Positions 1 through 64,000 of a stretch of DNA of 64,000 nucleotides are shown in pieces. Made by a program: the position numbers and the translations under genes. The notes beneath the pieces are model-generated. The model made no database searches. It worked only from the letters and a program-made list of their open reading frames with translations, and was not told the origin of the DNA. Numbering within the stretch: position 1 is the stretch's first letter; every line of letters begins with the position of its first letter. Source of the stretch: Candidatus Poribacteria bacterium (lineage in GTDB: Bacteria > Poribacteria > WGA-4E > WGA-3G); NCBI GenBank assembly GCA_963663765.2, contig CAXXUA010000005.1, positions 1,504,001-1,568,000 of the forward strand, written 5' to 3'.

Positions 1-19
1 AAGGATTATATCTCTGTTT

Positions 20-406
20 ATGGATGCTGGTGCCATTTCCGACGGTAATATGGTTCGTTTTGGTATGTTTGTCATAGGGTTAAATCACGCTTCTATAATT
101 GCTGCTGGCGTTAATGTAGCTGGCGTGATTGCAAGTGGCACGAATGCTGGTGGAGTTGTTGCTATCGGTATAAATGCTGTTGGTCCCATTGCGATTGGTG
201 TAAATGCTTTTGGTATAATCGCAATTGGATGCTCTGCTTTTGGTGTTGTCGCTATTGGTAAATATGCTTTTGGTATATATTCCCTTTCCTATTCGCCTAA
301 AGGCAGAGGTAAACACTTGCTTGCACCCCATCGCCAAGACCCTGAAGCAATAGATTTTTTTAGACGTTGGCTCCCAAAGTTATCCTCATCATTGTCTACA
401 CAATAG
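20..406 (+). CDS. Hypothetical Gly/Ala/Ile-rich hydrophobic repeat protein (may begin upstream of the window)
   Basis: ORF with repeated G-x-x-A-I-G units; ends 10 nt before miaA on the same strand. Confidence 0.6.
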   Translation: MDAGAISDGNMVRFGMFVIGLNHASIIAAGVNVAGVIASGTNAGGVVAIGINAVGPIAIGVNAFGIIAIGCSAFGVVAIGKYAFGIYSLSYSPKGRGKHLLAPHRQDPEAIDFFRRWLPKLSSSLSTQ

Positions 407-416
407 TGTTTGATAC

Positions 417-1340
417 ATGAAATCAAAACTCCTCTGCCTGCTTGGTCCCACAGCGATTGGTAAAACAGAGATTGCGATTCAACTTGCTCAACGTCTCAAT
501 GCTGAGATTGTCTCTGTTGACTCGCGTCAAATCTATCGGCAGATGGACATCGGCACTGCCAAACCTACCCACGAAGAACAGCAAACCGCACGACATCACC
601 TTATAGACTGTGTGGACATTGCACAACCCTTCTCCGTTGCTGAATTTCAAACCCTTGCTGACAATACAATCGCAGATATACAAAATAGAGGTAAACAGGT
701 TTTGCTTGTGGGTGGTGCCGGTCTCTATTTTCGTGCTATAGTTGATGGTTTATTTCAGGGACCGGCGGCAGATGCTTCACTCCGAAAACGACTTGAGCAG
801 GAGGCAGCACAGCACGGTGTTGATGTACTTCACAAACGTCTTCGTACCTGCGATCCAGAGTCTGCTGACCGTATCCATCCAAACAACCTTGTCCGAGTCA
901 TTCGTGCGCTTGAGGTCTATGAACTGACAGGTACTCCTATGTCTGAACTTCAACAGCAGTGGCATCCTGACAATCAAAGGTATCCGTTTGTTGCCTTTGG
1001 ATTGACGATACCACGAGAATTGTTATACCGTCGCATTGAACAGCGGGTGGACGTCATGCTTACTCATGGTTTGATAACCGAAGTTGAATCGTTGTTGACT
1101 GCAGGATATTCACGGGATTGTTATGCTCTGCAAAGTTTCGGGTATAAGGAGTTGATTGCATATCTGGATGGTAAATGTACTTATGACGAAGCAGTTGAAC
1201 AGTTGAAACAGAACACGCGCAGATTTGCTAAAAGGCAGTTGACTTGGTTTCGTAAAGATAAACGTATTGCGTGGGTGGACAGGGAGTCAACACCTGATGT
1301 TGTTGGGTATATCTTGGGGAAGATTGGGGAAGTATCGTAG
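417..1340 (+). CDS. miaA: tRNA dimethylallyltransferase
   Basis: GPTAIGKT P-loop, DSRQIY, MDIGTAKP, RALEV, KRQLTWF motifs; 307 aa. Confidence 0.97.
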   Translation: MKSKLLCLLGPTAIGKTEIAIQLAQRLNAEIVSVDSRQIYRQMDIGTAKPTHEEQQTARHHLIDCVDIAQPFSVAEFQTLADNTIADIQNRGKQVLLVGGAGLYFRAIVDGLFQGPAADASLRKRLEQEAAQHGVDVLHKRLRTCDPESADRIHPNNLVRVIRALEVYELTGTPMSELQQQWHPDNQRYPFVAFGLTIPRELLYRRIEQRVDVMLTHGLITEVESLLTAGYSRDCYALQSFGYKELIAYLDGKCTYDEAVEQLKQNTRRFAKRQLTWFRKDKRIAWVDRESTPDVVGYILGKIGEVS

Positions 1341-1483
1341 TAAAAGAGTGATTAAAGTTTTTGCACAAACTGCTTATTCTCCATTGTAGGGCGGGGTCTC
1401 TGTGCCCCGCCGCATAGGTGTCAACTTAGCGATTCATATTCTTGTAGGAGGGAAACCTTGAAATCACGATTTTCTCACTCAAG

Positions 1484-1932
1484 GTAGGCGTGCTTTGTAA
1501 GCGCGCCTACCAACTGCGCTCCCCTGCAGGCGTGCTTTGTAAGCGCACCCCTCAACTGCACTCCCTTGCAGGCGTGCTTTGTAAGCGCACCTACCAACTG
1601 TGCTCCCCTGCAGGCGTGCTTTATAAGCGCGCCCCGCACTCACCCCGCACTCACCCGCAGGCGTGCTTTGTAAGCGCACCCCTCACCCGCACTCCCTTGC
1701 AGGCGTGCTTTGTAAGCGCGCCCCGCACTCACCCGCACTCCCTTGCAGGCGTGCTTTGTAAGCGCGCCTCGCACTCACCCGCACTCACCCGCAGGCGTGC
1801 TTTGTAAGCGCGCCCCTCAACTGCACTCCCTTGCAGGCGTGCTTTGTAAGCGCACCCCGCACTCACCCGCACTCACCCGCAGGCGTGCTTTGTAAGCGCA
1901 CCCCCAACTGTAGGTGTGCTTTGTAAGCGCAC
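1484..1932 (+). repeat. Tandem array of about 11 REP-like arms, core G(T/C)AGGCGTGCTTTGTAAGCGC(G/A)C with C-rich linkers
   Basis: Read directly; unit lengths about 31-47 bp with reused linkers. Confidence 0.9.
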
Positions 1933-2074
1933 CATAGGCGTCAATTTAAGAAAAAAGTGTTAGTGTTTCTCTTGTGGGAGGGGTTTTCAACCCCGATTTG
2001 AGAGGAAAAGCGCGTAAAATCGGGGTTGAAAACCCCTCCCACAAGAGGTCAAAATCCTTAAATTGACGCTTATG
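1933..2074. mobile_element. Small CATAGG-type MITE carrying a REPIN hairpin, inserted at a REP arm
   Basis: TIR CATAGGCGTCAATTTAAG / CTTAAATTGACGCTTATG; perfect 19-bp direct repeat GTGTGCTTTGTAAGCGCAC at 1914-1932 and 2075-2093. Confidence 0.85.
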
Positions 2075-2101
2075 GTGTGCTTTGTAAGCGCACCCCCAAC
2101 T

Positions 2102-2170
2102 GTAGGCGTGCTTTGTAAGCGCGCCGTTGCCAATCCTGGGTTTATCGGCGCACTTACAAAGCACGTCTAC
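2102..2170. repeat. REPIN-like inverted REP doublet
   Basis: GTAGGCGTGCTTTGTAAGCGCGCCG ... CGGCGCACTTACAAAGCACGTCTAC. Confidence 0.85.
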
Positions 2171-2374
2171 CGAGATGGGGTATTTAGCACTTGACATTTT
2201 CTTAAGTTGACACCTATGGGGTCTCTGTGCCCCACCGCAACTGAATAAATAAGAGATTGCGGGAACAGGACACATAGGTGTTGTCAACATAAGGAAATAT
2301 TGTTAATATCAACCATACTCTTCAGTCCCGTAGGGACGATATGTTTATAGAAAACGAGTTCCCACGCCTATTTA

Positions 2375-3530
2375 TACCGTATTAACGGAATAGTTCTTGT
2401 TTATATTTTTTTGAAAATATGCTATTGTGAACAGATGAAAAAGAAAAAACATGAGGTTCTCCCTCACTTTCCAGTAGAAGTTCTTAGACAAAGGTATCTT
2501 GAATGTAAATGTCATCGGGAACGGACGCATTGGCATATTATTTGGCTTCTTGCTGATACGACACATCCACGCACACCCCGCGAAGTTGCTGAGATTGTAG
2601 GATGCACTCCGGACTGGGTTCGCAAGTTGCTCAAACGCTATAATGCAGAAGGGGAAACAGCTCTACAAGATAAACGCAAAAACAATAAAGGCAAGCGTTT
2701 TTTGGATGAGAAACAGCAAGCAGCACTTGAAGCTGTGCTTTCTGAGCCCCCTGCTGATGGTGGTCTTTGGACAGGTCCGAAGGTAGCTGCGTGGATATCT
2801 GAGACCCTTCAGCGTCCTGTCAGTAATGTGTCAGGTTGGAAATATCTCAAGCGTCTCGGTTGGACTTTACAAACGCCTCGTCCACAACATCAGGCTGCTG
2901 CAACCCCCGAAGCACAGCAAACATTTAAAAAAAAACTTAAGGATCGGGTAGCTACGCTTGAAAGTCAGCACCCGGAGAAACCTGTAGAGATTTGGGCAGA
3001 AGACGAGACGCGCTTAGGCTTATTACCTGTTCATCGGCGTGTCTGGGCGAAGCAAGGTGAAAGACCGGTAGCCCCGGTGTGTCCAGCCTATAAATGGCTC
3101 TATAGTTTCGGTTTTGTCCGTCCGCAGACAGGTGAGACCTATTGGCTTCTGATGCCGAGTGTGAGTGTTGAAATCATGAACCTTGCGCTGGCAGAGTTTG
3201 CTCGTGATGTGAACCCGGAAGGCAAGAAACAGATAATCCTCTTGTTAGATCGTGCGGGTTTTCATACGGGTAAAGGTTTAGAAGTCCCACAAGGGATTGA
3301 GTTATTTTTTTTACCGCCGTATACACCGGAACTTCAACCTGCTGAACGCCTATGGCCTCTGTTGCGGGAGGTGGTTGTGAATAAAGTTTGGACAACACTA
3401 TCAGCACTTGAAGAAGTATTGGTAAAAAGGTGTCAATGGTTTTCCGAAAACAAAAAGAAAGTGCAGGCACACGTCGGTTTTCAGTGGATTTGCAAAATGG
3501 AAAAACAATACGACACGCGTTAATTTGGTA
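2375..3530 (+). mobile_element. IS630-family insertion sequence
   Basis: Imperfect IR TACCGTATTAACG / CGTTAATTTGGTA, flanked by TTA on both sides; encloses the transposase ORF. Confidence 0.85.
2435..3523 (+). CDS. IS630-family transposase (HTH + DDE)
   Basis: WAEDETRLG, LLLDRAGFH, LPPYTPELQPAERLW motifs; A9 run at 2927-2935 is in frame; ATG at 2435 preferred over TTG at 2411. Confidence 0.93.
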   Translation: MKKKKHEVLPHFPVEVLRQRYLECKCHRERTHWHIIWLLADTTHPRTPREVAEIVGCTPDWVRKLLKRYNAEGETALQDKRKNNKGKRFLDEKQQAALEAVLSEPPADGGLWTGPKVAAWISETLQRPVSNVSGWKYLKRLGWTLQTPRPQHQAAATPEAQQTFKKKLKDRVATLESQHPEKPVEIWAEDETRLGLLPVHRRVWAKQGERPVAPVCPAYKWLYSFGFVRPQTGETYWLLMPSVSVEIMNLALAEFARDVNPEGKKQIILLLDRAGFHTGKGLEVPQGIELFFLPPYTPELQPAERLWPLLREVVVNKVWTTLSALEEVLVKRCQWFSENKKKVQAHVGFQWICKMEKQYDTR

Positions 3531-3748
3531 TTAGTCCCGCCAAATGCCATACGGGGAATGCCTAAATGGCATTCATACCGTTGATTTGGCGCATTTGGCG
3601 TTGATTTGGTAGGGACGATATGTTTATTCTTCTATGTCGTTCCTATGGAACTCAAGAGAGGGTGATAACGTCTTTCTATAAACATTGCGTCCCTACGGGA
3701 CTAAATAGAACAAAAGTTTGTACCTCTGTGCAAAAACTTTACACACAC

Positions 3749-4406
3749 TGACATCATCAGTGAACTTGCTACTTATGGTATAATCAAAGAATCTTCTGAT
3801 GGTATGTGTGAGATTCTCAATCCAATTTATCTCTACCGCATCATGAGAACTTTTAAGCCAATTGTAAACGGTTTAGAAGAAAATTACTTATCCGAAGATA
3901 ATAGCGACGGTTTTTCTGATTATCTCACACCTGCTGGACACATTGAGATTGAAGCACTTCTGGATAATTTCCGTGATTTTATTGCACGTGTAGGATTCAG
4001 GATTTTACAAGTACCCGATACACCCCAGGAGTCTGTTGGTAGGTATCTTCTGATTGCTTATCTTGACCAGTCTGTTAAGCTGATTGGCGGGTTTTTGCAC
4101 ATTGAGGTGCAAACCGGCAGAGGTAGAATGGATATCATTATCACTCACTATCAGCGGAAATATATCGTAGAGACAAAGATTTGGAGAGGTGATAACCACC
4201 GTTATCAGTCAGGCAAAAAGCAGCTTGCAGTCTACCTAAAGTCTGAGGGAGTAACGGAGGGATACTATATCGTCTTTGATCATCGGGAGAATCCAGAGCC
4301 GCGGGTTGAAACAGAAACGATTGATGGCTTGATGATACGGAGTTATGTTATTCCTGTGCTGCAGGAGCTGCCATCGGAAAGTCAAGACACTCGCGAAATC
4401 AACTAA
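3749..4406 (+). pseudogene. 5'-truncated copy of the AAA-ATPase/PD-(D/E)XK gene; only the nuclease part remains
   Basis: 3749-4372 is near-identical to 9832-10452 (3-nt insertion plus substitutions); starts at the base immediately after the MITE end. Confidence 0.88.
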
Positions 4407-4417
4407 AAAAGAGTGTT

Positions 4418-7192
4418 TTAGTCAATTCCATGCTCCTCGCAATAGTCTTGTATAATTGGTAAAAAATCATCTGCGTATTTTTCAACTTTCCTCAGACTGA
4501 CCCCACGAATCTGCACGAACGCCTCTCTGGTTTTCGGAAAAGAGGTAGCTATTTCTCTTAACATCCCATCAGTGAAAATCCCTTCTTGCTCTGCCTTTTC
4601 TAATATTTTACACTTGTCTTGAAGTTGCTCAAAAAGTTCCTGAGAATATCCACTTTGTCTTTCGGAGATAGTCTCAGAAGTATTCAATGTTTCAGGTCCC
4701 TCCGCTGTTGAGTCAATCCCAGGTTCTTGACAATACGCACGAATAATCGGTAAAAAATCATTGACGTATCTTTCTGTTTTTGACGGTCCCACACCATACA
4801 TCAATTGAAATGTTTCTTTAGTAGTCGGAAAATAGGTTGCCATTGCTTGTAGTGCCTTATCATGAAAAATCACAAAATGTTGCACTCCTTCTGCAATTGC
4901 TAATCTGTTGCGTTCCACACGAAGCAATTCAAAAAGTTCAGGAGAATAATCAAGCGGGAATTCGGATATTTCACTATCTACTGCATCAACAGAAAATCCT
5001 AAAAACTGCACTTCGTTTCTGAGGATACGCCATCCAGCATTTGTCAAACTGAGACCACCGTGTTGCGAATCTCGTGTTAACAGTTCATGTTGGATAAAAT
5101 GGTAAGATAAATATCGCCACTGTGACTTGCTGTAATCCTCTCCAATTCCATGTGTAGAAAGATGGTCATGTTCATTTTCAAGAATCTGTCTCTTCTGTGA
5201 ACCCCGCAAAACATCAATGATATATGCTTCCCCGAATCTCTGTCCAGTCCGGACAACACAAGAGAGAAATTTTTGTGCGGGTATTGTCAAATCAACCCGT
5301 TCCACATCTAACCTACGGCAGTTGTCACATTTCCCACAATTCTGTATGTCGTATTCCTCTCCGAAGTAAGCAAGTAACAATTTCCGTCTGCATTCTATTG
5401 AAGTTGCCCAAGCAACCAATGTATGCAAACGTTCTTGTCGCCCTTGTCTTTCTGAATGTGCCCCTTGTTCAATGAAATAGTTGTTGGTGTCTACATCGCC
5501 ATAACTTAATAGCAGCAGACATTCCGCCGGAAGTCCATCTCGACCACTGCGACCAATCTCCTGATAATAAGATTCAGGTTCCTTCGGTAAACCAACATGT
5601 AACACAAAGCGAACATTTGCTTTATCAATCCCCATACCAAAAGCAAGTGTGCCAACTATCACTCGGACTTCACCGTTGATAAAAGCATGTTGATTTTGCC
5701 GTCGTGTTGTATCATCAAGTTTTGCATGATAGGGCAGAACAGACATCCTGCGTGCGGTTAAATTACGACACAATGATGTAACTTGTTTTATCGTTTGACA
5801 ATATATGATACCGGATTCACCATCGTGTTTTTTAAGAAACGCGAGTGTTTGTGGAAGCGATTCAACCTTAGGTTCAACTGCTAAAAATAGGTTTGATCTG
5901 TCAAAACTGGCAATGAAATCATATTCATCAGGAATTTCCAACAACCGCTTGATGTCATTTTGTACTCGCGGAGTAGCTGTGGCTGTTAACGCAACACAAA
6001 CAGAATTAGCAAATCGTTCACGAATAGAAACTAATTCTCGATAATCGGGACGAAAATCGTGACCCCACTGTGAAATACAGTGAGCCTCATCAATCGCAAG
6101 ACATTCGACATTTGATTCATCAAGCATTACAAGTATTTCAGGGCGGACAAGCGTTTCAGGGGCAACGTAGAGTAACTTGATTTCTCCCTGTCTGACCGCT
6201 TGCATTGTTCCTACATATTGTGAATGATTAAGGGTACTGTTGAGAAAAGCGGCAGGAATACCTCGATCTTGTAACTGCATTACCTGGTCCTCCATGAGTG
6301 AAATCAGAGGGGAAACAACGATGGTTAAACCTTCAAAAATGAGTGCTGGCAATTGGTAGCAGAGCGACTTTCCACCACCGGTTGGCAAAACAATAAGTGC
6401 ATCTTGTCGTCTTAGGATGTGCTCAATTATTTCCTCCTGCAATGGGCGAAACTGTCCATGTCCGAAAACGTTTATGAGAATCTCTGAGGGTGTTTGCGTT
6501 GAGGTGGGTTGAGATCTTAGCTCGTCTTCTCTGGGTCGTTCCGTTTCTGCCTGTTCTACCTCTTGAAAAAACCAGCCAGAAATCTGGGCGTAACACCGTT
6601 CTTCAACTTCAGGGTTATCGTCCGGTCTCCACCGATGTGCTAATGAAACGCGTAGGACCATGCCTGCGGGAATTGTCTCAAGTGGCTCTTGGAATCCTAC
6701 GTAAGTAAGTGTGCAACCACCATTTTCAGTAGGATAACGGTATCGTATCCGTCTATCCTCTGTATCGCGGATAAGTGGTTTGTCTGTTCGCCAAAATGTA
6801 GTACTGTAAGGGGGCACATCACCTCCTGCAGATACGTAAAGGGCTCCACTGCTTGTGCTATTCAATAAACCTTCATAGAGCACTCGCGGATTTCCAGTTT
6901 TCGGTGGCAATAAGAGTTCAATCGCCCCCACTAGATAATTCGTGTTTGTTATTGCTTGTATATGATGTTTTTCACGAACAACAATGTCTTCTACATGTGG
7001 CGGAATCAATGAAGTTTCTGGTATAGGTTCAGCTGTTATCTCCCAAATATCGCCAACTTCATATTCTCTATTTGCACCGTCCTGTGGATTAGCGTTAAGT
7101 GGAATAAGGCGAACGCTTTCCCCTTTTTCTGTAATCGCACCGATACAAGCACCTTTACCCATTCGCGTCTTGGCAACAATTAAAACTCTCAC
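4418..7192 (-). CDS. recQ: RecQ-family helicase fused to an N-terminal ~210-aa dual-OB-like domain; RQC plus two HRDC domains
   Basis: LPTGGGKS, DEAHCISQWGHDFRPDY, LTATA, QEIGRSGRDG, CRR..CGKCDNC; N-terminus (IVAKTRM..CIGA..VRL ... RVSLAHRW..CYAQISG) resembles the dual-OB proteins that accompany DUF488; GTGA overlap with the upstream gene. Confidence 0.9.
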   Translation of the reverse strand: MRVLIVAKTRMGKGACIGAITEKGESVRLIPLNANPQDGANREYEVGDIWEITAEPIPETSLIPPHVEDIVVREKHHIQAITNTNYLVGAIELLLPPKTGNPRVLYEGLLNSTSSGALYVSAGGDVPPYSTTFWRTDKPLIRDTEDRRIRYRYPTENGGCTLTYVGFQEPLETIPAGMVLRVSLAHRWRPDDNPEVEERCYAQISGWFFQEVEQAETERPREDELRSQPTSTQTPSEILINVFGHGQFRPLQEEIIEHILRRQDALIVLPTGGGKSLCYQLPALIFEGLTIVVSPLISLMEDQVMQLQDRGIPAAFLNSTLNHSQYVGTMQAVRQGEIKLLYVAPETLVRPEILVMLDESNVECLAIDEAHCISQWGHDFRPDYRELVSIRERFANSVCVALTATATPRVQNDIKRLLEIPDEYDFIASFDRSNLFLAVEPKVESLPQTLAFLKKHDGESGIIYCQTIKQVTSLCRNLTARRMSVLPYHAKLDDTTRRQNQHAFINGEVRVIVGTLAFGMGIDKANVRFVLHVGLPKEPESYYQEIGRSGRDGLPAECLLLLSYGDVDTNNYFIEQGAHSERQGRQERLHTLVAWATSIECRRKLLLAYFGEEYDIQNCGKCDNCRRLDVERVDLTIPAQKFLSCVVRTGQRFGEAYIIDVLRGSQKRQILENEHDHLSTHGIGEDYSKSQWRYLSYHFIQHELLTRDSQHGGLSLTNAGWRILRNEVQFLGFSVDAVDSEISEFPLDYSPELFELLRVERNRLAIAEGVQHFVIFHDKALQAMATYFPTTKETFQLMYGVGPSKTERYVNDFLPIIRAYCQEPGIDSTAEGPETLNTSETISERQSGYSQELFEQLQDKCKILEKAEQEGIFTDGMLREIATSFPKTREAFVQIRGVSLRKVEKYADDFLPIIQDYCEEHGID

Positions 7193-7677
7193 GGTAAAAT
7201 ATCTTCAACCTCCAAATTGAATGTTTTCGCTAATTTATTCGCTACTAATGAGCGATGACATGCTTCTGGTGTAGTTTCCACACAAAAGAGGGCTACAACT
7301 CTTGCATCCGATTCTAATTCGTTAAGCAAACTTTGTGGGTCAAACGCATCAAGGCATTCGGTGTGATAAGCCTCAATAAACGCCTCTCCAAGTTCAGTCC
7401 GTTTGCGTTTAGCGGTCTTCGTTGCTTTATCAGCCGCAGCTTGTTTCTCCCGTACTACTTTCGTTGGACCGAGGTCTTTACGATAGATATATCGGATACC
7501 AAGCTCTGCAAGGCGCGCTTGCAAGCGCTTACTATTAGCAAATGCATAAGTTGCGCCACGTACACCCCGTCGATTACGAATATCACAGAAAGTATCAACG
7601 TCTGCTTTGCACAAAGCGTTAAAAAAACTGGTTTCGTCAAATCCGTATACACCTATAGTTACAATTTTAATTTCCAT
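7189..7677 (-). CDS. DUF488-family protein (second type)
   Basis: TIG, CDIR, ALFCVETTPEACHRS motif; probable ATG at 7677. Confidence 0.88.
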   Translation of the reverse strand: MEIKIVTIGVYGFDETSFFNALCKADVDTFCDIRNRRGVRGATYAFANSKRLQARLAELGIRYIYRKDLGPTKVVREKQAAADKATKTAKRKRTELGEAFIEAYHTECLDAFDPQSLLNELESDARVVALFCVETTPEACHRSLVANKLAKTFNLEVEDILP

Positions 7678-7678
7678 A

Positions 7679-8236
7679 TTAATCAGAGTATTTCTTCCGC
7701 GAGTGGAACGTCTCCTCTCCAAAAAGATTTAGCTGTCCACCTGTGATGCGATCAATTACCTGTTCTTGCGTGATTTGTTCGCTGTTTTCGTCGATGTGAA
7801 TCACAGGTAAGTTCTGATGCGTGAGGGTAGTACTAATGAGTTTAGTTCGGTGGCAATGCTCAGGTTTCCCTTCAGCACACATCAGTGCAATGCGCTGTTG
7901 TTGTGAAAAAGCAGTGTGCAGACGTTCAATACCCCGCTGATAGAATTCAGCATTTTTGACCTTTTCGTAGTCAACCATTCCGTTGACATAACACGACTCA
8001 TCGTCAGGTTTCCCACCCAGAAGATCTCCCATAAAGACATATCGGATACCATGTTTTTCCACTTCATTTGCAAGCTGCTTTTTGGAGAATTCCGGCTTAT
8101 AACTTGAGTGCGGAACTGAACGGACATCTATGAGATATACGATCTCGTATTGTTGTAACACTTCAATAAACTCCGCTATTGAACGGCTTCCATACCCTAT
8201 CGTCCAGATTGGAATGATGTCTGTTTTGTTTTTCAT
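7679..8236 (-). CDS. DUF488-family protein (first type)
   Basis: IWTIGYG, LIDVRSVPHS, LGGKP, ALMCAEGKPEHCHR, VIHI motifs; probable ATG at 8236. Confidence 0.92.
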   Translation of the reverse strand: MKNKTDIIPIWTIGYGSRSIAEFIEVLQQYEIVYLIDVRSVPHSSYKPEFSKKQLANEVEKHGIRYVFMGDLLGGKPDDESCYVNGMVDYEKVKNAEFYQRGIERLHTAFSQQQRIALMCAEGKPEHCHRTKLISTTLTHQNLPVIHIDENSEQITQEQVIDRITGGQLNLFGEETFHSRKKYSD

Positions 8237-8245
8237 GATAGGTAG

Positions 8246-8274
8246 ATAATAGCACAAAGATGTATAAGAATCAA
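8246..8274 (-). promoter_or_regulatory. Sigma70-type promoter for the DUF488-DUF488-RecQ operon (near-leaderless)
   Basis: TTGATT-17 bp-TATTAT with extended TG; ATG lies 9 nt after the -10 box. Confidence 0.6.
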
Positions 8275-8422
8275 CCTATTTGTATTGCTGATGCATCAGG
8301 GGTATTCAGTTTTCTAATTTTTGGATATTTCCAGAAAGAAACCCCGCGGTAGGAGCGACCTCCCGGTCGCGATTTTCTCAGGAAATAGCTAAAATGACTA
8401 AAACTAAAAAACTGCTGATACA

Positions 8423-8763
8423 CAGGATTATTTAGTTTTCAATATTTTTGATAATATTTTGCTATAACGTTAAATTTATGTGTTGCCATCTTGTCCATGT
8501 CTTTAGTCCCGTAGGGACGATATGTTTATAGAAAAATGTTATCTACCCCTCTTGAGTTCCGTAGGAACGGCATAGAAGAATAAACATATCGTCCCTACCA
8601 AATCAACGCCAAATGCGCGTATGGCATTTGGCGGGACTAAAGACCGATATTCAGGTTTCAATAATCTAAAATTGATGGATAAGGTCCAGTTAGGAAACCG
8701 CATTTGGGTATTAACTTTCAGTAAATCGCAATAACAGAAAACTTTTAAAACTGAATAACCCTG
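8423..8763. mobile_element. MITE with CAGG-type TIR carrying GTCCCGTAGGGAC hairpins
   Basis: CAGGATTATTTAGTTTT ... AAAACTGAATAACCCTG; reverse-orientation relative of 18489-18900. Confidence 0.75.
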
Positions 8764-8780
8764 GTAGTAAAATCGCTTTC

Positions 8781-8809
8781 TTGACATTGTTATTAAGGTG
8801 TGATACGAT
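8781..8809 (+). promoter_or_regulatory. Sigma70-type promoter upstream of the AAA-nuclease gene
   Basis: TTGACA-17 bp-TACGAT with extended TG. Confidence 0.55.
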
Positions 8810-8842
8810 GCTGTATATGATGTTTTGTACATGGAGAGAAAA

Positions 8843-10471
8843 ATGAGGTGTTTTTGGACTCAAGGTCCTGTCAATTCTCAAGAGCATTATGTTGTTTCGC
8901 GCACCGAAGAAATTGCAGACTATATCAACCGTGTGGAACAAGGCAAGTATGTTGTCCTTTTCGCACCACGGCAAACAGGTAAAACCACCTTCTTTAAAGT
9001 TGTCTTAGATAAACTTACTGCAGTTCAATCTGAATCTACTAAGCTCTTAAATTACTTTCCAATTCAACTAAATTTTGATATTTATAAAAACCTTGACCAA
9101 ACGACATTTTATAACCATTTGTACGAACAGATCAGTGAAGAAATAGAAATAGTTTTTCAAAAACGTGGTGTTGTTCCATCAGCGGATTTAGTTCAATTCT
9201 TGGATAACACAGCCTTATCAGATCATCTCTCAATGTTGTCGTTTTTTAAACGGTTCGAGAGTTTTCTAAACTCTGAATTCAATGGACAACAGTTTGTCAT
9301 TATCATTGACGAATTTGATGGTATCCCGCAAGTCGCAGTAAACGATTTCCTGCACACGCTCCGCCATATTTACATTGCAGGTAAACCACGGTGTCCACAC
9401 AGTGTTGGTATTGTTGGGGTTAAGAGCATTGCGCAACTCAACTATGACCGCTCAATTTCACCCTTCAATATCCAAGATGAGTTCCATCTACCCAACTTTA
9501 CACTTGGACAAGTACAGCAACTGCTTGCACAATATACGGATGAAGTTGGACAACCTTTTGAACCTGAGGTTATAACGTCAATTCATAAGCAGACTGCAGG
9601 ACAACCTATGCTTGTCAACAGATTGGCTCAGATTCTCACTGAAGAACTGGACATACCGAAAACTGAACCAATTACATTAGCACATTTTTCAAAAGCACAC
9701 GCACAACTCCTCCATGAAAAGAACACAAATATTGAGCATTTAACAACCAATATCCGAAGAGACGCACGCTTTGAAAGTATTCTGATGCGAATTATGGAAC
9801 GCGATGAAGGCGTTGAATTCAATTTGGACTATGACATCATCAGTGAACTTGCTACTTATGGTATAATCAAAGAATCTTCTGATGGTATGTGTGAAATTCT
9901 CAATCCAATTTATCTCTACCGCATCATGAGAACTTTTAAGCCAATTGTAAACGGTTTAGAAGAAGATTACTTATCCGAAGATAATAGCGACGGTTTTTCT
10001 GATTATCTCACTCCTGCTGGACACATTGAGATTGAAGCACTTCTTGATAATTTCCGAGATTTTATTGCACGTGTAGGATTCAGGATTTTACAAGTCCCCG
10101 ATACACCCCAAGAGTCGGTTGGTAGGCATCTTCTGATTGCTTATCTTGACCAGTTTGTTAAGCTGATTGGCGGGTTTTTGCACATTGAGGTGCAAACCGG
10201 CAGAGGTAGAATGGATATCATTATCACTCACAATCAGCGGAAATATATCGTAGAGACAAAGATTTGGAGAGGTGATAACCGTTATCAGTCAGGTAAAAAG
10301 CAGCTTGCAGTCTACCTAAAGTCTGAGGGAGTAACTGAGGGATACTATATCGTCTTTGATCATCGGGAGATTCCAGAGCCTCGGGAAGAGACTGAAACAA
10401 TAGACGGCTTGATGATTCGGAGTTATGTTATTCCTGTACTGCAGGAGCTGCCTTCAGGGGTTCTAAAGTAA
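8843..10471 (+). CDS. AAA-like P-loop ATPase with C-terminal PD-(D/E)XK nuclease domain
   Basis: APRQTGKT Walker A, IIIDEFD Walker B, SPFNI, GQPMLVN; C-terminal GRMDI..IVETK; ATG at 8843 follows GGAG. Confidence 0.88.
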   Translation: MRCFWTQGPVNSQEHYVVSRTEEIADYINRVEQGKYVVLFAPRQTGKTTFFKVVLDKLTAVQSESTKLLNYFPIQLNFDIYKNLDQTTFYNHLYEQISEEIEIVFQKRGVVPSADLVQFLDNTALSDHLSMLSFFKRFESFLNSEFNGQQFVIIIDEFDGIPQVAVNDFLHTLRHIYIAGKPRCPHSVGIVGVKSIAQLNYDRSISPFNIQDEFHLPNFTLGQVQQLLAQYTDEVGQPFEPEVITSIHKQTAGQPMLVNRLAQILTEELDIPKTEPITLAHFSKAHAQLLHEKNTNIEHLTTNIRRDARFESILMRIMERDEGVEFNLDYDIISELATYGIIKESSDGMCEILNPIYLYRIMRTFKPIVNGLEEDYLSEDNSDGFSDYLTPAGHIEIEALLDNFRDFIARVGFRILQVPDTPQESVGRHLLIAYLDQFVKLIGGFLHIEVQTGRGRMDIIITHNQRKYIVETKIWRGDNRYQSGKKQLAVYLKSEGVTEGYYIVFDHREIPEPREETETIDGLMIRSYVIPVLQELPSGVLK

Positions 10472-10759
10472 AATTGAGCACACTGTGAAGCCGAATAAGT
10501 AGCGTGTTTCAATCGTTCCTATATACTCAATTGTATCCCCCTTTGACCACGTAGACCTATCTTACCAAGCAACATACTGATATTATGAACCCTCTTTCCT
10601 AAGTCTGTAGTAGATGCAGTTACTGGGGCAGCAAAAGAGAGGGTTGAGCAGATTCTGTTTATAGAGTTGTACGAACAAGAATCTTCTTGATAATTGGTAG
10701 AGATTGGGTTATCATAATTTAAACGCTTCACTTCCGAAACAAATTCTTAGGTTTTAAAA

Positions 10760-12592
10760 ATGTCAGCAGATCTTACAATCTATTGTTTAGATCAAGTCAC
10801 AGATTACTTTGATTTTGAACGACTCTGCCATGACTTGATGGCTCGGGAGGGATATAGTTCTATTGAACCTCTTGGAAACTTCAAGGATAAAGGACGAGAT
10901 GCTATTCACGTAAACGAGTCTGATAAAACTACTATATTCGCGTATAGCGTTCGTGAGAACTGGCGGGTGAAACTCACCGAAGACGCGGAAAAGGTGCGTA
11001 AATATCAGCACACCTGCAACCAGTTTATATTCATTACGACTGCTAATTTCACAGCAGGTGAAAGGGACGAGGCAGTTGCAAATATTAAAAATGAATTCGG
11101 TTGGCAATTGGAACTCTTTGGTGTCGAACGCTTGCGAATTCTTCTTGACGTGTGTCATTCTCAGATTAAGAGACTACACCCAGGTATTTTCCCTCCAGAA
11201 TTTCTTGCAGTTCAAGATCGGATTGATAACTCAACAGAACGGCATCATCTTTTTATTAGTTGTGTTAGTAAAGATGGAGTGTTTGCAGATTGGTTAACTA
11301 GGAAGTTAACATCAGAAGGGTACCTTATATGGTGTGAACGGTTCAAGCTGCTTGGAGGTGAGACGTTTCCCGATGATATTGACGACGCAATTAAAAATAG
11401 AACTCTCAGATTTTTAGGTTTGTATTCAGAAGCGTCGATCAAAAATCAAGAGGTAATGCGCCAAAGATCGCTTGCTCTCAGCATGAGAAGTGAAGGTATT
11501 CAAGATTTTCTTATACCCTTGGATGTAGATGGTGTAAATCAGGAGCAGTTAGACAGTGTTACAAAGACATTGCAATTCGTTTCGTTTAAAGACAATTGGG
11601 CAGATGGACTAAAACAATTGCTAAAAAAACTGGAATCTATTGACTGTCCACCATTATTACCAAACGGAAAACGTATTGTTGCAGGAGCATTTTTAGGAAA
11701 TGATGTTCGATCGGACGAGGAAGAAACCCTATATTCAAATTGCTTACGAATTCTCCAGATACCGGAAATTATCCATCGTTTCACAGTAGAGGATGCAATC
11801 CCAAAGGAGAAACGTAATGAACTCAAGTCTGAATGGAGTTATCGAAAAGTTGATACAAATACATTGCTTAGTTTTCATAAGCCTCCTACTTCAATTGTTG
11901 AAGAGTACCGCGTGAATGAAATGGGAGGAGCTATATGGGCAAACACTACGAAAATAGATGGAATTTCGACATTTAACTTGGTGTCTGAACTTATCCGGAA
12001 AGCCTTGATTGTGAAGTGTCATCAGAAAGGCTTGCAATACTGCCATGACGCGAAGCTAGTTTATTTTCCTTCAGACCTTGTGGAGAAAAACCGACTTTAC
12101 TTTACTCGTCCTGATAGTAATTCAAATACCCATGTCCTTTCTAATGGAAAAAGAAAACATCCATCAGGTGGTGAATATTTATATACGCTTGCTCCCGACT
12201 TCTATGTACGTCAAGATCTTTTTGATGATTTCACAGTTCTAATTCGCATACGTGTTCGTCTTTCAGACATAGCGGGTAAAGCCTTCACTACTAAAAGTAA
12301 GATTAATTCACGAAGAAAAAATCTATGTAAATACTGGTGGAATAAGGATTGGCTTAACCGAACTTTGGCTGTTAGTCAATTTCTCGCGGATGACGGAAAG
12401 ATAATAATTGGTGAATTGCAAGACGCGCAAATCATCATTGATGCAAATCCGTTACAATTAAATGTTCCAATTGGAATTAACGAAGAGGTCTTTGATACAC
12501 TCAGTTCTGAACGTTCAGAATTGCTCAGCATCTATGATGAAGAAGAGTATTTAGACGAATATATTAGTGATGGTGAAATTAACGATGGATAA
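10760..12592 (+). CDS. REase(Mrr-like)-TIR-APAZ protein, partner of the short pAgo
   Basis: aa1-150 FERLC..DKGRD..W..K REase-like; aa163-300 LFIS..FADWL..KL..EGY.IWCE..FLIPL..W..GL TIR; aa320-600 EETLYSN ... RRKNLCKYWWNKDW APAZ; acidic tail as in SPARTA TIR-APAZ. Confidence 0.88.
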   Translation: MSADLTIYCLDQVTDYFDFERLCHDLMAREGYSSIEPLGNFKDKGRDAIHVNESDKTTIFAYSVRENWRVKLTEDAEKVRKYQHTCNQFIFITTANFTAGERDEAVANIKNEFGWQLELFGVERLRILLDVCHSQIKRLHPGIFPPEFLAVQDRIDNSTERHHLFISCVSKDGVFADWLTRKLTSEGYLIWCERFKLLGGETFPDDIDDAIKNRTLRFLGLYSEASIKNQEVMRQRSLALSMRSEGIQDFLIPLDVDGVNQEQLDSVTKTLQFVSFKDNWADGLKQLLKKLESIDCPPLLPNGKRIVAGAFLGNDVRSDEEETLYSNCLRILQIPEIIHRFTVEDAIPKEKRNELKSEWSYRKVDTNTLLSFHKPPTSIVEEYRVNEMGGAIWANTTKIDGISTFNLVSELIRKALIVKCHQKGLQYCHDAKLVYFPSDLVEKNRLYFTRPDSNSNTHVLSNGKRKHPSGGEYLYTLAPDFYVRQDLFDDFTVLIRIRVRLSDIAGKAFTTKSKINSRRKNLCKYWWNKDWLNRTLAVSQFLADDGKIIIGELQDAQIIIDANPLQLNVPIGINEEVFDTLSSERSELLSIYDEEEYLDEYISDGEINDG

Positions 12593-14087
12593 ATCAATTA
12601 TTGTTCTTAATGAACCAGAATTGGAATTTGGTTATGCACAGAGGATGACTGATCCACGTGATGGCTTAGCGATATTCGGTCCATATGATATCAAGTTGTC
12701 GTCACAGCCAGGGAAACTACCGCACATAGTCATTGGAACAGAGAAAGGAATAAATGATTTTAAAAAGTGGGCAGATATTATGAACCAGCCAGCGATTTTT
12801 GCTCCAAAAGGCAATCAAAGGCTTTGGCCTCCATTTCCTGGGTTTGAAGCCGCATTTTGTACGCAGTGGTCTAGTGAACCTGTTAAGACTTATCCAATTG
12901 ATCAGAATCAATTAATTAAGACTTCTCGTTATTCAGATAGGTATAAGCGGGTGTCTGGAGTTGTAGATTTTTACTTAGATCAATTGAAAAAAATAGACAT
13001 ACTTGATGAGAACATAGGCTTGGCAATCTGTGTAGTTCCTGATGAAATATGGCAAAACTGTCGTCCTGAGTCTAATGTTTCAGACTCAATTGGTGAGCGA
13101 ATCAATGCTAAAAGAATAAAAAGCAGAAAGGCTGGACAACTTGAGTTTTTTGATGAATTCAATCAAGAACAGTATAACTTTTCTACTGACTTTCGACAAC
13201 AATTAAAAGCGCGTGCAATGCAATACGGAATACCTCTGCAAATTCTACGCGAATCCACATTACGGTTGACAGATAGAAATATATTTAGAGAACGTTCTCT
13301 TACCCCACTCTCAGACCGAATGTGGAACATAAGCACGACACTTTATTATAAATGTGGTGGCAAACCATGGCGTCTTGTAACTGCTCGTGAAGGGGTTTGC
13401 TATATCGGGATTGCTTTTCGTCGTACTGATAAATCAAAAGATGGAAAAACTGCTTGTTGTGCAGCTCAAATGTTTCTTGATTCTGGAGATGGTATAGTAT
13501 TCCTTGGTGAATATGGGCCGTGGTATTCGTTAGAAACTGAACAATTTCACTTAAGTGAAGCTGCAGCATATAGTCTTTTAACTGGTGTTTTGGATACATA
13601 CAATAAACTTGAGGGTAAACAACTTAAGGAAATATTCCTACATTCACGTTCTGAGATTAGTAAGTCTGAGTTCAGAGGCTATCAGAAAGCTTGTCCACAA
13701 GATACAACCCTTGTAGGTGTAAAGGTGCGTCCGGATCGACTTGGTCCGAGATTATTCCGTACAGGCATGATGCCAGTTCTTAGAGGTACATTTTGGAGAC
13801 TTGATAATCGTTCAGGTTTTTTGTGGGGAAGTGGATTCAAGCCACGAATTGCGACCTATGATGGATGGGAAACGCCCGTTCCATTACGTATTGATATTCA
13901 ACACGGCGATGCCCCAATAGAAAGAGTGGCACAAGATATTTTTGGATTAACAAAGTTGAACTACAATGCATGTCATCTTGGAGAATCTCAACCTGTTACC
14001 GTTGGTTTTTCCAATGCTGTTGGAGAAATCTTGATTTCGAATCCTACTGTTTCAGTCCGAAGACCGCAATTCAAGTTTTACATATAA
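12585..14087 (+). CDS. ago: Short prokaryotic Argonaute (MID-PIWI, catalytically inactive), SPARTA-like clade
   Basis: EPELEFG..DPRDGLAIFGP, FPGFEAAF, QLKAR, QILRESTL, YYKCGGKPW, CCAAQMFLDSGDG, LTKLNYNAC, C-terminal FKFYI; ATG at 12585 overlaps the upstream stop by 8 nt. Confidence 0.95.
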   Translation: MDKSIIVLNEPELEFGYAQRMTDPRDGLAIFGPYDIKLSSQPGKLPHIVIGTEKGINDFKKWADIMNQPAIFAPKGNQRLWPPFPGFEAAFCTQWSSEPVKTYPIDQNQLIKTSRYSDRYKRVSGVVDFYLDQLKKIDILDENIGLAICVVPDEIWQNCRPESNVSDSIGERINAKRIKSRKAGQLEFFDEFNQEQYNFSTDFRQQLKARAMQYGIPLQILRESTLRLTDRNIFRERSLTPLSDRMWNISTTLYYKCGGKPWRLVTAREGVCYIGIAFRRTDKSKDGKTACCAAQMFLDSGDGIVFLGEYGPWYSLETEQFHLSEAAAYSLLTGVLDTYNKLEGKQLKEIFLHSRSEISKSEFRGYQKACPQDTTLVGVKVRPDRLGPRLFRTGMMPVLRGTFWRLDNRSGFLWGSGFKPRIATYDGWETPVPLRIDIQHGDAPIERVAQDIFGLTKLNYNACHLGESQPVTVGFSNAVGEILISNPTVSVRRPQFKFYI

Positions 14088-14634
14088 TTTTTCCAACCTT
14101 CATAAAGTCTCCCTCTCCAAACAAATTCAGCTGTCCACCAGTGATGCGATCAATTACCTGTTCTTGCGTGATTTGTTCGCTGTTTTCGTCGATGTGAATC
14201 ACAGGTAAGTTCTGATGCGTTAGAGTAGTACTAATGAGTTTAGTTCGGTGGCAATGCTCAGGTTTCCCTTCAGCACACATCAGTGCAATGCGCTGTTGTT
14301 GCGAGAAAGCAGTGTGCAGACGTTCAATACCCCGCTGATAGAATTCAGCAATATTCACCTTTTCGTAGTCAACCATTCCGTTGACATAACACGACTCATC
14401 GTCAGGTTTCCCACCCAGAAGATCTCCCATAAAGACATATCGGATACCATGTTTTTCCACTTCATTTGCAAGCGGCTTTTTGGAGAATTCCGGCTTATAA
14501 CTTGAGTGCGGAACTGAACGGACATCTATGAGATATACGATCTCGTATTGTTGTAACACTTCAATAAACTCCGCTATTGAACGGCTTCCATACCCTATCG
14601 TCCAGATTGGAATGATGTCTGTTTTGTTTTTCAT
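14071..14634 (-). CDS. Second, near-identical copy of the first-type DUF488 gene with an altered C-terminal tail
   Basis: 14107-14652 matches 7710-8254 with a 1-nt insertion near the 3' end; overlaps the pAgo 3' end by 17 nt. Confidence 0.85.
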   Translation of the reverse strand: MKNKTDIIPIWTIGYGSRSIAEFIEVLQQYEIVYLIDVRSVPHSSYKPEFSKKPLANEVEKHGIRYVFMGDLLGGKPDDESCYVNGMVDYEKVNIAEFYQRGIERLHTAFSQQQRIALMCAEGKPEHCHRTKLISTTLTHQNLPVIHIDENSEQITQEQVIDRITGGQLNLFGEGDFMKVGKIICKT

Positions 14635-14643
14635 GATAGATAG

Positions 14644-14672
14644 ATAATAGCATATTAGGAGTGAATTTTCAA
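14644..14672 (-). promoter_or_regulatory. Sigma70-type promoter for the second DUF488 copy
   Basis: TTGAAA-17 bp-TATTAT with extended TG; same geometry as 8246-8274. Confidence 0.55.
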
Positions 14673-14880
14673 CCGATATTCTCTTGCGAAATATACACAA
14701 TTTGACAAACAAGTCCTTTATCTGGTAAAATAGTAAAAGTTGTTTGTATCTTACCGCTTTTTCTTAACGTAGTTGAATTAACGACAAACCCTCTCTGAAA
14801 GTATATCTACTCAAATTTAGAATTTAATTTCTGTTGCTTCTGATGGAAATTCTGCTGACAAACGTAAATTGAGGTAAATA

Positions 14881-16020
14881 GTGGCTAAGAAAAAAAACCG
14901 AAACAATGTAGCATTTGTTATATCTTTAGTGATACATTTCGTTTTGATATTAGTATTATCACCATTTCTTTTGAAACAATTCAATGAGAAGGAAGACGAT
15001 TTGTCGCTTGTCATTTTTCCGATGGGTACTGTTGAGCAAGTGAAACGTCTTATGATGCGTCAGAATAAGTCGTTGCAACCTATCCGCAATCTTGATAGTG
15101 GCTCAACAGCACCATCGCTTGCTGCACCGAAGTATTCTCCAGAGATGGATCCGCCTAAAGCGTTGTACTACGATGAATATGCGCCGGAAATCGTGACTGT
15201 AGTTGATATTCCAAAAACGAAATCCTTCACACTTCCGAATAAGAGTTTTGGAACAGAGGAAGCATCATCGGGACCTGTTGTCATTCCTGAGTTCCGTGGA
15301 GCAGGTGGAAGAGCGATTGGACCTGGTCGTGGCAAGGGGACAGGTCGGAGTGGAACAGGTGCAGGTGGTGGTAGTAGTGGTCTGGTTAATAGATTGTCTC
15401 GCATTGATAAACTTGACGATCTTGCTTCCATAGAATTAGACGATGATATAATGGGGCTGGGTATCTTTGAAACCGATGTAAATCCAGGGCATGGATTACT
15501 GGGTCAAGTGTATATCCCAAATGAACCTATATTCATGATGCCTAATTTCAAACGTTTAGATCCCGTTTATACGTTTGCAACAGCATATTTGAATGTATCT
15601 CCGAGAGATTATACAGCGGGTTTTCCGACCCCCCAGAAGCAGAAAGTGCTTGAGGATTTCGCCATTCGTTTTTTTGGAAAATTAGCAGTTGTGACTCCTG
15701 GCACTTATATTTTTGAACTTTACTCTGATGATGGTGCAAAGTTATTCATCAATGGACATTTAGTAGTTGATAATGATGGGGTGCACCAACCCCGAAGAAA
15801 ACGTAATCATATTAGACTGACTGCGGGTTTGCATGCTGTTGAGATACAGTATTTTCAGGGGCCTCGTTTTCAAATAGCACTACAATGGTATTATAAACCT
15901 CCGAACCAAAAGCTTCAGATTGTACCACCAGAGGTAATCTTCAGTCCGGGTAAACATGATCTGCCAGTTGTGATGAGAAAGGTAAAACAGCATTTGAGAT
16001 TAAAAGACATTTTAAATTAG
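14881..16020 (+). CDS. Membrane-anchored PA14-domain protein
   Basis: N-terminal TM helix, Gly-rich linker, SDDGAKLFING..DNDGVH..GLHAVEIQYFQG. Confidence 0.85.
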   Translation: MAKKKNRNNVAFVISLVIHFVLILVLSPFLLKQFNEKEDDLSLVIFPMGTVEQVKRLMMRQNKSLQPIRNLDSGSTAPSLAAPKYSPEMDPPKALYYDEYAPEIVTVVDIPKTKSFTLPNKSFGTEEASSGPVVIPEFRGAGGRAIGPGRGKGTGRSGTGAGGGSSGLVNRLSRIDKLDDLASIELDDDIMGLGIFETDVNPGHGLLGQVYIPNEPIFMMPNFKRLDPVYTFATAYLNVSPRDYTAGFPTPQKQKVLEDFAIRFFGKLAVVTPGTYIFELYSDDGAKLFINGHLVVDNDGVHQPRRKRNHIRLTAGLHAVEIQYFQGPRFQIALQWYYKPPNQKLQIVPPEVIFSPGKHDLPVVMRKVKQHLRLKDILN

Positions 16021-16036
16021 TAACAGATTTAATATT

Positions 16037-16768
16037 ATGCGAATTGTAATTATTGTAACCGTTTTTATAACTATATTTTTCCCAGATGTGCTTCGGAATT
16101 CTGATGCTCACCACGAGTATGAGTTTACCTTTGTTCGTCTGCAATATGATGGTAGGCTTACTCAATTGAGCAATTGGGAAGTAGATTATCCCGCATCGGA
16201 CCGAAATTTCATCTACCAACTTGATAAACAAACCACTATTGATGTTGCTCCCGATAGTATTAGCATTCCAGTTGGGTCGGAGGCGTTATTTGATTATCCC
16301 TTTTCCTATATATTGGAAGTTGGGAGTATGCGTCTAAAAAAGAAAGAAGCAGCAAACTTACGTGAATATATGCTACGCGGAGGTTTCATCTTTGTGGATG
16401 ATTTCCACGGTGGAATAGAATGGAACAGGTTTTATACGGAATTGAAAAAGATATTTCCCAATAAGGAACCTGTGGACATTCCAATTACGCATCCTATTTT
16501 CAGTTGTTTCTACAAGATAAAAGAACTGATTCAGATACCGGGTTTACGTGCGCTTTATAGTGGTCGGACGTATGAACGTTATGATGGACATCCTGCTCAA
16601 TATCTTGGTGTGTTTGACGATAAGAATCGTCTGATGATGTTAATATGCTATAATTCGGATCTTGGTGATGCGTGGGAACACGCTGCGATGCCATCTTATC
16701 CGAAAGAGTATTCAAATATTGCATTGAAGATTGGTATCAATGCTGTTGTCTATTCGTTGACGCATTGA
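16037..16768 (+). CDS. DUF4159-domain protein
   Basis: WEVDYPASDRN, LREYMLRGGFIFVDDFHG, DLGDAWE, GINAVVYSLTH. Confidence 0.88.
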   Translation: MRIVIIVTVFITIFFPDVLRNSDAHHEYEFTFVRLQYDGRLTQLSNWEVDYPASDRNFIYQLDKQTTIDVAPDSISIPVGSEALFDYPFSYILEVGSMRLKKKEAANLREYMLRGGFIFVDDFHGGIEWNRFYTELKKIFPNKEPVDIPITHPIFSCFYKIKELIQIPGLRALYSGRTYERYDGHPAQYLGVFDDKNRLMMLICYNSDLGDAWEHAAMPSYPKEYSNIALKIGINAVVYSLTH

Positions 16769-16798
16769 TTTTAATTCATTTTCAGTAGACGTCTAATT

Positions 16799-18199
16799 TC
16801 ACCTCTGTTTTGATGTGTCGCAAATATCGTATACCATCTGTTCTAACAAGACTGCCCCATCCAATCCTGTTGTTATCAATTGTATTTCCACTTCTAAGGT
16901 TTTTTCCAAAGCCGTAATTAATTCCTCAGTGGTAAAAGAATGTAACGCTTGAAAAACTTTGTATGCAGGATATGGACTTCCCTTTAAGACATTTCGTGAA
17001 GCCGAATTAGGTAGTATTTCATTCAATTCTTGTGCCATTGGTTCAAATACTTTTTTTATGAAATCGTTGTAGCGTGTGTGTCTGCTAATCGGTTTCAATC
17101 CTTTTCTTTTTGCAATGAGTTTTGCTTGAAGCATTGACCGTAAATAGGTGGCAATGGGTGAGATGATTCGGAATGGTGTTTCACCGCTTGCTAACACTTC
17201 TCTTAGGCTTTTCAATGCCTGCCGTGTTGACCGTTTTCCGATTGCATCGGTAAGGTCAAAAATCCCGTCAAAGGTCGTTTGTGTCACAAGGTTTCGGACA
17301 TCATTTTCATCGATCTGTTGTTTTTCCCCGACAAAGTTTATGATCTTGTTGATTGATTCGGCGATTGTGTGCATGTCGCCACCGGTACGATTACGTAGTT
17401 GGTTAAAAGCTCGCGGCGTTATTTTCTTATTGTATGTAGCGAACTTTTCCACTACTTTTTTGTAAAGCGGGTCTCGATTTAGTGTCGTGCTTTTCTCAAA
17501 AGGATCAAAAGTGGCATACCTACCAACTTGTTGGATCACTTTCGCAATTCGGTTTCTTTCACTCACCTCATCCTTTACCGTAAAAATTAGCACACTGCTT
17601 TTGGGCAGGTCACCTTGTAACCATTCTAACAATAGGTCTGTATCGTCGTTGCTGGTGTTTTTTTCTGAATGCACTTCAATTTGTGCTCCGAGTTTTGGTA
17701 GCCGTGTGAAGAATGTGCGTATATCACTGGTGAGTCCAGCTCCGAGAGTTTCGCTGATTTCATCTATGGAACTGCTGAAGTCTGGGTGTGTATCTGCGAT
17801 TTGTTGTGTGGAAACCCCAAGAATTTTCGCCATTTCTGCAACACATTTCTGAACGTCTTCAGATTCAAGTTGCATTGCCTTTTGTATGCTTGTATGTGGA
17901 GAGGTGCTTTTATTCTGTGATTTAAATGCGGGAAAATCATCTACGACTACCACTCGCCAATCGGACATTACAGGATAGAGATCGGCGTTGCTGAGAATAT
18001 CTCTAACAGACACAACGTTTCCATCTAAGATAGAGAGATTGAAATCTCGTGTATCTGATGGCAGCAGTTTTTCCAGCATCTGTTTGAGGGTGCCTTCAAT
18101 AAGGAAGGTTTCCTTACCACAGAGTAGATAAACAGGTTTTGTCTTGTTATCCTCTATTTCCTTGAGGATATTTACTTTTGGTGCGGGTTTCTGTTTCAT
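16799..18199 (-). CDS. holA: DNA polymerase III delta subunit (with insertions)
   Basis: PVYLLCGKETFL, RDFN, PVMSDWRVVVV, IFDLTDAIG; 466 aa. Confidence 0.85.
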   Translation of the reverse strand: MKQKPAPKVNILKEIEDNKTKPVYLLCGKETFLIEGTLKQMLEKLLPSDTRDFNLSILDGNVVSVRDILSNADLYPVMSDWRVVVVDDFPAFKSQNKSTSPHTSIQKAMQLESEDVQKCVAEMAKILGVSTQQIADTHPDFSSSIDEISETLGAGLTSDIRTFFTRLPKLGAQIEVHSEKNTSNDDTDLLLEWLQGDLPKSSVLIFTVKDEVSERNRIAKVIQQVGRYATFDPFEKSTTLNRDPLYKKVVEKFATYNKKITPRAFNQLRNRTGGDMHTIAESINKIINFVGEKQQIDENDVRNLVTQTTFDGIFDLTDAIGKRSTRQALKSLREVLASGETPFRIISPIATYLRSMLQAKLIAKRKGLKPISRHTRYNDFIKKVFEPMAQELNEILPNSASRNVLKGSPYPAYKVFQALHSFTTEELITALEKTLEVEIQLITTGLDGAVLLEQMVYDICDTSKQR

Positions 18200-18228
18200 G
18201 AGGACAAACTGTTCCCTGTTGGTATTGC

Positions 18229-18411
18229 TCAGGTTGAGTTATCTTTGCTGGTTTGCTTTTGCGTTCCCCTTGCTGCGAATACGGAGAGATGTTTTGTTAT
18301 ATCTTGTGTGCAGCATATCGGACATTTTGGGGATTTTTTCGTGTTATTTGTGCGTTGAAATATTTCAAACTTATGCTTGCAGTTGTTGCATTGATATTCA
18401 TATAGCGGCAT
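18229..18411 (-). CDS. FmdB-family zinc-ribbon protein
   Basis: MPLYEYQCNNC..FE..CPIC. Confidence 0.9.
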   Translation of the reverse strand: MPLYEYQCNNCKHKFEIFQRTNNTKKSPKCPICCTQDITKHLSVFAARGTQKQTSKDNST

Positions 18412-18488
18412 AGTTTTTCCTCAAAGGTTTTCAATTGGCAGGTGGTTTAATATCCTTATAAGTCTATAGTTCGATTTTTCTTAAAATG

Positions 18489-18900
18489 CAGGGTTATTTA
18501 GTTTTAAGAGTCTTCTGTTATTGAGATTTACTGAAAGTTAATACCCAGGTTCGATTTCCTAACCGAACTTTCTGCATCAGTTTTAGATTATTGAAACATG
18601 AACATTGCTCTTTAGTCCCGTAGGGACGATATGTTTATAGAAAACAAATACCCTCCACAACTCTTTAGTCCCGTAGGGACGATATGTTTATAGAAAACGA
18701 ATACCCTCCACAGCTCTTTAGTCCCGTAGGGACGATATGTTTATTCTTCTATGTCGTTCCTACGGAACTCAATTGGGGTGGAAAACATTTTCTATAAACA
18801 TATCGTCCCTACGGGACTAAAGAAATGGACAAGATGGTAACCCATAAAATTAACGACATAGCAAAATAATATCAAAAATATTGAAAACTAAATAATCCTG
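18489..18900. mobile_element. MITE with CAGGG-type TIR and three tandem TTAGTCCCGTAGGGACGATATG arms
   Basis: CAGGGTTATTTAGTTTT ... AAAACTAAATAATCCTG. Confidence 0.8.
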
Positions 18901-18911
18901 GCCAATAATAG

Positions 18912-19018
18912 ACATTCTGCCAGATTGTGTGGGTAACTTTAGCACATTCTGCCAGATTGTGCGGGCAGTTGTAGCACATTCTGACAGATTGCGCATATAA
19001 ATTATTCTGACAGATTGC
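18912..19018 (+). repeat. Four short direct repeats ATTCTG(C/A)CAGATTG
   Basis: Copies at 18912, 18944, 18976 (32-bp period) and 19004. Confidence 0.75.
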
Positions 19019-19266
19019 TGATATAGTCATTTCTATTGTCAAATTAGACGCTATGATAATTAAAAATACTTCAACGAAAACCTGAAGTTATTTTTTTTTT
19101 TGTAATCCTAACAATATCACAGAGCAATGGTAGATCAACACTATATACTCATTCAATTGAAACACTCAAAAATGGCGAAGGTATTATATTATAATGTATC
19201 ATGTTTGGTTGTTTCCAATTTATATGTGGTGTGAAACAATAAATATCCAATATATATACAATAGTT

Positions 19267-21657
19267 CTATTGTGGACGTATGATGAGTTTTATTTTTGTG
19301 CCTTTTGGTGGAATGACATCGGTGTTGACGCGATAAGTGCGGTCATCGGTGCCGCCGGGTAGAGGATTGTTGAGCAGCGCATCTGGGTCACGGTATACAG
19401 CGATGATATTGTGAAATAGTTGTGAAGTCAGTTGATTGTTTATAAGCCGTCCCCCCGTGAAGACCCAATGTGTTTTCTGCATGGGTTTTTGTGAGAGGGC
19501 ATTCCAAACCAGTTCTCGTGCTGTGTAGGATACAACTTCATCGCCTTTGTCCCATTCCACCCAAACTTGGACGTGCGATCCTTTTGGGTCATGTGGGTCT
19601 CCAACGACTGAGAGATTTCTACCGGGTTCAAGATCCAACATACCGAGTGCGATAAAAATATAAATCGTCTCTGCGTCAAGGATGATGATGCTTTCATGGG
19701 ACTTCCCAAGTGTCCCGCATGCAAAGAATTCTATGATTGTATCATCCGTTGCGATGTTGATTTCACCGGGAATAGTTATCTCTTTTTTCTCAGTATTTAG
19801 GGTGACATTTCCCAGCTGGTAAAGATTTTCACCGATTTTTTTGGGTTTTGCTAATTTCACATCTGTAGGGTCAGTGGATTTTGGGTGGATAGTGATGGTT
19901 ACCGATTCTGTGTTATCGCTTTTATTTATGTCTTCATAATCAACAAGTACGGTGACCTCTGTGTCTCCTTCCTGTTTGGGTACCCAATCAATTGTAACGA
20001 CAGATTCGCTAAGTTTAGCTGTCCAGAGGACATCTGTTGTTTTGATTTCAATGTCATCAGCAAAGAATTTGACTTTCAGCAATTTATCAAGGGGTGTACC
20101 GCTATTTCTAAGCGTTGTGCTGAGTTTTACAGGTTCCCCGACACGTGGTGCGGGAGGTGAAAACCGCAAACTTTTTGGTGTGACACTGATGTTGGGTTCA
20201 CTGGGTCCAACGAGTGCACGGCTTAATGTCATGACAGCGAAACATGTAGTGAGAAAGTCACTCTCCGTCCCGTGCCATCTGCCATCGGTTTGCTGGTTCG
20301 CAACCATCATTTGAGAAATTTCATCGTACCAGTTGTGTCCTGCTAAAGTATCTATTTTTGGTGGGATGTCGCTAAATCGTTGTAGGGAGAGCAGATAATA
20401 ATAGAGCCATGAATTTGATCCTGGATTTCGTGTGAGTGTCCAGTATTTTCTAAGCCAATTTATGCCGTTTTGTATCTGTTTATCTTCAACGGAAACACCA
20501 CATGCTCGGAGTGCCCATAGTCCTGTAGCGGTCATGCTGCCGTAGACACCGATTGCCCAAGGGGATCCGTCGTCCACTAAATTATAGACCCATCCGCCAG
20601 TATCTTTTTGGTTTCCGCGTATCCACTTTTCGGCACGTGTCCATGTATCTTGTGGAATTTGCAGACCCCACTGTTTTGCGGCATACAGTGCATAGATGAC
20701 CATGTTCATGTGCGCGCCGTCAGCAGTGTATCCGTAACCCCAACCGCCATCATCTCTTGGGTCAGCATATTCGCTGTCTTTTACGGGGAGTTGTTTTTCT
20801 ACTAATTGGTTCACAGCGAATTGTGCGCGTTCTCTATATTTTTCGTTTTCCGTTGCAACTAATACTGGTATGAGAACAGCGTATTGGTATACCTCAAGCG
20901 TGTTCCAGTCTTGCTCCAGAAGGAATGCAATTCCTTTCTGAACTGACAAGTCATTTTGCTTCCTTCCCGCTGCAAATAGTGCTTGTAGTGCCAATGAGGT
21001 TTCTTGTATACGGTCTTCACCGAAGTTCCAAACTGAGCCTGGGACAAAGTTTTCTGGTAGACCCTTTAGGCTTGCCTGACAGATAAAACAAGATAGAATG
21101 ATCTGGTTTTCGGTACCACATTGCAGACAAGTGCGGCTGCTCTTTCCTTGCCGTGATTCTATCCATGCGACCCCTTTGTCTATAGATGCTTGTATCTGTT
21201 GCTTCGTTATTGTGGGGAAGGATTTTGCTGTAGCCACGACAGATGCATGGGTGATGTTATTCGTATTGTCTGCTTCGTGGATATATTTATCACCCTTGGG
21301 ATTGACGACTGCGTAGATTTCAGTTTTGCCGGGGGGTGGTTGCCATTTTGCGGATATACGGTCGGTTTTACCGGGTTTCAGGTCTAAAATGACATCGTTG
21401 CTTAAGATTTGAAGTGGGTTGGTCTCTGGTTTTCCTTCATAAAGATCTACCAGTAAATCTTCATTCATCGTTGGTGATTTGGTGCCGATGTTTTTTACAT
21501 CAACCCAAATCGTTATCTCTTCTCCTTCAACGGGTGTTGGGTTCGAGAAGGTAATGCTTTTGGTGTCAACCTGAAAATCTGGGAGTTGCGCGTAAGAATG
21601 TTCGCATAGAAACATTATCGCGAGTATTCCAATGATGAGAGTGAATAATCTTTTCAT
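19267..21657 (-). CDS. Secreted CARDB / prenyltransferase-squalene-oxidase-like repeat / CARDB / YdjY-like multidomain protein
   Basis: Signal peptide; Ig-like VKNIG..EADNTNN; DGGWGY, QKDTGGWVY, QQTDGRW repeats; C-terminal KSHES..WVFTGG. Confidence 0.75.
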   Translation of the reverse strand: MKRLFTLIIGILAIMFLCEHSYAQLPDFQVDTKSITFSNPTPVEGEEITIWVDVKNIGTKSPTMNEDLLVDLYEGKPETNPLQILSNDVILDLKPGKTDRISAKWQPPPGKTEIYAVVNPKGDKYIHEADNTNNITHASVVATAKSFPTITKQQIQASIDKGVAWIESRQGKSSRTCLQCGTENQIILSCFICQASLKGLPENFVPGSVWNFGEDRIQETSLALQALFAAGRKQNDLSVQKGIAFLLEQDWNTLEVYQYAVLIPVLVATENEKYRERAQFAVNQLVEKQLPVKDSEYADPRDDGGWGYGYTADGAHMNMVIYALYAAKQWGLQIPQDTWTRAEKWIRGNQKDTGGWVYNLVDDGSPWAIGVYGSMTATGLWALRACGVSVEDKQIQNGINWLRKYWTLTRNPGSNSWLYYYLLSLQRFSDIPPKIDTLAGHNWYDEISQMMVANQQTDGRWHGTESDFLTTCFAVMTLSRALVGPSEPNISVTPKSLRFSPPAPRVGEPVKLSTTLRNSGTPLDKLLKVKFFADDIEIKTTDVLWTAKLSESVVTIDWVPKQEGDTEVTVLVDYEDINKSDNTESVTITIHPKSTDPTDVKLAKPKKIGENLYQLGNVTLNTEKKEITIPGEINIATDDTIIEFFACGTLGKSHESIIILDAETIYIFIALGMLDLEPGRNLSVVGDPHDPKGSHVQVWVEWDKGDEVVSYTARELVWNALSQKPMQKTHWVFTGGRLINNQLTSQLFHNIIAVYRDPDALLNNPLPGGTDDRTYRVNTDVIPPKGTKIKLIIRPQ

Positions 21658-21771
21658 GGCACATCTCCCATACTCAAGTTAGAGGTTTAGAAGGTAGTAT
21701 CTTATTGCTATGCAATGCGTAGTGAAGAAATAGGACATGCCTGCAGGTTTTCAACAGTTGCTATTTGTCCA

Positions 21772-22731
21772 TCATTCGCTTTCCCAATAACCGATGGAGA
21801 CGGTTGAGGGTTGTGGTACATTGTTATAGAAACGTTTCTGACCGTTTGCCTTCCACTTACTTACTTCACCTTGGTATGATTGTCCGAGTAGATCTGCAAC
21901 CCATATTTCTCCGTCAGCGGGAGAATAGGTTACAGCGACGATTGCCATGCCTGCAGAAAATTCTTTTACTTTTGTTCCGGTCGGAGATAAATTTATCAGC
22001 ATATTATTATTTGATGCGACCCAAACGCTGCCGTCTTTTGGATTGACGCTGGGGGAAACAGGACTTGGGATGTCAACTTTCTTTACCAATTCCGTTCCAT
22101 CAGGTGATATACGTACAAGGGTGTTATCTTGTGTATCGGCAATCCAGACGTTGCCTTGATAATCTACAGACATGCCTCCTTTGGGTTCCTGCATAGGGGG
22201 TGCGGTTGCAACTTGATTTCCGTTTGCGTCGTAACGTCCGATTGGTCCTTTACTGTCAGCGATCCAGCAGCTGCCATCTTTTGGATTAACAACGACATCA
22301 AACCTGCCAATGTCATCATTGGTAGGACCGTCGGGTGGTATGACCTGAGCAAGTATTGATTTTCCATCTGCGGATACTTTACGGGTTCCGTCCAGTCCTG
22401 CTATCCAAACTGTGCCATCTGTGGGGTTAATAGAAATTCGTGTCGGTGCTTTGATGTTGAGAGGTTCTGAGAAAACATTGGCAGCAGGATCATATCTTGT
22501 AACTGCATTTCCAGCTGAATCTGCGATCCATACAACACCACTAACAGGATTGACTGCAACTGCACTTGCATTCGTTAGATCTTGTATAACGGTTGGGTCA
22601 GCTGCACCGTTTGCGTGTAATTTATAGACTTTGTCTCCACCACTGACAACCCAACATTCTCCATTATATTCTGCGTGTCCTATCACTGCACATATCATTA
22701 TTAGCATTGCTGCCCACATAAACTTTTTCAT
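21772..22731 (-). CDS. Secreted beta-propeller repeat protein (NHL/Vgb-like)
   Basis: Signal peptide; repeated VNPxDGxVWIAD. Confidence 0.8.
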   Translation of the reverse strand: MKKFMWAAMLIMICAVIGHAEYNGECWVVSGGDKVYKLHANGAADPTVIQDLTNASAVAVNPVSGVVWIADSAGNAVTRYDPAANVFSEPLNIKAPTRISINPTDGTVWIAGLDGTRKVSADGKSILAQVIPPDGPTNDDIGRFDVVVNPKDGSCWIADSKGPIGRYDANGNQVATAPPMQEPKGGMSVDYQGNVWIADTQDNTLVRISPDGTELVKKVDIPSPVSPSVNPKDGSVWVASNNNMLINLSPTGTKVKEFSAGMAIVAVTYSPADGEIWVADLLGQSYQGEVSKWKANGQKRFYNNVPQPSTVSIGYWESE

Positions 22732-22769
22732 TGCTTGTATATCCTTTTACCTTCAATTTTGGTTCCGTC

Positions 22770-23518
22770 AGGACTTACGCACCCAACGGTAGGCGCGCTT
22801 TGATGAAGATTAATTTATTAATTCGGTAATAAATATTTCTCATACGGTAGGCGTGCTTTGTAAGCGCGCCACCCGATGGTAGACGTGCTTTGTAAGCGCA
22901 CCCCCGATGGTAGGCGTGCTTTGTAAGCGCACCACCCAACTGCAGGCGTGCTTTGTAAGCGCGCCACCGATGGTAGACGTGCTTTGTAAGCGCGCCCCCC
23001 AACTGCAGGCGTGCTTTGTAAGCGCACCACCCGATGGTAGACGTGCTTTGTAAGCGCACCCCCGATGGTAGGCGTGCTTTGTAAGCGCGCCCCCCAACTG
23101 CAGGCGTGCTTTGTAAGCGCACCACCCAACTGCAGGCGTGCTTTGTAAGCGCACCACCCGATGGTAGACGTGCTTTGTAAGCGCACCACCCGATGGTAGA
23201 CGTGCTTTGTAAGCGCACCACCCAACTGCAGGCGTGCTTTGTAAGCGCACCACCCAACTGCAGGCGTGCTTTGTAAGCGCACCCCCCAACTGCAGGCGTG
23301 CTTTGTAAGCGCACCACCCAACTGCAGGCGTGCTTTGTAAGCGCGCCACCGATGGTAGACGTGCTTTGTAAGCGAGCCACCGATGGTAGACGTGCTTTGT
23401 AAGCTCACCACCCGATGGTAGACGTGCTTTGTAAGCGCGCTGGAAACCGAAAAAATGCTGAATATTACACCATTTTCGTCATAATTCTTCATCAAATCAT
23501 GAAAACTGCGTAAGTCCT
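22770..23518. mobile_element. MITE with AGGACTTACGCA TIR enclosing a REP array
   Basis: AGGACTTACGCA (22770) / TGCGTAAGTCCT (23507-23518); no clear target duplication. Confidence 0.7.
22846..23440 (+). repeat. Tandem array of about 19 REP arms (about 30-33 bp units)
   Basis: G(T/C)AG(G/A)CGTGCTTTGTAAGCGC core with CCCGATG or CCCAACT linkers. Confidence 0.92.
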
Positions 23519-23840
23519 ATTCGTAATAGAATGTATATAAAACATAGTAGAACTTGTGCTATAGATTGTAGCATTTTCCGTAGTTATTTTCAAGTTGTTT
23601 TGTGTGTGTGTCATGATTCGTTTGATTGTTTCATGTCACGGTGTTGTGAGCAATTGTGATGCCAATTGTCGTAAGCGAATGCTGTGTGGAATTATGTTAA
23701 TTTTTGCGAAAGTGTAATGGATATTGTCAGAAAATGGACAGTGTTGTTGTTAATTGGACAGTACTTGTGGGTTGATAATGTAGTCCATTGTCTGAAGAAT
23801 GATTTACTTTCTAACAATAACAAATTGCTCAGGGTTATTG

Positions 23841-24383
23841 ATGGTAAATTACGGCATTAATTACACACTTGTACAGGTAGGAGCGACCTCCTGGTCGCGA
23901 CCGTTCCCTGCGGTGGTAGGAGCAACCTCACGATCGCAAACGTTCCCTGCGGTGGTAGGAGCAACCTCACGATCGCAAACGTTCCCTGCGGTGGTAGGAG
24001 CAACCTCACGATCGCGAACGTTCCCTGCATTGGTAGGAGCAACCTCACGATCACGACCGTTCCCTGCGGTGGTAGGAGCAACCTCCCGGTCGCGAACGTT
24101 CCCTGCGGTGGTAGGAGCGACCTCCCGGTCGCGAACGTTCCCTGCGGTGGTAGGAGCAACCTCACGATCGCGAACGTTCCCTGCGGTGGTAGGAGCGACC
24201 TCCCGGTCGCGAACGTTCCCTGCGGTGGTAGGAGCGACCTCCCGGTCGCGACCGTATGGAGACCATGTATCAAAACATTCGCGACCGGGAGGTCGCTCCT
24301 AACCAGAGAAACGAATAGAAAACTTACATGACAGCAAATATGGTAAATTGTAACAATGTAAACTAATTTTCAAATTTCACCAT
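23841..24383. mobile_element. MITE (ATGGTAAATT...AATTTCACCAT) with 10 x 39-bp REP arms and one closing inverted arm
   Basis: GTAGGAGC(G/A)ACCTC.. units from 23877 to 24228 at 39-bp period; closing arm 24279-24303; sibling of 34645-35390. Confidence 0.85.
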
Positions 24384-24412
24384 AAATAACTCTGCACACT
24401 GTTTTGAAATCA

Positions 24413-24441
24413 TTGCGATCTTTTTGAACATACGTTATAAT
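24413..24441 (+). promoter_or_regulatory. Putative promoter of the hsdM operon
   Basis: TTGCGA-17 bp-TATAAT. Confidence 0.5.
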
Positions 24442-24487
24442 TTCACTTATAGTAAAGTTTAATCATAAAACCGAAGGAACATATCAC

Positions 24488-26131
24488 TTGCCAAAGAAGA
24501 AAACCCCAATAGATCCCACGCAAATTCCACTCCCCTTAGAATCCGAAAACGACGAACATTTAGATATTTCCACGCTTGAAACATGGCTATGGGATGCTGC
24601 TTGTGTGATACGCGGCAAAACCGATGCACCCAAATTCAAGGATTTCATCTTACCGCTAATCTTCTATAAACGACTCTCCGATGTGTTTGATGACGAATTT
24701 GAAAAACAGAAAACGGAATACGATGATGAAGAATTGGCACGAGAGATTGTTAAGGCAGACCATGAAGACGCGCTAAAATCCGGACGTAACCCGATTGTCC
24801 GTTTCTATATTCCACAGGAGTACAGTTGGGAAGCACTCCGAAACCAGCCCGCGGATGGTCGGTTAGGACAGTTTGTTACCGATGCGATGCGCGAGGTCGC
24901 AAATAAAAATCCACGCTTACAAGGTGTACTCAATGTAGAGGACTTTAGCGAAACACAAAGCGGACAGCGACTAATCGACGACCAACGCCTCGAAAAACTT
25001 ATTGAGATCATTAGTCAACATCGACTTGGACTTGAAAATGCGGAGCCAGATATCCTTGGACGTGCTTATGAGTATCTGTTGCGAAAGTTTGCCGAAGGAC
25101 AAGGACAGAGCGCAGGTGAGTTCTATACACCGAAAGAAGTTGGTTGGCTAATGGCAAAACTGCTTAACCCCGAACCCTATTCAACTATTTACGACCCCGC
25201 ATGCGGTTCAGGCGGGCTGCTTATCAAAGGACGATTGCAATTTGATGAAACGCACCCCGATGAAAAAAGTCAAGCACCCCGCATCTATGGACAAGAACTA
25301 ACCCCTACAACCTACGCAATGGCAAAAATGAACGCCTTTCTCCACGATTTTATTAGCGCAGATATACAGATAGGCGATACTTTCCGTAACCCACGTTTTG
25401 CCGCTGACAATTCAAAACTCCAACGTTTTGACTATGTGGTAGCAAATCCGATGTGGAATCAGAAGGAATATGACGATGACTTTTACGAAAATGATAATTG
25501 GAATAGGTTTTCGGACGGAACCCCGCCAAGTTCCTCTGCAGATTGGGCATGGGTGCAGCACATGCTCGCTTCTCTAAAAGATAACGGACGTGCCACAATT
25601 GTGCTGGATACCGGCGCAGTCTCTCGCGGTTCTGGTGCTAAACAGACTAATCGGGAGCGTGATATCCGCAAAATATTTGTTGAAAAAGATCTGATTGAAG
25701 GTGTAATACTGCTGCCCGATAATCTGTTTTACAATACAACTGCACCGGGCATTATCTTACTGCTAAACCGCAACAAACCGGAGGAACGCAAAGAACAGGT
25801 CCTGCTTATTAACCTCTCGCAGCATTTTGAGAAAGGAAAACCGAAAAACGTCCTAACCGATGAAGCAATCACAGCAGCAACTGAAGTCTATGAAGCTTGG
25901 GAATCGCGTGAGAAATTGAGTAACGTTATCACATTGGAAGATGCACAGAAAACCGATTACAACCTGAGTCCTTCTCAGTTCGTTGATGTCGGTGACAAGG
26001 TTGTACACCGACCCGTGAATGAAATATTAGCTGACTTAACAGAGGCGCGTATTGCTCGCGAAAAAGCGGATAACGCTTTGGAAGAGGTGTTGACGCAACT
26101 TGGAATGAATATGGAGGAATTAAAACAATGA
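24488..26131 (+). CDS. hsdM: Type I restriction-modification methyltransferase subunit
   Basis: LWDAAC, GEFYTP, YDPACGSGG, ANPMW motif IV, LFYNT; TTG start. Confidence 0.95.
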   Translation: MPKKKTPIDPTQIPLPLESENDEHLDISTLETWLWDAACVIRGKTDAPKFKDFILPLIFYKRLSDVFDDEFEKQKTEYDDEELAREIVKADHEDALKSGRNPIVRFYIPQEYSWEALRNQPADGRLGQFVTDAMREVANKNPRLQGVLNVEDFSETQSGQRLIDDQRLEKLIEIISQHRLGLENAEPDILGRAYEYLLRKFAEGQGQSAGEFYTPKEVGWLMAKLLNPEPYSTIYDPACGSGGLLIKGRLQFDETHPDEKSQAPRIYGQELTPTTYAMAKMNAFLHDFISADIQIGDTFRNPRFAADNSKLQRFDYVVANPMWNQKEYDDDFYENDNWNRFSDGTPPSSSADWAWVQHMLASLKDNGRATIVLDTGAVSRGSGAKQTNRERDIRKIFVEKDLIEGVILLPDNLFYNTTAPGIILLLNRNKPEERKEQVLLINLSQHFEKGKPKNVLTDEAITAATEVYEAWESREKLSNVITLEDAQKTDYNLSPSQFVDVGDKVVHRPVNEILADLTEARIAREKADNALEEVLTQLGMNMEELKQ

Positions 26132-29100
26132 TTGATTGGTCTAAACTTAAACAGTATGAACGTGATCAACCTCGTAGTTTTGAAGAACTATGCTATCAAA
26201 TTGCAAAAGGACTACATGGAGATGAAGGACGTTTTACTTTCATAGACGATAGCGGTGGTGGTGACGGAGTTGAATTTTATCTTACCTTGCCAAACGGTGA
26301 CCAATGGGGATGGCAAGCCAAGTTTTACCATCCTAACAAACGACTGAGTAATAGCAGTCGAAAGCAATCAATCATAAAATCTCTAAAAAAAGCATGTAAA
26401 ATGCATCCGCGTTTGAAAAAATGGATTTTATGTACTCCAACTGAATTTACAACACACAAAGATAAGAATAACGAACAGGATTGGTTTGACAATATACTTC
26501 CTAAGTCAATTCCTGAAAAAATGGATGTTGAACTTATACACTGGGGAGATAGTGAATTCAACAATTGGTTGAGTGAACCCCGCTTTAGTGGAAAGCGAAA
26601 CTATTTCTTTGGTGAACTTGAACTTGATTTTGACTGGTTTAAAACACAGTTTGACAAGCAGATGGTTGGTGTAGGTGATAAATATGATTCGTCCTTACAT
26701 ACCGAAACTAACGTAGATGCTGAGGTTCATGCACTTCTTGGTGATAAAGCATTTGTGCAACAAATCTATGGATGGATTGTAAAACTTGAAGAAGAACTCA
26801 CAGATTTAAAGGATGCAATTAATAATATCAATTCTCCAATTCCGTATATTGAATGGAATGGAGAAGAAAGGTCTAAGGTCATCAAGGCAGCTGAATCACT
26901 TCAGGATTTCTTGCTAAACATCAATATACAGTTGAAACAAACAGGAGATCTTTTGGTTGAAAAAGACTTCTCAGAAGTGCAGTCCATAGATTGGAGGTTT
27001 GCCCTTGATCAGCTTCACAAAACTTTTAATGCCTATAGAAAAGTTGTGATGGAATCTGGCATAACAAAAATGAAGTGTACTACTGAAAAGCAATATGAAA
27101 ATCAAGTTTTAAACTATGCAAGCAGTATTGTTCATGGACCGGATAACTTAGTTGCCAGATTATTGGATAAATTTTTTCCATCTGTAATCTGGCAAAACGG
27201 ACTTATCAACGAATCGGATCTGCATATCCTTGGGGATGCTGGAATTGGCAAAACTCACATCGCCTGCAATATCTGTGACGATCGATTGAAAAACGGATTA
27301 CCCGCACTATTTGTTCGTGGAAGTCAATTTAGGACTGATCAAGCAGTTGAAGTTCAGTTGCGAGAACTTCTTGACATTCCACCATCCTATAGTTGGCACG
27401 ACTTTTTGCAAGCACTATCAGCCGCTGCTGAAGCATACCATACCCGTATTCCGTTGATAATTGATGGGCTTAATGAATCGGTACAAAACGGCACTTTTTC
27501 AAATATATGGGAATTCGGACTAAAAGGACTCGTTCAGGAGATAGCACAGACGAAGAACGTTGTGTTAATTACAACATGTCGCGGGAGTTATAAAGAGGCT
27601 ATTTGGAAAGAGGTCAGTCCAAGAGAAGACATCATTCTGGGAATGGTAATTTGGAAAGATAAGGATTCACTAAATTTGGTTTACGCTTACGGATTCTATA
27701 CCGACGAAGTAAAGCAGGAAGCAATTGAAAAGTATTTCAACACATATAAGATTAAAGCAGATCTTACGTTGGCACCGTTGAGACAGTTTGAACATCCTAT
27801 CTACCTTAAGATTTTCTGTGAAACTAAAAATCGAGAACGTAAGACCGTGAAAGAAATTTATGTTGGCGAGCAAACGCTATTTGAAGTATTTGAGGAATAC
27901 TTAAACCGATGTAATCGAGCAGTGTGTGAGCGTCTGGGTCGTCATCCGAAAACAAATATAGTCAAGCCAGCCTTGAACAAAATGGCGGAGTACTTGTGGC
28001 AACATAGCAGTCGCGAGATTCCCTTTGAAGAATTGGTCCGCATTGTAGACGGTCAACCCCGTGAACATTTGGATTGGCCGTCATCAAAAACGCGTGCCAT
28101 AGAAAGTGAAGGGTTGTTAGTCTATCGAGATTGGACAGGCGTTGGTGAAGTGATGCATTTTACCTATGACCTACTTGGAGGTTATCTGATTGCAAAATAC
28201 TTGGTTGAACAAGCTGCTGACGATGTGCATGGATTCTTAAATAGTAAGGAGACGACAGCAGTTCTATTTGGCAAAGATCATCAAAACTTACACCCGATGC
28301 ACGAAGACATTAGCAGATGTCTGGCTGCACTCCTACCAGCCAAGACAGGGCATTTTCTGCACGAGCTTTCAGATAATGAAAAGATATTCGGTTTATCAAT
28401 TCGTGCATTGTTTGAAATTTCACCACAAGATATAACGGAAAATTGTATACGTCTCGTTGCCAATTTCTTTGACGAATATAAAGAGAACCGAGATTGGTTT
28501 CTTAATTTAGCAGAAACCACCGTTGGACATTCCGATCATCCGTTCAATACTTCATTCTGGTCAGATCAACTTTCTGCCTTGTCTATGGTTGAAAGAGACT
28601 TAAGTTGGACGGAACACATCCGAAATAACCGTGAAAAATTTGAGGAGTTGGTGAAACGCTTTGAAAAAACTTCAAGGAACGACAAAGACATATCTGAGCT
28701 AAGTGCGAAACGCCTACATCTTTTAGCAGAATACATTATGTGGATTCTTACTTCAACTGTCAGACCATTACGTGATATAGCAACACGCGCACTTTACTGG
28801 TATGGACGAAGGTTTCCTCAAGAATTTTTTGATTTAGTCATGAAGTCTTTCACAATTAACGATTCTTATGTCTCTGAACGGATGTTAGCAGCAACTTACG
28901 GCATTGCAATGGCACGTCAAAACGATTTTGATGATACCAGTTTTGTGGATGAGATGTTACCTAAATATGCAGAACAATTGTATGAAAGCATGTTCAAGCC
29001 TAATGCACCGCATGCAACAACACACATATTAGCTCGTGATTATGCAAAGCGAACGATTGACATCGCCTTGATACATCACCCAACCTTACTATCGGATGAA

Positions 29101-30549
29101 CGAGAACGTATCACGCCACCTTTTACAGATGGTGGAATTCGGGAGTGGGGTGAAAGTGAAAATAGGGAGGAAGGTCCTCCTCCAGTACAAATGGATTTTA
29201 AGGATTACACACTTAAAAGCTTAACAAAAGTCGATGATTCTGCTCCAGCTGAATATAAGCGTGTTAAAGCCAATGTTTATTGGCGGATATACGATTTAGG
29301 ATTTTCATTGGAGAGTTTTGGAGAAATTGATCGTTGGCTTGCTGAAGATAATTCTAGAAAATTTGGTAGATCAGGAGATGGCAGAAAAATAGACAGATAC
29401 GGCAAGAAATACTCTTGGATTGCATATTATGAACTTGCTGGATTTCGAAAAGATGATAATTTACTATCAGATTACTATGACAGGACACGCTCTTTATATA
29501 TAGATATTGATCCAAGTTTTCCCGATGAACACCGAGAGTATAATTTAGCCAGAGAAGATTTTTTAGGTGATCGTGAAACGTCTACAGAACAGTGGGTTTT
29601 CAAGACCCCACATCCAAATTTGACATCGTATTTAAAAAAAGATGGTCTCTGTGGTGAAAAAGGAACCTGGATTCTGTTAAGTGGATTCCTGAGTCAGAAA
29701 GACAATCAAGTCAATCGTGATATGTTTTCCTTTTTGCAGGGACTGATTGTAAAATCCGAAGAGGTTGAGGAAATTGTTGAGATTTTGAAGAAGCAGGAGA
29801 AAATAGATAGGAGTACCCTACCGTACTGTCCGGAGGACGGTTACACATATGCAGATGAAATACCGTGGTGTGATACATATCCAGATAATAGTTGGGAAGA
29901 GGTGTCATTTAAGATAGGAACGATTATAGTTCCGGAAGAACAGCAAGTCATTCTATGCGATAGTGAACCTGTATCCGAAGAAGAATTGCAATCATTCTGG
30001 GATAGTATCGTGGATCTGATTGAACCAGAAGATTCTTTTGCAAAATTATTAGGATTCTGTGGTATAAACAGTATTACGAATCTAATTGGAACAAGGAATT
30101 GGGAATTGATTGAAGCACAATTGCACAAGCGAGGCTTTGAGTTGACAACGGAAACGGTCAATGTTGAACAGCCAGAATATCAGGAATTTGAGATGTTAGT
30201 TCCGGTAAGGGAAAACCACTGGTCGGATTCCAGTAATGCAGCCGTTCCTAGTCGAAGTGTAGCAATTCCAATTCGGCAGATTGCAGAAACCTTTAGTTTA
30301 TATGGTCATCCCCAGAGTTTTGATCTATTTGAAAAGGATGACAAACGTGCGTCAATAACCTTTTGCTATGGCGAGGAATGGAAAGACAAGCAGGATTTTA
30401 CATATCTACGTGAAGATTTACTGGAACGTTATCTGGCAAAGATAGGTGCAGAACTAATTTGGGTAATCTGGGGAAACCGACGTTTAGTATCTGAAAATCC
30501 TGGAGATCCGTATAAGAATTTTCATGAGGTAAAAATATATCGCCAGTGA
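26128..30549 (+). CDS. REase-STAND/NACHT ATPase, Avs2-like (AVAST) antiviral protein
   Basis: N-terminal FEELC..GDGVE..WGWQAKF nuclease; GDAGIGKT and LIIDGLNE; WILTSTVRPLRDIATRAL and DRYGKKYSWIA motifs; 1473 aa; ATGA overlap with hsdM. Confidence 0.82.
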   Translation: MIDWSKLKQYERDQPRSFEELCYQIAKGLHGDEGRFTFIDDSGGGDGVEFYLTLPNGDQWGWQAKFYHPNKRLSNSSRKQSIIKSLKKACKMHPRLKKWILCTPTEFTTHKDKNNEQDWFDNILPKSIPEKMDVELIHWGDSEFNNWLSEPRFSGKRNYFFGELELDFDWFKTQFDKQMVGVGDKYDSSLHTETNVDAEVHALLGDKAFVQQIYGWIVKLEEELTDLKDAINNINSPIPYIEWNGEERSKVIKAAESLQDFLLNINIQLKQTGDLLVEKDFSEVQSIDWRFALDQLHKTFNAYRKVVMESGITKMKCTTEKQYENQVLNYASSIVHGPDNLVARLLDKFFPSVIWQNGLINESDLHILGDAGIGKTHIACNICDDRLKNGLPALFVRGSQFRTDQAVEVQLRELLDIPPSYSWHDFLQALSAAAEAYHTRIPLIIDGLNESVQNGTFSNIWEFGLKGLVQEIAQTKNVVLITTCRGSYKEAIWKEVSPREDIILGMVIWKDKDSLNLVYAYGFYTDEVKQEAIEKYFNTYKIKADLTLAPLRQFEHPIYLKIFCETKNRERKTVKEIYVGEQTLFEVFEEYLNRCNRAVCERLGRHPKTNIVKPALNKMAEYLWQHSSREIPFEELVRIVDGQPREHLDWPSSKTRAIESEGLLVYRDWTGVGEVMHFTYDLLGGYLIAKYLVEQAADDVHGFLNSKETTAVLFGKDHQNLHPMHEDISRCLAALLPAKTGHFLHELSDNEKIFGLSIRALFEISPQDITENCIRLVANFFDEYKENRDWFLNLAETTVGHSDHPFNTSFWSDQLSALSMVERDLSWTEHIRNNREKFEELVKRFEKTSRNDKDISELSAKRLHLLAEYIMWILTSTVRPLRDIATRALYWYGRRFPQEFFDLVMKSFTINDSYVSERMLAATYGIAMARQNDFDDTSFVDEMLPKYAEQLYESMFKPNAPHATTHILARDYAKRTIDIALIHHPTLLSDERERITPPFTDGGIREWGESENREEGPPPVQMDFKDYTLKSLTKVDDSAPAEYKRVKANVYWRIYDLGFSLESFGEIDRWLAEDNSRKFGRSGDGRKIDRYGKKYSWIAYYELAGFRKDDNLLSDYYDRTRSLYIDIDPSFPDEHREYNLAREDFLGDRETSTEQWVFKTPHPNLTSYLKKDGLCGEKGTWILLSGFLSQKDNQVNRDMFSFLQGLIVKSEEVEEIVEILKKQEKIDRSTLPYCPEDGYTYADEIPWCDTYPDNSWEEVSFKIGTIIVPEEQQVILCDSEPVSEEELQSFWDSIVDLIEPEDSFAKLLGFCGINSITNLIGTRNWELIEAQLHKRGFELTTETVNVEQPEYQEFEMLVPVRENHWSDSSNAAVPSRSVAIPIRQIAETFSLYGHPQSFDLFEKDDKRASITFCYGEEWKDKQDFTYLREDLLERYLAKIGAELIWVIWGNRRLVSENPGDPYKNFHEVKIYRQ

Positions 30550-30599
30550 AATGTAGATAATATTTTGGCACAGCTTGGATTGAATAGGAAAGCATTGTA

Positions 30600-31877
30600 A
30601 TGAGTCTTAATAATTTACCTGCACATTGGAAGTTAGTGAGTTTTGGAGATGTTACCACATTTACAAGGAAACCGAGCGAATTACGATATTCAGAATATAA
30701 TGAAATTCCGTTTGTGCCTATGGAATTGATTCCAGTCTCCAAATTATTTTCAGAAGTATTTACACTCAAACCAAGCAATAAACTGACTAGTGGAACTTAT
30801 TTTGAACCAGGTGACATCCTTCTTTCAAAAATTACACCTTCTTTTGAAAATGGAAAACAGTGCATCATTGAGGAATTACCAACCCCTTTTGGTATAGCTA
30901 CAACTGAGGTGATTCCAATTCGGGAAGTGGAAGGTGTTAGTGATAAATTCTACCTTTTTTATTTTTTATTACTTTCTGACGTTCGAAGTTTGCTTGCGGG
31001 AAGAATGCAAGGAACGACTGGACGTCAGCGGCTAAATAAAGAAGCACTTGTTAACTTGGAAATTCCACTACCCTCGCTACCCGAACAACGCGCCATTGCC
31101 CACATCTTACACACAATCCAAGATGCAAAGTTCACCCGGCAACGCGAAATTGCATTAGAACGCGAACGCAAAGCAGCGTTAATGGATTTTCTTTTTTCTC
31201 ACGGCACGAAAGGCGAACCCCGCAAGCAGACAGAGATAGGCGAGATTCCTGAGAGTTGGGAAACTGTGTGTTTTGCAGATGCGGCTATATTTACAAAGAA
31301 ACCAAAGGACTTACGATATTCAGAATATAATCAAATTCCGTTTGTGCCGATGGAGTTGATTCCAATTGCAAAACATTTTTCTGAGGATTTCATACTCAAA
31401 ACGAATAATGAGCTAAAAAGTGGAACTTATTTTGAACTTGGTGACATTCTTCTTGCTAAAATTACACCATCTTTTGAAAATGGGAAACAGTGTATTTTTA
31501 AGGATTTGCCAACGCCATTTGGTATTGCTACGACCGAAGTAATTCCAATTCGGGAAGTGGAAGGCATTTCTGATATATCTTACCTTTTCTACTATCTATT
31601 ACTTCCGAATGTTCGCACTTCGCTTGCAGGAAAGATGCAAGGGACGACTGGTCGCCAAAGGTTAAACAAAGAAGCACTTGTTAACTTGGAAATACCTCTA
31701 CCCCCACTTTCTGAACAACGCGCCATTGCCAACATTTTCCGAGCAATTGACGATAAAACAGCAGCCCTTGAACGAGAAATTGAACTCATAGATGAACTCT
31801 TCCACGCGATGCTTGAAGAACTCATGACAGGGCAAAGATCTGCTGTGCCGCTAATTGACGATGAGATGCACGTGTGA
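30600..31877 (+). CDS. hsdS: Type I R-M specificity subunit with two near-identical TRDs
   Basis: LPAHW, IPLPSLPEQRAIA, GEIPESW, IPLPPLSEQRAIA, LMTG. Confidence 0.95.
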   Translation: MSLNNLPAHWKLVSFGDVTTFTRKPSELRYSEYNEIPFVPMELIPVSKLFSEVFTLKPSNKLTSGTYFEPGDILLSKITPSFENGKQCIIEELPTPFGIATTEVIPIREVEGVSDKFYLFYFLLLSDVRSLLAGRMQGTTGRQRLNKEALVNLEIPLPSLPEQRAIAHILHTIQDAKFTRQREIALERERKAALMDFLFSHGTKGEPRKQTEIGEIPESWETVCFADAAIFTKKPKDLRYSEYNQIPFVPMELIPIAKHFSEDFILKTNNELKSGTYFELGDILLAKITPSFENGKQCIFKDLPTPFGIATTEVIPIREVEGISDISYLFYYLLLPNVRTSLAGKMQGTTGRQRLNKEALVNLEIPLPPLSEQRAIANIFRAIDDKTAALEREIELIDELFHAMLEELMTGQRSAVPLIDDEMHV

Positions 31878-32042
31878 GGAATTTTCAATAAAGATGGGTG
31901 GGCATCAGTTCCATCAAAAGGTGGTCATCGGCAGTATAAACATCCAACAAAAAAAGGTAAGGTGACAGTATCTGGTAAAATGGGCAAAGATGTCCCGAAA
32001 GGCAAACTCAACAGCGTTCTGAAACAAGCAGGACTCAAGTAA
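31878..32042 (+). pseudogene. hicA: HicA toxin remnant lacking an in-frame start (absent from the ORF track)
   Basis: Translates GIFNKDGWASVPSKGGHRQYKHPTKKGKVTVSGKMGKDVPKGKLNSVLKQAGLK*, in frame directly after the hsdS TGA. Confidence 0.8.
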
Positions 32043-32123
32043 TGAGTTGGAATAGCACGGTTCGCGGTCGTGTTATCTGAAAGCCCTGAAACAAGCAGGT
32101 ATTGAGCAATAAGGGATAAACGA

Positions 32124-33527
32124 ATGGATTATGTTGTAATTTATGAAAAGGGCGATAGCAGTTATGGTGCTTATGTTCCCGATCTCCCAGGATGTATAGC
32201 TGTAGGAGAGACACTGGAAGAAGTCCAGACATTAATTGATGAAGCTATTGAATTTCATATTGAAGGATTACAAGAAGACGGTGACGATGTTCCGCAACCT
32301 TCTTTAAACATCCCTATTCAGTATGATATTCCATACCTTGGCATACACAAAGTCGTCGAAAACTATGTACATAACGACGATCCTGCTCTCTTTTCATGTC
32401 AAGACTTTGCAAGCCATCTTTACCTTGTTACCGCTGGTGAAAACGAACAACATAAAACCTGGCTCCGTGTTGAAATTTCTAAAGAACGTTTTAAGCTCAT
32501 CCGCTCTGGTGGAATAGACCTTCGGAATGCATTTACCGATGCTGAAAATGGCATCCTGTTCCAAGTAAAACTTCCACAAGGTGATTCAACAGACCCATCG
32601 CTGAAAGTCATCCATCCCAATCAAATCGCCGAGGAAATGCTCCCGCTGCAGGGTGAACGTCTCGGACTAAAAACCAATACACTTCCACCACTCCGTAGTC
32701 CACAAGAAATAGCATCATCTTCTGTTAGAGAATTTATTGAAATTGCTTTCAACTATCCTGGGGTTTTCAGAACTGAAGCACCTATTGAATCTTTAGGCAA
32801 AATACTAACCGGATTACAACAAGTAATCAACAGAATCGGTGCGAAATGTGTTAATTCAACATCTAAGAAGAAACCCGAAGACATCAGAAGCAATATGGGA
32901 ATCTCACTCTTAGAAGTTGGTGAAGGCTCATTTGAAATACAGCTTGCATCGACAGAGTATGTCGATTTAGTCAAAGATTCTGATCTTGGAAATGCAATGA
33001 ATGAATTTGTGAAAATTCTTATTTCTGGATGTAATCAAGACCAATTGAAAACACTCATGGAACAATTAGGACCAAAGGTTGCTAAGGGTTATGCTAATTT
33101 CCTCAAACCACTCAGTAAATCTGTATTAGATACTAAATTTACGTGGACATCGCCAAATCCAGACCGCGGTGGTACTGCACAACTTTCCCAATCACAAATG
33201 ATAAAGGTTATTGATATTCTTGAGAAAATTCAAGAAGAAACATTAAAAACAATCAAAATCTCTGGAACATTAGTCGGTATCTCTCTCATATCCAAATTAT
33301 TTGAGATAGAAACGTCCGATGATAACTATTATGAAAAAAACTATTTTAAAGGAAAGATCACGGATGAAGCTTTTGAGACTGAAATCGTAAAGAACGCTAC
33401 AGTAAGCCAGCCATATACTGCAGAAATACAAGGATTCGCTGAAATTGGTGAGACCAAAGATGAATCCAAAATTAAGTTCCGACTACTCAGCCTTAGTCAG
33501 AAATCATTACCCGATGCAGCCAAATAA
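32124..33527 (+). CDS. HicB antitoxin domain fused to a DUF6575-like and an unknown C-terminal domain
   Basis: YVVIYEKG..YGAYVPDLPGC.A.GET.EE (HicB), then P.LFSC..WL.V.IS.ER...IRSGGIDLR.AF. Confidence 0.78.
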   Translation: MDYVVIYEKGDSSYGAYVPDLPGCIAVGETLEEVQTLIDEAIEFHIEGLQEDGDDVPQPSLNIPIQYDIPYLGIHKVVENYVHNDDPALFSCQDFASHLYLVTAGENEQHKTWLRVEISKERFKLIRSGGIDLRNAFTDAENGILFQVKLPQGDSTDPSLKVIHPNQIAEEMLPLQGERLGLKTNTLPPLRSPQEIASSSVREFIEIAFNYPGVFRTEAPIESLGKILTGLQQVINRIGAKCVNSTSKKKPEDIRSNMGISLLEVGEGSFEIQLASTEYVDLVKDSDLGNAMNEFVKILISGCNQDQLKTLMEQLGPKVAKGYANFLKPLSKSVLDTKFTWTSPNPDRGGTAQLSQSQMIKVIDILEKIQEETLKTIKISGTLVGISLISKLFEIETSDDNYYEKNYFKGKITDEAFETEIVKNATVSQPYTAEIQGFAEIGETKDESKIKFRLLSLSQKSLPDAAK

Positions 33528-33795
33528 AAAAACGCAAAAACACGTCACATTCCTTATTCTACTTGACATCAGCACGTCACTGTGACGTGCAAAACGTCCT
33601 ACTAAAACACGATACCGAATAATGTCTTTAAGGTTGGATAAACCTAATTCGCAACTAAAGGCAAAAAAGTTACCACACGGTAACTTTTGAAAATCTCAGG
33701 TTGATTTGAACAAACGCAAACTAAAATCCGCGTCATCTGTGAAATCCGCCTAATCAGCGATTCAGATAACCAATGTAAAAAAACCTCATTTTTCC

Positions 33796-33824
33796 TTGAC
33801 AACCCAAAATAATAATGTTATAAT
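33796..33824 (+). promoter_or_regulatory. Consensus sigma70 promoter
   Basis: TTGACA-17 bp-TATAAT with extended TG. Confidence 0.75.
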
Positions 33825-33954
33825 TAATATTACATAGTGAGCATAGAGACGTGTTATAAATTCCGAATCATAGGAGCTGAATGTGAATAGGAAGTAACAC
33901 CTATCCAATATAAGTCTCAGCCATCATAGTATGTTTTTATTAAGGAGAACAGAA

Positions 33955-34605
33955 ATGCCAGAAAAGACAACGAAGACAACGAAGACGAAAAAAGAGGAAC
34001 TCACCGTTGAAACACTACAGAAAATGCCCTCGGGTATGAGAGAATATGTGGCGTATGCTTGCGGCATTGGAATTAAAATAGGCGATGTCATCGACACTAT
34101 ACTCGACTATTATAAGGAGACATATAAGTACACTAAAGACCTGAACGAAAAGGAAGCCAAATCTATTTTACGTGAATCCATCCGCACGTGCAATCCAAAT
34201 GATAAAAAGTTTTGCTACAAAAAGTACGGTGCTACGTATCGTGAAGGACGTCTATCTTATGTACGTTCTATGGGGGATGATTTACTCAAAGCATTTGAAA
34301 GGCATATAGGCAATTTGAACTTCGCTCTTGAAAAAACAGGTTTCAATTTCCACGAAGGACTAACGATTAAAGAATACGCATCTATCACAAAAGACATTGC
34401 AGAGGCGGTTTCGTTGTATCAGTCCTTAGCAGAAGCACATCAACCCGACACCGAAGCCACGTTTGATATTTTGCCCGCACTTGATAGCCAGTTGATCCTT
34501 GCACAAATAGAAGCAGCAGATAATCAAACACAAAAAGCATTACCTACAACATCGGAGGCACCAAAAGCATTACCGGATACTTCCAAAAGCAACGACTCGG
34601 AATAA
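33955..34605 (+). CDS. Hypothetical protein
   Basis: ORF with AAGGAG RBS before ATG 33955 and a strong promoter; no motif recognised. Confidence 0.7.
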   Translation: MPEKTTKTTKTKKEELTVETLQKMPSGMREYVAYACGIGIKIGDVIDTILDYYKETYKYTKDLNEKEAKSILRESIRTCNPNDKKFCYKKYGATYREGRLSYVRSMGDDLLKAFERHIGNLNFALEKTGFNFHEGLTIKEYASITKDIAEAVSLYQSLAEAHQPDTEATFDILPALDSQLILAQIEAADNQTQKALPTTSEAPKALPDTSKSNDSE

Positions 34606-34644
34606 AATTATAACGAGTTGTGCTAAATAACTATTTGTCCAACA

Positions 34645-35390
34645 TTATGGTAAATTATGGAGTTAATTATACACTTTCACAGGTAGGAGCGACCTCCTGG
34701 TCGCGACCGTCCCCTGCGTGGGTAGGAACAACCTCCTGGTCGCGACCGTCCCCTGCGTGGGTAGGAACAACCTCCTGGTCGCGACCGTCCCCTGCGTGGG
34801 TAGGAGCGACTCCTGGTCGCGACCGTCCCCTGCGTGGGTAGGAACAACCTCCTGGTCGCGACCGTCCCCTGCGTGGGTAGGAACAACCTCCTGGTCGCGA
34901 CCGTCCCCTGCGTGGGTAGGAACAACCTCCTGGTCGCGACCGTCCCCTGCGTGGGTAGGAACAACCTCCTGGTCGCGACCGTCCCCTGCGTGGGTAGGAG
35001 CGACCTCCTGGTCGCGACCGTCCCCTGCGTGGGTAGGAACAACCTCCTGGTCGCGACCGTCCCCTGCGTGGGTAGGAACAACCTCCTGGTCGCGACCGTC
35101 CCCTGCGTGGGTAGGAACAACCTACTGGTCGCGACCGTCCCCTGCGTGGGTAGGAACAACCTACTGGTCGCGACCGTCCCCTGCGTGGGTAGGAACAACC
35201 TACTGGTCGCGACCGTCCCCTGCGTGGGTAGGAGCGACCTCCTGGTCGCGACCGTATGGAGACCATGTATCAATACGGTCACGAACAGGAGGTCGCTCCT
35301 ACCAAAAAAAGAATAGGTTAATTACATGACAAATGACAACCAATATAGTAAATTGTAGAAATGTAAACTTATTTTCAAATTCCACCATAA
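34645..35390. mobile_element. MITE with 15 x 39-bp REP arms and one closing inverted arm
   Basis: TTATGGTAAATT ... AATTCCACCATAA; units GTAGGAACAACCTCCTGGTCGCGACCGTCCCCTGCGTGG from 34683 to 35228 (one 38 bp); closing arm 35279-35302. Confidence 0.88.
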
Positions 35391-37945
35391 TTGGTAAAAT
35401 TGGTAATTTTTTGTTCGGGAAAACCCTGTCATAGACAAGATTCGTGTACAGAAAAAATTACCAATTTCTCAAAAGTGTCAACACTATATCACTCTAATTG
35501 ATATTCGGAAACGATTATGTCTGAACGTTCCGCGGTCCAAGAGCCAATGCTCAAATATGCCAATGAAATCGGGTGGCAGCGAATTTCGCCATCAGATGCC
35601 ATGTGCATGCGTGATGGTGATACCGCCGCGTTATATTTTACGGATGTACTAAAAGCACAACTCTTAAAACTCAATAAAGGTGATGTAGACGAATCCAACT
35701 ACGATGACGTTATACGACAACTCAATTTGCTTAAATCCACACTTGAGGGAAATCAAAACGCGCTTTCATGGATGCACGGTAGAGAGTCAGTTTTTGTTCA
35801 CACTGAAAAACGCCAACGCAACGTTACCCTGATAGATTTTGAGAACCTTGATAATAACCTGTTTCATGTTACCGATGAATGGGAACAGAAAGGAGTTGTC
35901 CACACCAACCGCGCGGATGTGGTCTTTTTAATAAACGGTATACCGATCGCAGTAGTGGAGACGAAATCCGCTCATAAGCAGGACGGATTGTCACAAGGAA
36001 TGGATCAAATTCGCCGCTACCATCGTGAAACACCCGAGATGTTCACGACTGCACAAATCTTCGGTGTTACGCAACTGATGGATTTTTTCTATGGGGTAAC
36101 GTGGAACACCAACCGCAAAAATATATTCAATTGGAAAACAGACGTACCCAAGAACTATGAGCAGAAGGTTAAAACTTTTTTCAACCAAGAACGTATGCTA
36201 CAAGAATTGCATCGGTCTGTTATCTTCCAGAACAGAGACGACCAACTCTCTAAAGTCGTGTTGCGTCAACACCAAACGCGCGCAATAGAAAAAGTGATTG
36301 ATCGGGTTAACGATCAGAACAAACGGCGCGGACTTGTCTGGCATACACAGGGCAGCGGTAAAACTCTCACTATGATTTCAATTGCATCACGACTCCTACG
36401 CGGTGGAGAGCAGTCTGAAAAACCTACCTTGCTAATGATTGTTGACCGCAATGAATTAGAAAGCCAACTCTTTAGAAACATCACCGCTTATGGTATCAGT
36501 ACACATAGAGTTGCACAAAGCAAGGATGATTTGGAAGAAATTTTATCATCCGATTATCGCGGTTTGATTGTGTCCATGATTCACAAATTTGATAAGAAAC
36601 CAGCAGACCTCAATACTCGCGAGAGTGTAATTGTCCTAATTGACGAAGCACACAGAACCACAGGTGGGAACTTTGGGAATTATCTGATGGCTGCTGTACC
36701 GAATGCAACCTATATCGGATTTACTGGTACACCGATTGATAACCTATTTAAAGGTGAAGGCACTTTCAAAGTATTCGGCAAAGATGACGAACAGGGATAT
36801 CTTGATAAATATGGAATCGCTGAATCTATTGAAGATGGCACAACATTAAAGTTAAACTACGCACTCGCACCATCTGGATTACGGGTGGATCCAGAGATAT
36901 TAGATCAGGAATTTCTAAGCCTTGCAGAAGCGGAAGGCGTTAGCGACCCCGATGAACTCAACGTAATCCTCGACCGTGCTGTCAATTTAAAAGCAATAAT
37001 GAAAGCACCCAACAGGATAGAAAAAATCGCTAAATTTGTAGCTAAAGACTTCCAAGAAAGAATTGAACCGATGGGATTCAAGGCGTTTCTGGTCGGTGTA
37101 GACAGAGAGGCGTGTGCATTATACAAACAGGCATTGGATAAGCAACTACCATCAGAATATTCGGAGGTCGTCTATTCCAAAAATAATCAAGATAACGAGT
37201 TGATGAAAAGACATCATCATTCAGATGAGCAGGAAAAGGAAATACGCAAGAATTTCATTGACAAAAAATCGCAACCGAAAATCCTGATTGTAACCCAAAA
37301 ATTATTGACAGGTTTTGATGCACCGATCCTTTACTGCATGTACCTTGATAAACCGATGCGTGACCATGTGTTATTACAGGCAATTGCTCGTGTTAACAGA
37401 CCTTATGAAGATGATGATGGGTTGCTAAAACCTGCAGGGTTTGTCCTTGATTTTGTCGGTATCTTTGAAAACATGAAAAAGGCACTCGTCTTTGATTCTG
37501 ACGAAGTGGAAAGCGTCATTCAGAACATTGATGTTCTTAAAGAAAGGTTTGCAGAGATGATGCACGAACGCGCACAACAATACCTACCCTTTACCGAAGA
37601 CTCAGACGATAAAGCAATAGAACGTGCAATTGAACACTTTGCGGATAAGGATGACCGAGAGACATTTTTCACGTTCTTCAAACAGGCACAGAATCTCTAT
37701 AACATCATTTCACCTGATCCCTTCTTACACCCATTTTTAGAGGACTACCAAGCTTTAGCATCGCTATATAGATTAATTCGTAACGCAAATTCTGACAATA
37801 TTTCCATTGATAACGAGTTAACTGCTAAGACACAAGAACTGCTACAAACCTACACAGAAGGCAATAGGTTAGAATTACCTGATGAAGTCTATGAATTGAA
37901 CGAAACCACTTTGCAAGAATTAAATCAAAGCGATGTCCCTGATAC

Positions 37946-39403
37946 GGGTGTGTAAAGTTTTTGTCACAAGAATGTACTGAATACAGATCTTGCTTAGTAT
38001 TAGGTTAAATGGTATCCTTCTAAAAAACACTTTTTTATCAGAGAGGATACCAATGTTTAGTATATCATTAGCAAGTTGTGAAGTCGAAGAGTTTAGAGAA
38101 GATGCAATCCATTTTGTAGAAAAGATCAATAATGTTTTACACACCCTTAGTTCAGACAGTCTTTATGTAGACGCTATGGAGATAATAGCCTTAGAGACGA
38201 TGCGTTCGTTAGGTCAAATGATGTTAGAAATGGGTGTTCTCAAACATTCCGTTGAACAAGTTTCTGGATCTGTTGAATGTCCACAATGTCAACAAGCGTG
38301 TCGTCCGTATCGTAAAAGAGAACGCCGTATTACGACGCTATGTGGTGTTATTCGTGTTGACCGTTGGGTGTATCGTTGTGCTTCGGGTCATTATCATTTT
38401 CCGTGGGATACGAAAGAAAAGTTGAAAGGTCAATACACACATCGTGTAGCTGAAGTGATGTGTCGTATGTCTGCGCGTCTTGACTTCAGGGAGGCAGCAG
38501 AGGAGTTGTTTCGTCAAGGGATAGAAGTCAGTCATACGACCCTCAATCAAAATGTGCGTGAATGGTCAAAAGCGTTGCGGGATTCACAACAAGTGGAAAC
38601 ACAAAAACTTGAGGCAAATCAGCGTTGGTATGTGAGTTGTGATGGATGCCACACCAACTCACAAGAGGGGTGGAAAGAAACCAAAGTTGGTTGTATTTAT
38701 AGAGATTATCCACAACCTCCAAATAGTTCTGGTGCGACACCGAGTGCGAGAACACCAAGCATTCGTTATGTTGCGGAGCGTGAGAATGCTGCTCATTTCG
38801 GTAAAGCGTTGTATAAGTTAGCAACGCAGAGCGGCATCTATCAAGAAGATATAGGCACGCAAGAGGTCGTGTTTATCGGAGATGGAGCGGCGTGGATATG
38901 GAACTTAGCGGCTGAATACTTCCCGAATGCTGTAGAGATTGTGGATTACATGCATGCCAAATCACATCTTTATGATGTGGCTAAAGTTGCCTTTGGTGAG
39001 ACAGAAACAGAAGACGTAGAAACTTGGGTCACAGAGACAGAACCCTTTCTTTTTGATGGCAACATTCCAGAAGTTGTCTCACGTATCCGTGCTTTAGCCA
39101 CACAGCACCCAGACGTTTGTGAGATTTTAGTAAGAGAAACAGGTTATTTTGAAAAACACGCGAAACGGATGCAATATAAAACGTTTAGAGATAAGGGGTA
39201 TCAGGTTGGGAGTGGTGTGATTGAGAGTGCGTGTAAACATGTTGTGGGACAAAGGTGTAAACAAGCTTCTATGAGATGGGAGAAACCGGGTATTAATGCT
39301 GTTCTAAGTTGGAGATGTCTGTTGAAGAATAATGCCTGGGACAGATATTGGTATCCAGACACAAAAGCCGCATAACACTTAGTGACAAAAACTTTACACA
39401 CCC
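37946..39403 (+). mobile_element. ISKra4/ISLre2-like insertion sequence, 1458 bp
   Basis: 22-bp TIR GGGTGTGTAAAGTTTTTGTCAC; 9-bp target duplication CCCTGATAC (37937-37945, 39404-39412). Confidence 0.93.
38053..39375 (+). CDS. ISKra4-like (Mutator-like) DDE transposase
   Basis: CPQC, SCDG, IGDGAAWIW, VDYMHAKSHL, GSGVIESACK..MRW; ATG 38053 follows GAGAGGA. Confidence 0.9.
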   Translation: MFSISLASCEVEEFREDAIHFVEKINNVLHTLSSDSLYVDAMEIIALETMRSLGQMMLEMGVLKHSVEQVSGSVECPQCQQACRPYRKRERRITTLCGVIRVDRWVYRCASGHYHFPWDTKEKLKGQYTHRVAEVMCRMSARLDFREAAEELFRQGIEVSHTTLNQNVREWSKALRDSQQVETQKLEANQRWYVSCDGCHTNSQEGWKETKVGCIYRDYPQPPNSSGATPSARTPSIRYVAERENAAHFGKALYKLATQSGIYQEDIGTQEVVFIGDGAAWIWNLAAEYFPNAVEIVDYMHAKSHLYDVAKVAFGETETEDVETWVTETEPFLFDGNIPEVVSRIRALATQHPDVCEILVRETGYFEKHAKRMQYKTFRDKGYQVGSGVIESACKHVVGQRCKQASMRWEKPGINAVLSWRCLLKNNAWDRYWYPDTKAA

Positions 39404-39853
39404 CCCTGATACCGTTAAAATGTTGAATTTGCGAAAAGCAATACGTCAAAAGGTAATAAATGAAGGTGAATCAAAACCATTTCTGATTTCTATTGGGGAA
39501 CGCGCAGAAGCTGCCATAGAAGCTTATGAAAATCGTCAGTCTGGGACACAAGAAACTTTAGCTGAGTTTATGAAATTTGCAAAAGAATATGCAAGTGCTG
39601 CAAGAGAAAGCAATCAGATGGGATTGGACAACAACACTTTTGCTATTTATAGAGAACTAAAAAACTATATAGATGATGTTACACCAGTGCAAGCACAGTC
39701 TGTCAATCAAATCTTTGAAAAATATCCTGACCATCAGTGGGATGATCACCAAGGGAAAGAATTACGCAGTATGCTCTATAAAACATTAAGCCCAACAGTT
39801 GCGACAAATGATCTTATTGAAACAACAAACAAATTGCTAAAGTTGAAACGGGT

Positions 39854-40177
39854 ATGAAAACCGAAAAAGTATGGGATAACCCAATGGATTTGAAAGGTGC
39901 AGTGCAACAGTGGGCAGATCGCATCGGAGTTCAGGTGCGGGAGATCCATTTGCGTGAAATGCGACAAAAGTGGGCATCTATATCAACCAATGGAAGATTG
40001 ACACTCAACACCGACCTGCTTAACTTACCAAAAACGTTGGGTGAATTCGTAATTGTGCATGAATTGGTGCATTTACTCGTACCTAATCATGGAAAACTGT
40101 TTAAAGGTTATATGTCTGCGTATCTGCCTGATTGGGATGAACGACAGAAGCGTTTAAAATTACTACAACTAACGTGA
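39854..40177 (+). CDS. Short M48/YgjP(DUF45)-family metallopeptidase-like protein
   Basis: KWAS, VIVHELVHL..NH..F; ATGA overlap with hsdR; stop codon lies within the adjacent MITE TIR. Confidence 0.88.
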   Translation: MKTEKVWDNPMDLKGAVQQWADRIGVQVREIHLREMRQKWASISTNGRLTLNTDLLNLPKTLGEFVIVHELVHLLVPNHGKLFKGYMSAYLPDWDERQKRLKLLQLT

Positions 40178-42192
40178 GTTTGATAATTATATTGGACTTA
40201 CGCATTCCCCCTTAAATGAAGATTAATTTATTAGATTAATTTATTAATTGGGTAATAAATATATCTCCAACGGTAGGCGGGGAATGCCTTTTGGCATTCA
40301 TACCCGGGGAATGCCAAAAGGCATTCATACCGTTGATTTCTTGATTTGGTGCTTTGTAAGCGCGCTCCATACTCCCAAAAACTGCAGGCGTGCTTTGGAA
40401 GCGCGCTCCATACTCCCAAAAACTGCAGGCGTGCTTTGGAAGCGCGCTCCATACTCCCAAAAACTGCAGGCGTGCTTTGGAAGCGCGCTCCATACTCCCA
40501 AAAACTGCAGGCGTGCTTTGGAAGCGCGCCATCCCCGCCATCACCTGCTGGCATACCCCACGGCAGACGTGCTTTGTAAGCGCGCTCCATACTCCCAAAA
40601 ACTGCAGGCGTGCTTTGTAAGCGCGCCATCCCCGACCTCAACTGCTGGCATACCCCCACGGCAGGCGTGCTTTGGAAGCGCGCCATCCCCGACCTCAACT
40701 GCTGGCATACCCCCACGGCAGGCGTGCTTTGGAAGCGCGCCATCCCCGACCTCAACTGCTGGCATACCCCCACGGCAGGCGTGCTTTGGAAGCGCGCTCC
40801 ATACCCCCAAAAACTGCAGGCGTGCTTTGTAAGCGCGCACCCCAACTGCAGGCGTGCTTTGTAAGCGCGCTCCATACTCCCAAAAACTGCAGGCGTGCTT
40901 GTAAGCGCGCCATCCCCGACCTCACCTGCTGGCATACCCCCACTGCAGGCGTGCTTTGTAAGCGCGCTCCATACTCCCAAAAACTGCAGGCGTGCTTTGT
41001 AAGCGCGTTCCATACTCCCAAAAACTGCAGGCGTGCTTTGTAAGCGCGCCATCCCCGCCCTCACCTGCTGGCATACCCCACGGCAGGCGGGCTTTGTAAG
41101 CGCGCCATCCCCGACCTCACCTGCTGGCATACCCCCACTGCAGGCGTGCTTTGTAGGCGCGCTCCATACTCCCAAAAACTGCAGGCGTGCTTTGGAAGCG
41201 CGCCACCCAACTGCACTCCCCTGCAGGCGTGCTTTGTAAGCGCGCCATCCCCGCCCTCACCTGCTGGCATACCCCACGGCAGGCGTGCTTTGGAAGCGCG
41301 CCATCCCCGACCTCACCTGCTGGCATACCCCCCTGCAGGCGGGCTTTGTAAGCGCGCTCCCCAACTGCAGGCGTGCTTTGTAAGCGCACACCCCAACTGC
41401 ACTCCCCTGCAGGCGTGCTTTGTAAGCGCGCTCCATACTCCCAAAAACTGCAGGCGTGCTTTGGAAGCGCGCCATCCCCGCCCTCACCTGCTGGCATACC
41501 CCACAGCAGGCGTGCTTTGTAAGCGCGCCATCCCCGCCCTCACCTGCTGGCATACCCCACTGCAGGCGTGCTTTGTAAGCGCGCTCCATACTCCCAAAAA
41601 CTGCAGGCGTGCTTTGGAAGCGCGCTCCATACTCCCAAAAACTGCAGGCGGGCTTTGTAAGCGCGCTCCATACTCCCAAAAACTGCAGGCGGGCTTTGTA
41701 AGCGCGCCATCCCCGACCTCACCTGCTGGCATACCCCCACTGCAGGCGTGCTTTGTAAGCGCACTCCATACTCCCAAAAACTGCAGGCGGGCTTTGTAAG
41801 CGCGCCATCCCCGACCTCACCTGCTGGCATACCCCCACTGCAGGCGTGCTTTGTAAGCGCACTCCATACTCCCAAAAACTGCAGGCGGGCTTTGTAAGCG
41901 CGCCATCCCCGACCTCACCTGCTGGCATACCCCACGGCAGGCGTGCTTTGGAAGCGCGCTCCATACTCCCAAAAACTGCAGGCGGGCTTTGTAAGCGCGC
42001 TCCATACTCCCAAAAACTGCAGGCGGGCTTTGTAAGCGCGCTCCATACTCCCAAAAACTGCAGGCGGGCTTTGTAAGCGCGCCACCCAACTGCACTCCCC
42101 TGCAGGCGTGCTTTGTAAGCGCGCACCCAATAGTAGGCGTGCTTTGTAAGCGCGCACCGGTGGAAGTCATAACTATTTATCAAACTCACGTT
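40171..42192. mobile_element. 2-kb MITE inflated by a REP array
   Basis: Perfect TIR AACGTGAGTTTGATAA / TTATCAAACTCACGTT; near duplication ACAACT/ATAACT; small sibling at 52309-52434. Confidence 0.8.
40349..42157 (+). repeat. Array of about 40 REP arms with a few alternating linker types
   Basis: Core GCAGGCG(T/G)GCTTTG(T/G)AAGCGCGC; linkers TCCATACTCCCAAAAACT, CATCCCCGACCTCACCTGCTGGCATACCCCCAC and shorter ones. Confidence 0.92.
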
Positions 42193-42240
42193 ATAACTAT
42201 CTTTAGACTGTTCATGATAATAAGGTTCTAACGTTTTTTC

Positions 42241-42270
42241 TTGACATTCTTGTAAAGATTTATGTATACT
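42241..42270 (+). promoter_or_regulatory. Putative promoter of the metal-efflux locus
   Basis: TTGACA-18 bp-TATACT. Confidence 0.5.
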
Positions 42271-42344
42271 TGATATATAGTAAATAACTTGTATAACATT
42301 TCTGTTGCTTAATGTAATAGTCTCTGGACGATTTGTGTGGAAAT

Positions 42345-42791
42345 ATGATGGATGCTCTTTCCTTCCGAACAAACAGCGCGATTTTACCATTGATTTGCTT
42401 ATTCATATATGCTGCTGTCATACCAATGCAGTTGTCCAATTATGTCCTATGTATAGGTGAGGATGGACATATTGAATTTGAATTTGCGGGTCATGGGTGT
42501 TGCATAGATGTCCATTCACATGATCACCATCACACTGAGACAGGTCATGCAGGAGATGATGACCACTGCGGCGAATGTTTAGACCTTCCTATTTTTGCAT
42601 CAATCAACAGTTGTTTATACTTGGTATCTTGTGAAGAAAATCTGGTAGTTGAGAATGACATTGCATCAGCGATGCAGATGACTCATAGGGTCACTGTTCC
42701 TTCAGATGCATCAATATCCCCCTATTCAGTCATTCCGCCATTGATTGATCCTGTACTTATTTCACTTCGTACTGTCACGCTCCTCCTTTGA
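42345..42791 (+). CDS. His/Cys-rich hypothetical protein upstream of the efflux operon
   Basis: TM segment, LCIGEDGH, HSHDHHH, HCGECLD. Confidence 0.7.
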   Translation: MMDALSFRTNSAILPLICLFIYAAVIPMQLSNYVLCIGEDGHIEFEFAGHGCCIDVHSHDHHHTETGHAGDDDHCGECLDLPIFASINSCLYLVSCEENLVVENDIASAMQMTHRVTVPSDASISPYSVIPPLIDPVLISLRTVTLLL

Positions 42792-42984
42792 TCCCTCCTT
42801 TGTACTATTGCAGTACTTTTCTTGTCCTTAATTCTCCAATAAATATCCATAATGTAGGATGGCATACATGTCGTCTGTGTCTATAATCGTTTAACATGTC
42901 TTATGCGGTTACCCGTGGACGTTCCATATTTATTGACACTTTACAAGAACGTATGTGCCATCTAACTTGTGAGGAGTACGATGT

Positions 42985-44229
42985 ATGAAAAACAGAATGA
43001 GTCTTACCTATGCATTCATAGGAATATGTCTTTTTACCTTTTTGGTATTACCGTTAACCGTTTCCGATGCTCAAAATGAGAAAGTATCGCTTGAAGTTGC
43101 AATTCAGGCTGCATTGCGCGATAATCCTGCACTCAAAGCGATCCATGAAGAAGTTAAGGTTGCCCAAGCACTACTTGACGGCATTCCGCTGCTAAGTAAT
43201 CCAGAATTGGAATCCGAATATGTCAGCGGTCTTCACGCAGAGCAGATTTTTGAGTTAAGCAAAACCTTTGAACTGGGTGGTCAACGCGCTTATCGAATAC
43301 AGATAGCAAAGGCAAATCTTGAAAAAGTCAATCTTGAATTAACTGATAAATCTCGATTGCTTACCAAAGCAGTGAAACTTGCTTTTTATCAACTTGTTCT
43401 CATCCAAGAAAAGCTGAAATTGGCTAAAGAGATAATCAAACACAATCAAGAGATGTATGAAATGGCACAGTTTCAGTTTGAAACAGGTGATATATCTGTT
43501 ACACAGGTAGGGTTAGCAAATATCCAGTTGCAATCTGCACGTCGAGAATTTTCTACCTTAGAAAGTGATTTACAGTTGGCGCAGCTTGAACTAAACGGTC
43601 TTATGGGAACAAAACTTGATGGAACGCCGGCTGCAATTGGTGGATTTCCAAAGAAACCAACAAAGAAGATGAATATCAATATTTTGAAAACGCATGCCCT
43701 TGCACATCGTGCTGATCTGAAGTCGTTGAGAATAAATACAAAACTGACAGAAAGCGGTTATCGTCTTGCAAAAGCATCAAACATTCCGGATCTCAATATC
43801 GGTGGGATTGCAGAACGTAGTTCAGGTGAGCTGGGATTCGGTGTGAAGTTCTCATTACCTTTACCACTGTTTGACAGAAATCGCTCTGAAATACAATCAG
43901 CAAAGGCACAAAAGCAAGTTGATACCATACGGGTTAGCAATACAGAGAGGCAAATTACACGTGAAGTGATAAGTGCATTTGTTGCTCTGAATGCTACCGA
44001 GAAAAACCTTAGTTTTTATGATGATAACTTGTTGAAACTACTCAACGATAATCTAACCCTGACCCTTACTGCCTACGACTTGGGGGAAGCAGAACTATTA
44101 GAGGTCATCTTGCTTCAGAGTGAATTTGTAAAGACGCGCTTTGCTTATCTTGATGCACTTGCAGCATATCGTAAAGCAATCGTAGAACTTGAAGCAGCAA
44201 TCGGTACGTCTATTGAATTAGTGCAGTAG
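42985..44229 (+). CDS. TolC/CzcC-family outer-membrane efflux protein
   Basis: Signal peptide, NPEL, LPLPLFDRN, helical repeats. Confidence 0.9.
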   Translation: MKNRMSLTYAFIGICLFTFLVLPLTVSDAQNEKVSLEVAIQAALRDNPALKAIHEEVKVAQALLDGIPLLSNPELESEYVSGLHAEQIFELSKTFELGGQRAYRIQIAKANLEKVNLELTDKSRLLTKAVKLAFYQLVLIQEKLKLAKEIIKHNQEMYEMAQFQFETGDISVTQVGLANIQLQSARREFSTLESDLQLAQLELNGLMGTKLDGTPAAIGGFPKKPTKKMNINILKTHALAHRADLKSLRINTKLTESGYRLAKASNIPDLNIGGIAERSSGELGFGVKFSLPLPLFDRNRSEIQSAKAQKQVDTIRVSNTERQITREVISAFVALNATEKNLSFYDDNLLKLLNDNLTLTLTAYDLGEAELLEVILLQSEFVKTRFAYLDALAAYRKAIVELEAAIGTSIELVQ

Positions 44230-44282
44230 GTTTTATTTATGATCCATGCAATGTGTACTGAATATCTATAAGGAGAAAGAAA

Positions 44283-46154
44283 ATGCGACGTTACTTACAT
44301 TTGACTTTACTATATCTGGCAATATTTGTTCTTGCGAATGGTGGTTTGTTTTTGTCAAATACCTATCACACATTAACTTGGGCTGAAGAAGAGGATGATC
44401 ATTCACATGAAGTTGATAACGCTGTTGTTCTCAGCGATAAAGCAAAAGTGAATATTGGTTTGAAAACATCTGAAGCAGACTTACGGACCATTGAAAAGAT
44501 TGTTCAGGTTACAGGTAACATCATTGCCCATCCGGGAAAACAAGCGGTTGTGACACCAAGGATTAGCGGTATTGTGAAACGCATCCATTCTAATCTCGGT
44601 GATTCGGTTAAAAAAGGTGATGTACTGCTTGAATTAGAGAGTATAGACTTACAATTTGCTGAGATCGATCTGATTGAAGCTGTACATCAACAGAAATCTT
44701 TAGATACCAAGTTGGAAAAACAGAAATCGGTTTTTGCTAAGCAGATACAGCAGGAACTACAGACGCTCCAGATAGACTATCTGGAGTCGCATGCGGAGTT
44801 GCAAGAGCAAAAAAATACCTATCAGAATCATAAGTCGATTGCGATTGCTAAAACAATTTCTGCATTGGAGCAGCTGCGTGTTGATCTTGTCAAAACCGAT
44901 GTTGAACGTAGACTACTTGCGGACACACTTGCACGCATTGAAGCATTGACTGAAAAACGGATTTCTGCACAGAAGGAATTGATTTCCCAGAGAGCTGCAT
45001 ATACACAAGCAACCAACGCATTTAGAGGTACGAAACGGAAATTTCAACTTCTCGGAGTTAGTAAAGAGACAATTCAAAGCATCCTTGAGGATGAAGGAAC
45101 GACACCGATTTTGGCTCTGTTGAATACAGATACCAAACCCAAGAGTAAACCTCAACTAACAGAGAATGTAGATGCCTTGAAGTATGTTTCAATCGTTGAG
45201 GAAGCAACGACATTGATAGATGCTGAATCCGCTTACAAAACCGCTGCTATCAAGGCAAAAGCAAATAGATTACGTGTCTTAGCTGCAGGTATGACAGCAG
45301 AGCAATTGGAGCAAATTTCCACATCAGGTTTGATTATACCGTTCAATGATTTATCGGTAGATAAACTGATAGAAAATTATGCTCCCTTCATGACGAGTTC
45401 AGAGACGTTGGAAGCATTACTGCAGACAGAAGAAGCGCAGCGGAATGTTACTATCATGTTTACAAAGGCACGACGGAAACTTGAGGTGTTCGGTATGACT
45501 GCAGATAAGATAGACAAACTTATTGAAAATGAGAAATCAGATTCTCGCTTTTATGTCACTGCGCCGACCGCAGGACAAATTATCAGTCAAAACGTGAAGT
45601 TAGGTGCAACAGTTGAGAAAAGTGATGCTTTGTATTCCATATTAGATTCTAATGTGGTGTGGGTTGAAGGAGAGGTTTATGAAGATATACTTGCGCTGAT
45701 TCATGACAAGTGGGAGGTCGGCAGTGAAGTTCGGGTTCGTGTTCCTGCATTTCCCGAAAATGTTTTCGTTGGTAAGGTCTCGCAAATATCTTCAGTCGTA
45801 GATTCGGAGAAACGGACGGTGCATTTTTGGACACTGGTTGACAATCCTGATCATAAACTGAAGCCGGGGATGTTTGCTGAACAGACGCTTGTTATTGAAA
45901 AACTGGACGATGTCTTGAGTGTGCCCCTGGATGCTGTTCTTAAAGATGGTGCGTCTCAAGTTGTTTTTGTTGAGTCTGGCAACACATATATGAAGCATGA
46001 AGTTGTGATTGGTGCAAAGGATGACCGGTATATTGAAATTAAAGATGGGTTATATGCTGGTGAACTTGTTGTCGTGCAAGGGACACATCAACTCCTAAGT
46101 GCATCGGCAGGAACAGCGACAGTTGTAGACCCTCATGCTGGACATTCACATTAG
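44283..46154 (+). CDS. CzcB/CusB-family periplasmic adaptor with a much extended helical region
   Basis: PRISGIV..LGD.VKKG, AP.AG, VWVEGEVYE, LKPGMF, GL.AGE.VV; His-rich ends. Confidence 0.88.
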   Translation: MRRYLHLTLLYLAIFVLANGGLFLSNTYHTLTWAEEEDDHSHEVDNAVVLSDKAKVNIGLKTSEADLRTIEKIVQVTGNIIAHPGKQAVVTPRISGIVKRIHSNLGDSVKKGDVLLELESIDLQFAEIDLIEAVHQQKSLDTKLEKQKSVFAKQIQQELQTLQIDYLESHAELQEQKNTYQNHKSIAIAKTISALEQLRVDLVKTDVERRLLADTLARIEALTEKRISAQKELISQRAAYTQATNAFRGTKRKFQLLGVSKETIQSILEDEGTTPILALLNTDTKPKSKPQLTENVDALKYVSIVEEATTLIDAESAYKTAAIKAKANRLRVLAAGMTAEQLEQISTSGLIIPFNDLSVDKLIENYAPFMTSSETLEALLQTEEAQRNVTIMFTKARRKLEVFGMTADKIDKLIENEKSDSRFYVTAPTAGQIISQNVKLGATVEKSDALYSILDSNVVWVEGEVYEDILALIHDKWEVGSEVRVRVPAFPENVFVGKVSQISSVVDSEKRTVHFWTLVDNPDHKLKPGMFAEQTLVIEKLDDVLSVPLDAVLKDGASQVVFVESGNTYMKHEVVIGAKDDRYIEIKDGLYAGELVVVQGTHQLLSASAGTATVVDPHAGHSH

Positions 46155-46177
46155 GAATTCGTTTCAAGGAGAATACA

Positions 46178-49100
46178 ATGTGGTCAAAAATTACCGAAAG
46201 TGCACTCAGGAATAAACTGCTTGTTATTTGCGGTCTCATTGCTGCAATTATTATCGGTATCAGGATGTTCCAGAGAGCACCCATTGACGTTTATCCGGAT
46301 ATCAATCCACCTCGGATTACTGTCTTGACAGAAGCACATGGTTGGTCACCAGAAGAGATGGAGATGCTGGTGACGTTACCAATTGAAAGTGCAATGAACG
46401 GTGCGCCAGATGTAACACTGGTTCGTTCATCGTCAGCAATAGGTTTATCGCTTGTTTTCGTTGAATTTGAATGGGGTATGGATATATTTCTTGCGCGGCA
46501 GATGGTTAACGAACGGTTGCAGCTTGTTGCCCCAAATTTACCAGAGGGTGTTGATGCGCCAATCATCTTGCCGACCTCGTCCCTTCTGGGTGAAGTAATG
46601 GAATATGCACTTGTTGATGAGTCCGAAGAGAAGTTGGATCCGATGGAGATGCGCGACATCGCGGATTGGGAGATTCGGTTCCGGTTGCAATCACAGGGTG
46701 GTATTGCAAATGTCATTAATATTGGTGGGTATATCAAGCAATATCAGGTATTTGTTGATCCTGATCGGTTGATAAGTTATGGTTTTTCACTTGAGGATGT
46801 CGCACATGCGCTTGAAAAAAGCAACGACAACGCATCTGGTGGGTTTCTGGTCAAGGACGCACGCGAGTTGATGATACGTGGTTTGGGACGGATTGCGACA
46901 GTGGCTGACATAGAGAATGTCGTGATTGATGTTCGGGAACATTACACACCTGTGCTTATTAAGGATGTTGCGACGGTCAAGATCGGATCGCTGCCTGAAA
47001 TACGTCGAGGTGCAGGAAGCCGTAACGGTGAAGAAACCGTGTTAGGTAAAGTCATCAAACAGCCCGGAGAGAATACACTCAATCTTAGTGAAAGAGTGAA
47101 AAAAGAATTGGAATCATTGGAGAACGCTTTACCTGAAGGAGTAAATGTAGAAGTTGAATACTCTCAAGCGGATCTGATTCAACGGGCGGTGGATACGGTG
47201 AAAGAGGCACTGCGCGATGGTGCGATTCTGGTTGTTGTGGTTCTCATCATCTTCCTCTTCAATATCCGTACTGCTTTTATAACTTTAACTGCTATCCCTT
47301 TGTCGTTGATAATTGCTGTTATAGTGTTGCTTTATCGAGGTGGAACGTTGAACATCATGACACTTGCGGGTTTGGCGATTGCTGTGGGTATGGTGGTTGA
47401 CGATGCGATTGTCTATGTAGAAAACATCTTTAGACGTTTACAAGAGTACTTTCATCAACGTGAAATGGGGAATGAAACAGACGAAACACCGACACAGGTT
47501 GTAACGCGTGCCAGCGACGAAATGCGAGTATCTATTGTATTTGCAACATTGATTATAATCCTTGTGTTTTTACCGTTGTTCAGTCTTAGTGGTATAGAGG
47601 GAAGGATGTTTCGTCCACTTGGTTGGGCGGTAGTAATTTCTATGGCGGCGTCCCTGCTTGTAGCGTTAACAGTCGTTCCAGTGTTAAGTGAACTAATGCT
47701 TGGACGAGTGCAAGCAATGTCATTGCACGAATATACGCCATCCCAACGACGCGGTCTGTTTACCTGGATTAAGCGGTTTTACAACGGTTTCCGAAATCTT
47801 GTGATACGTTGGCGGTTGTTTGTTGTTAGATTAGCACCGGATTCAGATGTTGAAGATGCCTTGACGCTTCAACCTGTTGTGATGTGGATAAAACGTGCAT
47901 ATCGTCCTATTTTGTCATTGGTGTTACGTTTGCGTTGGTTTGTGGTGTCGGTTGCATTGTTACTTGTTGTGATAACGGGTACATCTGTTACACGTTTAGG
48001 GACAGAGTTTTTGCCTGTGATGGACGAAGCTACGTTTACTATTAGTGTGTTTTCACCACCAGGAACTTCCCTCGGAGAATCAACACGTATTGGTCGTGAA
48101 ATGGAAAGACGTTTGTTGGATATAGATGAGGTGACAAGCGTCAGCAGTCGCACGGGACGTGCAGAAGCGGACGAACACGCGCACGATGTGAATACGCATG
48201 AAATTGTAGTAAATTTCATCCCACCTGATGAACGTGAAAAGACGCGCGAGGAACTTCTTACTGAAGTGCGTGACCTGCTCTCTGTTGAGAACTTTCCGGG
48301 AGTACAAGTATCAGTCGGGCAGCCGATTCAGCACCGTCTTGACCATCTGCTATCGGGTGTGAGTGCACAAGTTGCTTTGAAGTTGTTCGGTCCTGATCTT
48401 GAAACGTTGAGACATCAGGCTCATGAAATTGAAGATGTTATATCTGATATTGATGGTGTTGCGGACTTACAGGTTGAGCAACAGGTGATGGTTGAACAAC
48501 TCCAGATCAAAGTGAAACGTTTAGAAGCAGCACGGCATGGGTTAAGTGTACAAGACATAACACATTTCGCAGAAGGTGCATTCAAAGGTGAAACCGTTAG
48601 CCAGATCATTCAAGGGCAACGTCAGTATGATCTTGTTGTGCGGATTGACCCAACCATTGTGAATACTGTTGAATCTTTTGGTAACTTGAAACTCCGAACA
48701 CCTTCAGGTGCATTCATTCCATTGAAACAGGTTGCGGATGTGAACTTAGGTTTGGGACCTAATACAATCAATCATGAAAACGCCTCACGCCGTATTGTGA
48801 TTCAATGCAATGTACAGAATAGGGATCTTGGTAACTTTATTGCTGAAGTTCAGGAGGAGATTGAAGCTCATGTTGATTTACCTGAAGAATACTACCTTAC
48901 TTATGGTGGTCAGTTTGAAAGTCAACAGAGCGCGCAAAATCGTATCCTCATACAATCCGGTTTAGTTTTCATCGGTATTTTTATATTGTTGTATCTTGCC
49001 TTGGGATCACTTAAGCTTTCAGTGCTGGTTGTCCTGAATCTTCCCTTAGCGTTGATCGGTGGTATTATAAGTGTGTTTCTTACTGGTGGTGTGTTAAGCA

Positions 49101-49438
49101 TTCCGTCTTTAGTTGGTTTCATTCTGTTGTTCGGTATTGCAGTGCGAAACGGTATCATCTTGGTTACACATATCAATACGTTACGTTCAGAGGGTATGCC
49201 GTTATATGATGCGGTAGTGAAGGGGGCATCGGAACGAATTAGTCCGGTGTTGATGACAGCATTGACAACTGGATTGGGGATGTTACCGCTGGCGCTCGCA
49301 CACGGATCGGGTGCGGAACTCCAGAAACCGCTTGCCATTGTCATCAGTGGTGGTATGATTACAGCCACCTTTTTGACGCTACTCGTGTTGCCTGCTTTGT
49401 ATTATCTTGTTGAAAAACGTGGTGCGGATTCTGTGTAA
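46178..49438 (+). CDS. CzcA/CusA-family heavy-metal RND permease
   Basis: PIDVYPD, GMVVDDAIVYVEN, EGRMFRP, GIAVRNG, PVLMTA. Confidence 0.95.
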   Translation: MWSKITESALRNKLLVICGLIAAIIIGIRMFQRAPIDVYPDINPPRITVLTEAHGWSPEEMEMLVTLPIESAMNGAPDVTLVRSSSAIGLSLVFVEFEWGMDIFLARQMVNERLQLVAPNLPEGVDAPIILPTSSLLGEVMEYALVDESEEKLDPMEMRDIADWEIRFRLQSQGGIANVINIGGYIKQYQVFVDPDRLISYGFSLEDVAHALEKSNDNASGGFLVKDARELMIRGLGRIATVADIENVVIDVREHYTPVLIKDVATVKIGSLPEIRRGAGSRNGEETVLGKVIKQPGENTLNLSERVKKELESLENALPEGVNVEVEYSQADLIQRAVDTVKEALRDGAILVVVVLIIFLFNIRTAFITLTAIPLSLIIAVIVLLYRGGTLNIMTLAGLAIAVGMVVDDAIVYVENIFRRLQEYFHQREMGNETDETPTQVVTRASDEMRVSIVFATLIIILVFLPLFSLSGIEGRMFRPLGWAVVISMAASLLVALTVVPVLSELMLGRVQAMSLHEYTPSQRRGLFTWIKRFYNGFRNLVIRWRLFVVRLAPDSDVEDALTLQPVVMWIKRAYRPILSLVLRLRWFVVSVALLLVVITGTSVTRLGTEFLPVMDEATFTISVFSPPGTSLGESTRIGREMERRLLDIDEVTSVSSRTGRAEADEHAHDVNTHEIVVNFIPPDEREKTREELLTEVRDLLSVENFPGVQVSVGQPIQHRLDHLLSGVSAQVALKLFGPDLETLRHQAHEIEDVISDIDGVADLQVEQQVMVEQLQIKVKRLEAARHGLSVQDITHFAEGAFKGETVSQIIQGQRQYDLVVRIDPTIVNTVESFGNLKLRTPSGAFIPLKQVADVNLGLGPNTINHENASRRIVIQCNVQNRDLGNFIAEVQEEIEAHVDLPEEYYLTYGGQFESQQSAQNRILIQSGLVFIGIFILLYLALGSLKLSVLVVLNLPLALIGGIISVFLTGGVLSIPSLVGFILLFGIAVRNGIILVTHINTLRSEGMPLYDAVVKGASERISPVLMTALTTGLGMLPLALAHGSGAELQKPLAIVISGGMITATFLTLLVLPALYYLVEKRGADSV

Positions 49439-49945
49439 CACCAAATTAACGTGATCTGGATTGCTAAGTGGTTGACTCGTCAAGAATTTATGCTATAATT
49501 CTTCTATCTATTGAATTATAGTGGATTTTAGAATTATTTTTACACTTTCAGGTGTAGGAGGGAACTCCGATTCCCGACTATCAAGGCGTTCAGTCGCGAT
49601 TCGGAGATCGCTCCTACAGAAAAAGTGTAAACTTAATTGTATATTTCACTATAAAATGGAGAGGAGAAATGAGATGGGAAAACGGATACATCATATTCGT
49701 GAGGTTAATGAAGAAGAAAACACTGAATTGAGGAGACTTGCGAGTTCACGCATGCACCCCTTTCGGAAGGTGCAGCGTGCGAAGTTGATTGTCAGCATGC
49801 TTGATGACGCGACGCTCACAGCGAGCCAAGATGCGAAAGAGGTGGGTTTCAAATCAAGCAACTCCGGCACGTGTTGGGTCAAATGGTTCAATGAAGATGG
49901 TATCCAAGGGCTTTCCGATAAACCGAAAAGTGGCAAACCCCTTAA
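49439..49945 (+). pseudogene. Degenerate IS630 remnant (left IR plus HTH fragment from ATG 49674)
   Basis: CACCAAATTAACGTG resembles the IS630 end at 3516-3530; RAKLIV..WVKWFNEDGIQGLSDKPKSGKP; no DDE domain. Confidence 0.75.
49516..49654. mobile_element. Small MITE carrying a REPIN
   Basis: TTATAGTGGA..TTCACTATAA ends; GTAGGAGGGAACTCCGA..TCGGAGATCGCTCCTAC; same module as in the 285-bp repeat. Confidence 0.8.
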
Positions 49946-49971
49946 ACTCCTTATTTTAACAGGTATGGAAA

Positions 49972-52251
49972 TTATTCAACATCCAACTCTCGTATTATAG
50001 ATGTTAGATCCCATAATAGTAAGGTATCATCAAAGCCAAAACTGGCAAGTGTTTTCCCATCATCACTAAAAGATAAACCTGTAATTTTTCTTGAATGTCC
50101 AGCAAGCGTTTTTATAATTTCTCCAGTACGTAAATCCCATAGGTTTATAATCTCATTATCGTATCTCGAATTCATCCCAGGGCTTTCAGTTGCCAATGGT
50201 AAACCGTTAGGGTAAAATTTAACATACCAGAAAAAATGTTTATCGCCAGAAATTGATTGTACTTGTTGTCCGGTATCTATATCCCATAAACGGACCGTTC
50301 CATCCTTGCCTGTACTCGCAAGAGAACGTCCGTCATAACTAAAACAGATACTTGTAACAGCATCCGCGTGTCCTGTGAGAGGTTTCTCTATTTGCCATGT
50401 AGAAGCATTCCATAGATCTATAATCCCATTCTCATAACCCACAGCAAGCATACTTCCATCGTGATTGAATGATAAGACCAGATCAGGATCACGTCCCATT
50501 TTAACTGACGGTTTTTGTCTTGTACCTATATTCTTATATTTACCAGTAGTAACATCCCATATATACAATACATACTCATGATCACCTGCGACAAGAATTT
50601 TACCATCTGGGCTGAAGGTGGCATCTTGGATTAAATTCGTATATCCTTGAAACGTTCGTTTATGTCTGCCGGTAGAAACATCCCACAAACGAATCGCCTT
50701 ATCTTTGTTGACACCCCAACTCACAAGGGTACTGCTATCCGGACTAAATACAACTCGGTTAATCCGTCCTTTATGGCCTTTTATTGTTCGCTTGTGTTCA
50801 CCTGTGGTGGCATTCCAAAAACGAATTAACCCATCCTTACTTGCATTCCAACTCGCTATTGTTTCTCCATTTGGACTCACCAGAACATCATGTGGCCAGC
50901 TGCCTTTAGAGCTATTCGTCTTCCCAATAAGTGTATGCAACCGTTTCGTAGCGGCATCCCACAGAGATAAAGTTGCGTTCGATTCTGAAATGATGGCTTT
51001 TTCTCTATTAGGAGTGATAGCAATATAATAGGTATCATACTGTATATGATCAGAATTATCTCTTGGATTAAGGTTTGAAATAGTCCTCTTAAGTTTCCCT
51101 GTCGTAATATCCCATATACGAATACCACCTGGATAATCTACAGTTGCCAGCGTCTTTCCATCAGGACTAAAGGATGCATTCGTAAGGTAACCGGTATAAC
51201 CCTTGAAACGTCTACGTTTACCTGATGCAATATCCCACATTCGAATTTCGTAACCGTTAACCAAACTAAGAATCAATTTTCCATCAGGACTAAACAGAAT
51301 ATTTTCTACCCCACTTACATAACTTGTCTCCTTGTTGTCTTCATTTTTATCGGAAAAAGTCTGTTTAAGTTTACCAGTCGTTGAATCCCACAGGTGGATC
51401 GTTCTGGATTCGCCTGCGGTAATGAGTATACTTTGATCCGAACTGAAAATCGTCCTTTTTATCTTTTCTTTTGTTTTTATTTTATCGGATATAACACCTT
51501 GAATCGCAAATGGTAGTTTTAGTTCCCCTGAGGTAATATCCCAAAAATTAATCGTCATATCCCTGCTTACACTAATTAGTGTGCTTCCATCCGGATTGAA
51601 TGATAAGAAAGTAATATCATCCTGGTGACCTGTTAGCGTTCGTATGTGTTTGCCTGTTTTAACATCCCACAAACGGACTGTCTGATCATGACTCCCACTT
51701 GCTATGATTTTGTCATCTGGACTATATGCCAAACAGGATATATAGTCTTCATGTCCTTTGAGTATATGTTTGGAAGTATTCGTCTTTGAATCCCGTATAT
51801 GAATTTCCTTGAAACTTATAGTTGCAAAAGTGTTTCTGTCTGATTTGTATGTCGCATTGCGAGGGAAATCATGCTTCTTTTTTGACGGTTTTTTGATTTT
51901 CGATAGAGTAACATCCCAATAGGTGATTTTATGACTGAACCTTTCCATACCTGCAAGAACTGTCCCATCATGATTAAAATACACTTTCTCCATTTCCTGA
52001 TGACTTCGAGTAAACAGTTTCCGTTCCTGATATGTCTCAGTGTCATATACCCAAATACCAATGGTAGTCGCAACTGCAAGTATAGATCCATCAGGGGAAT
52101 ATTGCATATCATTGATCCGTCCCTTTCCAAAACGGGCGATTGCATCATCAGGTAACTCCCATTGTGTGTAGCCTTGAGCATATATATTGGGTATGCCGAT
52201 TTGAAGAAGAAGGAGTAACAAGCTAATTATAGATAGTACTGTTTTTATCAT
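49972..52251 (-). CDS. Secreted WD40-repeat protein
   Basis: Signal peptide, TQWELP..ARFGKG, many GH..FSPDG..LWD repeats. Confidence 0.92.
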   Translation of the reverse strand: MIKTVLSIISLLLLLLQIGIPNIYAQGYTQWELPDDAIARFGKGRINDMQYSPDGSILAVATTIGIWVYDTETYQERKLFTRSHQEMEKVYFNHDGTVLAGMERFSHKITYWDVTLSKIKKPSKKKHDFPRNATYKSDRNTFATISFKEIHIRDSKTNTSKHILKGHEDYISCLAYSPDDKIIASGSHDQTVRLWDVKTGKHIRTLTGHQDDITFLSFNPDGSTLISVSRDMTINFWDITSGELKLPFAIQGVISDKIKTKEKIKRTIFSSDQSILITAGESRTIHLWDSTTGKLKQTFSDKNEDNKETSYVSGVENILFSPDGKLILSLVNGYEIRMWDIASGKRRRFKGYTGYLTNASFSPDGKTLATVDYPGGIRIWDITTGKLKRTISNLNPRDNSDHIQYDTYYIAITPNREKAIISESNATLSLWDAATKRLHTLIGKTNSSKGSWPHDVLVSPNGETIASWNASKDGLIRFWNATTGEHKRTIKGHKGRINRVVFSPDSSTLVSWGVNKDKAIRLWDVSTGRHKRTFQGYTNLIQDATFSPDGKILVAGDHEYVLYIWDVTTGKYKNIGTRQKPSVKMGRDPDLVLSFNHDGSMLAVGYENGIIDLWNASTWQIEKPLTGHADAVTSICFSYDGRSLASTGKDGTVRLWDIDTGQQVQSISGDKHFFWYVKFYPNGLPLATESPGMNSRYDNEIINLWDLRTGEIIKTLAGHSRKITGLSFSDDGKTLASFGFDDTLLLWDLTSIIRELDVE

Positions 52252-52308
52252 TTGTAAGACCTCCTATTACATTCTCACCATAACGATATGTTCCGACTAT
52301 GTTATTTT

Positions 52309-52434
52309 AACGTGAGTTTGATAAATGCCCATTGTAGCGCAAACTGGAAAGTTTGTGCTACAAGAACCGCAAGGTGAGCCTTCGGAGAAAAAACCTGTTA
52401 TTGAGCTGATGTCATTTATTATCAAACTGGCGTT
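52309..52434. mobile_element. 126-bp MITE
   Basis: AACGTGAGTTTGATAA / TTATCAAACTGGCGTT; ATTTT duplicated on both sides. Confidence 0.75.
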
Positions 52435-52437
52435 ATT

Positions 52438-54537
52438 TTAGTTTACCATCTCCGTGTTCTCGTCATTGTTCCTCTGAGATAACACTGTCAAATCCCATAA
52501 GAGTGTTGTGCCATCAACACCAGAACTAACAAGAGTCTGTCCATCAGGACTGAATTTTAGGTAAGTAACATAACCAACATGCCCCGTAAAAGTCTTAATT
52601 CGTTTCCCTGTAGTAACATCCCATACATTGATCACACCATCAACACGTCCGCCTACAAGGATTGTGCCATCAGGACTAAACGACAACTGAACGATCTGCC
52701 TTTTGTTGTCTTTACCATATCCACCGATTATATACTGATTCTTAAGGATACTTATTTCCTCTCCAGTATCAACATTCCACAAATAGATACTTCCATCTAT
52801 ATCTGTCTTCACCAACATTTTATATTCTGAATTTAAAGCTAAAAAACTAAACACACTTGGTTTTTCAGGAATTATCTTTTTCTGTTTGCTTATAGTGTCC
52901 CACACAACAATTTCTGAATCAGTACAATATGCAAGCATACTCCCATCAGAACTGATTGGTATATTAGCAGGAAATAGACTTGTGTCTTTAACCCGTTTAG
53001 ATAATGTTGTATGTGATCCTGTCTCTAAATCCCACAGATAAAGGGAGTATGGTTGATCTTTCTTATAATTCCTCGATAATGCGAAATTTCCATCTGGACT
53101 GAACACTATTTGATAACTTTGTACATCCACTTTAAAGTTATGTTTTTGTCTTCCATTTCTAACATCCCATAGACGAATCATCCTGTCCTGACCGAAACTG
53201 ATAAGTGTTGCATCATCCTTCAACATAATCTGTGAAACTTGATCAGAATGTCCTCTTAATGTCTTTTTATGTTCCCCTGTGGCAACTGTCCAGAGCCGAA
53301 TAGTCTTATCCAAACCTCCACTTGCCAGAGTCTTTCCATCTGAACTGAAGGATAGACTATTCACCCGTTTCTTATGACCCGTGAGTATAGTCTGCACTTC
53401 CTGTGTGTTTACATCATAGAGAATTATGTTATTGCTTCCATAAGTGGTTGCAGCTGTAATTTTATCTTTACTGAACACTATATTCTTTGAGGCAAAACCG
53501 TCACCATGTCCAACAATAGTATTCTTATGTTTCCCTGTATTTAGATCCCACTGATGGATAATTCCATCCATACTTGAACTTGCCAAAGTTTTTCCGTTTG
53601 GACTTAAGACGATTCTATGCAGATATTTAGAATTTGTTTTGAAAGTGTGCTTACGTCTTCCAGTGGCAACATGCCATACACGTATTGTTTTGTCTTCACT
53701 TATGCTTGCAATGCTACTACCATCACGACTGAAGTTTAAACTTCGAATAGGTTTCCTATGTCCTTTTAAGGTCTTATGTAATGTTTCTGTTGCAGCATTC
53801 CACAAACGGACCGTCTTATCCCTACTTCCAGAGGCAATCATCTTCCCATCAGGACTGAATGAGACACAGGTGATACTCTCCTTATGTGCATCATTTATTT
53901 TCTTCTTTGTTTCAGTTCCAAAATCAAAGTATCGGATTGTCTTGTAATTTCCATTAACCACCGATATTCTATCTTTGTGAAATGTTATATCAGATTGGCG
54001 TTCTAATTGCATATTCCAATACTGTTTATACACACTTTTTTCTACATCCCAAATATGCAAACCATAATCACTCCAACAAGTTAATGTTGACCCATCCAGA
54101 CTGAAATTTACACCTATGATATCTCTCCTATGTCCCATAAATGTATGCATGAGTTTACGGGTTTCAACATTCCATAGTCGAACCAATTTATTTCCACATG
54201 CAGTGGCAAGTGTTTTTCCGTCATGACTGAATCCTATAGAATTCACACCTTCTCTGTTCTTTGTAAGGAGTGCAAGTTCATTACCACTATTCGAATCATA
54301 AAGCCAAGTTCCTGTTGAACTGGCAACAGCGAGTATAGTACTGTCTGGAGAATACGCCAAGTCTTTTACAGTACCCTTTCCGATACGTGCTTTCACTCCA
54401 TCTGGTAAATACCATTGCGGAGTATTTAATTGTGCCGTATTCACATCAAGTAGATCCGGTGTTGAAGGATAACGAAATAGCCAAATAGCTACAACTATGA
54501 CGATAACCAAAAATATGATAACTAATGCATTTTTCAT
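52438..54537 (-). CDS. Membrane-anchored WD40-repeat protein
   Basis: Probable start MKNALV at 54537 (the longer ORF runs into a MITE); TM helix, WD40 repeats. Confidence 0.9.
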   Translation of the reverse strand: MKNALVIIFLVIVIVVAIWLFRYPSTPDLLDVNTAQLNTPQWYLPDGVKARIGKGTVKDLAYSPDSTILAVASSTGTWLYDSNSGNELALLTKNREGVNSIGFSHDGKTLATACGNKLVRLWNVETRKLMHTFMGHRRDIIGVNFSLDGSTLTCWSDYGLHIWDVEKSVYKQYWNMQLERQSDITFHKDRISVVNGNYKTIRYFDFGTETKKKINDAHKESITCVSFSPDGKMIASGSRDKTVRLWNAATETLHKTLKGHRKPIRSLNFSRDGSSIASISEDKTIRVWHVATGRRKHTFKTNSKYLHRIVLSPNGKTLASSSMDGIIHQWDLNTGKHKNTIVGHGDGFASKNIVFSKDKITAATTYGSNNIILYDVNTQEVQTILTGHKKRVNSLSFSSDGKTLASGGLDKTIRLWTVATGEHKKTLRGHSDQVSQIMLKDDATLISFGQDRMIRLWDVRNGRQKHNFKVDVQSYQIVFSPDGNFALSRNYKKDQPYSLYLWDLETGSHTTLSKRVKDTSLFPANIPISSDGSMLAYCTDSEIVVWDTISKQKKIIPEKPSVFSFLALNSEYKMLVKTDIDGSIYLWNVDTGEEISILKNQYIIGGYGKDNKRQIVQLSFSPDGTILVGGRVDGVINVWDVTTGKRIKTFTGHVGYVTYLKFSPDGQTLVSSGVDGTTLLWDLTVLSQRNNDENTEMVN

Positions 54538-54849
54538 CTCATTACATCCTTTACGAACCATACTTCTTAGTTCAATTATCTTGATTATAGCAATATATCT
54601 ATCTTGTGTCAACCCATGGGTGTGTAAAGTTTTTGCACAAACATCCCACTCTCCATTGTAGGGTGAAATCAACGGTATGAATGCCATTTAGGCATTCCCC
54701 GGGTCTCTGTGCCCCGCCGCAACTGATTAAATGAGAGATTGCAGGAACAAGAACCATAGGTGTTGTCAACATAAGGAAATATTGTTAATATCAACCATAC
54801 TCTTCAGTCCCGTAGGGACGATATGTTTATAGAAAACTAATCCAGCCAC

Positions 54850-55568
54850 GGTAGGCGTGCTTTGTAAGCGCGCCCCCGACGGTAGGCGTGCTTTGTAAGC
54901 GCGCCCCCGATGGTAGACGTGCTTTGTAAGCGCGCCCCCGATGGTAGACGTGCTTTGTAAGCGCGCCCCCGATGGTAGACGTGCTTTGTAAGCGCGCCCC
55001 CGATGGTAGACGTGCTTTGTAAGCGCGCCCCCGATGGTAGACGTGCTTTGTAAGCGCGCCCCCGATGGTAGACGTGCTTTGTAAGCGCGCCCCCGATGGT
55101 AGACGTGCTTTGTAAGCGCGCCCCCGATGGTAGACGTGCTTTGTAAGCGCGCCCCCGATGGTAGACGTGCTTTGTAAGCGCGCCCCCGATGGTAGACGTG
55201 CTTTGTAAGCGCGCCCCCGATGGTAGACGTGCTTTGTAAGCGCGCCCCCGATGGTAGACGTGCTTTGTAAGCGCGCCCCCGATGGTAGACGTGCTTTGTA
55301 AGCGCGCCCCCGATGGTAGACGTGCTTTGTAAGCGCGCCCCCGACGGTAGACGTGCTTTGTAAGCGCGCCCCCGATGGTAGACGTGCTTTGTAAGCGCGC
55401 CCCCGATGGTAGACGTGCTTTGTAAGCGCGCCCCCGATGGTAGACGTGCTTTGTAAGCGCGCCCCCGATGGTAGACGTGCTTTGTAAGCGCGCCCCCGAT
55501 GGTAGACGTGCTTTGTAAGCGCGCTGGCACATCAAGTCCCAACAGCGCGCTTACAAAGCACGCCTACC
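54850..55568 (+). repeat. 22 x 31-bp homogeneous REP-arm array plus closing inverted arm
   Basis: GGTAGACGTGCTTTGTAAGCGCGCCCCCGAT from 54850 to 55501; then CAGCGCGCTTACAAAGCACGCCTACC. Confidence 0.95.
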
Positions 55569-55593
55569 ATTTGAGAAATATTTATTACCCTAT

Positions 55594-55718
55594 TAATAAA
55601 TTTTTCTTCATTCGGGACTAATAAATTTTTCTTCATTCGGGACTAATAAATTTTTCTTCATTCGGGACTAATAAATTTTTCTTCATTCGGGACTAATAAA
55701 TTAATCTTCATACGGGAC
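55594..55718 (+). repeat. 5 x 25-bp tandem repeat
   Basis: TAATAAATTTTTCTTCATTCGGGAC, last copy variant. Confidence 0.88.
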
Positions 55719-55787
55719 TAAAGAGAACAAAAGTTTGTACCTCTGTGCAAAAACTTTACACACCCCAACCCATCAGTGTTATTTAGC

Positions 55788-56973
55788 CAGGGATATTCAG
55801 TTTTAAGAGTTTTCTGTTATTGAGATTTACTGAAAGTTAATACCCAGGTTCGGTTTCCTAACCGAAATTTATACATCAATTTTGGATTATTGAAACATGA
55901 ACATCGCTCTTTAGTCCCGTAGGGACGATATGTTTATAGAAAACGAATACCCTTCCAGTTCTTTAGTCCCGTAGGGACGATATGTTTATAGAAAACGAAT
56001 ACCCTTCCAGTTCTTTAGTCCCGTAGGGACGATATGTTTATAGAAAACGAATACCCTTCCAGTTCTTTAGTCCCGTAGGGACGATATGTTTATAGAAAAC
56101 GAATACCCTTCCAGTTCTTTAGTCCCGTAGGGACGATATGTTTATTCTTCTATGTCGTTCCTGCGGAACTCAATTGGGGTTGAAAACATTTTCTATAAAC
56201 ATTTCGTCCCTATGGGACTAAAGACATGGACAAGATGGTATCACATAAAATTAACGACATAGCACAATATTTTTGATATTTTTGGACTATTACGTTAATG
56301 TTATACCGTTTCTGATAATATAGTTCTCTTTTGAGCATCAAACTTTTAGTTTGTGCTGTCCTACACCACATTTCACAAAAGTCGGTAATGTGACATGATT
56401 TCTTAGAAATGGTATTATGGTAAACTTTGAAATTAAAGATGCATTTTTTGTAGGAGCGATCTCCGAATCGCGACGAAACTTACTGATAGTCGGGAATCGG
56501 AGTTCCCTCCTACACCTCAAAATGTCCTGTTAATTCTAAAGTTCACTATATATGGTAACCCCTTGTCCGTGTCTTTAGTCCCGTTAGGGACGATATGTTG
56601 ATAGAAAAAATGAACAACACGTCTTGAGTTCCGTAGGAACGATATGTTGGTCATAGTTGTTGTTATTATAAACATATCGTCCCTACGGGACTAAGAGAAG
56701 GGGACAACGTTTTTCTATAAACATTGCGTCCTTACGGGACTAAAGAGCATATCTCATTCTCAGAAAATCCTTAAATTAATGCCTATGGGTTCGCGTAAAC
56801 CTTACCTACCTACCTACACTACAACTCTAAGTAATATACATAAACTAAGAATTCTTAAAACTATGGTAGATTTTGGAATTAATTGGACACTCTGCCCCAG
56901 CGAGGTTAGGAAACCGCGCCTACCGAGGGACGCAAGTGTCTATTTATTTTATAATTCACCATAAATAACCCTG
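55788..56973. mobile_element. CAGGG-type composite MITE with nested REPIN modules
   Basis: CAGGGATATTCAG ... AAATAACCCTG; flanks GTTATTTAG(C/T). Confidence 0.65.
55911..56144 (+). repeat. 5 x 52-bp tandem REP arms
   Basis: TTAGTCCCGTAGGGACGATATGTTTATAGAAAACGAATACCCTTCCAGTTCT at 55911, 55963, 56015, 56067, 56119. Confidence 0.9.
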
Positions 56974-57476
56974 GTTATTTAGTTTTCGGTTTTTCTGCTA
57001 TATTTTTCACATTTCAATATAAACCACTTGTAGGTATAAACTATCAGTAACACTCATCAGCTGATAATTCTTAAAACTAAATAGCCCTGTTCAAAATGGC
57101 GAAGGTATTGACAAAGAAAACACCAACATTTTTTCTTAAATTGGCGCTTATAGGTTTCGCTTCGCACTACCCGACTCACGAACTTTATGTTTATTAGAGA
57201 CAAAAAAATATGGACAATTAAACCATAATAATGTTTAATACCTAACCAAGTAGGTAAACCCATGAGACACCTATCACTCAAGCACATTTTCAAAATGTTT
57301 GAGGGTGTTGTTGTATTCCTGATAAGACAGAATGAGTATATACAATGGATTATTGTAAATCTCAATGGGATACACTCTCAAATCACCAACTTTTTGACAT
57401 ATACGTCAAAAATGTATATATTCCAGATCCATAACTCTGGTATGTAGATAAGATTAAACGAAATGAGGTATTAATT

Positions 57477-59360
57477 TTGAAAGCACTACCTTTTACAGAT
57501 GTAACAATCAATGACCGTTTTTGGTCACCCCGACAAACAACAAACTCAGAGAAAACAATACCGCATGAACTTGAGCAATGCCGTACAACAGGTAGAATCA
57601 ATAACTTCGCAAAAGCAGCTGGATTGATGGAAGGTAATTTTGAAGGTATCTTTTTCAACGATTCGGATGTCCACAAATTAGTCGAAGCTGCCTCATATAC
57701 CTTGCAGACACATCCCAATCCCTCATGGGAAGCGGAACTTGACGAAGTAATCGACGCAATAGCCAAAAGTCAACAAGCAGATGGATACCTAAATTCATAT
57801 TTTACATTGGTTGAACCTGAAAAAAAGTGGCAAAACCTTGGCATGATGCACGAATTATACTGCGCAGGACATCTGTTTGAAGCTGCCGTTGCTCACTATC
57901 AAGCAACCAAAAAAGAAAAACTGATAAATGTTGCATGCCAATTCGCTGACCTGATTGACAACACATTCGGACCTGGGAAACGCGATGGTCTCCCAGGACA
58001 TCAAGGGATTGAACTTGCATTGGTGAAATTGGCACGTGTAACAGGTGAATCGCGTTATATGTCGTTAGCGGAGTATTTTGTCACGAAACGGGGACATAGA
58101 CCTTCAGTTTTTGAAAAAGAACTGGAAAATCCTGATCTTCCAGGTGGTCTCGGGGCATACAAACATCACTACACACGTGATGATAAATTTGAGGGAACAT
58201 ATTCACAGGCACATCTACCAATACAAGAACAGACAGAATGTGTAGGGCATGCTGTACGTGCAATGTACCTTTATGCTGGAGCTGCCGATATTGCACAAGA
58301 AAAAGGTGATACAGGTATAACAAACGCATTAGACGCACTTTGGGACAATGTCGGAAAACGCCTCTATATAACAGGTGGCGTAGGACCATCTGGACACAAT
58401 GAAGGATTCACACAGGACTATGAATTGCCGAATTTCTCTGCGTATGCGGAGACATGTGCTTCCATTGGACTCATATTTTGGGCACATCGGATGTTCCTAC
58501 TGAAGGGTGAGTCACGATATATAGATGTGTTAGAGACCGCACTATATAACGGTGCACTTTCTGGTATCTCACTTGATGGTAAAGATTTCTTTTATCAGAA
58601 TCCTTTGGCGAGTCGGGGTGGCAGACACAGGCATGCATGGTTCGGGTGTGCATGTTGTCCCCCAAACATTGCACGTCTACTCGGTTCTCTTGGGCAATAT
58701 ATCTATGCACAATCAGAAAATGACTTGTGGATTAATCTCTATGTTGGTGGAACAGCATCTGCTACGGTTAGGGACGATATTTCACTGAAAATCACGCAGG
58801 AAACTGAATATCCGTGGATGGGTGATGTGAAAATAACAGTTTCACCTGAAAAAACAACGAAGTTTGCACTGAACCTTAGAATACCTGATTGGTGTAATCA
58901 TTTTGATGTCAGTATCAACGGGGAAACCTACAATGCGACTACAGGTACGAATGGTTATATTTCAATAGACAGACAGTGGAAACCTAACGAAACAGTTGCA
59001 TTGTCTTTAGACATGCCTGTAGAACGTATCTACGCACATCCTAATGTACGGGATAACCTTGGAAGGTCTGCATTGCGACGCGGTCCTCTGGTCTACTGTT
59101 TTGAGGATGTTGACAATCCTGACGGTGCTTTTGAGACGTTATCACTTGTTGATGATGTAGCAGTTGAAGCTGTCTATGACAGTGACCTTCTGGGTGGTAT
59201 TACGTTCCTACGTGGCACTGGCACGGCATTTGATGTTGCTGATTGGGAAAGCAACTTATATCTTACGAGAACGAGTCCAAAGCGGATGGAGTACACTGCA
59301 GTTCCCTATTATGCTTGGTGCAATCGTGGTGCTGGACAGATGGCGGTTTGGGTATTTTAA
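57477..59360 (+). CDS. Glycoside hydrolase family 127 (beta-L-arabinofuranosidase-like)
   Basis: DSDVHK, HELYCAGH, GHAVRAMY, YAETCA, CACCPPN, PYYAWCNR. Confidence 0.93.
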   Translation: MKALPFTDVTINDRFWSPRQTTNSEKTIPHELEQCRTTGRINNFAKAAGLMEGNFEGIFFNDSDVHKLVEAASYTLQTHPNPSWEAELDEVIDAIAKSQQADGYLNSYFTLVEPEKKWQNLGMMHELYCAGHLFEAAVAHYQATKKEKLINVACQFADLIDNTFGPGKRDGLPGHQGIELALVKLARVTGESRYMSLAEYFVTKRGHRPSVFEKELENPDLPGGLGAYKHHYTRDDKFEGTYSQAHLPIQEQTECVGHAVRAMYLYAGAADIAQEKGDTGITNALDALWDNVGKRLYITGGVGPSGHNEGFTQDYELPNFSAYAETCASIGLIFWAHRMFLLKGESRYIDVLETALYNGALSGISLDGKDFFYQNPLASRGGRHRHAWFGCACCPPNIARLLGSLGQYIYAQSENDLWINLYVGGTASATVRDDISLKITQETEYPWMGDVKITVSPEKTTKFALNLRIPDWCNHFDVSINGETYNATTGTNGYISIDRQWKPNETVALSLDMPVERIYAHPNVRDNLGRSALRRGPLVYCFEDVDNPDGAFETLSLVDDVAVEAVYDSDLLGGITFLRGTGTAFDVADWESNLYLTRTSPKRMEYTAVPYYAWCNRGAGQMAVWVF

Positions 59361-59446
59361 TTTTTTTATCTACATTATACCAATTCAAATAAATCTTGTC
59401 TCAATAAGGAAGTCTAATGTTGACTGCCAGAGGGTTACTCTCTTCG

Positions 59447-60687
59447 GTAGGAGGGAACTCCGATTCCCGACTATCAAGACGTTCAGTCGCGATTCGGAGA
59501 TCGCTCCTACAGAAAAAGTGTAAACTTAATTGTATATTTCACTATAATAGTGTCCCAGGACTGCACCCCATAGGTGTCAATTTAAGCAATTTGACCTCTT
59601 GTAGGAGGGGTTTTCAACCCCGATTTTATGGACATTTGCTCTCAAATCGGGGTTGAAAACCCCTCCCACAAGAGAAATACCAACACTTTTTTCTTATACT
59701 GGATTTTAGAATTATTTTTACACTTTCAGGTGTAGGAGGGAACTCCGATTCCCGACTATCAAGACGTTCAGTCGCGATTCGGAGATCGCTCCTACAGAAA
59801 AAGTGTAAACTTAATTGTATATTTCACTATAATAGTGTCCCAGGACTGCACCCCAAAGGCGTCAATTTAAGCAATTTGACCTCTTGTAGGAGGGGTTTTC
59901 AACCCCGATTTTATGGACATTTGCTCTCAAATCGGGGTTGAAAACCCCTCCCACAAGAGAAATACCAACACTTTTTTCTTATACTGGATTTTAGAATTAT
60001 TTTTACACTTTCAGGTGTAGGAGCGACCTCCGATTCCCGACTATCAAGACGTTCAGTCGCGATTCGGAGATCGCTCCTACAGAAAAAGTGTAAACTTAAT
60101 TGTATATTTCACTATAATAGTGTCCCAGGACTGCACCCCAAAGGCGTCAATTTAAGCAATTTGACCTCTTGTGGGAAGGGTTTTCAACCCCGATTTTATG
60201 GACATTTGCTCTCAAATCGGGGTTGAAAACCCCTCCCACAAGAGAAATACCAACACTTTTTTCTTATACTGGATTTTAGAATTATTTTTACACTTTCAGG
60301 TGTAGGAGGGAACTCCGATTCCCGACTATCAAGACGTTCAGTCGCGATTCGGAGATCGCTCCTACAGAAAAAGTGTAAACTTAATTGTATATTTCACTAT
60401 AATAGTGTCCCAGGACTGCACCCCAAAGGCGTCAATTTAAGGAATTTGACCTCTTGTAGGAGGGGTTTTCAACCCCGATTTTATGGACATTTGCTCTCAA
60501 ATCGGGGTTGAAAACCCCTCCCACAAGAGAAATACCAACACTTTTTTCTTATACTGGATTTTAGAATTATTTTTACACTTTCAGGTGTAGGAGGGAACTC
60601 CGATTCCCGACTATCAAAGCGTTCAGTCGCGATTCGGAGATCGCTCCTACAGAAAAAGTGTAAACTTAATTGTATATTTCACTATAA
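59447..60687. repeat. 285-bp tandem repeat (4 full units plus a partial), each with two different REPIN hairpins
   Basis: Module starts at 59447, 59732, 60017, 60302, 60587. Confidence 0.92.
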
Positions 60688-60730
60688 ATTGACGTATATG
60701 AGTGTCTCAGAACTGCACCCTAACCTACAA

Positions 60731-63490
60731 CTAACGAATCGGCCATAATAGAATTGTACCATCATCACTCCCACTGGCAATAGTGGTACCATCTGGGGAA
60801 AACGCTACAAAAACGGAATCATTGTTCCTATGTCCAGTGAGTATAGTTACATCTTTCCATGTATCCGTTTGCCACAATCGTACTGTTCCGTCTCTACTTC
60901 CAATAGCGAGTATGGTTCCTTCAGGCGAAAACGCAATGGAAGTGACAGTCCTATCAGTTGGGAGTTGTACTATTTGCTTTGCTGTGCGTGTATTCCATAA
61001 GATCACAGAATTACCAGCACCTCCGCTGGCAATTATATTGCTATCCGGGGAAAACGCAACTGAATAAATACCCCTAATATGTCCTTGATATGTGGCAACG
61101 TGTTCTTGTGAGTGGACATCCCACAACCGGACAGTCCCATCATAACTCCCGCTTGCAAGTGTATTTCCGTCTGGAGAGAACGTTACAGCCTTGATAATTC
61201 GTGTATGTCCGGTAATTGTTGCTATCTGTTCTCTTGTGGGAATGTGCCACAATCGTAATGTTTTGTCCCAACTCCCGCTTGCAAGGATGTTTCCGTCCGG
61301 AGAAAACACTGCAGAAGAAACCCTTTCGGTATGACCTGAGAGTGTGTTTATGTATTTTTCGGTTTGTGCATCCCATAAACGTATCGTCTTGTCTGCACTT
61401 GTAGTAGCAATAGTTCTTCCATCCGGAGAATATGTGACGAATTCAACACCGGATGAATGCCCTTTCAGTACGGTTTTGAGTTGTCTGGCATGAACGTCCC
61501 ATACGTATCCCATCTTGTCCCAATTAGTGGTAGCGAGAATTTTTCCATCCGGTGAATATGCTACAGAAGTGATAAGTGATGCGTGTCCTTTAATTGTAGT
61601 CCTGAGTTTACCCGTTTGTGTGTTCCACAATTTCACTGTATTGTCCCAACCTGTGGTAGCGAGAGTTTTTCCATCTGGAGAAAACGCTACAGAAGTAACA
61701 GTGAAAATGTGATTACTGAGTGTAGCTTTTTGTTCTCCAGTATGTGCATTCCACAACCGCATAACGTCATTACTTCCAGTAGCAATAGTCTTTCCATCTG
61801 GAGAAAACGCTAACGAATAGATACCTGCATTAGTCTCTTTGATTTTAGTTATGAGTTCCCCCGATTGTGCATCCCACAATCGCAAGCTATTATCCAAACA
61901 TCCAGTAGCGATGTTTTTTCCATCAGGTGAATACGCGATAGAAGATACTGTTGATAAGTGACTTTTGAGCTTAGATGGTCCTGTGAGTGTTGCTAAATGC
62001 TGCCCTGTATGTGCGTTCCATAGGCGCGCTGTCTTGTCTGCACTTCCGGTAGCAATTGTCATACCATCCGGAGAAAAGGCGACGCAATAGATACTTTGGG
62101 TATGTCCTTTAAGTACCGTTATGAGTTTTCCTGTCCGTTTATTCCACACCCGTACTTCTGATTCTATACCTTCTTTTTCTGTTCTTCGCCATCTCACAAC
62201 CCCATCGCCTGTCGCCAGTGTGTTGCCATCCGGAGAAAATGCTACTGCAGTTATTTCCCGTTGATGTCCCACGAGTGTAGCTAAATGTGTTGCTGTCCGT
62301 GCATCCCATAAGCGGATAGATGCATCACGACTTCCACTGGCGAGAGTGATACCATCCGGAGAAAATGCTATTGCAGTCACATCGTACGGATGTCCTGTTA
62401 TTAGGTTAAGCTCTTTTACTTTGCCAGGACGGGCATCGTAAATCCATATCCCGATGGCACTTGCAACCGCAAGACGAGTACCATCAGGCGAAAAAGAGAT
62501 ATTTCCTGTTACTGCCCCTTTACCGAGTCTTGCTTTTGCACCTTTAGGTAACTCCCATTGTGTATAGTCTCCAGGTTCCGTAAGAACCTGATTCGATTCC
62601 TGTTCCGCACCATTGCTTGTGCCGGAAATATCAGAACTGTTTCCCTGCGGATTTCTTACATCATGTTTTGTATCAACATTCTGAACTATAGGCGAATCAA
62701 TGAGTTCTACTGTCATCTCTGACTCCATGTCTAAACTATAGGGTTGTTGGAAACGTGCTAACTGTTGGCTGCCCAATCCAAGAATCAACACAATCAAAAT
62801 AGCACCAGATGCAGCCAGCATCCACGGTATGGAAGGATGACTACCGGAAGACACAACAGGTTGAAGGTTAGCAATTTCTTTCATTATGTTCTCAGTTAAG
62901 TTTGCGGAAATTTGAAAATTACTGAGTGCTTCTGTAATCATGGGTTCCTCCTTTTTGAGTCGTTGTCTGGCACGACTAAGTCTACTCTTTATCGCACTTG
63001 GGGATACACCTAAAAAACGACTAATCTCTGAACAAGTCATGTCCCCGAAGTAGTGGAGTACCATCACCGTGCGTTCACTCTCTTTGAGTTTTGCAAGCAA
63101 CTTTTTAACGACCTTGCGTTGCGCATCTGCATTTACTTTTGCTTGTTCTGCAGCAACATATTGAGAATAAGCGGTTTCTACTATCATATCAGTTTCCATT
63201 TCTTCCAGGGATTCAGTGTCAATGGATTTCTTGCGGAGATATGCAAGACATTGCCGCGTTGCAATAACATATAGCCATCCTGAAAACTGATTAGGGTTCC
63301 TCAAGGTTGGTAGTTTCTGATAGACTTTTAAAAAGGTATCCTGTGTAATTTCTTCAGCAATATGGAAATCTCCTATTTTCCGCCAAGCAAGTGCGTGCAC
63401 TTGCTTTTGGTACTTTCTTACCAAATCTGCAAAAGCGGAATCATTACCTGCAAGGATCCTATTTATCAGTTCAACATCACTGTTTTTCAT
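60731..63490 (-). CDS. ECF-type sigma-70 factor fused to a TM helix and WD40 repeats
   Basis: AEEITQDTFLK, FSGWLY, EISRFLG..KSRLSRAR; TM segment; many WD40 repeats; start may be 63490 or 63502. Confidence 0.92.
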   Translation of the reverse strand: MKNSDVELINRILAGNDSAFADLVRKYQKQVHALAWRKIGDFHIAEEITQDTFLKVYQKLPTLRNPNQFSGWLYVIATRQCLAYLRKKSIDTESLEEMETDMIVETAYSQYVAAEQAKVNADAQRKVVKKLLAKLKESERTVMVLHYFGDMTCSEISRFLGVSPSAIKSRLSRARQRLKKEEPMITEALSNFQISANLTENIMKEIANLQPVVSSGSHPSIPWMLAASGAILIVLILGLGSQQLARFQQPYSLDMESEMTVELIDSPIVQNVDTKHDVRNPQGNSSDISGTSNGAEQESNQVLTEPGDYTQWELPKGAKARLGKGAVTGNISFSPDGTRLAVASAIGIWIYDARPGKVKELNLITGHPYDVTAIAFSPDGITLASGSRDASIRLWDARTATHLATLVGHQREITAVAFSPDGNTLATGDGVVRWRRTEKEGIESEVRVWNKRTGKLITVLKGHTQSIYCVAFSPDGMTIATGSADKTARLWNAHTGQHLATLTGPSKLKSHLSTVSSIAYSPDGKNIATGCLDNSLRLWDAQSGELITKIKETNAGIYSLAFSPDGKTIATGSNDVMRLWNAHTGEQKATLSNHIFTVTSVAFSPDGKTLATTGWDNTVKLWNTQTGKLRTTIKGHASLITSVAYSPDGKILATTNWDKMGYVWDVHARQLKTVLKGHSSGVEFVTYSPDGRTIATTSADKTIRLWDAQTEKYINTLSGHTERVSSAVFSPDGNILASGSWDKTLRLWHIPTREQIATITGHTRIIKAVTFSPDGNTLASGSYDGTVRLWDVHSQEHVATYQGHIRGIYSVAFSPDSNIIASGGAGNSVILWNTRTAKQIVQLPTDRTVTSIAFSPEGTILAIGSRDGTVRLWQTDTWKDVTILTGHRNNDSVFVAFSPDGTTIASGSDDGTILLWPIR

Positions 63491-63538
63491 CAGACTCCTC
63501 AAAAGAAGATATAATCACATTTCAACATAAACCTACAT

Positions 63539-64000
63539 CTAACGAATCGTCCATAATAGAATTGTACCATCATCACTCCCACTGGCAATAGTGGTACCAT
63601 CTGGGGAAAATATGACAGAAGTTACCTCTCGCGTATGTCCTTTGAGTGTGGCAATGTGTCTTCCTGTGGATGTATTCCATAGACGCACAGTTTCATCAGC
63701 ACTACCAGTAACTATAATGGTACTATCAGGAGAATAGGTTACAGAATTAATCCTATTTTTGTGTCCTTTGAGGGTGGTAATGTGTTTTCCAGTATTTGCG
63801 TCCCACAACCGTACCGTTGAGTCCATACTTGCGCTGGCGAGAGTATTATTATCAGGCGCGAACATTATAGAATTAACAGTTTTCGTATGTCCCGTAAGTG
63901 TTGTTATGTGTTTTCCTGTACCCATATCCCATAACCGTACAGTCTTATCCCAACCACCACTCGCGAGTTTAGTCCCATCAGCGGAAAATGCTACGGAATT
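63539..64000 (-). CDS. WD40-repeat protein, 3' part only (starts beyond the window)
   Basis: GH..FSPDG..ASGSDDGTILLW repeats continuing to the window edge. Confidence 0.88.
   Translation of the reverse strand, partial: NSVAFSADGTKLASGGWDKTVRLWDMGTGKHITTLTGHTKTVNSIMFAPDNNTLASASMDSTVRLWDANTGKHITTLKGHKNRINSVTYSPDSTIIVTGSADETVRLWNTSTGRHIATLKGHTREVTSVIFSPDGTTIASGSDDGTILLWTIR

Follow-up and report, generated by a model that had tools for sequence, protein, structure and literature searches.

Background

DUF488 proteins form a very widespread family and, to our knowledge, the function of no member has been tested. We also know of no DUF488 protein that is a client of the beta sliding clamp. Such clients carry a motif with the consensus QL[SD]LF. 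For bacterial RecQ, modelled by NCBIfam TIGR01389, we take the E. coli enzyme to be the type for comparison.

Some DUF488 genes (Pfam PF04343) occur in pairs, with a gene encoding a stand-alone dual-OB protein (DuOB; PF22557). The PADLOC family PDC-M45 and the related PDC-M19 are described as phage-defence candidates put forward by guilt-by-embedding (Payne et al. 2024, bioRxiv 10.1101/2024.01.29.577857). The gpA-gpQ interval of P2-like elements is described as an antiviral hotspot (Rousset 2022, PMC9122126).

We focused on an operon in a window of 64,000 nucleotides, the whole stretch analysed, from a Candidatus Poribacteria bacterium. Paired DUF488 genes had been said to sit beside a stand-alone DuOB gene, and they did so in all four stand-alone contexts examined. 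These trios share gene order, tight coupling and the motif C-x-E-x5-C-H-R with the operon in the window. Three of the four have a Q-x-x-[LM]-F tail; the fourth reads GLTTLF. In a P2-like element, one trio is found between GPA and the portal gene. On the Rhodothermus plasmid pRMAR01, the trio is directly upstream of cas1-cas2-cas6-csx2-csm6. In total, three viral contigs and one plasmid carried the trio, and one viral contig has its own DnaN homologue approximately 4 kb away. The operon in the window differs: its DuOB forms the N-terminal part of a protein that continues as a complete RecQ.

The likeness to PDC-M45 lies in the DUF488 genes of the operon; the difference is the fused RecQ of 690 amino acids. 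DUF488-A, the first gene product, matched PDC-M45B (2.6e-50, residues 10-181 on profile positions 6-175 of 204). DUF488-B, the second, matched PDC-M19A (1e-14) better than PDC-M45C (5.1e-11). The Rhodothermus trio gave the same pattern. PDC-M45A was not among the matches listed for the three proteins (for the RecQ protein, the best 25 of 26 families). The DuOB domain alone matched no PADLOC family at E ≤ 1, and none of nine stand-alone DuOB proteins matched a PADLOC model.

Organisation of the operon

The three-gene unit, DUF488-DUF488-[DuOB::RecQ], was confirmed. All three genes are on the minus strand. DUF488-A (7679..8236) encodes 185 amino acids from an ATG, with a possibly Cys-phosphatase-like fold and a disordered C-terminal tail; the open reading frame listing gives an alternative upstream start, a TTG at 8257. 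DUF488-B (7189..7677; 162 amino acids) is a paralogue of DUF488-A with a basic insert. The last gene (4418..7192) encodes 924 amino acids from a GTG. The tight coupling originally described was found at both junctions. Briefly, one base separates the TAA stop of DUF488-A from the ATG of DUF488-B, and the TGA stop of DUF488-B overlaps the GTG of the 924-amino-acid gene as GTGA. DUF488-B is translationally coupled at both ends.

The original prediction also named one promoter. Just upstream of DUF488-A are hexamers TTGATT-17-TATTAT, TG-extended (8246..8274, minus strand), that match the consensus at 9 of 12 positions. On this consensus match, promoter function is plausible. Promoter-like sites numbered 16, compared to 10.9 in shuffled sequences.

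Gene order and spacing were identical in 30 of 30 genome loci bearing the fusion, with DUF488-A beyond the contig end in one. Both DUF488 genes were upstream of DuOB in 51 of the 60 metagenome loci whose upstream DNA was long enough to tell. Across 176 Poribacteria genomes, the three genes were co-present or co-absent. DuOB was found in 114 and DUF488-B in 115, adjacent wherever coordinates were listed for both. These genome comparisons show strict co-inheritance of the three genes.

The DUF488 proteins

Both proteins belong to Pfam DUF488 (80.0 bits for DUF488-A and 48.1 bits for DUF488-B; cut-off 22.2). Scores against DUF488-N3a (PF22751, the 'active N3 subclade') were 24.2 and 25.7 bits, respectively. 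These are below the cut-off of 27; subclade membership of both genes was rejected by Pfam's rule. Direct reading bore out the motif C-x-E-x5-C-H-R in both proteins (MCAEGKPEHCHR and FCVETTPEACHR). It was present in 50 of 50 DUF488-A and 54 of 55 DUF488-B orthologues. In DUF488-A, this active-site-like motif reads C120-A-E-G-K-P-E-H-C128-H129-R130 (7847..7879, minus strand) and, in the structural model, covers a strand end, a loop and a helix start. C120, E122, P125, E126, C128, H129 and R130 were invariant among 50 sequences. DUF488-B is 73-93% identical to its Poribacteria orthologues.

The AlphaFold2 model of DUF488-A (pLDDT 90.5; 67-81 in the tail) has a three-layer alpha/beta fold. VIA comparison gave Z scores of 7-9 against PTP/DSP chains, including KAP (8.9), laforin (8.4) and SsoPTP (7.6). 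The precorrin methylases CbiL/CbiF, at 9.4, tied with these phosphatase matches. Foldseek returned no match to DUF488-A with E below 1.4e-3. As in the PTP/DSP and RNA 5'-phosphatase fold, the cysteine ends a strand and the arginine begins the next helix. However, the loop from C120 to R130 is C-x9-R, and the C-x5-R P-loop signature of Cys-dependent phosphatases is absent from DUF488-A. The middling fold match and the C-x9-R spacing weigh against the phosphatase-like sites of the machine proposed below.

The DuOB::RecQ protein

The extra N-terminal domain had been called dual-OB, and three observations agree with this. Residues 1-207 (6572..7192, minus strand) match Pfam PF22557 across profile positions 1-210 (87.7 bits, cut-off 27; 90.2 bits in the genome search). 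The model of this part (pLDDT 95) is all-beta with two barrels. Foldseek found 22 matches at E ≤ 1e-3, led by HIN-200 tandem-OB domains in the PDB (E 2.7e-5 to 1e-3), with TM scores of only 0.29-0.39.

A low-complexity linker precedes the RecQ part (residues 233-924; 4418..6496, minus strand), which was correctly described as complete. Pfam domains in the whole protein are DuOB, DEAD, Helicase_C, RecQ_Zn_bind, RQC and HRDC, the last in two stretches. The protein passed the TIGR01389 recQ equivalog with 709.9 bits (cut-off 640.2). Walker A (GGGKS) and DEAH motifs were read in the translation and 3'->5' unwinding is predicted. Like bacterial RecQ, the fusion has a helicase core, Zn-binding, RQC and HRDC domains. 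Unlike it, the fusion also carries DuOB at the N-terminus and has two HRDC stretches, where orthologues have from one to several; its coupling to the two DUF488 genes is obligate and its occurrence within the genus patchy.

The original prediction called for a check for a separate housekeeping recQ, and no canonical one was found. The single RQC match in the genome is the fusion, and the other RecQ-like gene scored below the recQ equivalog cut-off. Judged by these domain models, DuOB::RecQ is the sole canonical RecQ of this genome. RQC was absent from all five complete relatives without the operon.

The tail of DUF488-A

The C-terminal tail of DUF488-A, modelled with low confidence, contains QLNLF (residues 168-172; 7721..7735, minus strand). 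This pentapeptide is of the beta-clamp-binding type and, as in clamp clients, is conserved among orthologues. Q[LMP]x[LF][FLW] was found in 50 of 50 and exact QLSLF in 10 of these. The DUF488-A copy on the Rhodothermus plasmid also carries a clamp-type motif.

We modelled DUF488-A in complex with DnaN. Three runs gave ipSAE values of 0.62, 0.61 and 0.62, and the best of three controls gave 0.00. Of 157 solved complexes, 116 reach the mark applied, as do 2 of 215 mismatches. Contacts agreed between runs by at least 79% and partner pLDDT was at least 57. DUF488-A residues 165-173 met DnaN residues 170-176, 241-246 and 359-364, with the peptide lodged where clamp domains II and III form a cleft. 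Clamp-peptide complexes have already been solved, so the pass may reflect likeness only. Judged by these models, the conserved tail peptide of DUF488-A appears to attach the protein to the replication sliding clamp. This predicted tether of a DUF488 protein is newly noted here.

An exchange slot beside miaA

DUF488-B and DuOB::RecQ occupy a slot next to DUF488-A. The other flank of this slot is a gene (8825..10471, plus strand) with AAA_35 ATPase and NERD/PD-(D/E)XK domains according to Pfam. In 23 of 30 genome loci, this AAA_35/NERD gene lies next to the fusion and converges with it. Its 3' part is duplicated in truncated form at 3804-4406, and positions 3749-4372 and 9832-10452 are 95.7% identical. 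An orphan second copy of DUF488-A (14071..14634, minus strand), convergent with a short pAgo gene, is 97% identical over residues 1-178 and differs in its last residues. The window contains two flank pairs, 96-97% identical, and SPARTA is the slot content in the second copy.

The swapped part is DUF488-B plus DuOB::RecQ; in 39 of 40 genus genomes, DUF488-A remains in place. Nine genus genomes without the cassette were sampled, and in six a recognised defence system replaces it. The slot held FokI restriction-modification (one genome), CBASS (two), SocA/Panacea (one), type I MTase/S with a PDC-M48B/LmuA-like gene (one) or type I MTase/S with PDC-M19A/B (one). The remaining three held a transposase, small ORFs of no known kind, or nothing. 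The 'slot equivalent to the pAgo cassette' that was proposed does exist, and the case for it is better than first claimed. The wider claim of a defence setting stood in part: flank pairs and the cassettes of relatives agree with it, but unrelated flanks are mostly housekeeping. Two runs from other studies, with few differences from the window, carry the AAA_35/NERD gene convergent with the fusion without SPARTA, which argues that SPARTA is a newcomer.

Distribution

Within its own genus, the cassette was present in 21 of 39 genomes and lost in 18. Remnants of DUF488-B were found in three genomes (G090, G117 and G050). In a Verrucomicrobiota sample, 2 of 301 genomes were positive; the 14 control genomes had none. 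The distribution is patchy, and sporadic outside Poribacteria. Nevertheless, the arrangement of miaA, AAA_35/NERD gene and fusion recurs across three families of the phylum. From this synteny, the operon next to miaA is ancestral in the phylum and unusually conservative for immunity genes.

Among 80 unrelated metagenome loci, 78 had a DuOB ORF, RecQ-fused in 53 of 54 that were evaluable. The DuOB part matched at least 907 protein clusters, 508-1617 amino acids in length, and the best 120 all had DEAD and Helicase_C. The best 150 DuOB representatives included 104 of 180-260 amino acids and 13 of at least 700. With the operon in 114 of 176 Poribacteria genomes and in most of the 80 metagenome loci, the gene set of both DUF488 genes and DuOB::RecQ is not new. 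Most copies are chromosomal. DuOB was found in 1 of 72,556 plasmid records, in 0 of 50,697 phage records and at three confirmed loci in a scan of a viral-contig collection; such mobile records almost entirely lack it. Long flanks were available on 15 unrelated contigs, and five of these had a defence- or mobility-like neighbour (Cas6 twice; AAA_21/15 with SNF2; Uma2; ADP-ribosylglycohydrolase; rve). The rest had metabolic or housekeeping genes.

Interpretation

We favour, with a probability of about 0.45, the reading that the three genes form one DNA-processing machine. This would be a RecQ-fused form of the DUF488-DUF488-DuOB cassette, acting as a clamp-tethered, helicase-driven conflict system. 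The QLNLF tail of DUF488-A would anchor the machine on beta sliding clamps, and so at primer ends and replication forks. DuOB would hold the DNA and RecQ would unwind it 3'->5'. Both Cys-phosphatase-like DUF488 sites may then act on a phosphate-linked group at a DNA end or adduct. The role would be that of an accessory anti-phage or anti-plasmid system against replicating foreign DNA. In Poribacteria, the cassette would have settled long ago in a defence hotspot beside miaA and been passed on vertically. On this reading, the system would confer immunity and the DUF488 proteins would process the DNA that RecQ unwinds, both as originally predicted. A conflict role is favoured by the defence cassettes in slots of cassette-less genomes and SPARTA in the second copy. 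It is also favoured by trios in the gpA-gpQ hotspot and beside CRISPR genes, by the PDC-M45B/C and M19A matches, and by the patchy distribution.

The same role is disfavoured by several observations, and the fusion may simply be the RecQ of the lineage: it passes the equivalog, it is the sole RQC gene and five of five relatives without the operon lack RQC. The locus is ancestral and syntenic, with DUF488-B closely conserved; only 5 of 15 unrelated contigs have a defence- or mobility-like neighbour; DuOB hardly occurs in mobile records; and proteins of replication and repair are the typical bearers of clamp-binding motifs. A possible but less favoured reading is a genome-maintenance module, in which the lineage's own RecQ has gained an OB platform and two enzymes that process ends or adducts. 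The beta clamp would recruit it to stalled forks or gaps for cleaning and restart, and defence cassettes would have inserted later, destroying a repair operon that the cell could do without. The RecQ assignment, the phylum-wide synteny on the miaA side, the housekeeping flanks in 10 of 15 contigs and the clamp-type motif with its modelled fit all agree with this. So do the late arrival of SPARTA, judged from two near-identical runs, and the DUF488-B remnants, which resemble decay of an old gene. However, a repair operon sits poorly with loss of the cassette in 18 of 39 genus genomes, with no replacement RecQ in the three checked, all complete. Replacement by recognised defence systems, stand-alone trios in an antiviral hotspot and next to CRISPR genes, and sporadic occurrence outside Poribacteria also oppose it.

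Trios on viral contigs and a plasmid, the DnaN homologue near one of them and the clamp-type motif would suit a replication accessory or counter-defence gene of mobile elements. Such cargo would aid the element's own DNA replication or strip host-imposed DNA modification, and the chromosomal RecQ fusion would be a domesticated copy. We consider this improbable: most copies are chromosomal, the viral-contig collection gave only three confirmed loci and no phage record was positive, and the P2-like trio sits in an accessory hotspot rather than a replication module. Least probable is no joint function, with an ordinary recQ merely downstream of two unrelated DUF488 genes. The co-occurrence across 176 genomes makes this very unlikely, and both the coupled junctions and a gene order shared by distant phyla and by the stand-alone trios argue against it.

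The clamp-tethered conflict system can be taken further, to a reading that we regard as unlikely. The DUF488 proteins would be clamp-recruited phosphatases of polynucleotide ends (or DNA adducts), and the machine a new immune class that senses invaders via replication intermediates. It would travel on beta clamps that remain at primer termini and unwind with RecQ. DNA ends would be stripped or altered, such that foreign replication could not finish. DUF488-A, found beside any slot cassette, would then sense or catalyse by itself while bound to the clamp.

If the defence reading is true, a replication-coupled immune mechanism is added; if the repair reading is true, a RecQ pathway is shown that has its own enzymes for cleaning ends. 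The Poribacteria slot offers a clean natural experiment on cassette exchange at a defence hotspot. The operon gives DUF488 a testable setting, with a DNA-binding partner covalently linked to a well-understood helicase and a predicted clamp tether. In a control search, DUF488 was found in 7 of 14 model genomes, including E. coli.

Organisation of the operon

The operon consists of three minus-strand genes. The first, D1 (DUF488-A; 8236..7679), encodes 185 aa counted from the ATG. One base past the D1 TAA begins D2 (DUF488-B; 7677..7189; 162 aa). The GTG start of the third gene (7192..4418) overlaps the D2 TGA as GTGA. D1 and D2 score 80.0 and 48.1 bits, respectively, against the Pfam DUF488 family (cut-off 22.2). 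The motif C-x-E-x5-C-H-R is read in both. The third product, of 924 aa, begins with a DuOB domain (aa 1–207; 87.7 bits, cut-off 27). Pfam then places DEAD, Helicase_C, RecQ_Zn_bind, RQC and two HRDC stretches. This RecQ part scores 709.9 bits against the NCBI recQ equivalog (cut-off 640.2). Hence, by ORFs and Pfam, the original prediction of three coupled genes, a DUF488 pair sharing this motif and a RecQ with an extra N-terminal domain was right in every checkable detail. The single promoter that it proposed is plausible; a promoter-like hexamer pair lies at 8274..8246 (minus strand), as a consensus match only (9/12). NCBIfam gave no family for D1, D2 or the neighbouring AAA_35 gene.

The number of C-terminal HRDC repeats differs among the fusions of different species (L049 8001–11756, and loci L013, L018, L034 and L035). 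Extra HRDC-like tblastn segments suggest between one and at least four per fusion, with protein lengths of about 745–1270 aa.

Structural models of DuOB and D1

Compared with solved structures, the DuOB sequence gave a chance match only (E 0.98). Its AlphaFold2 model was built from an alignment of 83 sequences (mean pLDDT 95). The best Foldseek matches of this model in the PDB were all tandem-OB HIN-200 domains (MNDA, p202, AIM2 and IFI16; E 2.7e-5 to 1e-3), in agreement with the expectation that the extra domain is OB-like. TM-scores were low (0.29–0.39), as expected if the angle between the two OB barrels differs.

The D1 sequence matched no solved structure at E <= 1. Its model, from 50 aligned sequences, reached pLDDT 90.5 and shows little order in the tail; Foldseek returned no match below E 1.4e-3. 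VIA-align paired the model with Cys-dependent phosphatases at Z 7–9 (KAP 8.9, laforin 8.4, SsoPTP 7.6, baculovirus RNA 5'-phosphatase 7.0), tied with precorrin methyltransferases (Z 9.4). A strand closes at the invariant C120, and the helix after it starts at C128-H129-R130. The geometry of C120 and R130 is like that of a phosphatase P-loop, but the spacing is C-x9-R rather than C-x5-R. We describe D1 as phosphatase-like and do not assign it to a phosphatase family.

A putative clamp-binding tail in D1

The disordered D1 C-terminus is conserved. Across 50 aligned orthologues it reads G-Q-L-x-L-F-G, then S-R-K-R-Y. Every one of them fits Q[LMP]x[LF][FLW]. QLSLF, present in ten, and QLDLF, in one, correspond to the consensus of the bacterial beta-clamp-binding motif. 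The window D1 has QLNLF, as does the Rhodothermus copy.

The genome itself carries two tandem dnaN paralogues (C5:1144413–1146686, locus L147) of 368 and 373 aa, 66% identical. Within the family, genomes mostly show two or three dnaN matches, against one in nearly all sampled genomes of the other families. We predicted the complex of a DnaN dimer with D1 residues 141–185, aligning 25 Poribacteria DnaN sequences. With our own alignments, which lie outside the tool's calibration, ipSAE was 0.62, 0.61 and 0.62; the best of three controls gave 0.00. Among solved complexes, 116 of 157 score at this mark, and among mismatched pairs 2 of 215. Runs agreed in at least 79% of contacts, with partner pLDDT of at least 57. 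In the model, D1 165–173 contacts DnaN 170–176, 241–246, 319, 343–345 and 359–364, presumably the canonical peptide cleft known from the E. coli clamp. The prediction supports binding of the D1 tail to DnaN. Since clamp–peptide complexes have already been solved, this result shows likeness rather than proof.

Distribution of the gene set

In all 30 genome loci with the fusion, D2 abuts the fusion start. D1 precedes D2 in 29 of these; in the 30th the contig ends at that point. A further 17 loci were left out of this count, being ordinary RecQ genes from other phyla. DuOB is present in 114/176 Poribacteria genomes (88/133 of high quality), always as a single copy. A D2 orthologue, 73–93% identical, occurs in 115/176 and adjoins DuOB in every Poribacteria genome with both coordinates listed. 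Three genomes (G090, G117 and G050) have D2 fragments that, from their sequence, look like decay. Outside Poribacteria the module is sporadic (2/301 genomes in a Verrucomicrobiota sample; 0/14 control genomes).

A DuOB relative is encoded by 549 metagenome stretches. Among the best 80 of these, 78 had a DuOB ORF; it was fused to RecQ in 53/54 with room downstream and preceded by both DUF488 genes in 51/60 with room upstream. At least 907 protein clusters (508–1617 aa) match the DuOB part. Stand-alone DuOB dominates; of the best 150 representatives, 104 are 180–260 aa and 13 are at least 700 aa.

Two DUF488 genes with a separate DuOB gene form a stand-alone trio. Of 72,556 plasmids, a single one gave a DuOB match, Rhodothermus marinus pRMAR01. 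In its trio, the DUF488 genes and the gene for a stand-alone DuOB of 236 aa overlap, and they lie immediately upstream of cas1, cas2, cas6, csx2 and csm6. No DuOB match was found among 50,697 phage records. Three viral contigs carry the trio in the same gene order. On one, it lies between GPA and the portal gene of a P2-like element, which is the gpA–gpQ antiviral hotspot described by Rousset et al. 2022 (PMC9122126) and again in PMC13586616. On another (L182 4958–11514), which carries a terminase, a DnaN homologue, PcfJ/PcfK and a methylase are found ~4 kb from the trio. In 15 long metagenome contigs with the fusion, genes for metabolism or housekeeping predominate in the flanks, and a neighbour resembling a defence or mobility gene is present in only five.

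Relation to catalogued candidates

The closest catalogued system is the PADLOC phage-defence candidate PDC-M45. D1 is a clear PDC-M45B match (2.6e-50). D2 matches PDC-M45C weakly (5.1e-11) and PDC-M19A, of another candidate system, better (1e-14). In Payne et al. 2024, PDC-M45 is among 145 untested candidates that guilt-by-embedding picked out at loci of BREX, DISARM and type I R-M systems. No PADLOC model matched the window DuOB alone or any of the 9 DuOB proteins of stand-alone type, so the operon is not assigned to PDC-M45. Literature searches found no paper with both 'DUF488' and 'RecQ' and none for 'PDC-M45', 'PDC-M19' or their gene names. Among the matches listed, no 'DUF488' paper was about this operon; 'DuOB' as a whole word gave nothing relevant. 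The gene set is known to databases as a candidate only, with the RecQ-fused form as one variant. As far as these searches go, neither the putative clamp tether nor the hotspot behaviour is in print.

The cassette occupies a defence hotspot

In relatives, the gene order is miaA, the AAA_35 gene, with its NERD/PD-(D/E)XK nuclease end, and then the convergent fusion, D2 and D1. The AAA_35 gene is the convergent neighbour in 23/30 genome loci. In the window this ATPase gene, with a NERD/PD-(D/E)XK nuclease-like C-terminus, lies at 8825–10471 (plus strand), and a truncated copy at 3804–4406 (plus strand). PADLOC matches are weak; the gene may itself be a defence gene. A third DUF488 gene, a copy of D1, lies at 14071..14634. 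Unlike the relatives, the window has two segments duplicated as direct repeats: 3749–4372 with 9832–10452 (95.7%) and 7707–8254 with 14104–14652 (97.3%). The fusion and D2 lie between the first copies, and a Mrr-TIR-APAZ gene and a short pAgo between the second copies. The latter genes (610 and 506 aa) overlap at 10760–14087 (plus strand) and are SPARTA-like by PADLOC (1.8e-85 and 9.6e-178). Two alternative cassettes, RecQ with D2 and SPARTA, stand in tandem, each framed by these repeats. At locus L033, the same Mrr-TIR-APAZ/short pAgo pair lies downstream of the fusion.

Mis-assembly of two strains could have produced this tandem. We rejected this explanation; RecQ, SPARTA and flank depths were similar in two public runs (88.6/68.3/77.2 and 196/170/204) and fit one genome, contig depth being a weak measure. 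Positions 10506–14258 were absent from two runs of other studies with DNA closely similar to the window. One of these SPARTA-less runs has a contig that passes straight from the full AAA_35 gene into the fusion. Hence, SPARTA entered the ancestral locus recently.

D1 is found in 39/40 genomes of the genus (34/34 of high quality), but DuOB in only 21/39. We took D1 neighbourhoods from ten DuOB-less genomes and counted nine; G101 was left out because it is rearranged and has no defence-like neighbour. The slot beside D1 held a FokI-type R-M system of two methylases and a nuclease (G102), a CBASS cyclase with a 4TM effector (G092, G087), a type I methylase/specificity unit with a PDC-M48B/LmuA-like gene (G088), a SocA/Panacea gene (G095), a transposase at a moved locus (G078), small ORFs of unknown type (G089) or nothing (G084). 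In G098 (L144 9950–15495), a type I methylase/specificity unit, PDC-M19A and PDC-M19B lie beside the orphan D1. This PDC-M19A is a 308-aa DUF488 fusion; a second kind of DUF488 candidate system is in the same place. C-x-E-x5-C-H-R is intact in each of the 11 orphan D1 copies examined, and Q-x-x-L-F in every copy except one. The slot equivalent to that of the pAgo cassette, as originally proposed, is therefore a genuine defence hotspot. Its oldest tenant is the D2 and DuOB::RecQ cassette, and D1 itself is one flank.

Possible roles of the operon

Co-inheritance, gene coupling and fusion argue for one machine that combines a helicase and a DNA binder with two enzymes; a lack of any joint function is very improbable. 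D1 would be its tether to the clamps found at forks or primer ends. DuOB would hold DNA, RecQ would unwind it and the DUF488 sites might act on a phosphate-linked group on DNA.

Evidence on the biological role is split between conflict and maintenance. Exchange of cassettes at the hotspot, the trio's position in the P2 hotspot, the CRISPR genes beside it on the plasmid, the matches to PADLOC candidates and a patchy distribution point to conflict, a tentative reading to which we assign a probability of roughly 0.45. RecQ matches to the PADLOC DpdF and PsyrT models were discarded as defence evidence, covering only the generic RecQ core. A role in fork repair or maintenance is a serious if somewhat less probable alternative, consistent with synteny across the whole phylum, a high degree of conservation, the unremarkable flanks seen elsewhere and also the clamp motif. 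The RecQ is also equivalog-grade and the sole one. We looked for a separate housekeeping recQ and found no canonical gene; in this genome (97.8% complete) the single RQC match is the fusion, and a second RecQ-like gene on another contig is without RQC and scores 438 bits, under the equivalog cut-off. RQC was absent from five complete relatives without DuOB. Hence, canonical RecQ exists in this lineage only as the fusion and is dispensable. That the operon is a mobile-element accessory or serves counter-defence is unlikely.

Repeats and mobile sequences in the window

The cassette junctions carry an IS630-type DDE_3 transposase gene (2411–3523, plus strand) and MITE-like inverted or direct repeats (3589–3705, 8423–8763 and 18489–18900). 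Repeat-bin contig depths reach thousands to tens of thousands in public runs, so the element is present in very many copies. Positions 1486–1922, which lie between miaA and the transposase gene, hold ten tandem copies of a 42–46 nt unit beginning AGGCGTGCTTTGTAAGCGC, with related inverted copies at 1882–2125. Further along, a 2-kb block at 40001–42000 has a G+C content of 0.57, compared with about 0.40–0.45 around it.
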